Assembly: GCF_032191835.1 (NCBI RefSeq)
Contig: NC_083226.1
Span: 89,900,001 to 89,964,000, forward strand
Length of the DNA stretch: 64,000 nt
From: Heteronotia binoei
Lineage: Eukaryota
Direction: 5' to 3'
Part shown: positions 1-64,000 of the stretch, piece after piece
Layout: each line of letters starts with the position of its first letter
How positions within the stretch are numbered: the stretch's first letter is position 1
Made by a program: the position numbers and the translations under genes
Notes under the pieces: model-generated
The model's input: the letters and a program-made list of their open reading frames with translations, nothing else
Told to the model about the DNA's origin: nothing
Database searches by the model: none

Positions 1-579
1 CAATCCCATACCTTAATTAGCTAACAAGCTACACATGTTACTCACATGCTTCTCATTTTCCAGCTGCATAGTGGGAGTTACATAATGCTTACACAGTATT
101 ATGGCCCCTTAAAGTGCCATATGCTGTCAGTTGTTGTTAAGTTGTTGTTGTTATTTTAAAAATAAATTATATGTTTCCATTTTTAAGATGCTTGAAAGTT
201 TCTGAATATTGCATTTTTTTTTAAAAAAAATTATTGATTTCCATGGAAGCTCATTTCTAAATATCTTATGCTGTTTGTGAAGACAGTTTATGCTGGATCA
301 CTAAAATTTTAACTATTTAAAACCCTTTCATTTTGCAATGCATTCTTTATTCTCCTTCCTTCTCAGTGGAAAGCAAGAGGCTGCACAGAGAGACATAAGT
401 TTTACTTTTAGGTTTAAAAGAATATGAGATAATATTATTTAAGAAATGAGAGATTTTGTGAAGAGAATTTTTAAAAAGCCATTACTTGTAGATATTTAAT
501 CATTATATCCTGCTTTTCTTCCTGATAGGGACTAAGTTATTTACAACATTATATTCCCTTTCTCCATTTTATTCCTAAA

Positions 580-716
580 TAACAACTCATTGAAGTGTAT
601 TAGGCTAGGAGTGTGTCACCAACTGAAGGCCAACTTCCAAGTTCCTATGGTAGAGTGGGGATTCAAGCCTGGGCTTTTCAAATCAGACTAACTCTAATTA
701 CTCCATGCTGGCTCTT
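580..716 (-). mobile_element. Degraded tRNA-derived MIR/Ther1-like SINE (Squam3-like), partial
   Basis: Reverse complement starts AGAGCCAGCATGG..., has a B-box-like GGCTTGAATCCCC and AGCCTAATACACTTC...GTTGTT; it resembles the intact copy at 22506-22797. Confidence 0.55.
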
Positions 717-1370
717 CTAAAAATGAACTATTTTGTATAGTATAAGACAAAAACATTGGGAGAGGGGCAGAGCTGGATTAACAATTAGGCAAACTAGGCA
801 CTTGCCTAGGGACCCTGCATCTCTGGGTGGCCCCGAGCCAGCTTCTCTCCCCCTGCCCATTTTCATGGCCAACATATTCCTCGTGCATCCCTCTGCTGTC
901 CTTGGCAGTGTGACTCTGAGATTCGCTTTCCCAGCAGGCAGCACTCTTTCCCAGCATCCTGCTGACATCCTTTGCAGACTGGCTGGTGATTGGTGGGGGC
1001 ACTGGAGGGGGCGGAGCGGGCACACATGGCGGGCAGCAGCTGTTTTCAAACTAAAACTGAGAAACCTCTGTGCAGCCTGCAGCATCCATTTCCTTGGCTG
1101 GCCTGGCTTGCTTCCCCTCCCTTCCTCCCTCCTTCTTCTCTTTGGCCTTGGGTCTCAATCTTTTCCCCAGCCACCACCCATGCAGGAGGGGTGGCTCTGC
1201 TGTGCTGAGCGACTTAGCGGTAGGTGTTTCATCTGTAAGAATATAAGACTGTTTTATGGATTAAACTGGACTGTTAATTAACTGTTGGTTCCCCTAGTCT
1301 GTTGTCTGCAGCTACTGCTGTGCTCCAGTTTATGCAACCCAAAATAGAGAATCACAGCATAAATAGACAG

Positions 1371-1832
1371 GGAAACAAAGCAAATGCATCTGCGATTACC
1401 AGCCTCCAAAAAATAAACAAAGAAACCAAAACTGATAAACTGTATCATAAAGTATTTATACACTTGAAGAAAAACCCAGTCGTTCAATCCATTAAATTGT
1501 GCAAAAGACGAAATCACCGGATCCCAGTCCCACTCTTTCCATAGCACGAAGTGCTGGTTGCTCCACAGGGTGATCCTGGTGAAAGCGTGATTATATCCTT
1601 TTCTTCAAAAGTCTTCAAGGAAAATATCCAACAATGTAATATTGCAAAATCTTCAGGAACAGCAGCCAGCAGTCCAAACAAACAGCTACAAGGTCGTACT
1701 GTTACAACAGTACAAGGGTAATAGTACCCTTTATACAACGTGTATAATACAGTTTATGATACAGTTTATCAGTTTGGGGTTTGTTGTTTATTTTTTGGAG
1801 GCTGGTAATTGCAGCTGCATTTGCTTTGTTCC
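1371..1832. repeat. Inverted repeat: ~93-bp arms (1371-1463, 1740-1832) around a 276-bp spacer
   Basis: The arms align by eye at roughly 85-90% identity. The spacer ends in two adjacent perfect hairpins (1696-1713, 1714-1731). Confidence 0.85.
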
Positions 1833-1984
1833 TCTGTGCTCCAGTTTATGGGCATTTGATTTTCCTCTGGTTCACTTCTGTTCTAGGAAGTTCCAAGAGT
1901 TCATTTCTTGGTTTGACAAGTCTATGTAAGATTTAGTTGAAGAGAACTTGGTCATTGTCCAAAACTCAATGAATGCTTCACCTG

Positions 1985-2268
1985 AGTTTTTGTATGTGTG
2001 TAATAAACTGCAGTACTGCAGTTGGAGCCCTCTGCTTATGACCTAAGTTCAATTCCATTGGAAGCTGGTTCAGGTATGTGACTCATCCTTCCATCCTTCC
2101 GAGGTCGATAAAATGAGTACCCAGCTTACTGGGGGGGAAGTGTAGATGACTGGGGAAGGCAATGGCAAACCACCCCGTAAAAAGTCTGCCATGAAAACTT
2201 TGTGAAAGCAACATCACCCCAGAGTTGAAAACGACTGGTGCTTGCACAGAGGACTACCTTTACCTTTT
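1985..2268 (+). mobile_element. Sauria SINE (Bov-B/RTE partner type)
   Basis: Body CCTTCCATCCTTCCGAGGTCG.TAAAATGAGTACCCAGC...GGGAAGGCAATGGCAAACCACCCCG and an ACCTTT-repeat 3' tail (CTACCTTTACCTTTTT). Confidence 0.8.
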
Positions 2269-3915
2269 TAATATATCTTGACACTGTATTAATAACAGAT
2301 AGCAAACTTTAGTCTTATTTAACTGCAATATTAGTAATTACTTTGTTTTGACTTTTAAGCATTCATGTATCCACACAGTAAGTACTTTAGCCCTCTGCTC
2401 GAAGTGGGCTCTGGAATCACATTCCCTACCTGGGTGACCCTTCAGCTTAGGGTTTCCACGGTCTCGGAAGCCCAAAACCAACCAAGGCTGTGCAATTTCG
2501 GACTAACTCTGAGAGGTTCTGAGAGAGCATCCAACTCTACCATGGCAGAACTGACTTGAAGCCAGGACACCATCGAGTCAGTTCCAAAGTGCCTGCTGTG
2601 CAGGAGCCATGATGGCAGAACAGCCATGAGCACCGGGAACAGGTAGCGGCATTATAACAGCAAAATTTCTCCAACCCTATAACTTTTCAACATTAAGGCG
2701 CTTATAACTTCAAACAAACTCTGGAGAAAAAAAGGGGAACTTTTTTCTAACTTGCAGTTTTTGGCGGACGGAGGGTGGTGTTTTCCTGACAACGGAGGTG
2801 ACTGGTGGAGTGAGATGGAGTTCTTGAGGACTCTTTTGTGGTGTGAGGTGAATGGGGACTGCTTCTGTTCTGTGTTTGTTTGTTTTCCTGACTTTGTTTT
2901 CTTTTTTTCCAAAACTGTTTGCAACTTTTCTTTTTGGTTCAAGTGTGTGTGTGTTTGGCTTGTGGCAGCAGGGAGTGAGTGCTGCTTGAAGCTCCCAGAA
3001 CACCTTAGGAGACCCAGCTGAGGAGGAGGAAAGATGCGGAGACGAAGAGATGGAGGGATCCTAAATGAAAACACTTAGCTCTTACAAAGCTCCCAGCCCC
3101 CCCTGCTAATTTACTTTTGGACTTTGACTCTTTATTTTTATTTTTAGGTTTTGGTCTTGGTTTGTTGTGAGTGCAATTTCTACAATCTGGGCTGCTTTAA
3201 GGAAGATTTTTGTGGATTTTCATAATTTCTGGAGGACTTTTTTCTTTTTTTGTTTTTGTGCCAGATCTCCCCCTTTTCCTTTTTTAAGGGGGAACTATAA
3301 CGACAACAGACTTAAAGACAGATCAACAGATTACTACGCTTCAGGTGGACTGAAGGAAGAGGAGCAAAATAAGGTGGACCAGTACAGATAATAGACAAGG
3401 ACTATCAATAGAAGAAATCTTTGGATCATTGAAACATTAAGGAACCTTTTGACTTTTGATTATAGGGGGATATTTAATGAACTGATATTTCTAGTCTGTT
3501 TATGATGTATTCTTTATAGGGTCAGGATTATTAATTTCTGGTGTTAAGTAAGTGATGGTGTTAATTAATTTTGGTGTTAATTAATTTCTGGTGTTGGTTT
3601 CTGGTGTTGTAATTGCTGAACTAAGTAATGAATTAAGTAATTATGTAATTAAGCAATTAATGAATTAAGTCAACTGATTTGGGGTTTTGCTCCAAGGGGG
3701 AAAATAATTATTGTAACTAGAGGATAGATAAGTGAAAAAGGCTACTAGAGGGGCTACCCATTTGGAGGTTCTCTGCTTCTGGTATACACAATAAGGTCTG
3801 TAAGTTAACTTTATAGGGGCCAAGATAAAGCCTCCCATAGGGAGGAACTCATGTTATTATTTTATACCAGGAGAGTACTGACTACCTCATTGAAAGTAGG
3901 CACAACTGAGACAAA

Positions 3916-4884
3916 ATGAGTAGAATTACAAAACTGGAGAAGAAAGTAACACCAAACCCTTCACCCTCACCAACCCCTAATCAGGGAAAATCAATTTCAT
4001 CAATAATTGCTAAGGAAGGTTCTAAAGATTCACAATCTTTGTTGCAATCAATGCTAGCTACAGGTATATCACAAATATCCGAGCAGATCAAAGGGATCAA
4101 TGTTAAAATAGATGGAATCCAGAACCAGCTGACAGAGAATAAACAGGAATTTGGAAAATTGGTGGAGACCATAACAATTCTTGATGTTAAAGTCAACAAA
4201 ACAGAACAGAAAATGGTGGATTTAGAGACTAAAAACAAGCAACAAGAGGACTACCTGGCAAGACTGGAGATGGAAAAAGCTTCCTATATATTAAGATTAC
4301 AGAATGTGCCAGAAGATATAAGTGAGGACCTAACCAGTCTTGTAAGCAGACCTCTAGCTGAATTAATGGAGATGGAACCAGAGAAAATGGAAAGAGAGAT
4401 AGACCAAGTATATAGGGTCTCATCAACATATGCGAAGAAGATGTCATTTCTGTGGGAAGTTCATATTAAATTTGTTAGGAAAAAAATAAGAGACTCAATA
4501 CTCAGAATGGTAAGGGATGATAGCTTATATATTAAGGAGCAGGAGGTAAGAGTTCTAAGAGAAGTACCATGGAGGATAAGAGAAAAGAGAAGGAACTACT
4601 ATCCGATAGTAGATGTCCTGAAAACGCACTCTATTACTTATAGAAGGCTAATTCCAGAGGGTCTGCTCTTCTCTTTTGAAAGAAAAAGACACAAGATTGA
4701 TTCTATACATAAAGCAGAAGACTTTATGAAGACCTACGGACATAAGTTAGAAAAACAAGAAACAGATGAAGAAGGTATTCAGAGTCAAGATGAAGGTAAA
4801 AATGAAAAAGATGGGGAGAAATTTCCAGCCAGAGAAACCAGAGGAATGAGGAAGAAGATTAAAAATGATAGTAAATCAACTTAA
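3916..4884 (+). CDS. L1 ORF1p-like RNA-binding protein (coiled coil + RRM + CTD), 322 aa, uninterrupted
   Basis: Heptad-rich N-half, then LRLQNVPED..EDL, IDQVYRV, EVHIKF, VLREVPWRIREKRRNY and YRRLIPEGL motifs typical of reptile L1 ORF1p; lies directly upstream of ORF2. Confidence 0.85.
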   Translation: MSRITKLEKKVTPNPSPSPTPNQGKSISSIIAKEGSKDSQSLLQSMLATGISQISEQIKGINVKIDGIQNQLTENKQEFGKLVETITILDVKVNKTEQKMVDLETKNKQQEDYLARLEMEKASYILRLQNVPEDISEDLTSLVSRPLAELMEMEPEKMEREIDQVYRVSSTYAKKMSFLWEVHIKFVRKKIRDSILRMVRDDSLYIKEQEVRVLREVPWRIREKRRNYYPIVDVLKTHSITYRRLIPEGLLFSFERKRHKIDSIHKAEDFMKTYGHKLEKQETDEEGIQSQDEGKNEKDGEKFPARETRGMRKKIKNDSKST

Positions 4885-4889
4885 TCGTA

Positions 4890-7800
4890 ATGCCTAAGCA
4901 ACAGCTCAGAATTGTCAGTTAATGTGAATGGTTTGAACTCACCTCAGAAAAGGAGAAAGACTTTTATGCAACTAAAAAAAAACTAAAGTAGAGGTGATAT
5001 GTTTACAGGAGACCCCCATTAAAGAATCAGACGGTAGGCTACTTGAATGTAACAAGCTTGGCAAGACTTTTATTGCAGCAGATGTGAGTAAAAAAAGGAG
5101 AGGTCTAGTGACCTATGTTAAAGAAGAATTAAAACCCAAAAATATATTCCTCCCCAGATGGAAGAATTTTGATGGTTGAGATACATAAAGAAGGCCAGAA
5201 AACCTTGTTGATTAATATCTATGCTCTAAACGACGCACAGAAAACTTTTTACAAGAAATTGTATGAGGAGATGAAATTTTTTGATTACCCAGACTAATAC
5301 ATTATAGGCAACTTTAACATGGTTTTCGATGAGCTACAAGACAGGAAAACTACGAAACAGAAGAAGCTAAAAGCTCTCCAACTCCTGAAGATCTTCCTGC
5401 AACTGGCAGATGAGTATAATTTGATAGATATATTGCAAACAAGGAATGAGAAACAGAAAGATTTTACCTTTTACTCTGACCGGCATCGATCATGGTTGAG
5501 AACAGACATTTTATTTATTTGTTTGTTTGTTTGTTTATTTATTTATTTATTTATTTATTTGAGATTTATATCCCGCCCTTCCCACGAATGGCTCAGGGCG
5601 GCTTCCAACAATTAATCAAACATAGAATTTAAACAATTTCAAATATAAAACAATTAAATATTTAAACAGTTAAAACTTTAAAACAGAATATTTCAATTTC
5701 CTGTAAACAGATGGCTGGCCAGTTACATCAGTTGTCATCCTAGCTAGGTATAGGCTAGCCGGAGGAGGGTCGTCTTACAGGCCCTGCGGAACTGCGCCAA
5801 GTCCCGCAGGGCCCTCACCTCTTCTGGCAGCTGATTCCACCATATGGGGGCCATTACGGAGAAAGCCCTTTCTCTGTTGGCTTTCAGACGGGCTTCTTTT
5901 GGCCCGGGGATAGTGAGGAGATTTTGTATTCCTGACCTCAGTGCTCTCTGGGGAACATGTGGGGAGAGACGGTCCTTCAGGTAGGCAGGTCCCAGGCCAT
6001 ATAGGGCTTTAAAGGTAATAACCAGCACCTTGTACCAGACTCGGTATATCACTGGAAGCCAGTGCAGAGTCCGGAGACCCGGCCGGATGTGTCCCCACTT
6101 TGGGAGACCCAATAGCAGCTGGGCCGCGGCATTCTGCACCAGCTGCAGTTTCCGGGTCCGAGACAAGGGCAGCCCCATGTAGAGGGCATTGCAGTAGTCC
6201 AACCTTGAGGTGACCGTAGCATGGATCACTGTTGCTAGGTCGTCACGTTCCAGAAAGGGGGCCCGCTGCTGGGCCTTAGCCCACATAATGAAGGACATTG
6301 TAGATGTAGAAATCCTACCTATAACATATGCCGATCACAGCCCATTACTGATTACACTGGATAAAAAATGTAAGGAAAATACATGGAGTCTGAATGCTTA
6401 TCTACTAAGAAATAAGGAATTCCTTGACCAGGCTAAAATCTAACTGAAAGACTTCTTTAATAGAATATATGTCAAGAGACACCTATGAGAACAGTTTGGG
6501 ATGTCAGTAAGGCTTTCTTTAGAGGATTAGTTATTAGCTTCTTAGCAAAATTAAGGAAACAAAGAAATTTGAAATAATAGGAACTTACTAGCACGCTAGA
6601 AAGAATAGAGAAGGAATTTAAATCTCATTGCGCAAAACTGGAATTAAAGATGAAAATACAAATGATACAACATCAAAACAACACATTATAGATGGAAGAG
6701 ATGGCAAAGAAAATTAAATTAGTAAAACAAGATTTCTTTGAAATTGCAAACAAGCCAGGCAGGTGGCTGGCATACCATCTAAGAAAAGAAAAAGAGAAAA
6801 TACTTATTCACAGTTTGAGGATGAAGCTGGAGAAAAAATAACCCAAAATGAAGATTTGAAGAAAATTGTTCAAAATGTTTATAAGAAACTATATCAATCG
6901 CAAAATATACCAATAAATCAACAAAAAGAATACCTCAGTAAGCGGACTAGAGCTGAATTGGATGTGGACCAAAAAGATATATTGAACAGACCAATCGCCA
7001 TGGCAGAGATTGTGGAAGCATTCAAGAAGCAAAATAAGGGGAAGGCCCCAGACCCTGATGGTTTACTTTTTGAGTATTATAGAACCCTAGAGGAAATAAT
7101 TTTACTCCCCTTCAAAAATTTGATACAAACAATAGAAAAGGATGGCTTGATAACAGACTCATGAAACGAATCAAGAATTTCACTGATACACAAAGAAGGT
7201 ACTAACCTTAAAGAAATAAGAAACTACAGACACATTTCTTTACTAAATGTCAACTACAACATTTTTGCAGCGATATTGGCTATTCGAGTTTAAAAAGTAC
7301 TATCTACCTAACAGATAAGACTATCTCACTGTGGGAAAATATCTATTCGAAATTGATTAAAGATATAGACAGAGACTTGGATAGGTGGAAGAATCTCCAT
7401 TTATCTCTAATGGGCCGGATGTCAATGATAAAAATGAATATCCTTCCGAGATTGTTATTTCTTTTCCAAACGTTACCCATACAGGTGAAATGCACAGGTT
7501 TTCAAGAACTAAATAAGAAAATATCAAGTTTTATTTGGCAAAGCAAAAGGCCTAGGATAAAATTGAAACTACTACAGGATGACAAATTTAGGGCAGGAAT
7601 GGGGTTACCTGATTTTGAGCTGTATTATAAAGCATGTGCAACGGTCTGGCTAAAAGACTGGATTGAGACCCAAAATAAGCGGGTATTGGGGTTGGAAGGG
7701 TATGATTTGCAGCTTGGGTGGCATGCCTCATTATGGTATGGTAAAGCAGAGAGTCATAAATACGTTGGAAATCATGTTATAAGAAAATCACTACTGGCAA

Positions 7801-8060
7801 CCTGGGAGAAAATGAAAACTAAAATATATACCAAGATCCCCTGTTGGGTTTCTCTGGCAGAAGCATTTATGATCAGATAAAAAATTACTGACTTATGGTG
7901 AACTATTGAATAATGATCTGCTTTTAAAAACTAGTGAGGAACTGAAAGATCAGAATGTAAATTTAGATTGATGGACAAGAGCCCAACTAGATTCAAGATA
8001 TGCAAAAGATAAAATAATTGGATTTGAGAAAGAAAAATTATTATTTGATAAGATTATCTG
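4890..8060 (+). pseudogene. L1 ORF2 (endonuclease/RT) pseudogene with frameshifts, stops, an L2 insertion and RT-core deletion
   Basis: NVNGLNSPQKR, ICLQET, NIYA, GNFN and ADHSP (APE motifs); GKAPDPDG and NYRHISLLN (RT start); LSLMGRMSMIKMNILPRLLFLFQ. At least 12 lesions counted by hand. Confidence 0.9.
5511..6266 (-). mobile_element. L2/CR1-group LINE 3' fragment (5'-truncated) inserted in the L1 endonuclease
   Basis: Open ORF2 C-terminus ATVIHATVTSRLDYCNALYMGLP...LQLVQNAAA...LHWLPV (5744-6266), a 3' UTR and an (ATAA/ACAA)n tail. Removing it restores the L1 frame R-T-D-I|C-W. Confidence 0.9.
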
Positions 8061-8280
8061 TGGCCATTGTCCCCATGCTGGTTTCTTATATTTTGCTGAA
8101 CTTTACTGCCCCACAGATTTGAGATCAGATTTGTATTAACCACTTTTTAAAAAGTGTATTACACACTTTAAAAATAAGGCAGCATGGTTCTTTCATGACA
8201 TTTTGGCCAGCTGAGCTGAATCCACACAATACAGGTGATACTGATGCCCTGAAAATGATTGAGTTAATTTTAGTTTATAG

Positions 8281-8490
8281 CAGGGGTGGCCAAACTGTGG
8301 CTTGGGAGCCACATGTGCCTCTTTCACACATATTGTGTGGCTCTCAAAGCCCCCTCTGCCCCATCTGCCAGCTTGGAGAAGGCATTTCTCTCTTTAAATC
8401 ACTTCCCCAAACCAAGCCACCCAATAGCTTGGAGAATGCATTTAAAGTTGCTTTCTTTCCACCTCCCTCCCTTCATCTATTTTTTTCCTT
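8281..8490 (+). mobile_element. hAT-Charlie-like MITE left part (right part resumes at ~11466-11525), interrupted by CR1
   Basis: Terminal CAGGGGTGGCCAAACT; GTGGCTCTCAAA motif both here and after the gap; right TIR not found. Confidence 0.55.
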
Positions 8491-8549
8491 CCTTCTTCCT
8501 TCCTTCCTTCCTTCCTTCCTTCCTTCCTTCCTTCCTTCCTTCCTTCCTT

Positions 8550-11250
8550 CATAAGAACATAAGAGAAGCCATGTTGGATCAGGCCAACGGCCCATCAAGT
8601 CCAACACTCTGTGTCACACAGTGGCAAAAAAATTTATATACACACATACACTGTGGCTAATAGCCACATATGGACCTGTGCTCCATATTTTTATCTAAAC
8701 CCCTCTTGAAGGTGGCTATATTGTGGCCGCCACCACCTCCTGTGGCAGTGAATTCCACATGTTAATCACCCTTTGGGTGAAGAAGTACTTCCTTTTATCC
8801 ATTTTAACCTTTCTGCTCAGCAATTTCATCGAATGCCCACGAGTTCTTGTATTGTGAGAAAGGGAGAAAAGTACTTCTTTCTCTACTTTCTCCATCCCAT
8901 GCATTATCTTGTAAACCTCTATCATGTCACCCCGCAGTCGACGTTTCTCCAAGCTAAAGAGTCCCAAGCGTTTCAACCTTTCTTCATAGGGAAAGTGCTC
9001 CAGCCCTTTAATCATTCTAGTTGCCCTTCTCTGGACTTTCTCCAATGCTATAATATCCTTTTTGAGGTGCGGCGACCAGAACTGCACACAGTACTCCAAA
9101 TGAGACCGCACCATCGATTTATACAGGGGCATTATGATACTGGCTGATTTGTTTTCAATTCCCTTCCTAATAATTCCCAGCATGGCGTTGGCCTTTTTTA
9201 TTGCAGACGCACACTGTCTTGACATTTTCAGTGAGTTATCTACCACGACCCCAAGATCTCTCTCTTGGTCAGTCTCTGCCAGTTCACACCCCATCAACTT
9301 GTATTTGTAGCTGGGATTCTTGGCCCCATGTGCATTACTTTGCACTTGGCCACATTGAACCGCATCTGCCACGTTGACGCCCACTCACCCAGCCTCAACA
9401 GATCCCTTTGGAGTTCCTCACAATCCTCTCTGGTTCTCACCACCCTGAACAATTTAGTGTCATCCGCAAACTTGGCCACTTCACTGCTCACTCCCAACTC
9501 TAAATCATTTATGAACAAGTTAAAGAGCATGGGACCCAGTACCGAGCCCTGCGGCACCCCACTGCTTACCGTCCTCCACTGCGAAGACTGCCCATTTATA
9601 CTGACTCTCTGCTTCCTATTACTAAGCCAGTTTTTGATCCACAAGAGGACCTGTCCTTTTACTCCATGACTCTCAAGTTTTCTAAGGAGCCTTTGATGAG
9701 GAACTTTATCAAAAGCTTTCTGGAAGTCAAGGTAAACAACATCTATCGGGTCGCCTTTGTCCACATGTTTGTTCACCCCCTCAAAGAAATGTAACAGGTT
9801 AGTGAGGCAAGATCTTCCCTTGCAGAACCCATGCTGAGTCTTCCTCAATAACCCATGTTCATCAATGTGCCTACTCATTCTGTCCTTGATAATGGTTTCT
9901 ACCAACTTTCCTGGTATTGAAGTCAGACTGACTGGCCTGTAATTTCCCGGATCTCCTCTGGAACCCTTTTTAAAGATGGGGGTGACATTTGCTACCTTCC
10001 AGTCCTCAGGAACGGAGGCAGATTTCAATGAAAGATTACAGATTTTTGTTAGAAGATCCACAAGTTCAACTTTGAGTTCTTTCAGAACTCTCGGATGTAT
10101 GCCATCCAGACCCGGTGACTTCTTAGTTTTTAATTTGTCTATCAGTTGTAGGACCTCCTCTTTTGTCACCTCAATCTGACTCAGGTCTTTCAATACCCCT
10201 TCCAAAATTAGTGGTTCTGGGGCGGGCAAAAAGTTCTCGTCTTCCACAGTGAAGACGGAGGCAAAAAATTCATTTAGCTTCTCAGCCATTTCCCTATCCT
10301 CCTTCAGTAATCCTTTTACCCCACTGTCATCCAAGGGCCCCACTGCCTCCCTGGCTGGTTTCCTACTTCTAATATATTTGAAGAAATTTTTATTGTTGGT
10401 CTTTATGTTTTTTGCAATATGCTCCTCATAGTCCCTTTTTGCCTGCCTGATCACAGTCTTGCATTTGATTTGCCACAGCCTGTGTTCCCTTTTACTAATC
10501 TCACTTGGACTGGTTTTCCACCGCTTAAAGGAGTCCTTCTTACCTTTTACAGCTTCCATTACTTTGTTTGTTAACCACGCAGGCCTTTTCTTATGCCTGT
10601 TTGTGCCTTTCCTAACTTGTGGTATGTATTTTATCTGAGCTTCTAGGATTATAGTTTTAAATAGCGTCCAAGCTTCCCCAAGGGTTTTGACCGTATGTAC
10701 CTTTCCTTTCAGTTTCCTCCTCACATGCCTCCTCATCTCAGTGTATTTACCCCTTTTAAAGTTAAACGTGGTTGTGGCGGTCTTTTTGGACCACACCCTA
10801 TTTATACAAACGGTGAAATCAATAACATTATGGTCACTGCTCCCAAGCGGCGCAATCACTTTTACATCTCTCACCAAGTCTTGGGCATTACTTAGGACCA
10901 AATCCAGGATCACCCCACCCTGTGCTATGGAGCAGATGGTTCTGAGACCATCTGCTCCATAGCACAGTCATTGAAAGCATCAAGAAACTCAATCTCTTTC
11001 TCTCGACCAGAACACATATTGACCCAATCAATCTGCGGGTAGTTAAAATCACCTATTACGACACAGTTTTTACATTTAGCCGCTATCTTTAATCCTTCCA
11101 TCATATTATAATCGTCCTCTCTCTTTTGATTTGGTGGGCGATAACAAACTCCCATAGTTAAATTTCCTTTTGGGCCCTCTATTTCAACCCAAAGCATTTC
11201 TAAAAGTGAATCTAATTCTCTGACCTCAGTCTTACTGGACTGTATATCCT
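8550..11250 (-). mobile_element. CR1 LINE (EN + RT + 3' UTR), runs into assembly gap
   Basis: 3' (TTCTTATG)n tail at 8550; RT motifs PGLDGIHP, GNYRPVSLTS, QHGF, YLDFQKAFDKV, VPQGSVLGP, FADD; EN motifs YRPP and GDFNYP. Confidence 0.97.
8716..11250 (-). pseudogene. CR1 ORF2, nearly intact but broken by a ~1-bp frameshift near 9330 and a fold-back duplication at 10920-10967
   Basis: ORF segments 10925-11197, 9294-10913 and 8716-9384 are consecutive parts of one CR1 ORF2 in different frames. Confidence 0.92.
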
Positions 11251-11465
11251 NNNNNNNNNNNNNNNNNNNNNNNNNNNNNNNNNNNNNNNNNNNNNNNNNN
11301 NNNNNNNNNNNNNNNNNNNNNNNNNNNNNNNNNNNNNNNNNNNNNNNNNNNNNNNNNNNNNNNNNNNNNNNNNNNNNNNNNNNNNNNNNNNNNNNNNNNN
11401 NNNNNNNNNNNNNNNNNNNNNNNNNNNNNNNNNNNNNNNNNNNNNNNNNNNNNNNNNNNNNNNNN
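11251..11465. other. Assembly gap (215 N)
   Basis: Run of N. Confidence 1.
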
Positions 11466-11528
11466 TCTGATATTCATGTTTTGTGGCTCTCAAAAATCTG
11501 ACAAACATTTATTCTATGTAACTCTTAT

Positions 11529-12160
11529 AATAGAATCATAGAATTGGAAGGTACCTCTAGGGTCATCTAGTCCAACCTCTTGCACAATTCAGGAACTTCA
11601 CAAATACCGCTCCCCCCCCCCCCCTAAATTTATAGGTTCTGCATTGCTGTCAGATGGCCATCTAGCCTCTGTTTAAAAACCTCCAAGGAAGGAGAGCCCA
11701 CCACCTCCCAAGGAATCCTGTTCCACTGTGAAACTGCTCTAACGGTCAGGAAGTTCTTCCTAATGTTGAGCCGGAAACTCTTTTGATTTAATTTCAACCT
11801 GTTGGTTCTTGTTCTACCTTCTGGGAAAACAGAAAACAATTTCGCACCATCCTCTATATGACAGCCCTTCAAGTACTTGAAGATGGTGATCATATTACCT
11901 CTCAGACGTCTCTTCTCCAGGCTAAACATGCTTTCTTCATAGGACTTGGTCTCCAGACCCCTCACCATCTTTGTTGCCCTCCTCTGGACCCATTCCAGCT
12001 TGTCTGTATCCTTCTTAAAATGTGGTGCCCAAAGCTGGACACAATACTCCAGGTGAGATCTTACCAGAGCAGAGTAAAACGATCCCGTCACTTCACGTGA
12101 CCTAAACACTATATTTCTGTTGATACAGCCCAAAATTGCATTTTCCTTTTTAGCTACCAG
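11529..12160 (-). mobile_element. Second CR1 3' fragment (different subfamily, ATTCTATG tail)
   Basis: ATAGAATCATAGAAT tail; ORF LVRSHLEYCVQLWAPHFKKD...FSLEKRRLRG...FLTVRAV. Confidence 0.93.
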
Positions 12161-13399
12161 TGCCTGCAGGCTGCAGCAGGGGGTGCGGGAAGCGGGGTGA
12201 GTGCTCCAATTCTGAAATAATTTGTGAGGGGGCCCCCAAGATTTTGACTGCCTAGGGGCCTCCACAGGGTTTAATCCAGCCCTCGGGAGGGGTCCAGATC
12301 TCATCACAGTAATAAGAACAATTTTCTTTCATTCTTTTAGAAAGAAGTGTACTGGTTTCCTTTCAGTCATGTCAAATATTTCCTAACAGGTACCATGATG
12401 ACAGAGGGGAGAAAAAGAATTTGATAGCTTTGCAACACACTACAAGGAATTCTGACAGAACAACTGGAACCTGAGCCTTCAACAACAAACTTCAAATTTA
12501 AGTAAATATTACATTGGGATTACTAGTTATTTCTGATAGATTTGGGCTGCAGTTTATCTTTTTTTCCATTTACAGAAAATCTGCTATTGGATGAGAGAAT
12601 TTTTCATAAACATGCTTTAGAACACAATGTATTCATTTTAATGTATGATCAAAATTGAAAAATCCCTATGAAATTTCTCTCCCCTCCCCCCCCCAAAAAA
12701 TCAGACAACTTCAAATATCATTTTGGGAGATATATCAGTTTTTAATTTAGCAGTCATGTGTAATATTTTTTGGTTCTAAATGTGATCTTGTTTTGAAGGT
12801 CTTTAGTACACATTTCCATGCCAGTTATTATATAAATATGTATTTTATGCTACTACGAGTGAAACAGGAATCCTGTGACACTTCAAAGATTAACACAAAT
12901 GTATTTCAGCATAAGCTTTAATGAGTCAAAGATAATGTAATCTGATGCATCTGACTCGCAAAATTTCTTTGTTAATCTTTAGGTTTCCATTGGAATACTG
13001 TTTTATTTTTCTGCTGCTGCCTAATAGTGGTCTGCATTCAGATATATCTGAGCTGAAATTAAACTCAAAGTTTCCCAATATGACCCCAAACAATTCAAAA
13101 TTTTGAGAGTAACAATAATTTACTTCTCAGAATTTCAGGAGTTTTTCAGGATTGGGGGAGATGCAGGAGGGAGAGAAGTCTGGCTCCTATCTGTTCAACA
13201 GTGTGCAGTCCCTTTAAACTTTAAAGAGCCATTATTTTCTATTAACAGATCTGGCATCCCAACTCAGGAAGCCAGGTCTACCACTATTGAAAAGAATGAC
13301 TTTAAAATTTTAAAGGAGAATGCATCACTGTGATTGTGACCCACTGGTCTTTGGCTCCAATCACACCTTAGTTGTAACAGGAAGGTATTCATTTAAAAT

Positions 13400-14755
13400 G
13401 GGTGGGGAATGTCTGGCCCGAGGGCTGTTTATGGCCCTCAAGATCACTTGGTCTGGCCCTTGGGGATAGCTGGGCCAAGCCAAGCAATGTGGTCACCTCC
13501 TTGGGGCCCGGCTGGCCAGCGAGGATCATGGGGCCCAGCCACACAGTACAGTGGCCTCCCTGGGGCCCGGCTGGCTGGCAGAGATTGCAGGGCCCAGCTG
13601 CACTGCATGGCAGCCTCCCTGGGGCCTGGCTGGCTGGCCAGGATTGCTGTGGGGCCTGGAAAAGTCACTGTCACAGTTCAGGTAAGTTTCCCCCTCATTT
13701 TTTTTATTTCCCTTTCTTTCAATTTCTTTCCCCCATTTCTTTGTTTCTTAATTCTCCTTTCTTTCCCCCTTTCTTTCAATTTCTTCTCTCAATCTCTTTA
13801 TTTCCATTTCTTCTCCTTTCTTCCCCCCTTTCTTAATTTCCTTTCTTTCCATTACTTCCCTACATTTCTTTATTACCCTTTCTTCTCCCATTTATTTCTC
13901 TTTCTTTCCCTTTCTTTCAGTTTCTTTCCTCCATTTTTTATTTCCCTTTTTCCTTCTTCCCCCTTTCTTTCTTTTCCTTTCTTTCCATTTCTTCTTCCAT
14001 TTATTTCCATTTCTTTCAATTTCTTCCCCCTTTCTTTATTTTCCTTTCTTCCCCCATTTCATTTATTCTCTTTTTCTCCCCCATTTCTTTTTCCCTGTTT
14101 ATTTCCTTTTCCGCCCTCCATTTCTTTATTTTCCTTTATTACCCTTTCTTCCCTACATTTCATTTCCCTTTCTTCCCCCATTTCTTTATTTCCCTTTCTT
14201 TCCCTTTCTACTCCCTCCCTTCCTTCTTTCCTTCTTCCCTTCCTTTCTCTCTCTCTTTCTCTCTGTGGAGCCTGAATGGTAGGCATTGTGAAGGACTGCT
14301 GCTGGGGTAGTGGGTGCTTTTAAAGGTCTGCTGGGAGCAGCTGCAGTTTTTGCATGATGGGAGGGAGGAGTGGCAGGGGTGGGGGGTGGGAGCCAGCTAC
14401 CACCAGTTCAATTTGCACTTGATTATCCCAGATGGTTTGCCCTAATATGCTAATGCGTGTGTGATCTAACATGCTAATATTAGGGGATGTGGTCTAATAT
14501 GCTAATGAGTTTCTGCTGGACTTCATCTACAAAAAAAGCCCTGGACCTAGGCATTTGCCTAAGGCGGTGACCAGGTGTGTGTGTGTGCCAAATTAGGCTG
14601 TCCCCAAATGACTTCAAATAGAAAAACAATTATTTGCATTAATTTTGCTGGACTAAATCATTCTCCCTTGGCAGAGCTCTGTTTTTTAAGTTGATAATTT
14701 TGTATGGCCTGCAAATGATGTTATAAATATGCAAATGGCCCTTGGCAGAAAAACG
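13400..14755. mobile_element. Probable hAT-type non-autonomous element with GC-rich tandem units and a polypyrimidine tract
   Basis: Start GGGTGGGGAATGTCTGGCCCGAGGGC resembles Charlie-type ends; repeated GGGGCCCGGCTGGC units at 13500-13660; ends degraded and no TSD seen. Confidence 0.4.
13690..14265 (+). repeat. ~575-bp polypyrimidine (T/C) low-complexity tract
   Basis: Almost no G; recurrent TTTCTTTCCCCCATTTCTTTATT-like motifs. Confidence 0.95.
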
Positions 14756-15034
14756 ATTTAAAATGATTTAAAAGCATTACCAAGAACCTGTCCTTACTGT
14801 CACAGAGCTGACATTGAAGTACTATCTTTGCTGTATGATCTATGGAGGTTCCTTCACCACTGCAAATTACCACTTGATGCTGTGTTCATCAAGATGTGAG
14901 CATGTTGGAATAAGCCATTGGATATCCTGGTAGTTTTTATTAGGAAAATGTTTCCTTGCTGATATCAGTGCCTTTCAGAGGCTATTGCACCATCTTCTAA
15001 TTATGACTTCAAGAGGATTGTGAATAGCTGCAAT

Positions 15035-15314
15035 GAGAGCCAGTTTGGTGTAGTGGTAAAGTGCATAAACTCTTATCTGGGATAACTGGGTTAGATTCCT
15101 CATTCCACCACCTGCAGCTGCTGGAATGGTCTTGGGTCAGCCATAGCTCTCGCAGAGTTGTCCTTGAAAGGGCAGCTTCTGTGAGAGCTCTTTCAGCCCT
15201 ACCTACTTCTGTTGTGGGGGAGGAAGGTAAAAGAGATTGCAGGTCGTTCTGAGACTCTGAGATTCCAAGTGAAGGGCGGGGTATAAATCCAATAACACCT
15301 TCTTCTATCTTCTT
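15035..15314 (+). mobile_element. tRNA-derived MIR/Ther1-like SINE (Squam3-like)
   Basis: GAGCCAGTTTGGTGTAGTGG head (A box), GGTTAGATTCC (B box) and a CTT-repeat tail. Confidence 0.88.
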
Positions 15315-15336
15315 CACTGTCCTTCAAGAGCTGTAA

Positions 15337-15558
15337 AAGCCAGTGTGGTATAGTGGTTATGTGAGGCAAACTCTAATCTGGAGACCTGGGATGAATCTTG
15401 TAGACTGGGTAACCTTGGGCCATTCACTGTTCTCTCAGAACTCTCTCAGACCCACCTACCTCACGGTGCCTGATGAGGGGAGAGGAAGGGAAGGCAATTA
15501 TAAACTGCTTTGAGATTCCTTAAGGTAGAGAAAAATGAGGTATCAAAACCTACTCTTC
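15337..15558 (+). mobile_element. Older SINE of the same superfamily, tandem to the previous one
   Basis: AGCCAGTGTGGTATAGTGGTT head; CCCACCTACCTCAC...GGGGAGAGGAAGGGAAGG body. Confidence 0.75.
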
Positions 15559-16329
15559 AACTTGAGGGAGAATTTTGACTGAAGAAATAGCATGGACCCC
15601 CCACCCCCCCGGGTTTATTAACATTAATGTGTAGTTCAGTCATAACTTAATAATGAATTGGGCAACTCCAGGTCTTAGAAAGACATTCATGTTTTTCATA
15701 GGGAGGATGGCAGGCAGCAATTTCAATTGTTTCTGTTTCATCAATAATAAAAGTAGGATTAAATATAGGCTAATGAAGTCTGCATTTCTGGCTTTATTTT
15801 GATGAAAACTGGTCTCCTGTGAACATACAAAGAGGTCATCTAGTCCACGTTTATAAATAACCTTGGTGGATTACTTTGTCTATTAAGTGGGTTATACTCC
15901 TGCTTCATATAATCATTGCTGCCCTGAGTTATTGTGTTTAGATCTTGCATATTAAGGCTGCAAAATGGAAAGTTTTAAGCTAATATCTTTAATATTAGAG
16001 CCTTAAGCAACATATTTTATAGTTTCTATAATTTCTCAATCTGGATAGAATAGGTGAGTAGGTTTAGTCTAGTAGGCATTGGTTTATAATAACCTATTCA
16101 ATTTTTAATCTGAGTAATTATGAAGAAAAAAGGAAACACATGGATTCTTCTGAAAACCATTCTTAATTTATTTTCAACTGATCTGGGTGAACAATACAGT
16201 GGCCAAGACTGCAGACAACACCTAATAATTCAGCACTGTACGCAATGCATATTTGGATCAGACTTTGAATTTCAGATGGTGCTCTTGGTTTAAAGAGCAT
16301 GTCTGAAAGTGCCCATAGTATACACTGTT

Positions 16330-17372
16330 GAGGTCTGAACAAGCTATGAACTGACCAGGAAAGGGATCTTGGGTTTGTGGTGGGTAGCTTAATGAAAATG
16401 ACCCATTGTGCAGTGGTAGCAGCATGGAATAACAACAAAGTCCACTTTAGGGGATATTAAAGAAGGATAACAAATAAAATGACCAGTATTTGGCAGTAGC
16501 TAAAAAGGCAAATGCAATTTGGGGCTATATCAAGATAAATATAGTGTCCAGATCACTTGAAGTGATGGTATTGCTTTACTCTTCTGTGGTTAGACCTCAC
16601 CTAGAGTATTATAATATAGTGCATTCAATGCAAGGAAGAGGTGAGCTGGTAGTGATCATAGCTTTTTATTGCAATACACCATAATATAGGGCTGCACTCT
16701 AAGAATGGCTAACTGGGCCCACAGGGCCAACTATATACAACTCAGGGTTTCCATGCAAGCACATTATTGGATTATTCAAACCCCCAGGGGACCCGTGATT
16801 GAAGCAGAGCAGCAGGGATTTGGATCCTGCTGCCCATTGTTCCCAAGTCCCCAAGCTTAGTCCTTCTGGCTCCAATGAGCCTGGCAGGAACACCCATATC
16901 AGTCTTCACTTCGGTTCACATACATAACAAGTATTGTGTTCATTTTTGGACACCATAATTTAAGAAGGATATAGACAAGCTGGAATGTGTCCAGAGGATG
17001 GCAATAAAGATGGTAAGGGGTCTGTAGACCAAGTCCTATGAAGAAAGATTGAAGGAGCTGAGTATGTTTAGCCTGGAAAGGAGGCGACTGAGAGGTGATA
17101 TGATCATCATCTTCAAGTACATGAAAGGCTGTCATCTAGAGGATGGTGCTGAGTTGTTTTTTGTAGCCTCAGAAGGTAGGACCAGAACCAATGGGTTGAA
17201 ATTAAATCAGATGAGTTTTCAGTTAAACATTAAGAGGAACTTTCTGACAGAGCAGTTCCTCAGTGGAACAGGCTTCCTTGGGATATGGTGGGGAGAGCAG
17301 GGGCAGGTACTTGTGATTTTTTTTGCATTATATAGGGGGTTGGGTTGGTCCTTTCCAGCTCTATGATTCTAT
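16330..17372 (+). mobile_element. Degraded CR1 3' fragment interrupted by a solo LTR
   Basis: VRPHLEY|CV..W frame rejoined across the insertion; KELSMFSLERRRLRGDMI; ends CTATGATTCTAT. Confidence 0.85.
16610..16929 (-). mobile_element. Solo LTR (320 bp) with 5-bp TSD AGTAT
   Basis: AGTAT at 16605-16609 and 16930-16934. The minus strand starts TGTTAT, has AATAAA near its 3' end and ends TATTATA (TG...CA with one change). Confidence 0.7.
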
Positions 17373-17442
17373 TGTAGTGCCCTTGTACAGATCTATGATA
17401 CAATAATATGTGCAATACTGTTTACTGTTCTGGTTACTTTAC

Positions 17443-17496
17443 CTTGAAAAAGACATCGCAGAGACGGAAACATGATAGAAGAGGGCCAGTTTCATT
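17443..17496 (-). CDS. Candidate host exon (54 nt; NETGPLLSCFRLCDVFFK if phase 0), gene unidentified
   Basis: CTGTAG acceptor and AAG|GTAAAG donor in unique sequence; no homology recognised. Confidence 0.3.
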
Positions 17497-17549
17497 CTAC
17501 AGATTATTATGAAAGCGATTGGATGCAAAAGCCAGAAATGTGCTTGTAT

Positions 17550-18115
17550 ATGTATAGAACTATGGTGCAGCCTCATTTGGAATATCATGTATGGTTCTGA
17601 TCACAGTATCTAAAAAAAAAAAAAAAGATGGAAAAGGTATAGAACAGTGCAAATAAAACAATCCAAAGACTGGGACGCTTTCCCAACAAGGATGAGATTT
17701 GGGCTTGGTAGTTACAGAGAAGGTGTGGAGGGTGATTATAATAGAATCTTATAAAATTAGGCATGGAATAAAGAAAGTAGAAGACATTTTTTTCTTTGTC
17801 TTCCATAATGCCAGAACTTGTGAGTATCCAATAAAGTTTTTGGGTCATAGATTCTGGAAATAGGTCCTCATTTAAAGAGTAATTAACGTGGATTTTTCAG
17901 GAGATAGTGATAGCCACTAGTTGGCAATAAAAGGGAGTTAGACAAATTGATATAGGATAGGTCCATCAATAGCTTTTAGCGTCTGAAAACCAGTATTGGG
18001 TAACATGACCAGAAGGAAGTAGGATCTCTGTGCCCTCTCTGGTGGTTTCCAGGAAGATCTGGTTGGCCACTGTATGAAACAGAATGCTGGATTAGGGAGC
18101 CATTGATCTGATTCA
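17550..18115 (+). mobile_element. Highly degraded CR1 3' remnant
   Basis: YRTMVQPHLEY-like frame; CR1-like 3' UTR (CAGAATGCTGGATTAG...CTGATTCAAC). Confidence 0.55.
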
Positions 18116-18207
18116 ACACAGTAGCTCTACTGTACTTGGAACAATTTATTTTCAAAGCCCAATTTTCAAGGACTTAGGTTCTGTGATATAAGAAATATAT
18201 TTTTGCC

Positions 18208-18320
18208 ATTTGTTGTTGTTGTTCAGTTACACAATTGAGTCCAACTCTTTGTGACCCCACGGACAAAGTCACACCAGGCCCTCCTGTCTTCCACCATCTT
18301 CCGAAGTCTGCTCAAAATTT
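18208..18320 (-). mobile_element. Bov-B/RTE 3' end fragment
   Basis: (CAA)n tail and CCAGGCCCTCCTGTCTTCCACCATC shared with the Bov-B copy at 42213. Confidence 0.75.
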
Positions 18321-18671
18321 TGCCATAGCGGGGGGAAGGGGGGAGTGAACTACATGTGAACATTGCTGAAGTCTTTCCTTGTCAAAGTCCACTTGCATAA
18401 TGAAAGGATCTTTACATTCAAAGCTTCATCAGGCTCTGAAGGCAGATCCTCCAATATGAAAATTCAATTGTTTTCATCAAAGCTTAACTTCTTGACACCA
18501 GGTCACTGATCTTATGAAAAAAAAACCCACTAAGAAAATGTCCTAATGTCAAAAGCTCTATTTTTGCAGAAGCACAAATCAGAAACAAGGCCTCTTGACT
18601 TCCAGCAGCCAGTCACTGGTGTGCAAAAAACATTACTTTTGACAATTGTCATGCTTAGAGGTACCACTTCT

Positions 18672-18942
18672 TAGAGCCAGTTTGGTGTAGTGGTTAAGTG
18701 TGCAGACTCGTATCTGGAAGAATAGGGTTTGATTCCCCACTCCTCCACTTACAGCTGCTGGAATGGCCTTGGGTTAGCCATAGCTATCACAGGAATTGTC
18801 CTTGAAAGGGCAGCTACTGTGAGAGCCCTCTCAGCCCCATCCACCTCACAGGGTGTCTGTTGTGTGTGTGTGGGGGGAGAAGATATAGGAGTCTTTGATT
18901 CAGAGAGAAGGGTGGGGTATAAATCTGCAATCATCTTCTTTT
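18672..18942 (+). mobile_element. tRNA-derived MIR/Ther1-like SINE (Squam3-like)
   Basis: Full-length match to the 22506-22797 copy. Confidence 0.9.
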
Positions 18943-19586
18943 TCACTTACACTTTCCCCAGCCACTGCCTTTTACCTTCCATCTCAGAAACTGCTAAGTA
19001 TAGCATGCTGTTTGCATACTGTTGTCTTCTGCTGGTGCACAAATCTATCTGAGCTTCAAAAAACACTTGCATGTTATTCCCAATAAATAGCAAGCCTCCT
19101 GAAATTTAAATAATGGCTCAATGCTGCTTTTTAATGGTGTTCTCTGATTAGCATTTGGAAGAAGAAATCATCATTAGAAATAAGATGCATTCTCTGGATA
19201 CTTGCTTTGTCAGGTAGCCCTCTAATAGCCCTGGAACTTCTTTTTGCACTTTAAAACAGCTGGTTGTGTCTTTAGTAAACAATTGGGCCATCTTTGATTT
19301 TAATCACAGTTTCAATAGGTTTAATTGAAACATATGTTTATAATATCGGTTTTATACTTACCATCTAGCTTTAATCCAGTACAAATATAAATATAAAGTT
19401 CAATTAAAATACTCTCTGGAATCTTGCTAAAATGACAATGGTAACGGTACTTTCTAAAAAAAATTTCCCTAGCATCTATAACACCACTGAGGAAAAAGTT
19501 CCTGTTTCCTTTATACCAATGGTCAGGCTCTATTTCTACTAGATATGTGTCTGTAACGCCACATGACTGTGATGTGATGTTACTAC

Positions 19587-19679
19587 TTGTCTTATGTTTG
19601 CATTCAGCATACCCCATGTTGCTGCCTTGGTCTTAGAGGCGGGTTCTGGCCTCGGGTATGGAAAATTTAAAGACCTAGT
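19587..19679 (-). CDS. Candidate host exon (93 nt; TRSLNFPYPRPEPASKTKAATWGMLNANIRQ), gene unidentified
   Basis: TTCTCTAG acceptor, open phase-0 frame, weak GTAGTA donor. Confidence 0.2.
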
Positions 19680-21760
19680 CTAGAGAACCAGCATCTAGAA
19701 AATATGAAATTCAATCAATGGAGGATCACCTCAAAAATATTGACAACGGTATTTCCTATAGCAGCCCCCAGTTGATGATTTCTCTCCTCAAACTAGCTGA
19801 CTGAAGCAGTTTTTATTTTTTTAAACTTTTTCATTTTTCACTTTTGATTACATATCCTGCTTGGCCAAAGAATGGTGCCCACCCTATATAATGTGTCCCT
19901 GGCACCAGCTGGCATCACACTCTCACTAGGTTCTATTTCAAAGAAAAGGAAAATAAGTGAAGGCTGTGTGTGTGTGTGAGAGAGAGAGAGCATTTTAGAA
20001 CTGAAGATGGTATATTAGATTGTTCTTTTGCCCTCTGTATAAGGATTACCAGTTGCATATTTCATCCATTCTCTCATTCAATAGCTGCTATTCTCCCATT
20101 AGATGTGGATAATTTTTTCTTAAAAAGAACAATGACTATTTAAAAATTGTAAGTATATATTTGTTAATAATTGAGAGTGCACATCTTATATTATGAAAGG
20201 AGACTCAATTTGAAAGTAAGCCGTACTTGGATAAGACACTTCATCTCCTTATTCATTTATAGATCAAAGATAGTTTATTCCTTGACCATCTTGAATTTGC
20301 ATCAGGTCATCCAAATTGCCCTTTTTTCAGGTATTTTAATAAGAAGAAAAGAGACTTTGAAGTTGGTGAAAAGATAGAGATTAAATGTAAATTATTATAA
20401 ACGAGGATCAGAATAATAAAATGACATTTTCCCTTCATTGCCTTCTCTGGGCTGGTGAATGATAAGTGAGGTTAAAAAAGAATATTTCCTAAAATATACT
20501 TTTTGCCCTTGTTTGATATTCTCAGTGCTATGGTATTATCTATTGGGAAAGACTTCCTCCAGCAGCCTTCAGGGAAGTATTCTTCGTTTTTAAAAAAAGT
20601 CTTTTATTTCATTCTGCCAAAGAAATGAAGCAATTTGATATGATCCTTTTATCCCACTGAAAGGGCATAACTTCTTTATTTTCAAGGTTGTGCATTTTTT
20701 AAAAAAACCCTGTAAAACATACTTTGGTATTGAAGCCATAATTATATGTACTTGTCAATCATTCTTAACCTACTGTGGTATGGCTGTGGCATTTTATCTA
20801 AAAAGAGAAGGATTAAAGGCTTTGAGTGAAATGAAAGGTACATATAGTAAAGAAAGTATAATGCTTGTTATTAGAATTCTGGTGATGGAGAAAGAAACAA
20901 GGGGAAGCCGGCGATTACCAATATTTGATTTTTCACAGGCTTTAAAGAATTATGTATGGATAGTTATCTGCAGAAAGTGCAATAGATAGAAATTTCTCAG
21001 ATCCCTTTGTTCTCCTTGCAAAGATTATCAAAAAGAACAATTCTAAACAGGTTTACTCAGAATCATACTCAGTTTTATTCAGTGGAGCTTACTCTCAGAA
21101 AAATATTCTAAGGTTTGCATTGAGCATTTCCTGCATACAAGTACCATATATGTATTAAAAGTCCAGCAATGTTTATACCTAACATTCATACAGACACACA
21201 GACATGGAGGGAGCAGAATGTGTGTATGTTTATACACACACAATCTGAGTTTAATAACAGAGTCCATTTAATTTATACATGGGTTTCTATTCTCATTCTA
21301 AACTTCTTCATATATTATTACACTCACCAACTATTTTAAAATCAGTATATTTAGATTGTTTTTCTGCCTCCCTGATGGTGCTGGCTAGGGATGCGTGTAA
21401 ACTAGTTGACAAACCAAACTTCATCACAAGCCTGTTCAGGGTTCGTGAACTGGAGTTCATGAGCTGAAGACTAGGATGAGTTCTGAAGGAATTGGTGCAA
21501 TTTGTGCTGGCTTGTGATGGTTCATGAAGAACAGAAAGCAGGGGTTTATCCCTGCTTTCTGCTGTTCATGAGAATCCCTCCACCACTCAGCTATTAAATG
21601 GCTCAGACCCCACAGCTTTTTGCTTGGAGGTGTACACAATAGTAAAATTAAAAACATAGGGCCTAAAGATCAGGCTGCATTAAGAGTCAGAGCAAGCTTG
21701 ACACAAGCTGTGATAATTTTGCAAACACGGTTAATGAACATGTCAAAGGACCAACAAGAC

Positions 21761-21942
21761 CAGGGCTTTTTTTGTAGCAGGAATTCCTTTGTATATTAGG
21801 CCACACACCTCCTGATGTAGCCAATTCTCCTGGAGCTTACAGTAGGCCCTGTACTAAGAGCTCTGTAAGCTCATGGAGGATTGACTACATCAGGAGTTTG
21901 TGGCCTAATATGAAAGGAATTCCTGCTACAAAAGAAGTGCTG
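21761..21942. mobile_element. Palindromic hAT MITE
   Basis: Long terminal inverted repeats (CAGGGCTTTTTTTGTAGCAGGAATTCC.../...GGAATTCCTGCTACAAAAGAAGTGCTG); flanks AACAAGAC/AACAAGGC (7/8 TSD). Confidence 0.85.
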
Positions 21943-22505
21943 AACAAGGCCATGCAGGTTTTGGCCTCAAAAGCTTTCCTCAGTGGTCAGTAATGTACAC
22001 TTTTACAAAAAAAAACCCCACACGCATCCATTATACACACACACATATTTTGAACAGAATATATACGCACACATACAGAATACACACACACATATTCTGA
22101 CCAGATGTTGTTATCTCATATATTGTGTGGTATAATGTAAGTTTATAAATCCCTTCACATGATCCCTTCAGCACTCACACAACACTTCATTGATGTTATA
22201 ATCTGGTATAAAATTTCCAGTAGTTATGGATGTGCATGTCATCAACCTGTAATTGAAATCAAATTACTCTGAGCCATTTAAACCACTGCTGCTCCCTGCA
22301 GCTATCAACTGAATGCATAATGTAGGGGTTCAAATGACCCTGCTTTCTGCTTCCCATGAAAAGCTGTGGGGAGCAGAAAGGAGGGTTTAAATGGAAGGCG
22401 TGATGTGTCTTCTCTGGCTGTGGCTCACTATAGCCACATCACAGGAGATTCCCCCCTTTCTGCTAGATGCTATTTTTGGGGGGGGCTGTTTTCTGCAGTC
22501 ATTTT

Positions 22506-22797
22506 AGAAGAAGAAGAAGAAGATGAAGAAGATATTGGATTTATATCCCGCCCTCCACTCCGAAGAGTCTCAGAGCACTCACAATCTCCTTTACCTTCCT
22601 CCCCCACAACAGACACCCTGTGAGGTGGGTGGGGCTGGAGAGGGCTCTCACAGCAGCTGCCCTTTCAAGGACAACCTCTGCCAGGGCTATGGCTGACCCA
22701 AGGCCATTCCAGCAGGTGCAAGTGGAGGAGTGGGGAATCAAACCCGGTTCTCCCAGATAAGAGTCCGCACACTTAACCACTACACCAAACTGGCTCT
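22506..22797 (-). mobile_element. Young full-length tRNA-derived MIR/Ther1-like SINE (Squam3-like)
   Basis: Intact A/B boxes (TGGTGTAGTGGTT, GGTTTGATTCC), retained CpGs and a (CTT)n tail. Confidence 0.92.
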
Positions 22798-23229
22798 TTC
22801 TTTTAACGTTTAAAGGGACTGCACAAGATAGCCCAGAACTGCTGTGTGGTTGGGAGTGCCTGCCTACCACACAGCTTTTATCATGCTGTTTTGCAGTTCT
22901 TTTAAACTTTAAAGGGATTGCACAAGGCAGCCTCAAACCACTGAGTGGTGGGCAGCAGCTTACAGTTCAGTTGTTTTTCAAACTTTCTTCAAGCCCCTTT
23001 TAAAGGGACTATGGTTCCTTTCAATAGGGTTTGCAAGGCTACAACCACACAAACCAGTTTGGTTCAGAAACAAGTCTCCCAGTTCAGTTTGAGGCTCAGT
23101 TCGTGGTTCAACTGTATTTTCCCAGTTTGTGCTCATCCTTAATTCTGGCATAGAAAACCATAATATTATCTCTTTTCTTCCGTGATCATAGGCAAAATAG
23201 GGGAAGGCAGCTATCAGACACCTCTGATA

Positions 23230-23422
23230 CAATACTGCCTCTAAGCTATGGAGTCTTTTGAGCAAAAATTCTACTTTTGTGAGCTACTGGCATTAAAGTT
23301 GTGAGCTACTGCATAAATTAGTTTGTACTGGGGACATTTTTCCTGAGCTAAGATAAAAACGTATGAGCCAGAGGCTAAAAAACTGAGCTAGTTCACACAA
23401 ACTCAGCTTAGATGGAACACTG
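23230..23422. mobile_element. Small non-autonomous DNA transposon (hAT-like)
   Basis: Right end AGCTTAGATGGAACACTG is inverted to a degraded left end (CTGCCTCTAAGCT). Confidence 0.5.
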
Positions 23423-23773
23423 CTCTGATGTCTGAGTCTATTTCTTTACTTCATCCCACTCATCTTTATTTATTATTTTATTATGTGAAAGGGAGGGAAC
23501 AGAATTAGGCTTGATAGAACAGAATCTAAACAACTGCAGTTGTACATGTGTGGGCATCTACATGTTGTGTCTGGATCTATGTGATCTAGAACCATAGATT
23601 TCCAGGGGTACAAACAACATGATGAAGTCCTATTGTAGCCCCCACATTTACCGGCCTGGGGTGGGGAATTAGTAGCCCCAACCCTCAATTTTCAACCCAC
23701 AAGGAACTGAGGAATGGAGAAAAAAATGGCCTCCGCATAGCAAATAGCATAGAGACTGTCGGCTGCTTACACA

Positions 23774-24656
23774 CAGGGGTGTCAAGCTCATTTGTTATGA
23801 GGGCCAGATCTGACATAAATGGGACTTTGTGGGGCCAGGTACCAGAGATATAAACTTTATAAAGGACACTGACAAACACAATTAAAGATTTTTTTAAACT
23901 TAAAATACAAACATGCTTAAAACTCTTGCAATATTTTGTTTAAAATGAAAAGATGCGGAAATAGTGGGATTTGGCAATGCAATTGTTAAAATAAAACATC
24001 AAGAAAAAGCACAAGGATCACAGCAGAAAATAAAAATATGAAATGCTCTATGTCTAGTAAAACATGAAATCGCTCGGCGTTGCAAGCTTCTCTTGTTATC
24101 ACCCCCCCCCCCCAGTCTACTCAGATTGGCAATGACTCTCCAGTGTAATATCTTCCTTTGGCTGTGGATTCCTAGGTTAGAGTACTCACTAGGCACCAGT
24201 TCTCATGTCCCTTCAGCAGACACAAGCTGGCTCAAAACATCAACCCTTTATTTGCAAGGACACAACTCCAGGAAGCAACAGCTTCATCTGGCCATAGGAT
24301 TGCTGGAAAGTGCAACTGAGCCCTGCTGCACTGAAACACATTGTAGTGCAGATGAAGTTGCAAGAAAAACATGAAATGGATTTCCCATTAAGGTCTCTGG
24401 GCCCAAACAGATTATCTGGGCCCTGAGACCTTAATGGAAAATCCATTCTGAATTTTCTTTGCAGCTTTGCAAGCCCGGAAGAGCTTCCTACTGCTGCCGG
24501 CAAAGACAAGGCAGAAGGAGCTGGGAACTTTGGCAGCCTTGGAGCCTCAAAGGGGGGAGACAGGAGGGGGAGGAGGTGGGATAAAAGAGCCATGGAGCTG
24601 ATTGAAGCCCTGGGGAGACTAGTTCTGGCCCATGGACCAGACAGTTGACACCCTTG
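23774..24656. mobile_element. hAT-Charlie-like non-autonomous element
   Basis: CAGGGGTGTCAA...TTGACACCCTTG termini; same family as 43807-44408; TSD not matched. Confidence 0.7.
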
Positions 24657-27285
24657 GCCTAGAGTGTCACTCTACAGTGATATCGCATATTCTCTAAATT
24701 CCACTCTTTCCAGACAGCAAACCCCATAGACTGGCATTTGCAGCGGCAGTGCTGGAACCCCTGTTCTACTGAAACTTTCAGGTACTTGTGTGGAAGTCAG
24801 TACCATAAACAACATGATTTTGATATCTCCTTCATGCATTGCAATCACTTTGGAATGCTTCTGAGTATAATGTTGAATAGTTATCATTAGAAAACCAGAA
24901 TACGACGTCGAAGTGCCTGGAAGGGAGCGCAGAGCCAGCCGTTAACACGGCTATGCTCCGCCCCCCAAATTGCGCGCCCAAACAGGCGAACTCCTCCTCC
25001 TCCTCCCAGGGAGGCAAACGGAGCGACAGCAGCCTAGCAGCTATGCTGCAGGCTGCACGCTCTAGAATTTCTCACCAACTACATGTGCTGATGCTGACTG
25101 GTTTTCGCTTCTAAAATAGGTGAATAGCATAGGCAATACTTGTAGGGCTTATTTACACAGGCATTAAACACCTGGTTACCTATGCTTTGCTATGAAACTT
25201 GTTCATCACAAATTTTGGCTAGTTTGTGGTTTGCAAACTGAAGAAACCTCATGAACTTCCATGAATTTTGATGCAGTTCATGGTGGTTTGAGAAAAGAGC
25301 AGCTGAGGGGTGGGGAGCTTCCTACAGCTTGGCTGATGGATTAAATAGCTCCCAGTCATTTGAGGACCACTGCTCAACTGTTTGGAAATCTCTGCTTTCT
25401 GCTCCTCACAAAAAGTTGTGAAGAGTAGAAAGCAATGTTTTAAATTTTAAATGGTTCATAATCCAATATTAACTGGTTTGGTTCATAAATCAACATATCA
25501 GTTTATGGTTCAGCCATGAACCATAAACTGAACTAAACAAAAATGTAGCTCATGCCCTTTTCCCATAGTCTGTCATATTTCATGTGATAAAATTTGTAAA
25601 ATGATGCTGCACAAGTCTGGAATGGTATTAACAATTTTAACATTGTGCAACACCTCTTACAACAACTGAACCCTAGTTGTTCCTCTCCTAGTTTCTTTTA
25701 TTCTTAACTGGTACTCCAAAACTATTTCCCTCTATTCATGGAATACTTTAAGTTAATATTTCCATCTCAGGAATGCTTGAGAAGGAAACAAACCATATCT
25801 ACAGTCCACCACAATCAGTGAGTGGTCTATGAAAAATGACATTAAGCCATTGCTTTCTCTGACAAATGAATACCAACATTTGTATGACATAAGTAGCTGC
25901 TTATAGTCAAAGCTGTGTATTCTCTGGTTTTTTTTAAAAAATGCAGAAATTTTATGAGGCTCATACTCATCATAGCAAAAAATCCCAAGTGTTATAAAAA
26001 TGTTACTATGTGATAAAGAACAATGATTATTTTTTAAAAAAAAGAAAAGAAAAAATACAAGCTCCTTTTTTATTGCTGTTTTTATACAGCTGCACTAAAT
26101 GACTGCTGGTTTATAAATGTACAGCAGAGAATTTCACTTTATACTGTAACATCTCCCTTCCATACTAACTTCAATATATTTGCAATAAATAAAACACCTT
26201 TTCCTCTCTTATCCTCTGAATGTGAGAAACTTCTTTGCTCATGTTCTTGAAGCTTAGATGGACATGCAGCTGACACTATTCTTTTTCAATCCCTGCTGTA
26301 CTACTGAAAGCTTTTGTTGATCCTTGCGTGCAGTGCAGTTGTCCTTTCTGAGCTCCCAGACAACAATAGCCTCTCATGAGTATTGAGGCTCCTGCAGAAA
26401 GATGGCCCTAATCCCAGTGCTCCATCATCACAGTAATCTATTCCAATCAGGATTTGATAGATTTGACAGGCCATCTGTAGTTAAGTGAGACTGTCTCATG
26501 GCCAGTCAAAACCAGAGATGTTTGGCTGTCCTCTGCTCTGCTGGCTATAATGCAGACAAAAACAAGCTTGCAGTCAGATAATTTTTTAAAAGCCAAACCT
26601 ATAGAGTGAAATTCTTTTTCTGCCAAGGTAGAATGAAAACAACAGAGCAAAGTTTGTTAGGAAGGGAGAATGTGTATTTAGATTTGTATCTGGCCCTAGC
26701 CCAAAGACCTAGAGCAGTTTATGAACTGAAAATAAAACACAGAGAAAAATTAAAATGTTTTTACTGAGTTCCAGTTTTACAAGGAAAAGAAGAGAATCCC
26801 CCCAGCATGTATATATCATTTACCTTCTCTCCCAGTGACCCACTTTTATCTTATTGTTCTCTGTTCTACACAATTCCATCCCATTCCATAACCCAGCATT
26901 CCTTTATCTACTGAATCTTAGGAAAGCAGTGGAACATAAATATTTTAATATATGAATGAATACATAAAACAATCCCTCTCAGAGTTATTTATAGATGTTG
27001 GAAACTAGACATTGGAGCACATGATTTGATCCCCCATCTCTTGAAACTTCTATGAACAACTATGGAGGGGGATAATTTGGACTGTAACTACACCACTGTG
27101 TTACAGTGGGGTTTCCCAAGGCAAATAAGCCCCCTAGAGATGGTATCTGCGCTGCTGTTTATGTGTTTTCATGTGAAGGCATACAGCATTTTATGGTAGG
27201 GAAAAGATGAAGCATCTCCCCTGATAGCATTGTTCTGATCAACTTCATCCTGAAAATCTTGAAGTTCATTTTAGTGGGAGCTTAC

Positions 27286-27360
27286 CTTAAAAATATTGAC
27301 AATAGATAGTACAGCTGTCTTTGGTTTGCTGGACAGTTCCTCCTTGTACAACTTTGCCAT
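27286..27360 (-). CDS. Candidate first coding exon (MAKLYKEELSSKPKTAVLSIVNIFK), gene unidentified
   Basis: In-frame stop immediately before the ATG; strong AAG|GTAAG donor; unique sequence. Confidence 0.3.
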
Positions 27361-28389
27361 TTACTTTCTTCCTTCAGCCCCCCATGTTCTGCTTTTCAGC
27401 TTTTTAGCTGCTTTTCTTCTTGGAATGTGGCCAACAGTTTCTGGGGATGCTATCCTTGCACCTTTTCCCTCAGATGTCCTAGCAGAGCATCATGCAACTT
27501 TTCCCAGGCTAACAGATGTACTATTGAGTCCAAATCCATGGCTTCAGATCCCACTAGCCACCTATTCAGCAGCTGCTGCACACAATCACAAAATGTCCAC
27601 ATGCTTCTTGTGTGTCCCTTCTCATCTAGTGTTAGGGTTGTCAGGCCTCTCGCCATAGGAGAGGTCCTCCCACTGGTAACTTTTGTTGCCTGCTGCCACT
27701 CCAAGCAATAGTAAGAGAAAAACAAATACACAATGAGGCATGACATAACTTCTGGGAAAAGCCTGAAGAGAACTGAAGATCCTGTTGCTTCAAATATTGG
27801 TATGTTCATAGATATTATGATTTAGTTTTACCTTTATTTGTAAAGTTGTTAGGGTATATGATAAATATTTGTTACATTAGGGCTATTACCATATTTTGAA
27901 AAGCAAAAAAGAGTACATATTTCCTGACAATTTTAAATAAGTGATCGCTGTGGCAAATTTTATTTTAAATAACCCTATGATTTAGCTGTGATAATTGCTA
28001 CTAACTAGGAATATTCCTAGCCTTCCAACCTTAAAACATAAAATTTTCATCAGTTTTTTAAAAAGCAGCCCAAAACAGGACAAACACACAAAAAAGAGGA
28101 TAAATCCTCTAAAAAGAGGACATCTGGTAATCCCAGTTAAAACACTTTGATTTTTTTTTTTTAAAAAAAAAAAAAACAATTTCACATTTTTTTGCCAAGT
28201 CACAAAGGTGCTGTCAATTATTGAGTTGATTCCCCCTCTCCCCTCTCCTATTATAAAACATAATTTCAGAGAGGAATCTATGTAACAAGGGTTCTGCTGG
28301 GTTTCACAAGCATTTACAAAATTCACCAAAAATAGTTCCAGGTCTTCACTTTCAGCATTACAAGGCAGTCTCTAATAATCAACTTTCTT

Positions 28390-29010
28390 TTCTTTTTATT
28401 ATTTACAAAAGTTGTTTGCCAGCTTTCTACCCTAACAAGGGCCACCATGGCCGCTGACAATTTAAAATCAACACAATAAAATGACATTTTAGAACCATTA
28501 AAATCAACCCCTAATACACATTATTAAAACCATTAGAAACAGAATTAAAATGCATATAAAACATAAAAGCACTAATTAAAACACTGGTTTGGGAGGAGTA
28601 ATCACTGAGGGAATACCAACAAAAGAAGTCTTCATCTGCTGGCAGAAGATAGAAAAAGAAGAGGAGATAATTCCAAAGCTTTGGTGCCATGACCAAGAAG
28701 GCAGTCTCCCAGGTTGACACCTGCCTAACTGCAGAAGGTGGGGGTACCCAAAGCAGGGACTATGAAGATGACCATAGTGGCAAGGCAGGTTCATAAGGGA
28801 GTAGGTGGTCCTTCAGGCATGTTGCGCCCAAACTGTATAGGGCTTTGTATATCAAGACCAACATCTTGGATCATGTGTAGACCTGGCATAGACTGGCAGT
28901 ACTGGGGAGATAGGGTCCCTATGACCTATTTATAGGACCAATGGCTTAGAGGTGTTGGCATGGAAGATGGCCTCTGTGTTGCCCACAGTCTTTTTGGGTA
29001 ACTTGAAAGA
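28390..29010 (-). mobile_element. Degraded L2-like LINE 3' fragment
   Basis: AFLVMAPKLWN and L2-like 3' UTR resembling the 5511-6266 copy. Confidence 0.65.
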
Positions 29011-30728
29011 CTCTTTTGTGTGCTTGGTGGGTCTAATTCTCCTGGAACTGCCATCTCATCACTTCCACTTTGAGCACACTGGAGCCATAACTTCAGATAA
29101 ACCTTATTCTCTACATGATCAGGGCAGTTCCCCATGCAGGCCCAGCACTAGGGTTTCTAGCACCCCAGGCTGCCCCCGTCCCACAGGTGTCTATTTGCGT
29201 ACCTTGCGCATGCAATGCAATGATGTCACCAGAAGTGACATCATTGGGGTGTGAAGCCCTGTGCCTGGTCCTCTCCTGCTTCAAAGGTAGCTGCAAAGAC
29301 CTCTTCCTGGCTTTTTTTGAAGTGGGAGAGGGCCAGACATGGCAAGCCATGCCGCACCTGGATGGCAGTGGGCTTGCTCAGACTCCGACATTGGTGAGAC
29401 TTGGGCAGCCTTGGCGAGGTTGGGATGCAGCGGGTGTGCTTAGAGCCAGGCTCTGAGCGCACTCGCTGTCATGCCCCCCAATATCAGCAAGGCTCAGGAC
29501 ACAGCAGCTCTTAGAGCTGGGCTCTGAGCGTGCTCGCTGCCAGCCCCCCTGACTACGCTGAGGCTCAGGCAGCCTTGGCAAGGTTGGGAATGTAGCGGGC
29601 GGAGAGGGGGCACCTCTTGGTAAGCCTAGGTCAGGTGGCACCCCAGGCCACCACCTACTTGGCCAACTCCCACATGCTGACCCTGCCCCCATGGTTTGCC
29701 TGCTGTGAAGGTGAGAATCTCTGAACACAGTCTAAGCTCTTTTAAAAGAAGTGTCTTCATTTACTATAATGTACCCTTTAGATACTAGAACACAAGTACA
29801 TAGGAAAAATACATCACAGCCTTATAGGGTTAATGCAGAACTAAGAAAGCAAATGAAAGATATGGGTGCAACCAGAAAGCATAGCATCAAGTCTTTAGAA
29901 TGGACACAAGCCTGTTTGAACTTTGAAAACAGAGGCTGATCAAGACAGACTCCATTGTATTCCTGCCCCTCTTCCTGTTCTTTTTCCTGAGCACTACTGG
30001 CATGGTATCCAGAACTTTTAACTCTTCCTAACTCCACTGGGTGGATTCCCCTTGGGTTCCCCTAAGTTAGGGAGTGAAGCCTCATGTGTCCTTTTCTCCA
30101 GTCAACTTAAGGCACACATCTCAAACCTTTATTGTCCAACTCAGGGCATCCAAATAGTCACCCATTTTGCCCCTTCCTAGTAGTGTTATCTCCATGCAGG
30201 AGACTTATCTTTGTACAGCTGGCCATCTAATCAGTTCATAGCTCCTTTCCCTGAGAACTGGTTTCTCCTGGGCATCTTGAATCTCTCTGTCACAGAAGTA
30301 TTCACCTTTTAGAGCTGCCACCCCTGGCAAGGTTGAAGGGACTGCTCTCACTAAACTTCAGAACATGATTCTGCTGTATCTCATCTTTCTTTCCTCTCTA
30401 ATGTATTGTAACCTCTTCTACCACTGAGTAACCACATTATCCTTCTAGCTTCAAAGCACTCTTCCCAAACATAATTGAATTTCCCAAAAAAGTTGTGATG
30501 CCTAAGTTGTCTTTCAAGCTACAGCTTTTTTCTTTAAGGTCTTGGGTTGCAATTCTGTTTAATTATGAAGTAGCATTTGAAGACTGCTTCACATATGTTA
30601 ATTTTCCTAAATCAATATCCATTCAGTGTATGAATGAGCAAATACATTGTATGTATAAGACTGCACAAGATAAACACACACGGGTCTGTTTTGCTACTAA
30701 TGCATGCATGTCACTAATGCACACACAA

Positions 30729-31165
30729 GAGACTCAGTTTGGTATAGTGGTTAAGTGCATGGACTCTTATCTGGGAGAACTGGGTTTGATTCGTCTCTCC
30801 TCTACATGCACCTGCTGATGTGACCTTGGGTCATAAGAACATAAGAGAAGCCATGTTGGATCAGGCCAATGGCCCAACACTCTGTGTCAGTGTGGCCAAA
30901 AAAGAAAGGTTCACAAATGGGGCTAGAAGCCCTTCCACTTTGCCTCCCCTCCCTCCAGCACCAAGAATACAGAGCATCACTGCCCAGAGCATCACAGTTC
31001 CAATAATATGTTTTGGGGAGCCACAACTTTTCTCAGAGCTGTTCTGCTCAAGAGTAGTTTCTGTTAGAGCTCTCTTAGCCCCACCTTCCTCACAATCACA
31101 AGGTGTCTGTTGTGCAGAGGGGAAGGGAAAGGAGATTGTAAGCCGCTCTAAAACTCCTCCTCTTT
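30729..31165 (+). mobile_element. MIR-like SINE split by a CR1 3' tail (~30832-31017, minus strand)
   Basis: SINE head to ...GACCTTGGGT, then CATAAGAACATAAGAGAAGCC (CR1 tail), then the SINE body resumes. Confidence 0.75.
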
Positions 31166-31254
31166 TTTTTCCCACCCCAAACTCACAGAGCTTATTTACA
31201 GCCAAGATCCTGCCATGGCAACCACCTGTCTGATTCCACACTTGGTCTGAAGCA

Positions 31255-31378
31255 GTAGAACAAAGCTTGAGAGTCCAGTGGCATCTTTAAGACCAACAAA
31301 GTGTGTGCACAAGAAAGCTTATACCTTGAATAAAACATTGTTGATCTTAAAGGTGCCATTGGACTCAAGCTTTGTCCT
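31255..31378. repeat. Short inverted repeat resembling Penelope-like pseudo-LTR remnants
   Basis: ~40-bp arms (CAAAGCTTGAGAGTCCAGTGGCATCTTTAAGACCAACAA / TTGTTGATCTTAAAGGTGCCATTGGACTCAAGCTTTG); family assignment from memory of reptile Penelope-like repeats only. Confidence 0.45.
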
Positions 31379-31635
31379 AATGCAGTGAAATAGTTTTTGT
31401 TTCATAATTAATTTTCACCACTTTTTAAAAGGCAACCTGAAAAGATGAATATATTTGATAGCTGTAAAATTATTCTAATAAAATAGGCTATTAAAGTTAT
31501 TTTAGTAATATACCACTATTTATAGTATACCACTATGTAGTTTGGTGATGGAAAGTACCATCAAATTGCATTCAACTTATGGCAGCCTTGTAAAGTTTTC
31601 AAGGCAAGAAGCTCACTAAAATCAATGAGTTTAAG

Positions 31636-31840
31636 GTGCCCTGATCTGGGTGGCCCAGGCTAGCCTAATCTTGTCAGATCTCAGAAGCTAAGCATAGTCG
31701 ACCCTGGTTAGTATTTAGATGGGACATGATCAAGGAAGCCCGGGGTTGCTATGGAAAAACAGGCAATAGCAAACCACTTCTGAACATCTCTTGACTTGAA
31801 AGCTCTATGGGGTTACTATAAATTGGCTGTAATCTGATAG
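31636..31840 (+). mobile_element. 5S rRNA-derived SINE
   Basis: TCTTGTCAGATCTCAGAAGCTAAGCA...CCTGGTTAGTATTTAGATGGGA matches the 5S internal control region; followed by a Sauria-like CAGGCAATAGCAAACCAC tail. Confidence 0.8.
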
Positions 31841-31851
31841 CAGATCCTACC

Positions 31852-34800
31852 TAGGGGTGTGCCAAAAAAAAATGGAATTAATCGGATTTGGAAATATATG
31901 GGGCCAAAATATTTGGAATACCGTATATTTCTGAATACCGTTATTCGGAATAGCCGTATATATGGGAGATATACAGCTATTTCCGAATATACAGCCCCAT
32001 TATATTATATGGGTCATTGAAATCAATGGCAAAATAGGGTATATTGGAAGCCACCTGGAGAGGCAGGGATTTGAGGGAGAGCCCCAAAATTTGCAGGGAA
32101 CCTGCAGGGGACTTTCCCCTACAAAACCCCCAAGTCCCAAAAAGATTGGGCCAGGGGGTTCCTGTCTTTTGGCTCCCCAAAAGGCCCATTGCCACCAATG
32201 CTGGCGAAAGCCCAATTAACCACTGCCTCCACTATAATTGCTGTGGGGAAAGTGGCTCTGGCCAAAGGGGGGGGGGTTGAGGGAGAGGCCCCAAAACTGC
32301 ATGGCAGCTTCAGGAGACTCCCCCGTATGCAACTCCCCTGGCCCAAAAAGACTGCACCCATCTGTGGGCACCCGAAAAGGAACACTGTTCCCAATGGTGA
32401 GAAAAAATCAATTAGAGCGACTTCCCCCACTGTCCCCAAAGCTCATCTCCAAGGAGGGCTGCTCTTGCTGCGCCTCCTCCAGCTGCTGAGGCCAAGCGAC
32501 ATCAGCTGGAGGAGAGACTGCCCAAGCAGCAGACCCCTGCTCAGTGCCAGCACCTAATGGCACCTCTGTGGGGGTACCCCAGCAGCAGCCTCAATGAAGG
32601 GCCCAAGGCGAGCCTTCTTTATCACACTCCGGCCAGAGGTCAAAGTGCTGGAAGACAGTTGTGGAGTGGCCCTACACACAGGTGGGGGGAAAACCTGGGT
32701 CCTCCCCCTCCCCTCCACTCCTCTAGTCTTCTCCTTGGCCTTGCCCCAGGGCCCCTCTTCTGCTGCCTGTCACTCATGTCACCCCTGGCCAGTCTCACAC
32801 AACCTGAACTGAGAGTGGGTTTTTTTTTACAAACCTAACTCACTACACTGTACCCTGAACTAACAGGTACCCTGACTTCTTTTTAAAAATCCTCCCACCA
32901 AAACTTGTTTGTTTGGGTTTTTTTGTCCCTCATCTGTCCTTCTTTGGGTTGGGGTAGTAGTCTGGTAAAGTTTAGGAGACTAGGTGATCCTGCCTGTACC
33001 TGGCTACAGTTTTTAAAAGGCTACCTTGAGATGAAGGCAATCTTTTTTATACCCTCCTAGTTAAACTTCTCCTAGCTAGATCCTGGGACAAACCGGATTT
33101 CCTTGCAAACTAAAAATCAGGTGTCTCCTATAACTAGAGAGAAGCTGTGGTTTACCCTATGGAAATCTAAGGATGCACCAGCTTTCAGTGGCTGAAAGCA
33201 AAATGCACTGCAACCCTAGTCTCTTTAAAAGGGAGCCTAATGTGGCCTAGTAGTCACGCAGCCGTTTATGAGAAACCTAAAATCTTTTCAAATCACCCCT
33301 ATCTGGCCTAGTTGAATTTTGAAAGAAGATAAAGCCCTAAACTGGATTAATTTTTTTTTAAATTTCAAAAAAACACAATCCCTAAAAACACCCTTATTAG
33401 TGGGGCAGCCTATTTAGTGGCCCTAGCCAAACCGAAAGCACCCTCAGACTCCAAAAATAACTCTATAAGAACATGAAAGTGATTCACTCCACACAGCCCA
33501 CACACCAACCCCCTCACACCAACAAGAGGTAATTAAAAAAACTAAAACATGACAGAAAAAAACTTAACTTTTAACACACACCCCCCCCCCAAAAAAAGCA
33601 GAACCAGGAAAAGAGACAACAGAACAGGATGCAAAGCCAACAGCAACAGATCCAAACAAATCCAACTGAGAAAAGGCCAACAAACTCAGCTGTTAAAAAA
33701 CCTCAGGCCAAATCAGTCAACACCTCCCCACCAAAACCAGAACCAGGAAAAGGGACAACAGGACAGGATGCAAAACCAACAGCAACAGATCCAAACAAAT
33801 CGAACTGAGAAAAGGCCAACAAACTCAACTATTAAAAAAGTGACCTTTTTAACAATAAAAAACCTCAGGCCAAATCAGTCAATACCCCCCCACCAAAAAA
33901 AAAAAACCAGAACCAGGAAAAGAGACAACAGGACAGGATGCAAAACCAACAACAACAGATCCAAACAAATCCAACTGAGAAAAGACCAACAAACTCAAAA
34001 AACTTGATGTTTTAACAATCAAAATTAGGCCAAACAGTCCCTCCCCCAAACCAGAACCAGAAAAGAACAACATCAGCACAACACAGCAGCAACAAATCAA
34101 ACACAGAATCCTTTTAAAACAGTAAAAACCTTGACTTTTAACAATACAGGAACTCTGCCAACCCCTCCCCCCCAAAAAACCCTTCACCCTAACCCCAAGA
34201 AATCCAAGTCACTCAAATCAGGAAAAGTAAAAGGACACTGCACTTTTAAAAGTCCTCTCACTAAAGTAAGATATAGGCAAATTGGCAATCCCACCACCCC
34301 AGACCCCCACCCCCAGCAGAACCCCCTAACCCCAAATAACCCTACCCGCCCACCCAAATCTGGATAAGTAAAGGGACTTTGAGTCTTAAAAAGTCCTTTT
34401 ACTTTTATCCTAACTAAAATAAGAACAAGAACCCCAAGACTGCCTTACCTTAGATTTCTTCTCTTCTCCAGGCAGGTCAGGCAAGGCTGAGAAAGAGCAG
34501 CAGCAGCTGAGACCAAGGACCAGCACAGCACAATCTCTCTCACACACCAACACAGCAGCAATGGAATGGAGTCCAGCCAGGCAGATTCCTAAAAAAGGTT
34601 CTCTGACCCTACACAGAGCAGTTTCAAAAAATACCACTGCTCTGTGATTGGCCAGAGAACAGTGTTTACTTGTATACCCAAGTAAACAAAAGTAAACAAT
34701 GGTACTGATGGCTGGGGCATTAGCCCAGCCATCAGCTACACATCAGCCCTGCAAAGTATGCATTTGCAATGCATTTTGCAAATGCATGCTTTGGATTGGC

Positions 34801-35061
34801 TGCTGAGGCTCCTCTCCCCCTCCCCCTCCCAGGGAGGCTATAGGAGAGGCGGGAAAAGGCTTCCAAAGGTGGGAAAGGAGGCAAGCAGCTTCCCTGAGGC
34901 TGCAGAAGCTCCTTTTCTGCCTTTTACATTGACCTCCGAATACTTCCAAATATTGATTGATGCCTGCAAATTGGATTCGGAAGTTTTCTACACCATATAC
35001 TTCCAAATCAGGGGTTATTCAGTGGTTTATTTGGTTCAGCCAAACCGAATGCACACCCCGA
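31852..35061. mobile_element. 3.2-kb non-autonomous hAT element
   Basis: TAGGGGTGTGC...GCACACCCCGA termini; flanks ATCCTACC/GTCCTACC (7/8 TSD); CCGAAT/ATTCGG subterminal motifs at both ends; no transposase ORF found. Confidence 0.75.
33599..34075 (+). repeat. Tandem repeat, ~140-170-bp unit x ~3.5
   Basis: CAGAACCAGGAAAAGRGACAACAG... unit starts at 33599, 33738, 33908 and 34052. Confidence 0.9.
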
Positions 35062-35084
35062 GTCCTACCATCATAGTGTAGTAA

Positions 35085-35172
35085 CAGTACAATCCTAAAG
35101 ATACTTAGTCCAGTCTAAGCCCATTAAAATGAATAGGCTTAGACTGGTGTAACTCTCTTTAGGATTGCACTG
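35085..35172. mobile_element. Harbinger/Tourist-like palindromic MITE
   Basis: CAGTACAATCCTAAAG/CTTTAGGATTGCACTG TIRs flanked by TAA on both sides. Confidence 0.7.
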
Positions 35173-36809
35173 TAAATCTATGTAGGACAGTATAGCAGAA
35201 ATCTGGTTCTAGAAACCAGTGATTTATTCTTGTAAAAAGTTCCTTTTTCCTGTATATTCCTAGGGTGTGCCCTCTTTTTATAGCTCAGCTCACTATTGCA
35301 CTTTTAGCAACATGAGTTAAATAAAAAATGTAGCATGTTTTACTTTTATCTTAGGGCTCAATGGCTGTCAATCTAGAAATTTTATCTAGGATTGCAAGCA
35401 CCGGTCCACAATGTGAAAAAAAAGTACTGAAAATACCATGCAAGGACATAAAATGTTCTGAGGTCCCATGGGTTCAACCTCAAAGGGAAGAAAATCTTAA
35501 TTTAGTAATGACTGTTGGCACATACACTTCAGTAATGCCATCTCTTTGTTCCCAAAAGCTCTGAGGAAATTTTAAATGTGATCTGAAGAGCTTTTAACAA
35601 ACAAGCATTTAAGATAAGCAACAGTAACATTCTTGAAGTGCATTTCTCCTTTAGTTCTTTACTTCTAAGCCTTTCTTTTCAAATCCCTTGTAACATAAAC
35701 ACATCAAGCTATAACCCCATGTCTTTCTTGGGTCACTTCTTTGCTGGCAGCTGTTCTGAGTATGTTCTTTGGTTGAGTTCAGATTTTACAATCTAATCAC
35801 ATCTGAGTACCACTGAATTCCCCATTGAGTGCTAATAGCATGTTAGAATGGAATGTGAAAAAAGTCAAAGGAATTGACTGTCTTTAATAAATATAAAAGT
35901 CACTGTTCCCATCTCTCATTTAAAATTCAAGGATGCTATCACATGAATCGATTCAAAGCCAGGGGAAACCACAACAGCTCTGGTTTGTTAGGTATGAGGA
36001 AGAACTCTACAGCAGGGTCCCTGTTTCTGTCATACATCTGTAATAACATATTTAGAGAGATGACATTTTAATGAAGGTGCACGTTGATACTGGGAGAGGA
36101 AAAATTGAGAAATTCCACTCTCTGTCACAACAGGCTTCATGAATATATCCATGAAGATTTTAAATAGACAGTGGGATGAAAATAGTTAGAGTCTAATTAG
36201 TTTTACAGGCCCACTGCAACTGTTCGCTTGTGGTTACTGCTTACACTGTTCATTCTTTCATCCATCAATAATCCTCAGGAGAGGCCTTTATCAAATACAC
36301 CATTTGCTCAAGCTGAACATCAAGAACTCTTTTGTTTAGCTTTCTTCTCACTAAATGGAGATTAAAGTCATTTTGGGGAGTAATATTTTGGAGGTGTGTT
36401 CTATATTCATAACTAGAATGGAGAACTAAAACTCACCTCCACAATTGTATGTAGTGATATTTTCTTTCATAAGTGATATATTTCAGATACGTGCTTGGTT
36501 TTAACTGTGAAAGTATCTCGCAGGCAAAGATCTGAGACTAATATTCCCAGCCCAGTATTTAGTTAAAAATGTTAAATCTTCAATAACATTGTGAAAATTA
36601 ACCTTAAAACAAATCAAAATAAATTAATAGGAAGACTTAGGTGATCTTATGCAGCTATCATCATATTAGGCCTTTAACAGCTGTGTAGAGAAAGGTATTT
36701 CAACAAACGTGGCCTTTTATATTTCTGCAGGATGAGCTGTATGTACCAAATTCCATTGCATATATGACTGGGAAAGGTACCTATGAATCACAATTTTATC
36801 TTATCTTGG

Positions 36810-37030
36810 AAAGCCAGTGTAGCGTAGTGTAATGGTTAGAGTGCTGGATCAGGATAAGGAGATCCAGGTTTGAATCCCTACTTTGCTTGTTAGGTGACCT
36901 TCAACCACTCACAAACTCTTAGCCTAACATACCTCACAGGATTGTTATGAGAATACAATGGAGGACAATGTAAACCACTTTAGGTCCTCATTGGGGGAAA
37001 GGAAGGGTATAAATGGAGGAAATAAAAAAA
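36810..37030 (+). mobile_element. Old MIR-like SINE
   Basis: AGCCAGTGTAGCGTAG head, GGTTTGAATCCC B box and AGCCTAACATACCTCACAGGATTGTT core. Confidence 0.7.
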
Positions 37031-39352
37031 TAATCCTTCTTCCCAGAACCTCTTCCATATTATCTCCACAACAGTCCTGTAAGATAGATTAGGCTGAGTC
37101 TGAATATGAACTCTAAATTCCTCCGCTAACTGAACATTCTAATCCCCATTGCACACTAGCTGTCCAAATGCAAAGATTCCTGACCATTTTTGCATGTACT
37201 TATCTTTGACAGAGCATATAGCTAGTATATCAGTGGAAAAGGAACATTACAGAACAAATTTCCAAGAGGAAGACTCAAGTAATAAAAGAAGAAGTCCGCC
37301 TGTTATACATAGCATCATCAGTCAACACAATGAACAGTTGAAAGACTGTTATTTGTATCAGGCATAACAGGCTGTGCAATGAAGCTAGATGAAACAATGG
37401 GTGTGATCTGATGGGCAGGTTGCCACAGCAGGGTTTTGGCTTTTGAAAAGCTCCTTGATTTTGTGCCACGTTGCGTGACTCAGAGGGTGGCTGCTAAGCC
37501 AGCATCCTAGTGCTGAGGGTCTGTGGTTGGTTGTCCAAATCACTAATATGTCAAAACCACAGACATGTGGCTGACTTAGGGTTTTTTTTTCCAAATTCCT
37601 GCTTGCATGCGCAGAACCAGAAGTGCATATACACTCCTGGCCAGTTCTATGGGGTAACTGAAATGCACATCAGAGTGGGGTTGAGGGTGGGGGAAGGACA
37701 TGCCAGAAATGGAGTAGAACAATCACAATACTCATGCATTTCCATGGCATGCCAGGGCAATCAGATGGTCAAAAACTCACCATGGAAATGCTTTTCTCTT
37801 GAAGCCACTCAGATTTCCCAGTTGCTATTTAATCTATGTGGGAGTCATTTTAGCATGAGGTAAGGGCAAGTAGGGCATGGGAGCCAGAAGTGTGCATGTG
37901 ATTGTTCTCATAAAATCAGGAGGGAAGGGATGGCTATGGTGGGTGAAACTGCTCATGTGATCGCACCCACATATTTTAAAATAAACTGGACAGCGGATTT
38001 CGGGACAGGCATCAGCCTCTATTGCTGACTCCGCAACATCCCTATTTCCATCACCTCAGGAACTGGAGTCACAGCAGTTTGTCAAGTTCTTCTGGGCATG
38101 TGAGACTTGCTATGCTGTGCTTGAAGACACCTGAAGAATTAGGAGGGTATGAGTGTTATATGCTCTGCCTCTGAGGCAGTTCAGCAAAAAGCAAAGGATG
38201 TTGGTTGTGGCAAGGTGTGTTTCTGGCCTTGGGTAGCACCCTTTGATTAGTCACACTGATATAAAAATATATGGAAAGGAATGGTTGTTTTCTGGTCCCT
38301 ATTAAAATGGACATGCTATACTTGAAAAAAAAAATGATTTAGGCTATGATGAAAATCTTACCTGAGTCAGTCATTTTGTTCACCATCCCATCATATTTCA
38401 ATAAGCTATGAAGAAAGTGGATCAGTTCATCCTATGAGGGAAAAATGAAATGTCCTTGCCACTTTGTAATAGATTTAAACATTAAGACATTTTACTAGGA
38501 GCATCTCTTTTCAACCAACTGCCCTAGGGAAAAAAGTGCTGGCATAAGCAGAAGTGGGGAAGGCTACCATTAAAATGTCAGCTCTGATAGATTTAAATGC
38601 TCCTAGCACACTGTTTATCACATACTTCTTTCCACTCCTAGGTAGAATAATTGGTATTAGAGAAGATGATATTCTAGGGTTAAAAAATAAAACAAAACAT
38701 GAAAATAGACAATAAGAGATGTTACTTGTTCCATTTGTGAAAAGACACTAAGGTAAAATATGTTGGGTAACTGTGGTGTGAGAAAATAAAGGCTTGAAAA
38801 CCAATGTTTGATCTTTTTTGTCAGCTGTGTTTTATCTTTGGAACTTTTGCTGTTAAAATGAGGTAGGATAATAACAAAAAACCATAAAACCCTGAGTATA
38901 TTTTAAAAGCTTTTTTTGAAAGGGGGGGGGGAGAAAGTTGTTTTGCATTTTTTATCTCATATCATTAAAAAATGCTCTGAAATAAAGGGGCTTTTAATTC
39001 TGCTGCTCAGTTGGCCAGCTTGCTTATCCCATTGTGTTTTGTCACATACAAATAGAAACATCTAGATTTTCAATTGTATCTGAATATTACAATTATAGAA
39101 ACTTAATTAATGGAGAAGTGCTTGCATTGATTTGTTTAAAATGGATGAAACAAAATTATCTGCTGATGACTTTGGAAGGGTTTACCTGGTAAAAACTGAA
39201 GACAAAATATTTTCTATGTGTAAATTAATGAATATTAGTAACACGTACTGCAATCCAGGGAGTTAAGTCCCACTGAATAGATCTGTGTATGATTCTGAGT
39301 AGATTTGCCTAGGAGTGTTCTTAAACTCAGCTTGTCTACTTTTAGGTTAATT

Positions 39353-39773
39353 CAGGGGTCATTTAATAGAAAAAGAGGTGCCAGAGCTCATTAGCATAAC
39401 TAATTAGCATAACTCATTTGCATATACCACACACCCTCAACATCACTGGAAGGTGTACTAAATTATATCAACTCAGCTTCTACTTTAAAATGCTTCTTGA
39501 ATTATAATTGTCATAATAAAACATACTTTTAAAATTACTTTCTCCTATGTGGCCACAGTGAATGATGAAGATTTCCATCTGTCTGATATGTTTTGGTTAC
39601 TTTTCCCATTTTTGTAGGAAAAATCTTAGAGTTCAGCAAAATTCTCACAGGGGGTTGAACAATGGAGTCCAGAAGCAAGTATTTGGGTGGGGGGCGTAAG
39701 AAAGAAATACCACAATAAAATTTAGAGGTTCCGGAGCTCCATTCCTGTGAGCTCCTGCCCTAAATGAGGCCTG
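39353..39773. mobile_element. hAT MITE
   Basis: CAGGGGTCATTT/AAATGAGGCCTG termini; flanks GGTTAATT/GGTTAATA (7/8 TSD). Confidence 0.8.
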
Positions 39774-40069
39774 GGTTAATATAGGTCACATTTGCTGCAG
39801 AAAAGCTGCTTTGGGAAGAAGCAATTTGATGTGGAGAAGCATCTGAGGGAAGGAGTACTTATCTGATGGTTACCCACAGTGTTTACAATGCAAATGTCAT
39901 GTAAACTGCATGAAATTTTACATGCATGTTTAGCACCACAAAGATATGCCTGACAATCAATGGGAAGGGGAAAGCAGCATTGGCAGACTGTAGCAGAGAA
40001 ACAAAGGCAGGAAAAGAGACAAGCACCATTTTCATCTTCCTCCCACTTTCCAACTCTAAATTGCTTTCA

Positions 40070-40560
40070 TGAACTGGCGAACCACCAAGCTTAGTGCCGA
40101 CATCCGATGGCAAGCCTGCCCCCACTATTCCCCAGGGAGTGAGGGGGAATATGTAAACCAAACAAGCCCAGCCAGCAGCAAACTGCTGCGCCAAAAGGTG
40201 CTCCCGCTCTGTCCCTCAACGCTCTGGAGTGCCACGGCTCGCTTAAAAGCGGCCGTGACCACCAGGAAACTGACCCGAAGAGGCACGGGCAGAAGAAAGA
40301 GCACTGCCACGGCTTGATCTAAGGCAGCCATGGCAACGCCAAACTGACACTGGAAAAGACAGGAGGAGCTCGCTGAAGCTCTCCACTCCCCAAGCACAAG
40401 GTGAAGACTGGGAGGCAGAAGCGGAGACAGCTGTTAAGGCGTGCCTGCTCCGCCCCATAATGCCCTGCCCGCTCCTCCTCCTTACGAAGGGGCAAAACGG
40501 CCCCCGGAGACAAGGCTATGCAGCCTGCCTTCGGTTGGGAGCCGCAATCTTTTTTGTGGG
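40070..40560. promoter_or_regulatory. CpG-rich promoter-like segment with RFX X-box-like site and GC box
   Basis: CpG-enriched unique DNA; GCAGCCATGGCAAC (40324-40337) is 1 mismatch from GTNRCCNNRGYAAC; Sp1-type CTCCGCCCC at 40448-40456; candidate donors on both strands. Confidence 0.5.
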
Positions 40561-40667
40561 CTTTTGTCTTGCCAAGGCTTGGTATTGGCTTGCCATATTA
40601 GTTTGGCTTTGATTCTGTCCTTTGAAATTGGTTTTGGTGGTGCTGAGACATTGTGTTCTTATGGAAT

Positions 40668-40790
40668 CATAGAATCATAGATTCTGCACAATGCAAGTAA
40701 TTCACAAATACCTCCCCCTAAATTAACAGGATCAGCATTATGTCAGATGGCCATCTAGCCTCTGTTTAAAAACTTCCAATGACAAAGTTT
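40668..40790 (-). mobile_element. Short CR1 3' tail fragment
   Basis: CATAGAATCATAGA tail and TCAGATGGCCATCTAGCCTCTGTTTAAAAAC shared with the 11529 copy. Confidence 0.75.
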
Positions 40791-42212
40791 GGATCCTTGG
40801 TCTCACAACAGTCCATTTCAAAATTCAGCCTAATATCAGCATACAGGCAAAAAAAAAAGGAAAGGAAAGGAAAGGAAAGGAAAGAGCTTTTGTCCTATTG
40901 ACTCATAAATCAAAATATCCTGTGGAATCCAACCCTGAATGCTTTTCACCAAAGCTCTCTTATCACTTCACGATCATAAAATAGAATCACAACTAAAAAC
41001 AGGCACAGAACTTCAAACACACCACCACCCATTCCTTAGAGATCATATTACAAACATATACTAGCATCCTTTACAAAATCCACTTAAGCTAAATATCATC
41101 CTTAAAAAAACCAAAATTGGCTTCTGGAATAGTTGCATTTCTGTGATGTGGGAAAAAGAACTTAGTCTCAAGTTCAACACATAACCAAAACATGAAAGGT
41201 TTTTTTTCTCTCCCTGCAAACAAACATCTTTGGAGAGAGAGAACTGTTACAAACTTTTTTTCTGCTTTATCAGTGTACCTGGAACAATATGAAACTAGCA
41301 TTCTTTATTCATGGTTATGAGATCTTGTGAGGTTTCTGGGACAGAATTGCCAAATTCCCAATAGGAGAGAGGTCTAAATCCTGAACCTTATTTCTCTACA
41401 TAAAGTTTTCCACAACTTTGTAGGTAAAACGAGTAGATCTATTTTAGCTAGACAAAATATATATATTCAAACAACTTTTATCAACCTTATGAACAAATTT
41501 TTTTGCTTTTGCTCTTTTTAAAATGTCAGCCTGTCAGCCCCCCTAGAAGTTAAAAGCTGGACTTAGTGACTGACTCCCCTCTTCCTTTGGGGTGGCATTT
41601 TTCCTTGCTGCCACCTCCTCCTTTGGTCCAGTTGCATCTATTTACTTCCTTTCCCTCCCAGCTTGTGGATGGAACCTTAGCTTTCTCACTTGAAAGACTA
41701 ACAAAGGGAATTACCACACCCTGCCCCAGTACCTGGGGCCCTGTAGCCAGACAGCCTTCCCTCCTGGTTCCTTGTCACTTCACTGGACTTCTGGGGATCC
41801 CTGGAGGTGCTCAGGCAATTGCTTTTGTGAGCTAGAGCTGAGGCAAGGAGTAGAGCTGAAATCAGCTCTGGTGCACCTTCTCCAGGAATCGACCTCTCGC
41901 ATGCAGTCTGCTGAGTGGCCATCAGTTGTCCTGTATGGAAAGTCACCAGAAAATCCGTTGCACAAGTCTGCAGTCTGAATGCCTTTGCCCAATAAAAGAC
42001 ATGCAGCCAAAGTCCATGTGAGGAGGAAAAAAAATATTACAATAAATTATGGAGATGAGCTAAGCCAAGACCTGCATACCAAGCTGCTCTACCCTCTTTC
42101 CAGTTGGTCAATACTTTATATAGCCTTAATAACACATTGGCACATGTTGGCATAAACACATAATAATTGGCTGGAACATCCAACATAATTTCATTGCAAG
42201 TGTCAGCCACAC

Positions 42213-43620
42213 GTTGTTGTTGTTGATTTGCCCAGTTGATTCATGCCAGGCCCTCCTGTCTTCCACCATCCTCCAAGGTCTGCTCAAATTCGAGTAATGC
42301 TGTCCAGCCATCTCATCTTTTGCTGCCCCCTTCTTCTTATGCCTTCTGACTTTTCCAGCATCAGGATCTTCTCCAGTGAGTGCTCCCTTCTCTTTTGGTG
42401 GCCAAAGTATTTGAGCTTCAGCATCTGACCTTCCAGGGAACAGTCAGGGTTGATTTCCCATGGGACTGACTGATTTGATCTTCTTGCAGTCTAACGGACT
42501 CTCAAGATTCTTCCTCAGCACCAGAGCTCGAAAGCATCTATTCTTCTGAGCTCAGCCTTCCTAATGGTCCAACTCTCACAGCCATTCATTACTACTGGGA
42601 ATACCATAGTTTTGACTATATGGACTTTTGTTGGCATGGTGATGTCTCTACTTTTTATTATACTTCCTAGGTTTGCCATAGTTGTTCTCCCAAGGAGTAA
42701 ACATCTTTTAATTTCATGGCTACAGTCACCATCTTCAGTGATCTTGGATCCCAGAAATGTGAAGTCTGTCATGATTTCCATGTTTTCCCCTTCTATTTGC
42801 CAAGGAGTGATGGGGCCGAATGCCATGATCTTAGTTTTTTTAATGTTGAGTTTCAAACCTACTTTTGTGCTCTCCTCTTTCACCCTCAACAAGAGGTTCT
42901 TTAGGTTCTCTTCACTTTCTGCCATTAGAGTGGTGTCATCTGCATATCTGAGGTTGTTGATGTTTTTCCCAGCAATCTTAATTCCAGTTTGTGTTTCATC
43001 CAAGCTGGCATTCTGCATGATGTACTCTGCATATAAATTAAATAGCAGGGTGACAATATACATCCTTGTTGAACTCCTTTTCCTGTTCTAAACCAATCAG
43101 TTGTTCCATATCCCATTCTGACAGTTGCTTCTTGACCCTTATACAGGTTTCTCAGGAGACATGTGAAATTGTCTGGTACTCCCATCTCTTTAAGGACTTG
43201 CCACAATTTGTTGTGATCCACACAATCAAATGCTTTAGCATAGTCAATGAAGCAGAAATAGACGTTTTTCTGGTACACCCATGCTTTCTCCATAATCCAG
43301 CAAATGATGTCAATTTGATCTCTAGTTCCTCTACTTCTCCGAAACCCAGCTTGAACTTCTGGTAGTTCCCGATCTACATACTGCTGAAGCCTAGTTTGTA
43401 GGATCTTTAACATGGCCTTGCTGGCATGTGAAATGAGTGCAATGGTGTGACAGTTTGAACATTCCTCGGCATTACCCTTCTTTGAGATTGGAAAGTAAAC
43501 TGACCTTTTCCAATCCTGTGACCACTGTTGCGTTTTCCAAATTTGCTGACATATTGAGTGCATTACTTTAACAGCATTGTCTTTTAAGACTAAAAAGCTC
43601 AACTGGGATATAATAATCTC
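42213..43620 (-). mobile_element. Bov-B (RTE clade) LINE 3' fragment, RT pseudogene
   Basis: FCFIDYAKAFDCVDH, GKGVQQGCILSP, NINNLRYADDTTLMAES, RRIDAFELWC; (CAA)n tail; frameshifted. Confidence 0.93.
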
Positions 43621-43806
43621 CACTCAGTTCCCAGTACTGACTTCCCCCTTCTGTTAGACAGATTTAATTTCATTCCACAGCTTGTGGGAACCAATTGTCT
43701 GTGACTTGAAGCTAAATTAAATTTGGCTTTTCTCTTACCATACTTTTATTTCCAAATACAATATACTACACAACCACAACAAAATAATCCCATATTGCAT
43801 CTAAAC

Positions 43807-44408
43807 CAGGGGTGTCAAACTAATTTGTTATGGGGGTCAAATCTAACATATATGAGACCTTGTCAGGCCGGACTATGTATATCATAAAATGTAATTCCAG
43901 GAAGCAGAGATATAAACTTTATAAAGGACACAGACAAAGACAAAGATTTTTTTTAAAAAAACCCCTTAAAATAAAACATGCTTAAAACATTCTCATTGGT
44001 CTTAAAGGTGCTTTCTTTGTATCTCTGCCATGGGATCCAGGGAACTGGACAAAGTAAGCTCTGGCTCTTTCCTTCCTTCCCCCAGGGGACCAGGAGGCAG
44101 AGGAGCCTCAGCCAATAGAAGGAAGAGAGGCTTGGCTCAGTAGCTCTGCTGTGTGATTGAGAGAGCCTGGCAAAGCAAACTTTTCCTCTCCCACTTCCTC
44201 CCCAAGGGCAGAGTCTCAGCCAATGGAGAAAACAGAGGTTTTGCTCTGTAGCTCCTGTGAGATTGAGCAAGCCTTGCAAAGCAAGTTGTTATGTAGAAGG
44301 CAGGGAAAGAGAGGAAGAAGGAAGCAGACAACAACCAGTTGCTCAGGGACCTATTAGGAGTCCTCTGGGGGCCTGATTTGGCCCCTGGGCTGCAATTTGA
44401 TACCCTTA
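43807..44408. mobile_element. hAT-Charlie-like non-autonomous element
   Basis: CAGGGGTGTCAAA/TTTGATACCCTTA termini; flanks ATCTAAAC/AGCTAGAC (6/8, NTCTAGAN-type target). Confidence 0.75.
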
Positions 44409-45695
44409 AGCTAGACAGTCAGTAGTTGCTTTAAAAAGTAGCAAGATATCACATTCGTAATCAAGATAAGATATTTTTAGCATATACCTCTGAGGAAATT
44501 CATCCTTCCAAAAATAATGGGAGTTGGGCTAATATTATCCCTGGATTGTTGGGCTAGAAGTCAATGAGCAGTGAAGAGAAAGACCTCTCTTCATTGCTGA
44601 AGACAGAATAAAACCCCACTCTTGAATGAAGAATGGGAACACTTCAGTTCTATTATGGGAGAAGTTGACCAAGGTATTATCTTTCTTCCTTTTGTAGGGT
44701 TGCCAGGTCTGTAGTCTGACATATAACATCTGATAGTTATTTGGTATTGTTTCTAATTTTTGTAATCCTGATCCTATTATGTTGCTTATTAGATCTTTCA
44801 TGCTATTTCATTGCACTGTTATATACCATGGAATCAGCCTTGAGTCTCAGTGAGAATGGCAGGCTGTAAATAAATACCAACAGCAGCAAATACTAACATC
44901 ATCATTATCACTATTAATGGCAATTTTCATCAAATTCTAGATTTCTGTGGCAGATATTCCTACCCCACTAGTGCATATAACCACTAGTGCATAATTTTTT
45001 GTGTGTGCTACTTCAGTAATATTATTCTAAGCAGGTCTACTCAGAATCCTACTCAAGTCTACTCTTTATAGAACAGTTCCTTCCTTGCCTCCCACTGTAG
45101 CCCGTTATACCCTCTGAAATACTGCAGTGGGGAAGCACGAAATGCAGGAACAGCATAGCAAGTGGGGGAGAGGGAAGTCAAAGGGCTATAATAAGACAGG
45201 GAAGCAGCAAAAATCAGCCCCCCATCCACTCATGTAAAATCTTGTGTGGAATCCAAACAACTGACCTCATCAATAAGTCACTAAGCTAATTAGTAAAGAT
45301 GAGTAAAAATATTTAAATAAATGATTGATATACTTCTAAGGTCCTACCTATTTCAAAAGCTAACAGTCACAGCAGTATAAGTCAGATAGCCTGAGTAGTT
45401 AAAGTTATGTCAGAAGATGCTTTCTTTTCTGGATGACTCAGCAAAATGTGAGTCTAAGAGCTTTGCCTGATATATTACTTCTCAATTTTCATTTTGTCAG
45501 ATTGTAAAATAAAAAAGAAACAATATTATTTATGAAGACCTTGCTGCAAAACCCAGTGGTGAGTGACTGTCTAGGTAAAAACATCATTAACTATCTTAAA
45601 TGAAATGTCAAGCCAAGAATATCCCTGATGCTATGCAGCCATTTAAAGCTTATTTATTTTTAAAAAGTGGCATAGTTTTATTTCTGCTGTAGAAT

Positions 45696-45878
45696 ATGTC
45701 CGGCCCCTTCCCAGCCGAGCCAGCTTGCAGGCTATAGGCTGGGGGCCGTCTTTGCATCCCCGGAAGGAGGGAGGGGCAGCAGCATCACCCGACATACGGG
45801 TGTTTTAGCAAGGCGTGGAGGTGGGGCTTTATAAGCCCCGGCTCCCGCCTCACTACGCAGTTTGTTTTCGGCTCTCTG
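45696..45878 (+). repeat. Ngaro repeat A1 (183 bp, promoter-bearing)
   Basis: Identical to 51765-51947; contains TTTATAA (TATA-like) at 45828-45834. Confidence 0.97.
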
Positions 45879-46698
45879 TGAGAGAGCCACGTTCGTCCGG
45901 CTGCTGCAGGGTCGAGGCCTGGGCGGCTGGGTCGGAGCTTCCTTGAACAGCTGATCGGCGGCTGGTGCTTCGGCGGCGGGGCGCGCTTGCGGCGGCTGTG
46001 CTAAGCGGCGTGGGGGCTTCCGAGGATCAGCTGTTTGGCGCGGCGAGGCGCGCTTGCGAGGCTCGGACCTTGGAGTCAGCTGTGGGGCCTTGGCGGCGAG
46101 ACGCGCTTGCGGCGGCGAGACGCGCTTGCGGCGGCTGAGTAGCGCTGTGAACGGCTAACAGTATCCGAGGCTTGGGGGCGGCCGGGACGGTCCGGGACGG
46201 CACGGGCGCTCTTTTTGCAAGGCCCCTCTTGGTGGGCCGACTCGGGGAGGCAGTTGCCGGGCCATTTCCACCTTCATTGTTTTGCCTTAGCAGGGCAGGC
46301 GTAGCGGCCCCCTGCTTACCGGGAACGTGGGTGGCTGGCTAGTACTGGGCGGACACTTCTCCTGAAGTTTGCTTCTTTGGAAGCTGAGCCGGGTTCCTCT
46401 TGCTGTTGGGGTGGTGAGCCACTCCACCCTGGTTTTCTTTTCCCGAGGGGAGAGTTTTTGGGTCCTGGTGCTTGGGCTTGGCCTTTAGCTACCCCCCCCC
46501 ACCCTCATCTTAACTTCATTACCTGCTGGGTTGGAAGTTCCAGGGGTGGTGCCTGTCTCGGGTTGGGTGGTAGTTTGGGTCTACCCCATTAACAAAGGAG
46601 CATACACCTCCTCTTATCGGTTGAGGTGGGTGGGGCTGAAAGGGGCCTTTGGGTGGTCAGCAAGCCCCAGCCTTGCTCATTGCTGGTCGCAGTAGAGG

Positions 46699-48228
46699 AT
46701 GGCACCAAAAAAGGGACAGGGCAAGTCCAAGGGCAAGCAGCCTGCTCGCCCACCCCGGGGGCGGGGTCAGCAAGGAGCCCCATCCGAGGATCAGGGCAAT
46801 AGTGAGCGGGTTCGTCTCGCCATCATGAGTCAATTAGATGCCCTCGAACAGGAACGTGTGGCCAGGGGTGCCCCCATTTGGGAGGGCCGTCGCCATGCCA
46901 CCGGCCGGTTGGCGCGGCTGACTTTTGAATCTGAATTGCTTGCAAGGCTGTCTGCTTTACAGGGTGGGCAGTCGGAGCCTGAAGCGCCGCTGGAACCTGA
47001 CCAAGAGGAGGATCCAGGCAAAGGCCCATCGGGCATGCCATCGGGCGACGCGGCATCTGGAAGCGGGGGGCCGCAGCCCCCTGGAGGTTCGGGCGTCTTT
47101 CCGGGTGATAGTGGTAAGCCCCTTGCTTTGCCTGTTCAGGGTTGGCCTTGGGGCCCCGTCCAGCCAACCCCCCATCTGCTGGGGGTGAACGCGGTGGGGT
47201 GGGGGCCCGGGTGGTTAGGTGCCAATGAACAGTTGGGCCCCGCTCAGCCGTGGGCTTGGGGTTTGCATTCTCCCAGCTTGATGTCTAGTGCAGTTTCTGC
47301 CCCTATTGGTCAGCAGGTGGGCGCTGGGGCGCCTCCGGCAGCCCCTCCCTCACTGCCCACACCAGGCATTTTGCCTTGGGGTGGTCAGCAGGGGGCACAG
47401 TTGCAGGGGACGTGGCCTGCAGCTCAAGGGGGTGGGTGGTTCTATCCCCCGAACCCCTATGCAAGTATTCCTTTTTATGCTCTCCCTTATGGCGACACTT
47501 CCTTGCCTTTGGGGGACCATCTGACGGCGTCCACGCGTGAGAAAATTCTCCGCGGGGAGTACGTGGATGTTTTTGGTCTCTTGTTTAGAGAGCTCGAGAA
47601 GAAAAGTAAGGACGAGCTCGACGACAGGGACAAGGAAAAGCTTAAGCGTAGGAAGATTGACAGGGCCTGGGCAAATTGGCTGCCTGGTTTCCTGATCTAT
47701 GCCGGGGTCATCGCAAGAGCACAGCCGGCTAGGGCGGCGGCCCTCTTTCAGTATATAGACATAGTCTATAGGGCCTATACGGACTTCGCCGGTGCAGCGT
47801 GGCTGCAATACGACAAAGCTTTCCGGATGCGTGCCGCCGTCAATCCTGGAATGCCGTGGGACCAAATAAATCAGCAGCTGTGGTTGCAGCTGATGGCCCC
47901 AGCAAAACCTAATGCTGGGGAAAGGTCCGATAGTGGCCATTTGGTGCAGAGATCACAGCAACAGCAGACAACCCCAGGTGCCCGCGTTTCCGCGGGCCAG
48001 CCGGTTCAAACCCGGTTGGTGTGCTGGGAGTTCGCTTCCAAGGGGGTCTGTCCCAGGAAGCCCTGTAAATTCCGTCATGAATGTCCGCTGTGCAGTGGGG
48101 CCCACGCACTGTCGGCCTGCAGTCGATCAAAGCCTGGAGCTGGTGGTAAGCGCCCCGGGGGTGGTGGCGGCGGTTCACAGCCTCCTGGAAAAGGGGCCCA
48201 GCCCCATCCGCCTGCCGGCTCTCAGTAG
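46699..48228 (+). CDS. Ngaro ORF1, Gag-like (509 aa) with C-terminal CCCH + CCHC zinc fingers
   Basis: ATG-initiated and uninterrupted; CWEFASKGVCPRKPCKFRHECPLCSGAHALSAC; conserved middle block EYVDVFGLL...WLQYDKAFRMRAA...WDQIN..LWL. Confidence 0.9.
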   Translation: MAPKKGQGKSKGKQPARPPRGRGQQGAPSEDQGNSERVRLAIMSQLDALEQERVARGAPIWEGRRHATGRLARLTFESELLARLSALQGGQSEPEAPLEPDQEEDPGKGPSGMPSGDAASGSGGPQPPGGSGVFPGDSGKPLALPVQGWPWGPVQPTPHLLGVNAVGWGPGWLGANEQLGPAQPWAWGLHSPSLMSSAVSAPIGQQVGAGAPPAAPPSLPTPGILPWGGQQGAQLQGTWPAAQGGGWFYPPNPYASIPFYALPYGDTSLPLGDHLTASTREKILRGEYVDVFGLLFRELEKKSKDELDDRDKEKLKRRKIDRAWANWLPGFLIYAGVIARAQPARAAALFQYIDIVYRAYTDFAGAAWLQYDKAFRMRAAVNPGMPWDQINQQLWLQLMAPAKPNAGERSDSGHLVQRSQQQQTTPGARVSAGQPVQTRLVCWEFASKGVCPRKPCKFRHECPLCSGAHALSACSRSKPGAGGKRPGGGGGGSQPPGKGAQPHPPAGSQ

Positions 48229-49810
48229 GTTATTGGAGGCATACCCGAGCAGGGCTGATGCCCGATGTTTACAGGATGGATTTACTCTGGGGTTTCGGAT
48301 TCCGTACAGGGGGCTTAGGGCCCCCTTTTTAGCCCCCAACCTAAGATCGGTTGTTGGGCTTGAACATGTGGTTCAGGATAAAATAGCCAAAGAATGTCAG
48401 GAAGGCAGGGTCCTTGGACCCTTCGATGCGCCCCCGGTGCCCACATTGAGGGTATCCCCGTTGGGGGTGGTGCCCAAGAAGGCTGCGGGTGAGTATCGGA
48501 TTATCCACCACCTGTCTTATCCTAGGGGAGCTTCGGTGAACGATGCTATTCCTGAGGAACTTTGCTCAGTGCGCTATACTTCATTTGACCAAGCGGTCAA
48601 AGTAGTTCGCGGCTGCGGGGTTGGGGCGGAGTTGGCGAAATGCGACATTAAGTCTGCATTTCGTCTCTTGCCCGTCCACCCCGATGATTTTGAGTTATTG
48701 GGTTTTTCCTTTGAAGGGAAATTCTATATAGACCGGGCATTGCCGATGGGATGCTCCATTTCCTGTGCAGCGTTCGAGCGGTTCAGTTCCTTTTTGGAAT
48801 GGGCGCTCAGGGTTAGGACGGGGGTTAACGACACGGCGCATTACCTGGACGACCTCCTTTTCGTCGGTCCAGCTGGATCTGGTCAGTGCGCCAGGTTGTT
48901 ACACTCCTTTCAGGAGTTAGCCCTCGAACTTGGGGTGCCACTGGCACACGAAAAAACCGAGGGCCCCAGCACAGTCCTTACTTTTTTAGGCATTGAGCTG
49001 GATACTCTCCAGCAGACATCACGTTTACCGGGGAATAAGGTCTCTGACCTTAAGGGCCGGTTGGCCACCTTGAAGGGGCAGCGTAAAGTTTCCCTGCTAG
49101 AACTGCAGCAGGTGGTGGGCCACCTTAACTTTGCTTGCAAAGTGGTGGCCCCAGGCAGGGCCTTTTTGCGACGCTTTTGCGACGCCATGGTCCGGCTGCG
49201 CCTCCCCCACCATAGGGTCCGGGTCAATGCTGGAATGAGAGCTGACCTGGAGGTTTGGGAGGAGTTTCTGGAATCCTTCAACGGTGTTTCCTTCTGGAGG
49301 GAGGACCTGAAGATTGAAGCAGAGCTTCAGATTTCTTCAGACGCGTCCGGTGCCAGCGGTTTCGGGGTATACTTTAGGGGCCATTGGTGTGCTGAGCAAT
49401 GGCCTGCTGAATGGTTGGATAGCGGGCTCTGTAGAGATCTCACGTTTCTGGAATTTTTTCCCATCTTGGTGGCCGTTTGCCTGTGGGGAGAGCAGCTTGC
49501 CAACCATTCAGTTCTGTTTTGGTGTGATAACATGGCCGTAGTACATGTTATCAATTCCTTGACTTCTAAATCGACGGCGGTCATGAATCTGGTTAGGTTT
49601 TTTACCCTACGTTGCCTCCGGTTGAATGTTTTATTCCTGGCCAGGCACGTACCGGGTGTATGCAATGGTGTGGCGGATGCTCTGTCTCGCCAACAGATGG
49701 AGCGTTTCCGGCAGTTGGCCCCAGAGGCAGATGCATGTCCGGCGGAAATGCCCGCGGAGCTCTGGAGGCTTGAGAAAAGGAAGCCGGTAGGGCCATTCAG
49801 TTGGCGCTAG
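47912..49810 (+). CDS. Ngaro ORF2, reverse transcriptase + RNase H (open frame; first ATG at 48077)
   Basis: VSPLGVVPKK, YRIIHHLSYP, KCDIKSAFR, LPMG, YLDD; RNase H SDASG, LEFFP, CDN, NGVADALSR; overlaps ORF1 in the +1 frame. Confidence 0.95.
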   Translation: MLGKGPIVAIWCRDHSNSRQPQVPAFPRASRFKPGWCAGSSLPRGSVPGSPVNSVMNVRCAVGPTHCRPAVDQSLELVVSAPGVVAAVHSLLEKGPSPIRLPALSRLLEAYPSRADARCLQDGFTLGFRIPYRGLRAPFLAPNLRSVVGLEHVVQDKIAKECQEGRVLGPFDAPPVPTLRVSPLGVVPKKAAGEYRIIHHLSYPRGASVNDAIPEELCSVRYTSFDQAVKVVRGCGVGAELAKCDIKSAFRLLPVHPDDFELLGFSFEGKFYIDRALPMGCSISCAAFERFSSFLEWALRVRTGVNDTAHYLDDLLFVGPAGSGQCARLLHSFQELALELGVPLAHEKTEGPSTVLTFLGIELDTLQQTSRLPGNKVSDLKGRLATLKGQRKVSLLELQQVVGHLNFACKVVAPGRAFLRRFCDAMVRLRLPHHRVRVNAGMRADLEVWEEFLESFNGVSFWREDLKIEAELQISSDASGASGFGVYFRGHWCAEQWPAEWLDSGLCRDLTFLEFFPILVAVCLWGEQLANHSVLFWCDNMAVVHVINSLTSKSTAVMNLVRFFTLRCLRLNVLFLARHVPGVCNGVADALSRQQMERFRQLAPEADACPAEMPAELWRLEKRKPVGPFSWR

Positions 49811-50676
49811 CTCCTAGTACAAGGAGGGCATATGCCAGAGTGACCGCTCAGTTTGGTGAGTTCAGGAGGGCTCTTGCTCTCCCGGAGCGCTGGCCGATTC
49901 CTGTGGTGCACATCATGCGATTTTGCGTGCACCAGAAGGAAAGAGGCTTGGGGTTAAAAACCATAAGGGGACATTTGGCAGCATTGGCCTTTGAAAGCAA
50001 GGCCCGCGGCCTTGTTGAGTCCACGGGGGACTTTAGAGTTAAGAAGATGCTAGAGGGCTGGGCACGGGAGCGGGTCCGGCAGGTAGATGACAGACAGCCC
50101 ATATCCCCGTCGGTCCTCCGTGGATTGTTTGGGGGTTGGCCTAGTGTCTGCTCTTCCCCATTTGAGTCGGCATTGTTCCACGCTGCCTCGCTGTTGGCCT
50201 TCTTCGGGGCCCTGCGCGTAAGCGAGCTGGTAGTGCAGTCAAAGGCTGACACTTCTGGGAGGGCGCTCCAATCCGGAGATGTAAAAATTACCAATAGTCA
50301 GCTGATTCTGACGATTCGCCGGTCCAAGACTGATCAGAGGCAGAGGGGAGCCATCATCACGATCGGCATGTGTGCAACGCAGGAATTATGTCCGGTTAGG
50401 GCTGTTCGTCGCTACGCCCAGCTCAGGGGCGAGGTCCAAGGTCCTTTTCTTAGGCATGATGATGGCTCCCCTCTTACCAAATATCAGTTTTGGTCGGTCA
50501 CAAGCAAGGCCCTGGTTCGATTGGGTCTCACGGGCGTCAAATTCGGGACGCATTCCTTCCGGATCGGGGCGGCCTCCACAGCCGCTGCTATGGGCTACAC
50601 GCCCTCTGCCATTCGGCATATCGGCCGATGGTGGTCGGCGGCTTACAAGTCCTATGTACGCCCCCTGGTCACCTAG
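49801..50676 (+). CDS. Ngaro ORF3, tyrosine recombinase (ATG at 49735 is cut off by in-frame TGA at 49771)
   Basis: Catalytic set FFGALRVSE (R), RSKTDQ (K), HSFRIG (HxxR), GRW (W), YKSY (Y); N-terminal LAPSTRRAY. Confidence 0.92.
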   Translation: MALAPSTRRAYARVTAQFGEFRRALALPERWPIPVVHIMRFCVHQKERGLGLKTIRGHLAALAFESKARGLVESTGDFRVKKMLEGWARERVRQVDDRQPISPSVLRGLFGGWPSVCSSPFESALFHAASLLAFFGALRVSELVVQSKADTSGRALQSGDVKITNSQLILTIRRSKTDQRQRGAIITIGMCATQELCPVRAVRRYAQLRGEVQGPFLRHDDGSPLTKYQFWSVTSKALVRLGLTGVKFGTHSFRIGAASTAAAMGYTPSAIRHIGRWWSAAYKSYVRPLVT

Positions 50677-50718
50677 CAGGTAGGCGGTGGGTTGGTTTAT
50701 TGTTTTGCGCATGTCATG

Positions 50719-50741
50719 CTGACTGTTGTTTGTTTTTTCAG
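50719..50741 (+). promoter_or_regulatory. 3' splice site (branch point CTGAC + U-rich tract + CAG|G)
   Basis: CTGAC 50719-50723, TGTTGTTTGTTTTTTCAG 50724-50741. Confidence 0.75.
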
Positions 50742-51337
50742 GTGCTGTGGCTCGTGGTGAGAGAAGGTGGGTTCTCATCTGCGGGCACAGCATGGTTTTT
50801 TGGGCTGCCCATTTCGCCAGACAGTCTCCTGTGGGCACCCAGCTTGGTCTCGGTGCGTGGGCCACTGTGGAATGGCTGGGTCGTCGGGGGCTGCGTTGGC
50901 CCGGGATCATGCCTCTGTTGTTCAGGGAACGGAAGGCGTTACCTCCACACATTCTTGTCGTTCATTTGGGAGGGAACGACTTGGGATTGCTGCGTGGGAA
51001 GGCTCTTTCCCAGCAGGCGTTGGCCGACCTCCGCGAAATTCGGCGCAGGTGGCCTGGGGTTATATTGGTGTGGTCGGCAATTTTGCCGCGCAGGGTGTGG
51101 AGGTACGCCTTTTCGCCGGGTGGAATTGAACGGGCCAGACGTAAGGCCAATAGGGCCATTCAGAAGGCCATGGAGGAGGGACTAGGAATTTTCCTCCCTC
51201 ATCCGGCCATACGGGTCGACCAAGGCGACCTGTATCGGCCTGATGGTGTTCATTTATCGGATTTGGGCAACCGGGCCTTTTTAGATGAAATTCGGCAGGG
51301 GGTGCGGCTGGCTCTGGGCCACCCGTTGGGGCGCTAA
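50742..51337 (+). CDS. Ngaro ORF4, SGNH/GDSL-type hydrolase, probably a spliced terminal exon
   Basis: Block I GHS, block II Gly, block III HLGGND, block V DGVH; preceded by branch point and TTTTTTCAG acceptor. Confidence 0.88.
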
Positions 51338-51366
51338 TGCCTAAGCAGAGGCTTGGCATTGGCGGT

Positions 51367-51765
51367 GGCTGGATGAGGTTTGGCCACAGGGTTTCCCAGG
51401 GGAGCACCTATGGCCTAGCACCGTTGGTGCGGTGGTCTGCAGGAATCGTAGATGGGCTAAACGGCTCAGTACGGTGATGCAGATCACAGGGAGCCTCACC
51501 TGGGTGGATCTTTCCATGGGGATTGATGCCAGCCCGGTTGGTGATGGCTGGAGGCCTGGCCGCTCAGTTACAACCCGATTTCGGCGGGTTTGTGCTGGGG
51601 GCAGGGTGGCTCGCCCTTTGGACAAGGCGGGGTCCAGGTGTTGACCCCAGGGCTTGTCTGGTCTGGTTTTCCCCCCCTGCCAGTTATATTTGTTAATTCT
51701 AATAAAGCGGCCCGGTTTAAAACCCAACAATTGTGTCTGCCTCTTCTTTCCGACTGGGGGGGCAA
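51367..51765 (+). repeat. Ngaro repeat B1 (399 bp)
   Basis: Matches 52110-52508 with 3 substitutions; AATAAA at 51701-51706. Confidence 0.97.
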
Positions 51766-51947
51766 TGTCCGGCCCCTTCCCAGCCGAGCCAGCTTGCAGG
51801 CTATAGGCTGGGGGCCGTCTTTGCATCCCCGGAAGGAGGGAGGGGCAGCAGCATCACCCGACATACGGGTGTTTTAGCAAGGCGTGGAGGTGGGGCTTTA
51901 TAAGCCCCGGCTCCCGCCTCACTACGCAGTTTGTTTTCGGCTCTCTG
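51765..51947 (+). repeat. Ngaro repeat A2 (183 bp)
   Basis: Identical to A1; abuts B1 and shares one A. Confidence 0.97.
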
Positions 51948-52109
51948 CCCGCCCACCCTTCTCATTGGCAGTACAGGTGTATGCCGGTCGCCTTTTGGGG
52001 CCAGGTAGGAATTTTTTCACTCCCGCACAATTGGCCTATGCGGGGGTGTTTTTCGCCTACCTTGTACTGCCTAGTAGGCTGAGTTTTGTCAAGTATTAGT
52101 TTGGTCGCA

Positions 52110-52508
52110 GGCTGGATGAGGTTTGGCCACAGGGTTTCCCAGGGGAGCACCTATGGCCTAGCACCGTTGGTGCGGTGGTCTGCAGGAACCGTAGATGGGC
52201 TAAACGGCTCAGTACGGTGATGCAGATCACAGGAAGCCTCACCTGGGTGGATCTTTCCATGGGGATTGATGCCAGCCCGGTTGGTGATGGCTGGAGGCCT
52301 GGCCACTCAGTTACAACCCGATTTCGGCGGGTTTGTGCTGGGGGCAGGGTGGCTCGCCCTTTGGACAAGGCGGGGTCCAGGTGTTGACCCCAGGGCTTGT
52401 CTGGTCTGGTTTTCCCCCCCTGCCAGTTATATTTGTTAATTCTAATAAAGCGGCCCGGTTTAAAACCCAACAATTGTGTCTGCCTCTTCTTTCCGACTGG
52501 GGGGGCAA
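52110..52508 (+). repeat. Ngaro repeat B2 (399 bp), with polyadenylation signal
   Basis: Matches B1; AATAAA at 52444-52449; ends GGGGGGGCAA at the right junction. Confidence 0.97.
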
Positions 52509-52806
52509 ACTGTCTTATTTCCCCCCTTTCTTGTACATGAATATATTTTACCGATTTGGTGGAGTGCCCAAAACCAATTCCTTAGCACATTTGTTGAACA
52601 GAGTACAATCTTCATTTCATACTTTAATAACTCAAAGATAGCATAGTTTCGCTCCAGAATGTATATGGTTGCCTGTTACTTGTAGACTGCTCCTTGAAAA
52701 TGCAGATCTTATTTTTTTTTTATTTGATACAATTCAAAGTTTTACTGCACTAAGTATACAAGATGGTTTCTATAGAGCACAGTCTCAGCTCAGTATTATT
52801 TTCCAG

Positions 52807-52993
52807 TATGAAAGTAATCAATTGAGAAGTGGTTATTCTGACAATTCAATGGATATTATTGCAGAAATGAAGTAATGCAGAGCTGTAGATTGCAATCTAT
52901 GAATAATTTATTCTGGAACAGTTAAATGTAGAATACCACAGAGTAGTGCTCTCTTCAGAGACCAAGAACCGGATAACAATGCATGTCAGGAGG
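52807..52993 (+). CDS. Candidate pair of small host exons (52807-52871, 52959-52993), gene unidentified
   Basis: TTTTCCAG and CTCTTCAG acceptors, GTAATG and GTATGC donors, 87-nt intron; phases are compatible (YESNQLRSGYSDNSMDIIAEMK-DQEPDNNACQE). Confidence 0.25.
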
Positions 52994-54617
52994 GTATGCT
53001 TTGCTCAGCCCTCCCAATATGCATGGTTACAATGTTGTCTAACCAAGGGTTACCTACCACATGTATCAGGGGAATATCCCTGAGGTTGCCAGTTTCCCAG
53101 TACATGTGGATTATAACATCTAAAGAACTTTAATGTCTTTCTTGTTTTGGAGCCAATGCAGGGCAGGTTATTCCATTAGATAGGGTAAAGCAGGTTGCTC
53201 AGATGGAAGATTCGGGGGACCTGTATGACAACAAATGTTAATTCTTCCATTTATTTTTTATCTTTTACCATCTATTAATTTTTCTGCCCCAAGCATCAAA
53301 GTATCTGGGGTAATTGCTGACCCAGTGACTGTGATCTGGCAGCTGGTGCTTTCTCTGAGTCAGTTATAAAATGGCCTGCCTTTGCAAATCCATGCCTTCT
53401 ACTATAGCCACAGGACAGGCTCTCTGGGGCTTGGGAGTGCCCATAACACTCCTTGCCTTGGTACAGTGAATGATTACTTGTTCACTTTTCACAAAAGATG
53501 AAAATTATTAAATAAATATTGCATTAATATCCAACTATATATTCCTGTATGCAACTGCTGAATAAGTGAGTATATGTAGTAGAGCTGACAAAGATAAATG
53601 AGATGAATTTAAGGACTTCTGTCTTTTTCTTTTTTTTTTGCTTGACAGCATTTTCCACAACATATGTTCAGCACTCTCTGGGTTATTACAGAGCACAAGG
53701 GCTAATCAGGTAGAGAGATTCATGAACAGTTAACTAGAATGCATCACAATAATTTGTAAGCATGGTCAAATAATGTATTCATCATTTTGATTAGTCTTAG
53801 AAAATGACAAGGTTTGTTTGCCATTGGGATTGCAAAAGAAAATACCTCTTAGCTTTCTGTAGCCAAAATAAAAGGAGTAGGAAGAAAAAGAATGAGCTCA
53901 TTGTTGTGGCCCTGATATTGATTAAGTCTGGTGAGAGCTTTATTTTTGAAATATATTGTGGTGGTGTTTTTTTTTTTAAAGAAAAGGACAATATTATGTA
54001 TCATCATAGACATCAAGCGCCTCATCCTGCCCTGAAAACTCTATTAATGGGAAACCATTCATTTGCCAAATACCACTTCTCTTTGAAAAGGTTAAGTGAA
54101 GATGATTGCTGAAAGAAACTCTTGGCTTTCTGTGTGAATGAAGTAACCACCAGTAAACATTTGACACACTGATTTCACAACTACTTTCCAATCACATTTG
54201 TAAACAGATGTCTGTATCTAAATCAGCCCCACAATACATCAGTGAATATACTGTTTTTTCTTGCAAGAGATTTCTGTGGAATTTACACAGGCTACTGGAG
54301 ATCCACTTTTATGCCATATACTTAAATGTGCCAAAGGCAGAAAGAGAAATAATTTAACAGTCAGGCTCCTTTGCTATATTTACTGCTGGTTCAGTGATCT
54401 GCTTACAAAAGCTTCAGAATGGCAATAGCAAACTTGACCTTATGTATTTCCTCTGCACATTAATCCAGTTGGAAACAGAAATTGTACTAAATAAGCTGCC
54501 AAAATAATTTTCATATTTTTAACAAGTTTTTAACAAGTATTCCATTTCTATTTCAGACTCTGTTTTCAAGCTCACTTCAGACCTTCCTTGTTTGCTGAAC
54601 AGGTTTTTGTCTAGACA

Positions 54618-54754
54618 NNNNNNNNNNNNNNNNNNNNNNNNNNNNNNNNNNNNNNNNNNNNNNNNNNNNNNNNNNNNNNNNNNNNNNNNNNNNNNNNNNN
54701 NNNNNNNNNNNNNNNNNNNNNNNNNNNNNNNNNNNNNNNNNNNNNNNNNNNNNN
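54618..54754. other. Assembly gap (137 N)
   Basis: Run of N. Confidence 1.
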
Positions 54755-54925
54755 AGCCTGATTTTGTTAGGTCTCAGAAGCTAAGCTGGGTCAGCCCTGG
54801 TCACTATTTGGGTGGGAGGCCACCAGGGTCACTAAGGAGAGTCAGGCAATGACAAACCACCTCTGAATGTCTCTTGCCTTGAAAACCACATGGATTCACC
54901 ATACATTGGCTATAACATGATGGCT
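54755..54925 (+). mobile_element. 5S rRNA-derived SINE (5' part in gap)
   Basis: TCTCAGAAGCTAAGCTGGGTCAGCCCTGGTCACTATTTGGGTGGGAG, same family as 31636. Confidence 0.75.
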
Positions 54926-54929
54926 CAAC

Positions 54930-55315
54930 TATTAACAGGAGCTACATAGTGCATGTGAATCACTCTCATTCTGCAGACCCTCCAATGGCTGACCATCTGT
55001 TACTGGGCTTAGTTTAAGGTATTGGGTATCACATACAAAGCCATTCATGACCTTTGTCCCTTTTACTTGTGAGACCACATCTCTCTCTGTTCTACCATGA
55101 AAAGGCATTTCGTGGTACATTTCTAGGTGCCAACCAGCAAATGGGCAAAATCAGCAACTGCCCATATATTCGCTTTCTCTGTTGTGGCTCCTGCCTTGTA
55201 CACAAGTTTGCCCAAGGAGGTCAGGGAAGCTCCCACTCTCCTGGCTTTCCACAAACTATGCAAAACTGAATTATTCAAGAGGACTTTTATGTGCAGGTAA
55301 TAGAGCTGCATTGTT
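54930..55315 (+). mobile_element. Degraded L2 3' fragment
   Basis: ITLILQTLQWLTI...FKVLGITYKAI frame; AFSVVAP-like region and 3' end. Confidence 0.65.
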
Positions 55316-55362
55316 TAAAATGGTTTTACAAACTTAAAACTTTGTAAAAATGGTTTTACAAA

Positions 55363-55680
55363 CTGCAAAGCCTGCTCTCCATTTGGCTTCCTTCCTGCAT
55401 CTTTCTGTTGTGCAGAAAAAGACTAGCCTTGAAGACTGACACAGGTTGCAATGCCTGAGCTCTGTTTGGCTTCCTTCCTTCCCCCGTCTCTGTGTTGTGC
55501 AGAGAAAAGCTAGCCTTAAAGACTGACACAGGCTGCAAAGCCTGCACTCCATTTGGCTTCCTTCCTTCCTGCATCTTTCTGTTGTGCAGAAAAAGGCTAG
55601 CCTTGAAGACTGACACAGGCTGCAAAGCCTGAGCTCTGTTTGGCTTCCTTCCTTCCCCCGTCTCTGTGTTGTGCAGAGAG
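55363..55680 (+). repeat. Minisatellite with alternating A/B ~83-87-bp monomers (ABAB)
   Basis: Monomers start at 55363, 55446, 55533 and 55620; monomers 1/3 and 2/4 are more alike than neighbours. Confidence 0.9.
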
Positions 55681-55976
55681 GAGCTGGGCTACCTCTCCTT
55701 CCTTCTTCCCCCCTTTCAGGTTTTAAGAGAAAAACTGGAGTCCACTGGCACTTTAGACCCATGAAGTGTTCTTCAAGGTATGAGCTTTCATGTACCTTGC
55801 AGTATGTTCTTTTGGGGAGATTTCCCCAGGAGGCCTGAGCAGCAAAGGGGGGGGGATGTTTTTTTTTTATTCGAGAGGGGAAGGGAGTGGGCATTCCAGT
55901 AGCTTTTTTTTTTTTTTTACCAAATGAGCCCTGGACAGAATTGTTGCTGGCTGGGGTCATCAAATGGTGAGTAAGG

Positions 55977-56208
55977 NNNNNNNNNNNNNNNNNNNNNNNN
56001 NNNNNNNNNNNNNNNNNNNNNNNNNNNNNNNNNNNNNNNNNNNNNNNNNNNNNNNNNNNNNNNNNNNNNNNNNNNNNNNNNNNNNNNNNNNNNNNNNNNN
56101 NNNNNNNNNNNNNNNNNNNNNNNNNNNNNNNNNNNNNNNNNNNNNNNNNNNNNNNNNNNNNNNNNNNNNNNNNNNNNNNNNNNNNNNNNNNNNNNNNNNN
56201 NNNNNNNN
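55977..56208. other. Assembly gap (232 N)
   Basis: Run of N. Confidence 1.
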
Positions 56209-56445
56209 GTCTGTATTTTTGGTGCTGGGGGGGCAGTGGGAGGGCTTCTAGTGTCCTGGCCCCACTGGTGGACATTCTGGTGCTTTTGGGGCATTGTATG
56301 AGAGAACTTTGGACTAAATGGTCCACTGGCCTGATCCAACATGATTTCTCTTATGTTCTTTCTTTCCATGTCTTTCTTTTCTTTTCTTTTCTTTTCTTTT
56401 CTTTTCTTTTCTTTTCTTTTCTTTTCTTTTCTTTTCTTTTTTTCC
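56209..56445 (+). mobile_element. CR1 3' UTR end followed by (TTTTC)n microsatellite
   Basis: TGGCCTGATCCAACATG..TTCTCTTATGTTCTT is the reverse complement of the 8550 tail. Confidence 0.8.
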
Positions 56446-57639
56446 CTTTCCTTCCATTTCATTCTTTCCCTTTCATTATTTCCCTTTCTCTTTCTTTCCT
56501 TCCTTCCATTTTTACTGGATGAAACTTTTCTGTTCATCATCATCAGACATAGGAGCTCTGCCAATGAAAAGTTGGCACCCCCAGTTGTAGCCAGCTGGCC
56601 TTTCTATGAGATTTCTGTGTGAGTGAGTGAGAGTGAGAGGTGTGGGGCAGAAAGAGATTATTGGAGATTACTGCAGTATATCTCAACAGCACTGGAAGTG
56701 ATGGTACTATGAACTTGGCACCATTTTACTGGTCTTGGTTTTAACAGCTGTCTGACACCAAAATTAAATTCCTCTTGTAGATATTAAAAAGGATGAAAGA
56801 AGTTCACTGGCTAAATATCTGCAAAACAGCTTGCTTTTAAAGGAATTGGAAACACAGCCAGTAAAAATCTGCAGGCCCCGCATAAATATCCTTTTTGGGA
56901 TAACTACAGAAAAGCTTGTATGAACTTCATATAACTGGAAATTAATTCATTAATTGCAGTACAATTTTCTGCTACCTTTCACAGTAATTTCCCAGTGTTT
57001 CAGCCAAAGAAAAGTATGAAAAATAGCTGTCAAAAGATTTTCTTGAAACCAAGCAAGCTTGGTTATAGCTTGAGTCAGAGTTCCAGTAGTAGCAGCTGAA
57101 GGAAGGGCCTACTAAATGTTTCAGTATATTTTGAGGTAGAGCAGCTGCCAGGGCCCAGTGTGGGTGATACACAGTGCTGTCATTCCTGATGGCAATGGCA
57201 ACAGCGCTCCCAACTGCATACACTGGCCAGTGCTGTTGTGGAAGGGGTGTGTAGGTGGTGCAGGCAATTGAACATGGGCATTAGGAGTGCTTGCAAGCTG
57301 GAGAAGAACACACAAACAGATAGGTGCATGCAGGTGTGGGAGTGGAAAGAGAGGACTGCCCACTTTCCACCCTCATTTTGACTCAGCATGAGTTTCAGAG
57401 AGATTTTTCTGAAAATGAAGTTACTTCAGAAGAAGAGGCAGGTTTGGGGGAGTGTCCTGGAAGTGACATCACAGGAAAAGGTGGAGTTTTGGTTCAGTGT
57501 GCTCCAGAAGTGACATCACTTGGCCCTTGTCACCACAGGAAATGACATAATTCCTGTCTCCACCCCCAAAGTCTCTTGGCTCCACCCCTGAATTTTAAGT
57601 GGGTCATAAAGGAGAAGTGTAAAAATAACCAGGCCATAG

Positions 57640-58370
57640 GAAATAAAAGTTTGGGAAACCCCTATCCAGGGGGCCAGGGATCCTGCAGAGCTATCTGGAA
57701 CTGTGCTGGATCCATCAGGCTCTGCAGGCAAGCTAAATATGCTGGTTGGAGTGGGACATAGTGATCCGACCATGGCACTGCTTCCGCAGTAATCCAGTCC
57801 ACTAAAACCCCCGCTGCAAAGATCAGATCCAGCTCGTGTCCCGCCTGGTGAGTGGACATTGTTACAAATTGGGAGAGTCCCAGTGTCACCATAGATGACA
57901 CTAGGTCCGTTGCCTGATTGGAGGTCATGTCATCAGCATGAACATTGAAGTCACCCAGGATTAAAAGCCTTGGGTGTTCCAATGCCCAGCTTGTTACGGC
58001 CTCCATGAGGGATGGTAAGGCACTGGCTGGTGCGTTAGGCAGACAGTACACCATCCATATTGCCAACCCCTCCCCAACATCCCACGCCAGACCAGCACAT
58101 TCAATGCCATCAACCTCTGAAGATGGGAGAGCCCAGAAGGAGTAAGCCTCCCATATGAAAAGGGCCACCCCTCTCCCCCACCCACTTGTCCATGATTGGT
58201 GAAAGACCGAGTATCCCAGGGGAGCTACCTGGGAGAGAGCTACAGTCTCCCCGTCTCGCACCCAGGTCTCAGTCACGCAAGCCAAGTCCATATGGCTGGA
58301 AGTCCCGAAGGATTGCGGTCTTATTTATGGACCTGGCATTGCATAACACCAATGCGGAGGTGACTAATTC
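57640..58370 (-). pseudogene. L2-like LINE ORF2 endonuclease fragment
   Basis: LCNARSINK, ACVTETW, GVAL, LGDFNVH, THQAGHELDLIF, WSDHY (APE motifs). Confidence 0.88.
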
Positions 58371-60723
58371 AACCTGACCCAACTGCTTGTTACTGTTGGA
58401 ATGGGATACAGACTAGAAGGGGGCCGAGCACCTCCATGTCTCAGCTGCCTTCCATTACATTTCTGTTCCCACCATCATACCTTCCCCTCCCCAGGAGTAC
58501 CGGAATCCCCAGGCCGGTCATCCCCTAATGGACTCTGCCTCAGCCTCAGATCAATATGGGTACACGGCTCACAACCCTATGCTATTCTGTATTCCTTCCC
58601 TCTCTATCCTTGCTAGGTAAAGTCTCCCTCCCAGTCCAGTCTACTATACCCCTCTGCCAAATTCATCCTAACTAGTTAATTAATATAAGCCCCACCCCAC
58701 TAATGCCTACCCAATTAATTAGCTAAGATCATTCAATTTTCTAATGGCTCAATTGATTATAAAACCCACCCAACCGCAATTTAGTACTACCTCAATTAAT
58801 TTGCCAACTTGAATCAAGTAGCCAATTAATTTAAACAGTTCCTCCCTACCCAATTTATTCATCACCCAGTTAACTACTAATACAACAATTAATTTAGCTG
58901 CCAATAATCTCCATTTTCAACCAATCAACATAGACATGAATTCCAGTTCTTATAGTCTAGCAATTGAAGACAGAGGTGTGGAAGATAAAGTGCTGTCGTA
59001 ATTAGCGCAAGATGTTAAAGTGCAGCAGTGTTTTGTGCAAGAATATTAATTGCAGGATGTTTTAAAGTGTGGACTTAGTGCAGGACCTTCACTGACCCAG
59101 TTCTTCCACGGCTATTAGTCCCCTTTTTTGGTCCAAACTCTGGGGTCTTAATGATGTCAAGCACAGAGCTTCTTTGTAGCCCCTAATTCAAATTCCAGCC
59201 TTCGCTTATTTGATAGCTTAGGAGTCTCAAGAAAGGTAGAGACCTTTTCTGTGTCTCCCAGCTGTTCTATCGTGTTCTTTGGGGTAGCAGGCTGGGCAAT
59301 AGAATGGGACCACGGGCTGGGCTGCAGTGTGGAGGCAGCAGCGGCCCCTCCCTGCTGTGAACTAACATTCCTTGCCAGATGAAGAGATGTTAATTGCTAC
59401 TGTCTGTGTGGATTAAAGGGTAGAAAGACAGAATGAAATAAAAAGACTGAAAGACAGAGATACAGAGAAAGAATGAGAGAAAGAACAGAAGGGGGAGGCA
59501 GAATAAAGAGGGGGAGCAAGGAGTGAGAGAGAAAAAAATGAGAAGGAAGATAGACAGGGCCCTGAGGAGAGACAGTAGTGATCAGTAAGCTGCCAGCAGA
59601 GAACTGTCTCCCTCAGTGGACATTGGCCATTTGATGGTGTTCTTGCCTGACAGGGCCAGCAGTGGGCAGTGGAGAGCAGAATCAGCCAATGGCATAGCAG
59701 AGACGGATTGCAAGCCAATCCTGCAAGAATGTTGGAAAGGCTGCAGTGGGTGGATGACAGAGAGGCTACCCAATGGTTGCGGAAAGTGGTGACAGACAGT
59801 GTGTCAGCCAATTCTTGGTGCAGTACAGTCCTGGTGACTGCAATGAATCAGGATGCCAGAATGTGCCACCCCGGCTTAGGTTTTATGACTAAATGATAAA
59901 TAAATACATGAATAGTTAAAAGCAGAATAAATGTGTATGTTTTTATTTTAGCTTAGTCAAAGTCACTCTTGTGTACACAGATATGTGCACTCACACACAC
60001 ATGTGCACTCACACACACATATACACATTGCCTGGGATTTTTTCTGTGTGCAGCAAAAGAAAGGAGAAATGCTACAGTGTGGTTGAAAGGGGAAAGTACA
60101 TGATGTAGTGCCCTTGTTAACGCTACACAGTGACTAGATGGGAAACCTTGGAGCTCTAGATATATCCCATTGTGGCTGGAGGGTAAGATAGAAAGGTAAT
60201 AAATAAGTAATAGGGGAGGGAAGGAATGCTCTTCTCAGGAGCTGGAAAATGGAGGAAGCTAGTACTCTTGCATCCCAATAACCAACTAACTAGTGTTAAG
60301 CTTTACAGCAGTATTTAAAAGAATTAAGGAAGAGGTTTTCCAAATAAGGAAAAAAGATGTCTGGGCCGCGACGTCCTGACCTCTCCTAGGCCCCCGGAAA
60401 CCACCCCTCAGAAATTAGGCCAATAATAATGCCACGCCAATGGCCACCCTTTCACCTACCCACCTTGCTGGCATTGAGCCACATGGGGCTCCCACTGGGC
60501 CGGGGCCTTTGCAAAGCCCCTGCTCGAGTGAGCCATCTGCCCACAACACCCAGGTCTGGGGGGGGGGGGACAGGAAGAAACACAGTGGAGGGCAGAGGGC
60601 TCAGATGTGAAGGGGGTGAGGGCCAGGAAGCAGGCAGACATGCCATGGCACACTGAGGAAGTGGCCAATCCCCCCAGGACAATCAGAACACACCCATCAC
60701 TGACCAAGAGGGAATGGACAGGG

Positions 60724-60991
60724 GAAGAAGAAGACTGCAGATTTATACCCTGCCCTTCTCTCTGAATCAGAGACTCAAAGCGGTTTACAATCTCCTATAT
60801 CTTCTCCTCCCACAACAGACACTCTGTGAGGTGGGTGGGACTGAGAGGGCTCTCACAGCAGTTGCCCTTTCAAGGACAACTCCTACGATAGCTATGGCTA
60901 ACCCAAAGCCATTCCAGCAGCTGTAAGTGGAGGAGTGGAGAAGAGTCCCGGATAAGAGTCCACACACTTAACCATTACACCAAACTGGCTC
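60724..60991 (-). mobile_element. tRNA-derived MIR/Ther1-like SINE (Squam3-like)
   Basis: Match to the 22506-22797 copy, including the CTT tail. Confidence 0.88.
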
Positions 60992-61864
60992 CGATACAAA
61001 GGTGGGGCTTCAGTCTGGGCCAGCCAGAGGGGGCCAATGGGAAGAAGGGAAGTGAGATGGACAGGCAGGAGAGGGAACGGGAGCCACAAGAGGGGTGCGG
61101 GATGAAAGTTTGAGGCAATAAAATGGGGGAACAGCAGATGGCCAGGGAGAAAGACAGAGAGATGGGTGACTGACAGTCAGAAAGAGAGAGAGTGTGTGTC
61201 AGCCCCTTTCCAGGAGTAGGCAGTCATGTGACGTCAACTTGGTGGCTCTCCAATTCTGAGTCCAAAAGCAACCCCCGAGCCTCGCTTCCAGCCATGGCCA
61301 GAGTACCCCCAGGCAGGGGGGACACGGAGGGGGTGCCACAAAAGGGAAGGTCTTTAAGCAGGGAGAGGTATGTTTGGATGATTGATTTAGCCAGTCTTAC
61401 TTATGATGGAGATGTAGGGTAATATACGGATTTCCCCTCCTAAATTTTGCTGCTCTTTGACACACTGAATGAAACATTACAATGGCCATAACTCCTAAAA
61501 TTGCTTCTTGACATGTCTGTATGGAAACTTTATCAACAAAGCGTGAACATGCATATGAGGGTGGATTAGAAGGGAAAATGGCATTGGAAAAGGACCATGC
61601 CCTAGGCTCCCCAAGTGCCACCTACCTAAGGGAGAAAGAGAGGGAAAAACAGCCTGTCCTGGCAGACCCACCCCATGCAATGCTTGGCTGAGTACCTTCT
61701 TCCTCACCCAGTGTGAGGCTCAGCCATCCCTCACTTGGGGCCAGGGTGGCCCTGGGAGACAATGCCCTTTCCCCAGCCGTTAGCTCATTGGGATTTTTCT
61801 GGGTAGCCTTAATCAACTAATCTTCCCTGCATGCAGATCAAAATGTCAATGAAGTTGTGGTGTT

Positions 61865-62000
61865 AATTGTACTTAAAGCTAGTTCAAGAGATGATGCTGA
61901 ACCAATGTTGTTTGTTTCTGAATGTTGTTGTAAATTGTACTTAAAGCTAGTTCTAGAGATGATGCTGAACCAATGTTGTTTGTTTCTGAGTGTTGTTGTT
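61865..62000 (+). repeat. 68-bp tandem duplication
   Basis: AATTGTACTTAAAGCTAGTTC... at 61865 and 61933, 2 mismatches in the aligned core. Confidence 0.92.
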
Positions 62001-63189
62001 GAAATAAACATAGGATCCAAGGGCAATGGTGAGGGGATGATGATGTGGGCACAGCAATGTCACTTCTGGTCGCTGTTGGAACTTTCACACATGCTAAACA
62101 ATGCCATTTCAATCAACTTCAGCAACCATTTGCAAGTAAATTTTGTCATTTCACACAGAAAAATCCATTTGCAAAGTGCATTGAAAATAGATTGAAAGTG
62201 TATTATTTAGTTTGTGTGAAAGCATCTGCATCACTTCCTAGAGTGCCACAGGTTTGTGTGTGTGTTATGCATCGTAAGAGTTGGTACCAGTAGTTGCTTG
62301 TTTTGTTCTTTCCTTCCTATTCTCTTTTCCTTTGGTGTTCTGTGTATATTATATTGTAGACAGGTGTTTTCAAGTGTAAACTATCTTCAATACAATTGTT
62401 GAAGGGCATTATATAAAGGGACCATAATAAATAATGTGTTGCTTCTGTTCATTGTACTGAAACAAAGGCAGAAAAGCAAACAAGAGCTGAGAATCAATAT
62501 GCAACCGGAAAAGGTACCACTTCAGAATTTTTCAAGGAACATTGCAGTCCCTGAAAACTCTCACCCGAACATTTCTGAGGTCAAAAAAATTGGTGCAACA
62601 CTACTTAAAAGTGTGTTGGATTTAAAGGTCTATATTCAAACATTTCCAAGAAATACATTACCTAAGTGACAATTCACACACATTACAGGTAGAGGTCTCT
62701 GATCCCATTAGCAGGAGAAAGCCTGGAGAGTAACCTACAGTTACACAGGAAAGCTTCTTACTTAAGCCTTGGTTTCAGGTCAAACTGGAAACTACACAGG
62801 GAATAATTTACACTGCATTTGTGCACTGGCATTAAGGTGTTTGTGAGAAGAATGCTTAACACCATGCCTAGACTAAACACAAACATTGCAAATTACCTAT
62901 GAAGTTCATTGTTTCAGTTCAGGCACTTTCTGTGCAAAGGCCATTAAAAAATTTCCCCCCCTTTTTTTCTTCAGTTGTGTTACGTTCAACCTCTGTGCTT
63001 CAGCATGTTTGCTCATCTGCTCTGGTTTGTCTGCTTTAAACAGCACTGACAGCATCCCTTTCCACAATACTGAAAGCAAGTTTTTCTGTGGAGGAAGAAA
63101 AGATGAAAGATGCTAGCTTCTCAAATTATTGTGAACAATAATTTTTATATCTTTTAATGAAATATGCATTCTGCCTTACTTGATGAATA

Positions 63190-63385
63190 CACATGAAGCT
63201 GTCTTATACTGAATCAGACCATTGGCTCATCAAGATCAGTGTCAACTCAGACTGGAAGCAGATCTCTAGAGTCTCAGTAGGGGTCTTTCATAACATCTAC
63301 TACCATAACCTTTTAACAAGAGATGCTAGGGACTGAGCTTGGGACCTTCTGCATGTCAAATGAATGTTTTACCACTATTCCACTG
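63190..63385 (-). mobile_element. Old tRNA-headed SINE with CR1-like tail
   Basis: Minus-strand head GCAGTGGAATAGTGGTAAAAC...GCAGAAGGTCCC; tail CATGAAGCTGTCTTATACTGAATCAGACC. Confidence 0.5.
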
Positions 63386-64000
63386 CACAGGTCGATAAAA
63401 CTGTAATTTAGATAGCTTCTTTAGAGTACTGAGTGTACTGTTTCAGACCAGCATGAGCTATACAACTGACTTTTTCGATAATTTATTTATACAAGATTAA
63501 TGATTTACGTATATTTAGTAGGTGGGTAGGACATGACTATCTTTGACGGTTCTGACTTGCACACAGAGTGCACAGCATTTCATCCTGGTGGTGGGGAATG
63601 TACAGGGAGACACTTAGTATAACAAAGGGGGCACTTAGCACTTCCACCCAAGGGGAAACCTTGCTGTGTGTCTAACAACCTTTCTGTGTGTCTAACATTT
63701 TTTCATTACAGAACACAGGCAGGTAGCCAATCTCTGAAGATGCAAACCAAAGGTGCAACCACACACTGATGGGTGAATTAGTGTGGGAATCCAGGAGGCT
63801 CAGTCCAGGAGTCTGTACCCATCTCCCTCACATACACCCTGGGCACTGCTTTAACAATACAGACTCATACACACAAGGCAAGTGGTGCAATTGGATGGGG
63901 ACAATGCAATGCATCTGCACCCAGAAATATACCCCACGGCATGAGATCAGCCCCCCCCCGAGTGTACCCCCCCAGGAGTGCTATGATGTTTGGGGGGGCG

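Follow-up and report, generated by a model that had tools for sequence, protein, structure and literature searches.

The element and its layout

The 64,000-nucleotide stretch of the Heteronotia binoei genome analysed here (the window; contig NC_083226.1, positions 89,900,001 to 89,964,000) contains on its forward strand a Ngaro-like tyrosine-recombinase (YR) retrotransposon, an assignment made from structure together with the hydrolase ORF, split repeats being shared by PAT-like and VIPER elements. The split direct repeats occur in the order A1...B1 A2 B2, and the ORFs run from a gag-like ORF through RT/RH and an overlapping YR frame to the hydrolase after YR. The framework of the element is as follows, in window coordinates:

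45696..45878, forward strand: split direct repeat A1, 5' end of the element (100% identity to A2 over 183 nt)
46699..48228, forward strand: ORF1 (putative Gag), unspliced, 509 aa, an open frame without Pfam match
47894..49810, forward strand: Pol frame (RT, RNase H), within the intron (Pfam RVT_1, E 1.1e-11)
48022..48120, forward strand: Cys/His zinc-finger region of ORF1, residues 442-474, seen in the sequence and outside the supported product
49774..50676, forward strand: tyrosine recombinase frame (Pfam Phage_integrase, E 0.0021, under the cut-off)
50742..51337, forward strand: SGNH hydrolase exon (Pfam PF13472 Lipase_GDSL_2, E 2.8e-12; SGNH fold matches)
51367..51765, forward strand: split direct repeat B1, repeated as B2
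51765..51947, forward strand: split direct repeat A2, repeat of A1
52110..52508, forward strand: split direct repeat B2, 3' end of the element, repeat of B1

In the Pfam search, RT and GDSL exceeded the cut-off and YR stayed below it, while ORF1, which is about 50% identical to the ORF1 of other families, matched no family. The hydrolase frame combines the Ser, Gly, Asn and Asp-x-x-His blocks (Ser 50789, Gly 50888, Asn 50975, Asp 51242, His 51251) with the fold of an SGNH hydrolase. A PDB sequence search gave 4C1B as best match (E 0.001), which we count among the likenesses to the esterase-type ORF1ps discussed below, but which comes only 43rd in the fold ranking. The first in-frame ATG of the frame (50792) lies directly 3' of the catalytic Ser codon (50789), and a TGA at 50720-50722 closes the frame upstream.

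Splicing of an ORF1 leader to the hydrolase exon

According to our analysis, squamate Ngaro elements very probably (about 90%) splice an ORF1 leader onto the SGNH exon, which on sequence evidence would give a leader-esterase of about 336 aa. The features concerned are:

46699..47113, forward strand: exon 1, coding portion (ORF1 codons 1-138 and 1 further nt), found fused to the SGNH exon in the genomic copies L074 and L073
47111..47119, forward strand: donor 1, GTG/GTAAGC, phase 1, the donor used (exact junction in 2 genomic copies)
50719..50741, forward strand: branch point CTGAC (50719), T-rich tract and CAG acceptor

Donor 1 is cut at 47113/47114, and its joining to the CAG/G acceptor at 50741/50742 corresponds to a 3628-nt intron and a 336-aa product. 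What the first-pass annotation gave for the donors, CTGAC, the T-rich tract, CAG/G, the TGA and the first ATG was confirmed in the sequence throughout. Donor position and acceptor, whose conservation it proposed to check, are conserved, G/GTAAG being found at the place homologous to donor 1 in 14/14 elements of 3 families and YAG/G 41 nt ahead of the GHS glycine in 19/19 parsed unspliced loci of 4 families. Among close copies (30 loci, picked for the signal counts with queries that contained the signals), TG/GTAAG at donor 1 and the branch point, tract and CAG acceptor are each present in 30/30. No close copy (0/30) has an in-frame ATG upstream of the SGNH frame, but such an ATG is present in 3/19 parsed loci, which counts against the splice reading. 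With 12/15 nt T, the acceptor tract is richer in T than that of any other of the 24 listed pyrimidine-rich YAG sites of the element, and the position of the YAG, like the branch point and tract before it, is kept down to 35% protein identity. Phase 1 was rejected as evidence in itself; all 5 GTRAG motifs of ORF1 are phase 1 (NGT-AAG codon pairs), so that phase alone says little.

The junction itself is found in the genome. L074 and L073, which are 75.9% identical, pass from ORF1 codon 139 precisely to the 50742-equivalent acceptor; their single open frame of 336 codons matches ORF1 1-139 followed by SGNH 7-204/203. On the two sides of the junction L074 is 99.0% and 99.5% identical to its unspliced sibling L130; the 1323 nt that it lacks start with GTAAG and end with CAG, its termini are those of the family, and its flanks are unlike those of L130. 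The 99% identity of L074 to an unspliced sibling, with nothing missing but a GT-AG intron, leads us to regard it as re-integrated spliced RNA. For L073, the donor is found at the same place in two unspliced relatives. GT-AG ends, branch point, tract and exact removal, as expected of a major-class spliceosomal intron, are thus all present, the removal being seen in genomic cDNA copies. The earlier proposal that splicing from ORF1 gives access to the SGNH ORF is borne out, the 47113^50742 junction existing as re-integrated cDNA. Spliced copies are few: 2 were found, whereas unspliced exon starts number at least 269; these pattern counts are lower bounds, the first junction pattern having returned 0 copies (control 269), with both spliced copies differing from it, and a looser one L073 only, with L074 excluded by design. 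Both terminal repeats would be kept in the spliced RNA, which would for this reason be copied and integrated occasionally.

The fusion also appears in database gene models of six other squamates, and 36/92 database representatives match both the ORF1 N-terminus and the SGNH domain, all these database proteins being predicted models. Amphibian models have long N-termini with no match to the squamate leader, and the sequences support the splice route within squamates. Among the 15 of 40 joints listed for RNA contigs (2 runs, one study, 0.09 of words), none corresponds to a predicted junction, and the contigs cover the intron too, a result that weighs neither way.

A candidate recombinase acceptor and alternative readings

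Ahead of the recombinase frame lies a probable second acceptor, which is absent from the first-pass annotation:

49679..49696, forward strand: candidate phase-1 acceptor CAG/ATG (49696/49697), in 17/18 elements and 37/37 close copies

We lean slightly towards an extension of the main reading in which exon 1 serves as a leader common to two products, being joined to the recombinase frame at 49696/49697 or to the esterase. Three Hemicordylus models consist of leader plus recombinase, and two three-exon models agree. The junction of models P0118-P0120, P0068 and P0090 maps to the 49696/49697 equivalent, and in all five models the junction residue stands 24 residues ahead of a conserved Trp, as the CAG/ATG of the window predicts. 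Furthermore, the exon-1 end of P0118 resembles that of the leader plus SGNH model P0012, and no conserved ATG occurs between the 49696/49697 site and the first helix of the recombinase frame. However, all this support is from gene models, of two species; the junction of P0005 is off by one residue; a genomic search for a spliced leader plus recombinase copy, run without a positive control, gave 0 matches, and another gave 0/88; and in the window copy candidate acceptor and recombinase frame are separated by an in-frame stop (49771-49773), which is found in 3/37 copies. Conservation of the CAG was rejected as evidence, since the CAG at 49696 is a Pol Gln codon and 12/14 Pol Gln codons are CAG, so that its conservation says little. 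As for a leader joined to Pol through donor 1, the 8 copies examined contain no phase-1 acceptor preceded by a strong tract; the leader is present in 1/120 Pol matches, and that match runs through ORF1 residue 397.

A second donor-like site had been proposed to yield a 680-aa product including the zinc fingers:

48143..48151, forward strand: donor-like site 2, GTG/GTAAGC, unsupported, in the ORF1/Pol double-coding region

Cut at 48145/48146 in phase 1, it would remove a 2596-nt intron, and G/GTAAG is present there, in frame, in 30/30 close copies and in two further family-1 relatives. Yet this stretch is coded in both the ORF1 and Pol frames, and across families the site occurs in 3/14 elements, plus 1 out of frame. 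No genomic copy (0) or model uses donor 48145, leader plus core plus SGNH occurs in 0/240 stored proteins, and P0083, a model with part of the ORF1 core but not the zinc fingers, makes its connection through the recombinase start; moreover, in the accessible text of PMC3905857 esterase ORF1ps have no structured RNA-binding domain. Position -2 of site 2 is C, not T, in 25/30 relatives, the two donors being identical only in the window copy. We therefore deem a functional 680-aa ORF1(zinc fingers)-esterase unlikely, and the suggested alternative choice between two donors is not reflected in the copies, where only donor 1 is seen used. It is just as doubtful that the splice happens but makes a non-enzymatic or host-favoured by-product, such as a truncated ORF1 dampening transposition: the spliced copies have indeed not multiplied, but the catalytic residues are retained in 73-76 of 76 loci, SGNH dN/dS is 0.09-0.25, and subfamilies in which Pol and recombinase are deleted still have ORF1 and the acceptor, with the SGNH frame open. 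Microhomology deletion as the origin of the fused copies, with the esterase translated from a non-AUG codon or reached by reinitiation or frameshifting after the recombinase, is very improbable, for despite a 3-nt microhomology at the junction, non-splice deletions elsewhere in the family and CTG/TTG codons opening the SGNH frame at 50723, two lineages 76% identical share both breakpoints, one at GT and one at AG, the spacer from YR stop to acceptor (61 to 70 nt) spans all three frames, and the acceptor signals are conserved down to the 35% identity given above.

The predicted leader-esterase and its meaning

In the leader-esterase reading, a spliced subgenomic mRNA would begin like the genomic RNA, using the ORF1 AUG, exit ORF1 at codon 139 and join the SGNH exon, and the protein would run basic peptide, two helices, flexible linker, esterase. 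We infer from the sequence that the fusion is translated and catalytically active. Charge by segment gives the leader a basic N-terminus and an acidic linker, with two predicted helices; the helices (residues 30-55 and 72-88) are of low confidence (pLDDT about 50-67), and their predicted self-association scored 0.02, with the alignment not used, a value that speaks neither for nor against it. The description of the product as Gag plus esterase is overstated, for exon 1 (138 codons) contains neither the conserved core of ORF1 nor its zinc fingers. Likewise, "env-like" fits the RNA layout but not the product, in which hydropathy gives neither signal peptide nor transmembrane segment (maximum 19-residue value 1.04; exon 1 0.24).

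The available part of 10.1101/2021.08.05.455354 describes Ngaro-like elements with a hydrolase ORF, such as Xenopus DIRS-53_XT and DIRS-54_XT, which share the A1-ORFs-B1-A2-B2 layout and the order gag-like, RT/RH, YR, SGNH. There the hydrolase is a separate ORF "with no proven function", whereas here it is seen as an exon fused to the ORF1 N-terminus; "splic" and "intron" occur 0 times in that available part. In the searchable literature we found no description of this splice and no account of how downstream ORFs of Ngaro elements are expressed. According to the accessible part of PMC5408684, some ORF3s of LTR retroelements are GDSL/SGNH esterases, e.g., the GDSL ORF3 of bdelloid Vesta1, and env/ORF3, like the SGNH exon here, are 3' ORFs expressed from a spliced message. 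The window element differs in its order (YR, split repeats), and its product keeps 138 ORF1 residues, without signal or membrane segment.

Esterase-type ORF1ps (ZfL2-1; CR1, RTEX, Penelope-like) are described in the accessible text of PMC3905857 as having a helical N-terminal part, a basic peptide, a poorly conserved linker and an SGNH esterase, without structured RNA-binding domain, all as in the leader-esterase; the same text denies homology between non-LTR ORF1p and Gag. The window esterase belongs to a YR element and is not the ORF1 of a non-LTR element, so the likeness is one of working only. The ZfL2-1 type is one contiguous LINE ORF1, whereas the protein here would be built by splicing, alongside full ORF1. 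An N-terminal coiled coil that dimerises is characteristic of the ZfL2-1 type; the leader here has two helices predicted at low confidence. By analogy, the leader shared with ORF1 may bring the esterase into the ribonucleoprotein particle of the element, where it might bind or remodel membrane lipids as proposed for ZfL2-1; we put this forward tentatively. With similar reserve, vertebrate Ngaro elements could splice like complex retroviruses, one ORF1 leader exon serving ORF1 core, recombinase and esterase, with the shared basic-helical leader as an assembly or targeting tag loading both enzymes into the particle; host genes could then have acquired the esterase through the same phase-1 acceptor, one case being a TSG101-esterase isoform retained across lizards.

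The splice would explain how an enzyme long noted in Ngaro elements, and otherwise startless, is produced, and it suggests that ORF-based annotation misreads these elements. The protein worth studying is the 336-aa leader-esterase and not bare ORF4. The recombinase, too, may depend on this leader, a point that would be relevant to any reconstitution of YR-mediated integration. A YR retrotransposon and LINEs would thus reach a similar leader-linker-esterase layout by different routes.

Layout of the element and start of the esterase frame

The window carries the following features (coordinates on its forward strand).

45696-52508: complete Ngaro element with split direct repeats A1, B1, A2, and B2
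46699-48228: ORF1
47894-49810: Pol frame
49774-50676: recombinase frame
50723-51337: SGNH (esterase) frame

The encoded proteins show 64 to 70% similarity to gecko proteins, which points to a squamate host. The Pol frame is open 108 to 109 codons back into ORF1 in 8/8 copies examined (window overlap, 47894-48228), and many Pol models of other species begin at a Met inside this zinc-finger overlap. In several related elements (L130:3218, L074:1498, and L132:2515), a YAG immediately 5' of the ORF1 G-ATG could be a 5' untranslated region (UTR) acceptor; L074 retained its 5' UTR unspliced. Some 14 kb after the window ends, there is a second recombinase-esterase pair of Ngaro type (G000:C4:89977769-89979320), and a tandem repeat of 87-nt period occupies 55358-55690 of the window.

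The first-pass annotation proposed that ORF1 is spliced to the esterase from either of two identical GTG|GTAAGC donors (donor 1, 47113/47114; donor 2, 48145/48146) to a CAG|G acceptor (50741/50742), giving products of 336 or 680 aa; all its features were found where it placed them, and both lengths are correct. The earliest ATG of the SGNH frame (50792) lies 3' of the catalytic Ser codon, so that no active enzyme would arise from that start. In close copies (the best 30 of 40 listed, the window counted in), 30/30 carry both CTGAC and CAG|G, but, since these were picked with a query that includes the acceptor site, the loci obtained by protein search across families are the stronger test. In the latter, YAG|G lies in phase 1 exactly 41 nt 5' of the GHS glycine in all 19 unspliced loci, whose enzymes are about 35%, 60%, 66%, and 90% identical to that of the window; the 24 loci of this search further comprise two spliced ones, two parsed on the wrong strand (the acceptor being visible in one after refetching), and one without a GHS match. 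An upstream in-frame ATG, which the annotation held to speak against splicing, is absent from 30/30 close copies and 16/19 cross-family loci, although it is present in the other three. The spacer that separates the acceptor from the recombinase stop measures between 61 and 70 nt, with all three frames represented (29 copies), which counts against readthrough or frameshifting.

Like the acceptor, donor 1 keeps its position and phase in related families. Its TG|GTAAG is unchanged in 30/30 close copies, where only 50 of 220 four-fold ORF1 sites are invariant, and a phase-1 G|GTAAG lies 9 to 10 residues ahead of the conserved WPWG motif in 14/14 elements (the window and 13 of 20 refetched regions, omitting five whose ORF1 5' end was unusable and two spliced copies) from three families with about 50% ORF1 identity; given the Gly-Lys pair, donor-type codons are expected at a frequency of about 20%. 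Donor 2, placed within the ORF1/Pol overlap, is also unchanged in close copies but recurs in only 3 of 14 elements across families, plus one out of frame.

Spliced genomic copies and gene models

A protein search of the genome revealed the leader (ORF1 codons 1-138 plus 1 nt) and the esterase in one open frame at two of 112 scored loci, L074 and L073, and a second protein query again gave these two, among 117 loci. In both, ORF1 codon 139 is joined to SGNH residue 7. Aligned with unspliced L130, the L074 region shows 99.0% identity on the donor side of the junction and 99.5% on the acceptor side, and their sole large difference is 1323 nt beginning with GTAAG and ending with CAG. Since L074 has the family termini and flanks unlike those of L130, we infer that it is a separate insertion derived from spliced RNA. 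From sequence comparison, L073 is a second splicing and insertion event, because its identity to L074 is 75.9%, the copies closest to it are unspliced, and both of those that have a 5' part carry the donor. Action in trans has been reported for the reverse transcriptase of DIRS-1 (PMC7192593), which makes re-integrated spliced copies plausible. The fused copies have a 3-nt microhomology at the splice junction, and further deletions occur in the family, but the breakpoints of the latter differ. Spliced copies are rare (two found versus at least 269 unspliced exon starts). L073 (G000:C2:164341113-164345108) has A1 and one B repeat, without A2 and the second B, while L074 has an additional partial B repeat between A2 and B2 (3264-3553), shared with its sibling L130.

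Among database proteins, 36 of 92 representatives match both the window ORF1 N-terminus and the esterase, and two more match with a short esterase piece only. By source name, these belong to Eublepharis macularius, Anolis sagrei, A. carolinensis, Hemicordylus capensis, Elgaria multicarinata, and Rhineura floridana, together with one partial Gekko kuhli record flagged unverified. Profile classification of 240 stored proteins, with a leader profile built in part from the classified models themselves, yielded 53 leader-esterase proteins, three leader-recombinase proteins, and none joining the leader, the conserved later part of ORF1, and the esterase; these database proteins are predicted gene models. 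The leader profile had no match among amphibian models.

The 47113^50742 junction is thus borne out by two genomic copies, and we regard the splice, in its short form, as confirmed by genomic evidence. The 680-aa form is unsupported: no genomic copy spliced from donor 2 was found, and the protein classification contains no such product.

Candidate recombinase acceptor and host-gene models carrying the esterase

The leader is joined to the recombinase in three Hemicordylus models (P0118-P0120), and two three-exon models (P0068 and P0090) traverse the recombinase start. Each of these five models has its junction residue 24 residues ahead of a conserved Trp. The same junction place is predicted by CAG|ATG at 49696/49697, and that of model P0005 is one residue off. 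This site is found in 17/18 elements but doubles as a Pol Gln codon (Pol Gln usage, CAG 12 to 2). We looked for a genomic leader-recombinase spliced copy and found none; in the window copy, 49771-49773 is an in-frame stop, which is present in 3/37 copies. A second acceptor, at which the leader would be spliced to the recombinase frame, is slightly favored by these models.

In Lacerta, Podarcis, Varanus, Euleptes, and Sphaerodactylus, models named TSG101 isoforms, of about 408 aa, combine a UEV domain with an SGNH domain like that of Ngaro (P0092, P0093, P0096-P0100, and P0102). They may represent an esterase exon that was captured by the host and conserved; our literature search for TSG101 joined to SGNH returned no relevant account. 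The esterase also occurs in models of DUSP12 (two geckos), of a ZNF318-like protein from a snake together with an unnamed protein resembling it, and of a keratin and a vomeronasal receptor (P0079, P0086; P0008, P0016; P0001, P0003).

Predicted product and its function

The proposed "Gag fusion" does fuse part of ORF1 to the esterase but is better named an ORF1 leader fusion. The predicted 336-aa L074 protein has a basic N-terminus (residues 1-25, eight K/R and no D/E) and two helices predicted with low confidence (30-55 and 72-88), followed by a linker that is acidic and disordered and by an SGNH domain of basic character (pI 11.9); it contains no hydrophobic segment. Its structural matches include PAF acetylhydrolase, TesA, and further SGNH enzymes, and the top PDB sequence match is the ZfL2-1 esterase (E, 0.001). 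Among 76 loci, some of which may be repeated, the catalytic residues are kept in 74 (Ser), 76 (Gly), 74 (Asn), 73 (Asp), and 74 (His), and the esterase dN/dS is 0.09 to 0.25 in six of eight comparisons, those with defined dS. In derivatives without Pol and recombinase, ORF1 and the acceptor persist and the esterase frame is still open. L130, L131, L132, and L082 differ in their internal deletions; the first three retain almost no Pol or recombinase sequence but have the acceptor and open ORF1 and esterase frames, and the L130 type is multicopy.

Esterase ORF1 proteins are described as a coiled coil, a basic motif, a poor linker, and an esterase that lack any structured RNA-binding domain, and liposome binding was shown in the same study (PMC3905857). 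The short product is similar to this layout, whereas the long one would differ; by analogy only, our preferred reading is therefore that the esterase would help to assemble particles on membranes.

The Ngaro hydrolase ORF was already known and has been termed functionally unproven (10.1101/2021.08.05.455354, PMC6681497, PMC7192593), and LTR elements are known to have spliced 3' ORFs, a number of which encode esterases (PMC5408684). Judged by title or abstract, our literature searches yielded no account of an ORF1-to-hydrolase splice in Ngaro/DIRS elements. The leader-esterase splice makes a standing question testable.
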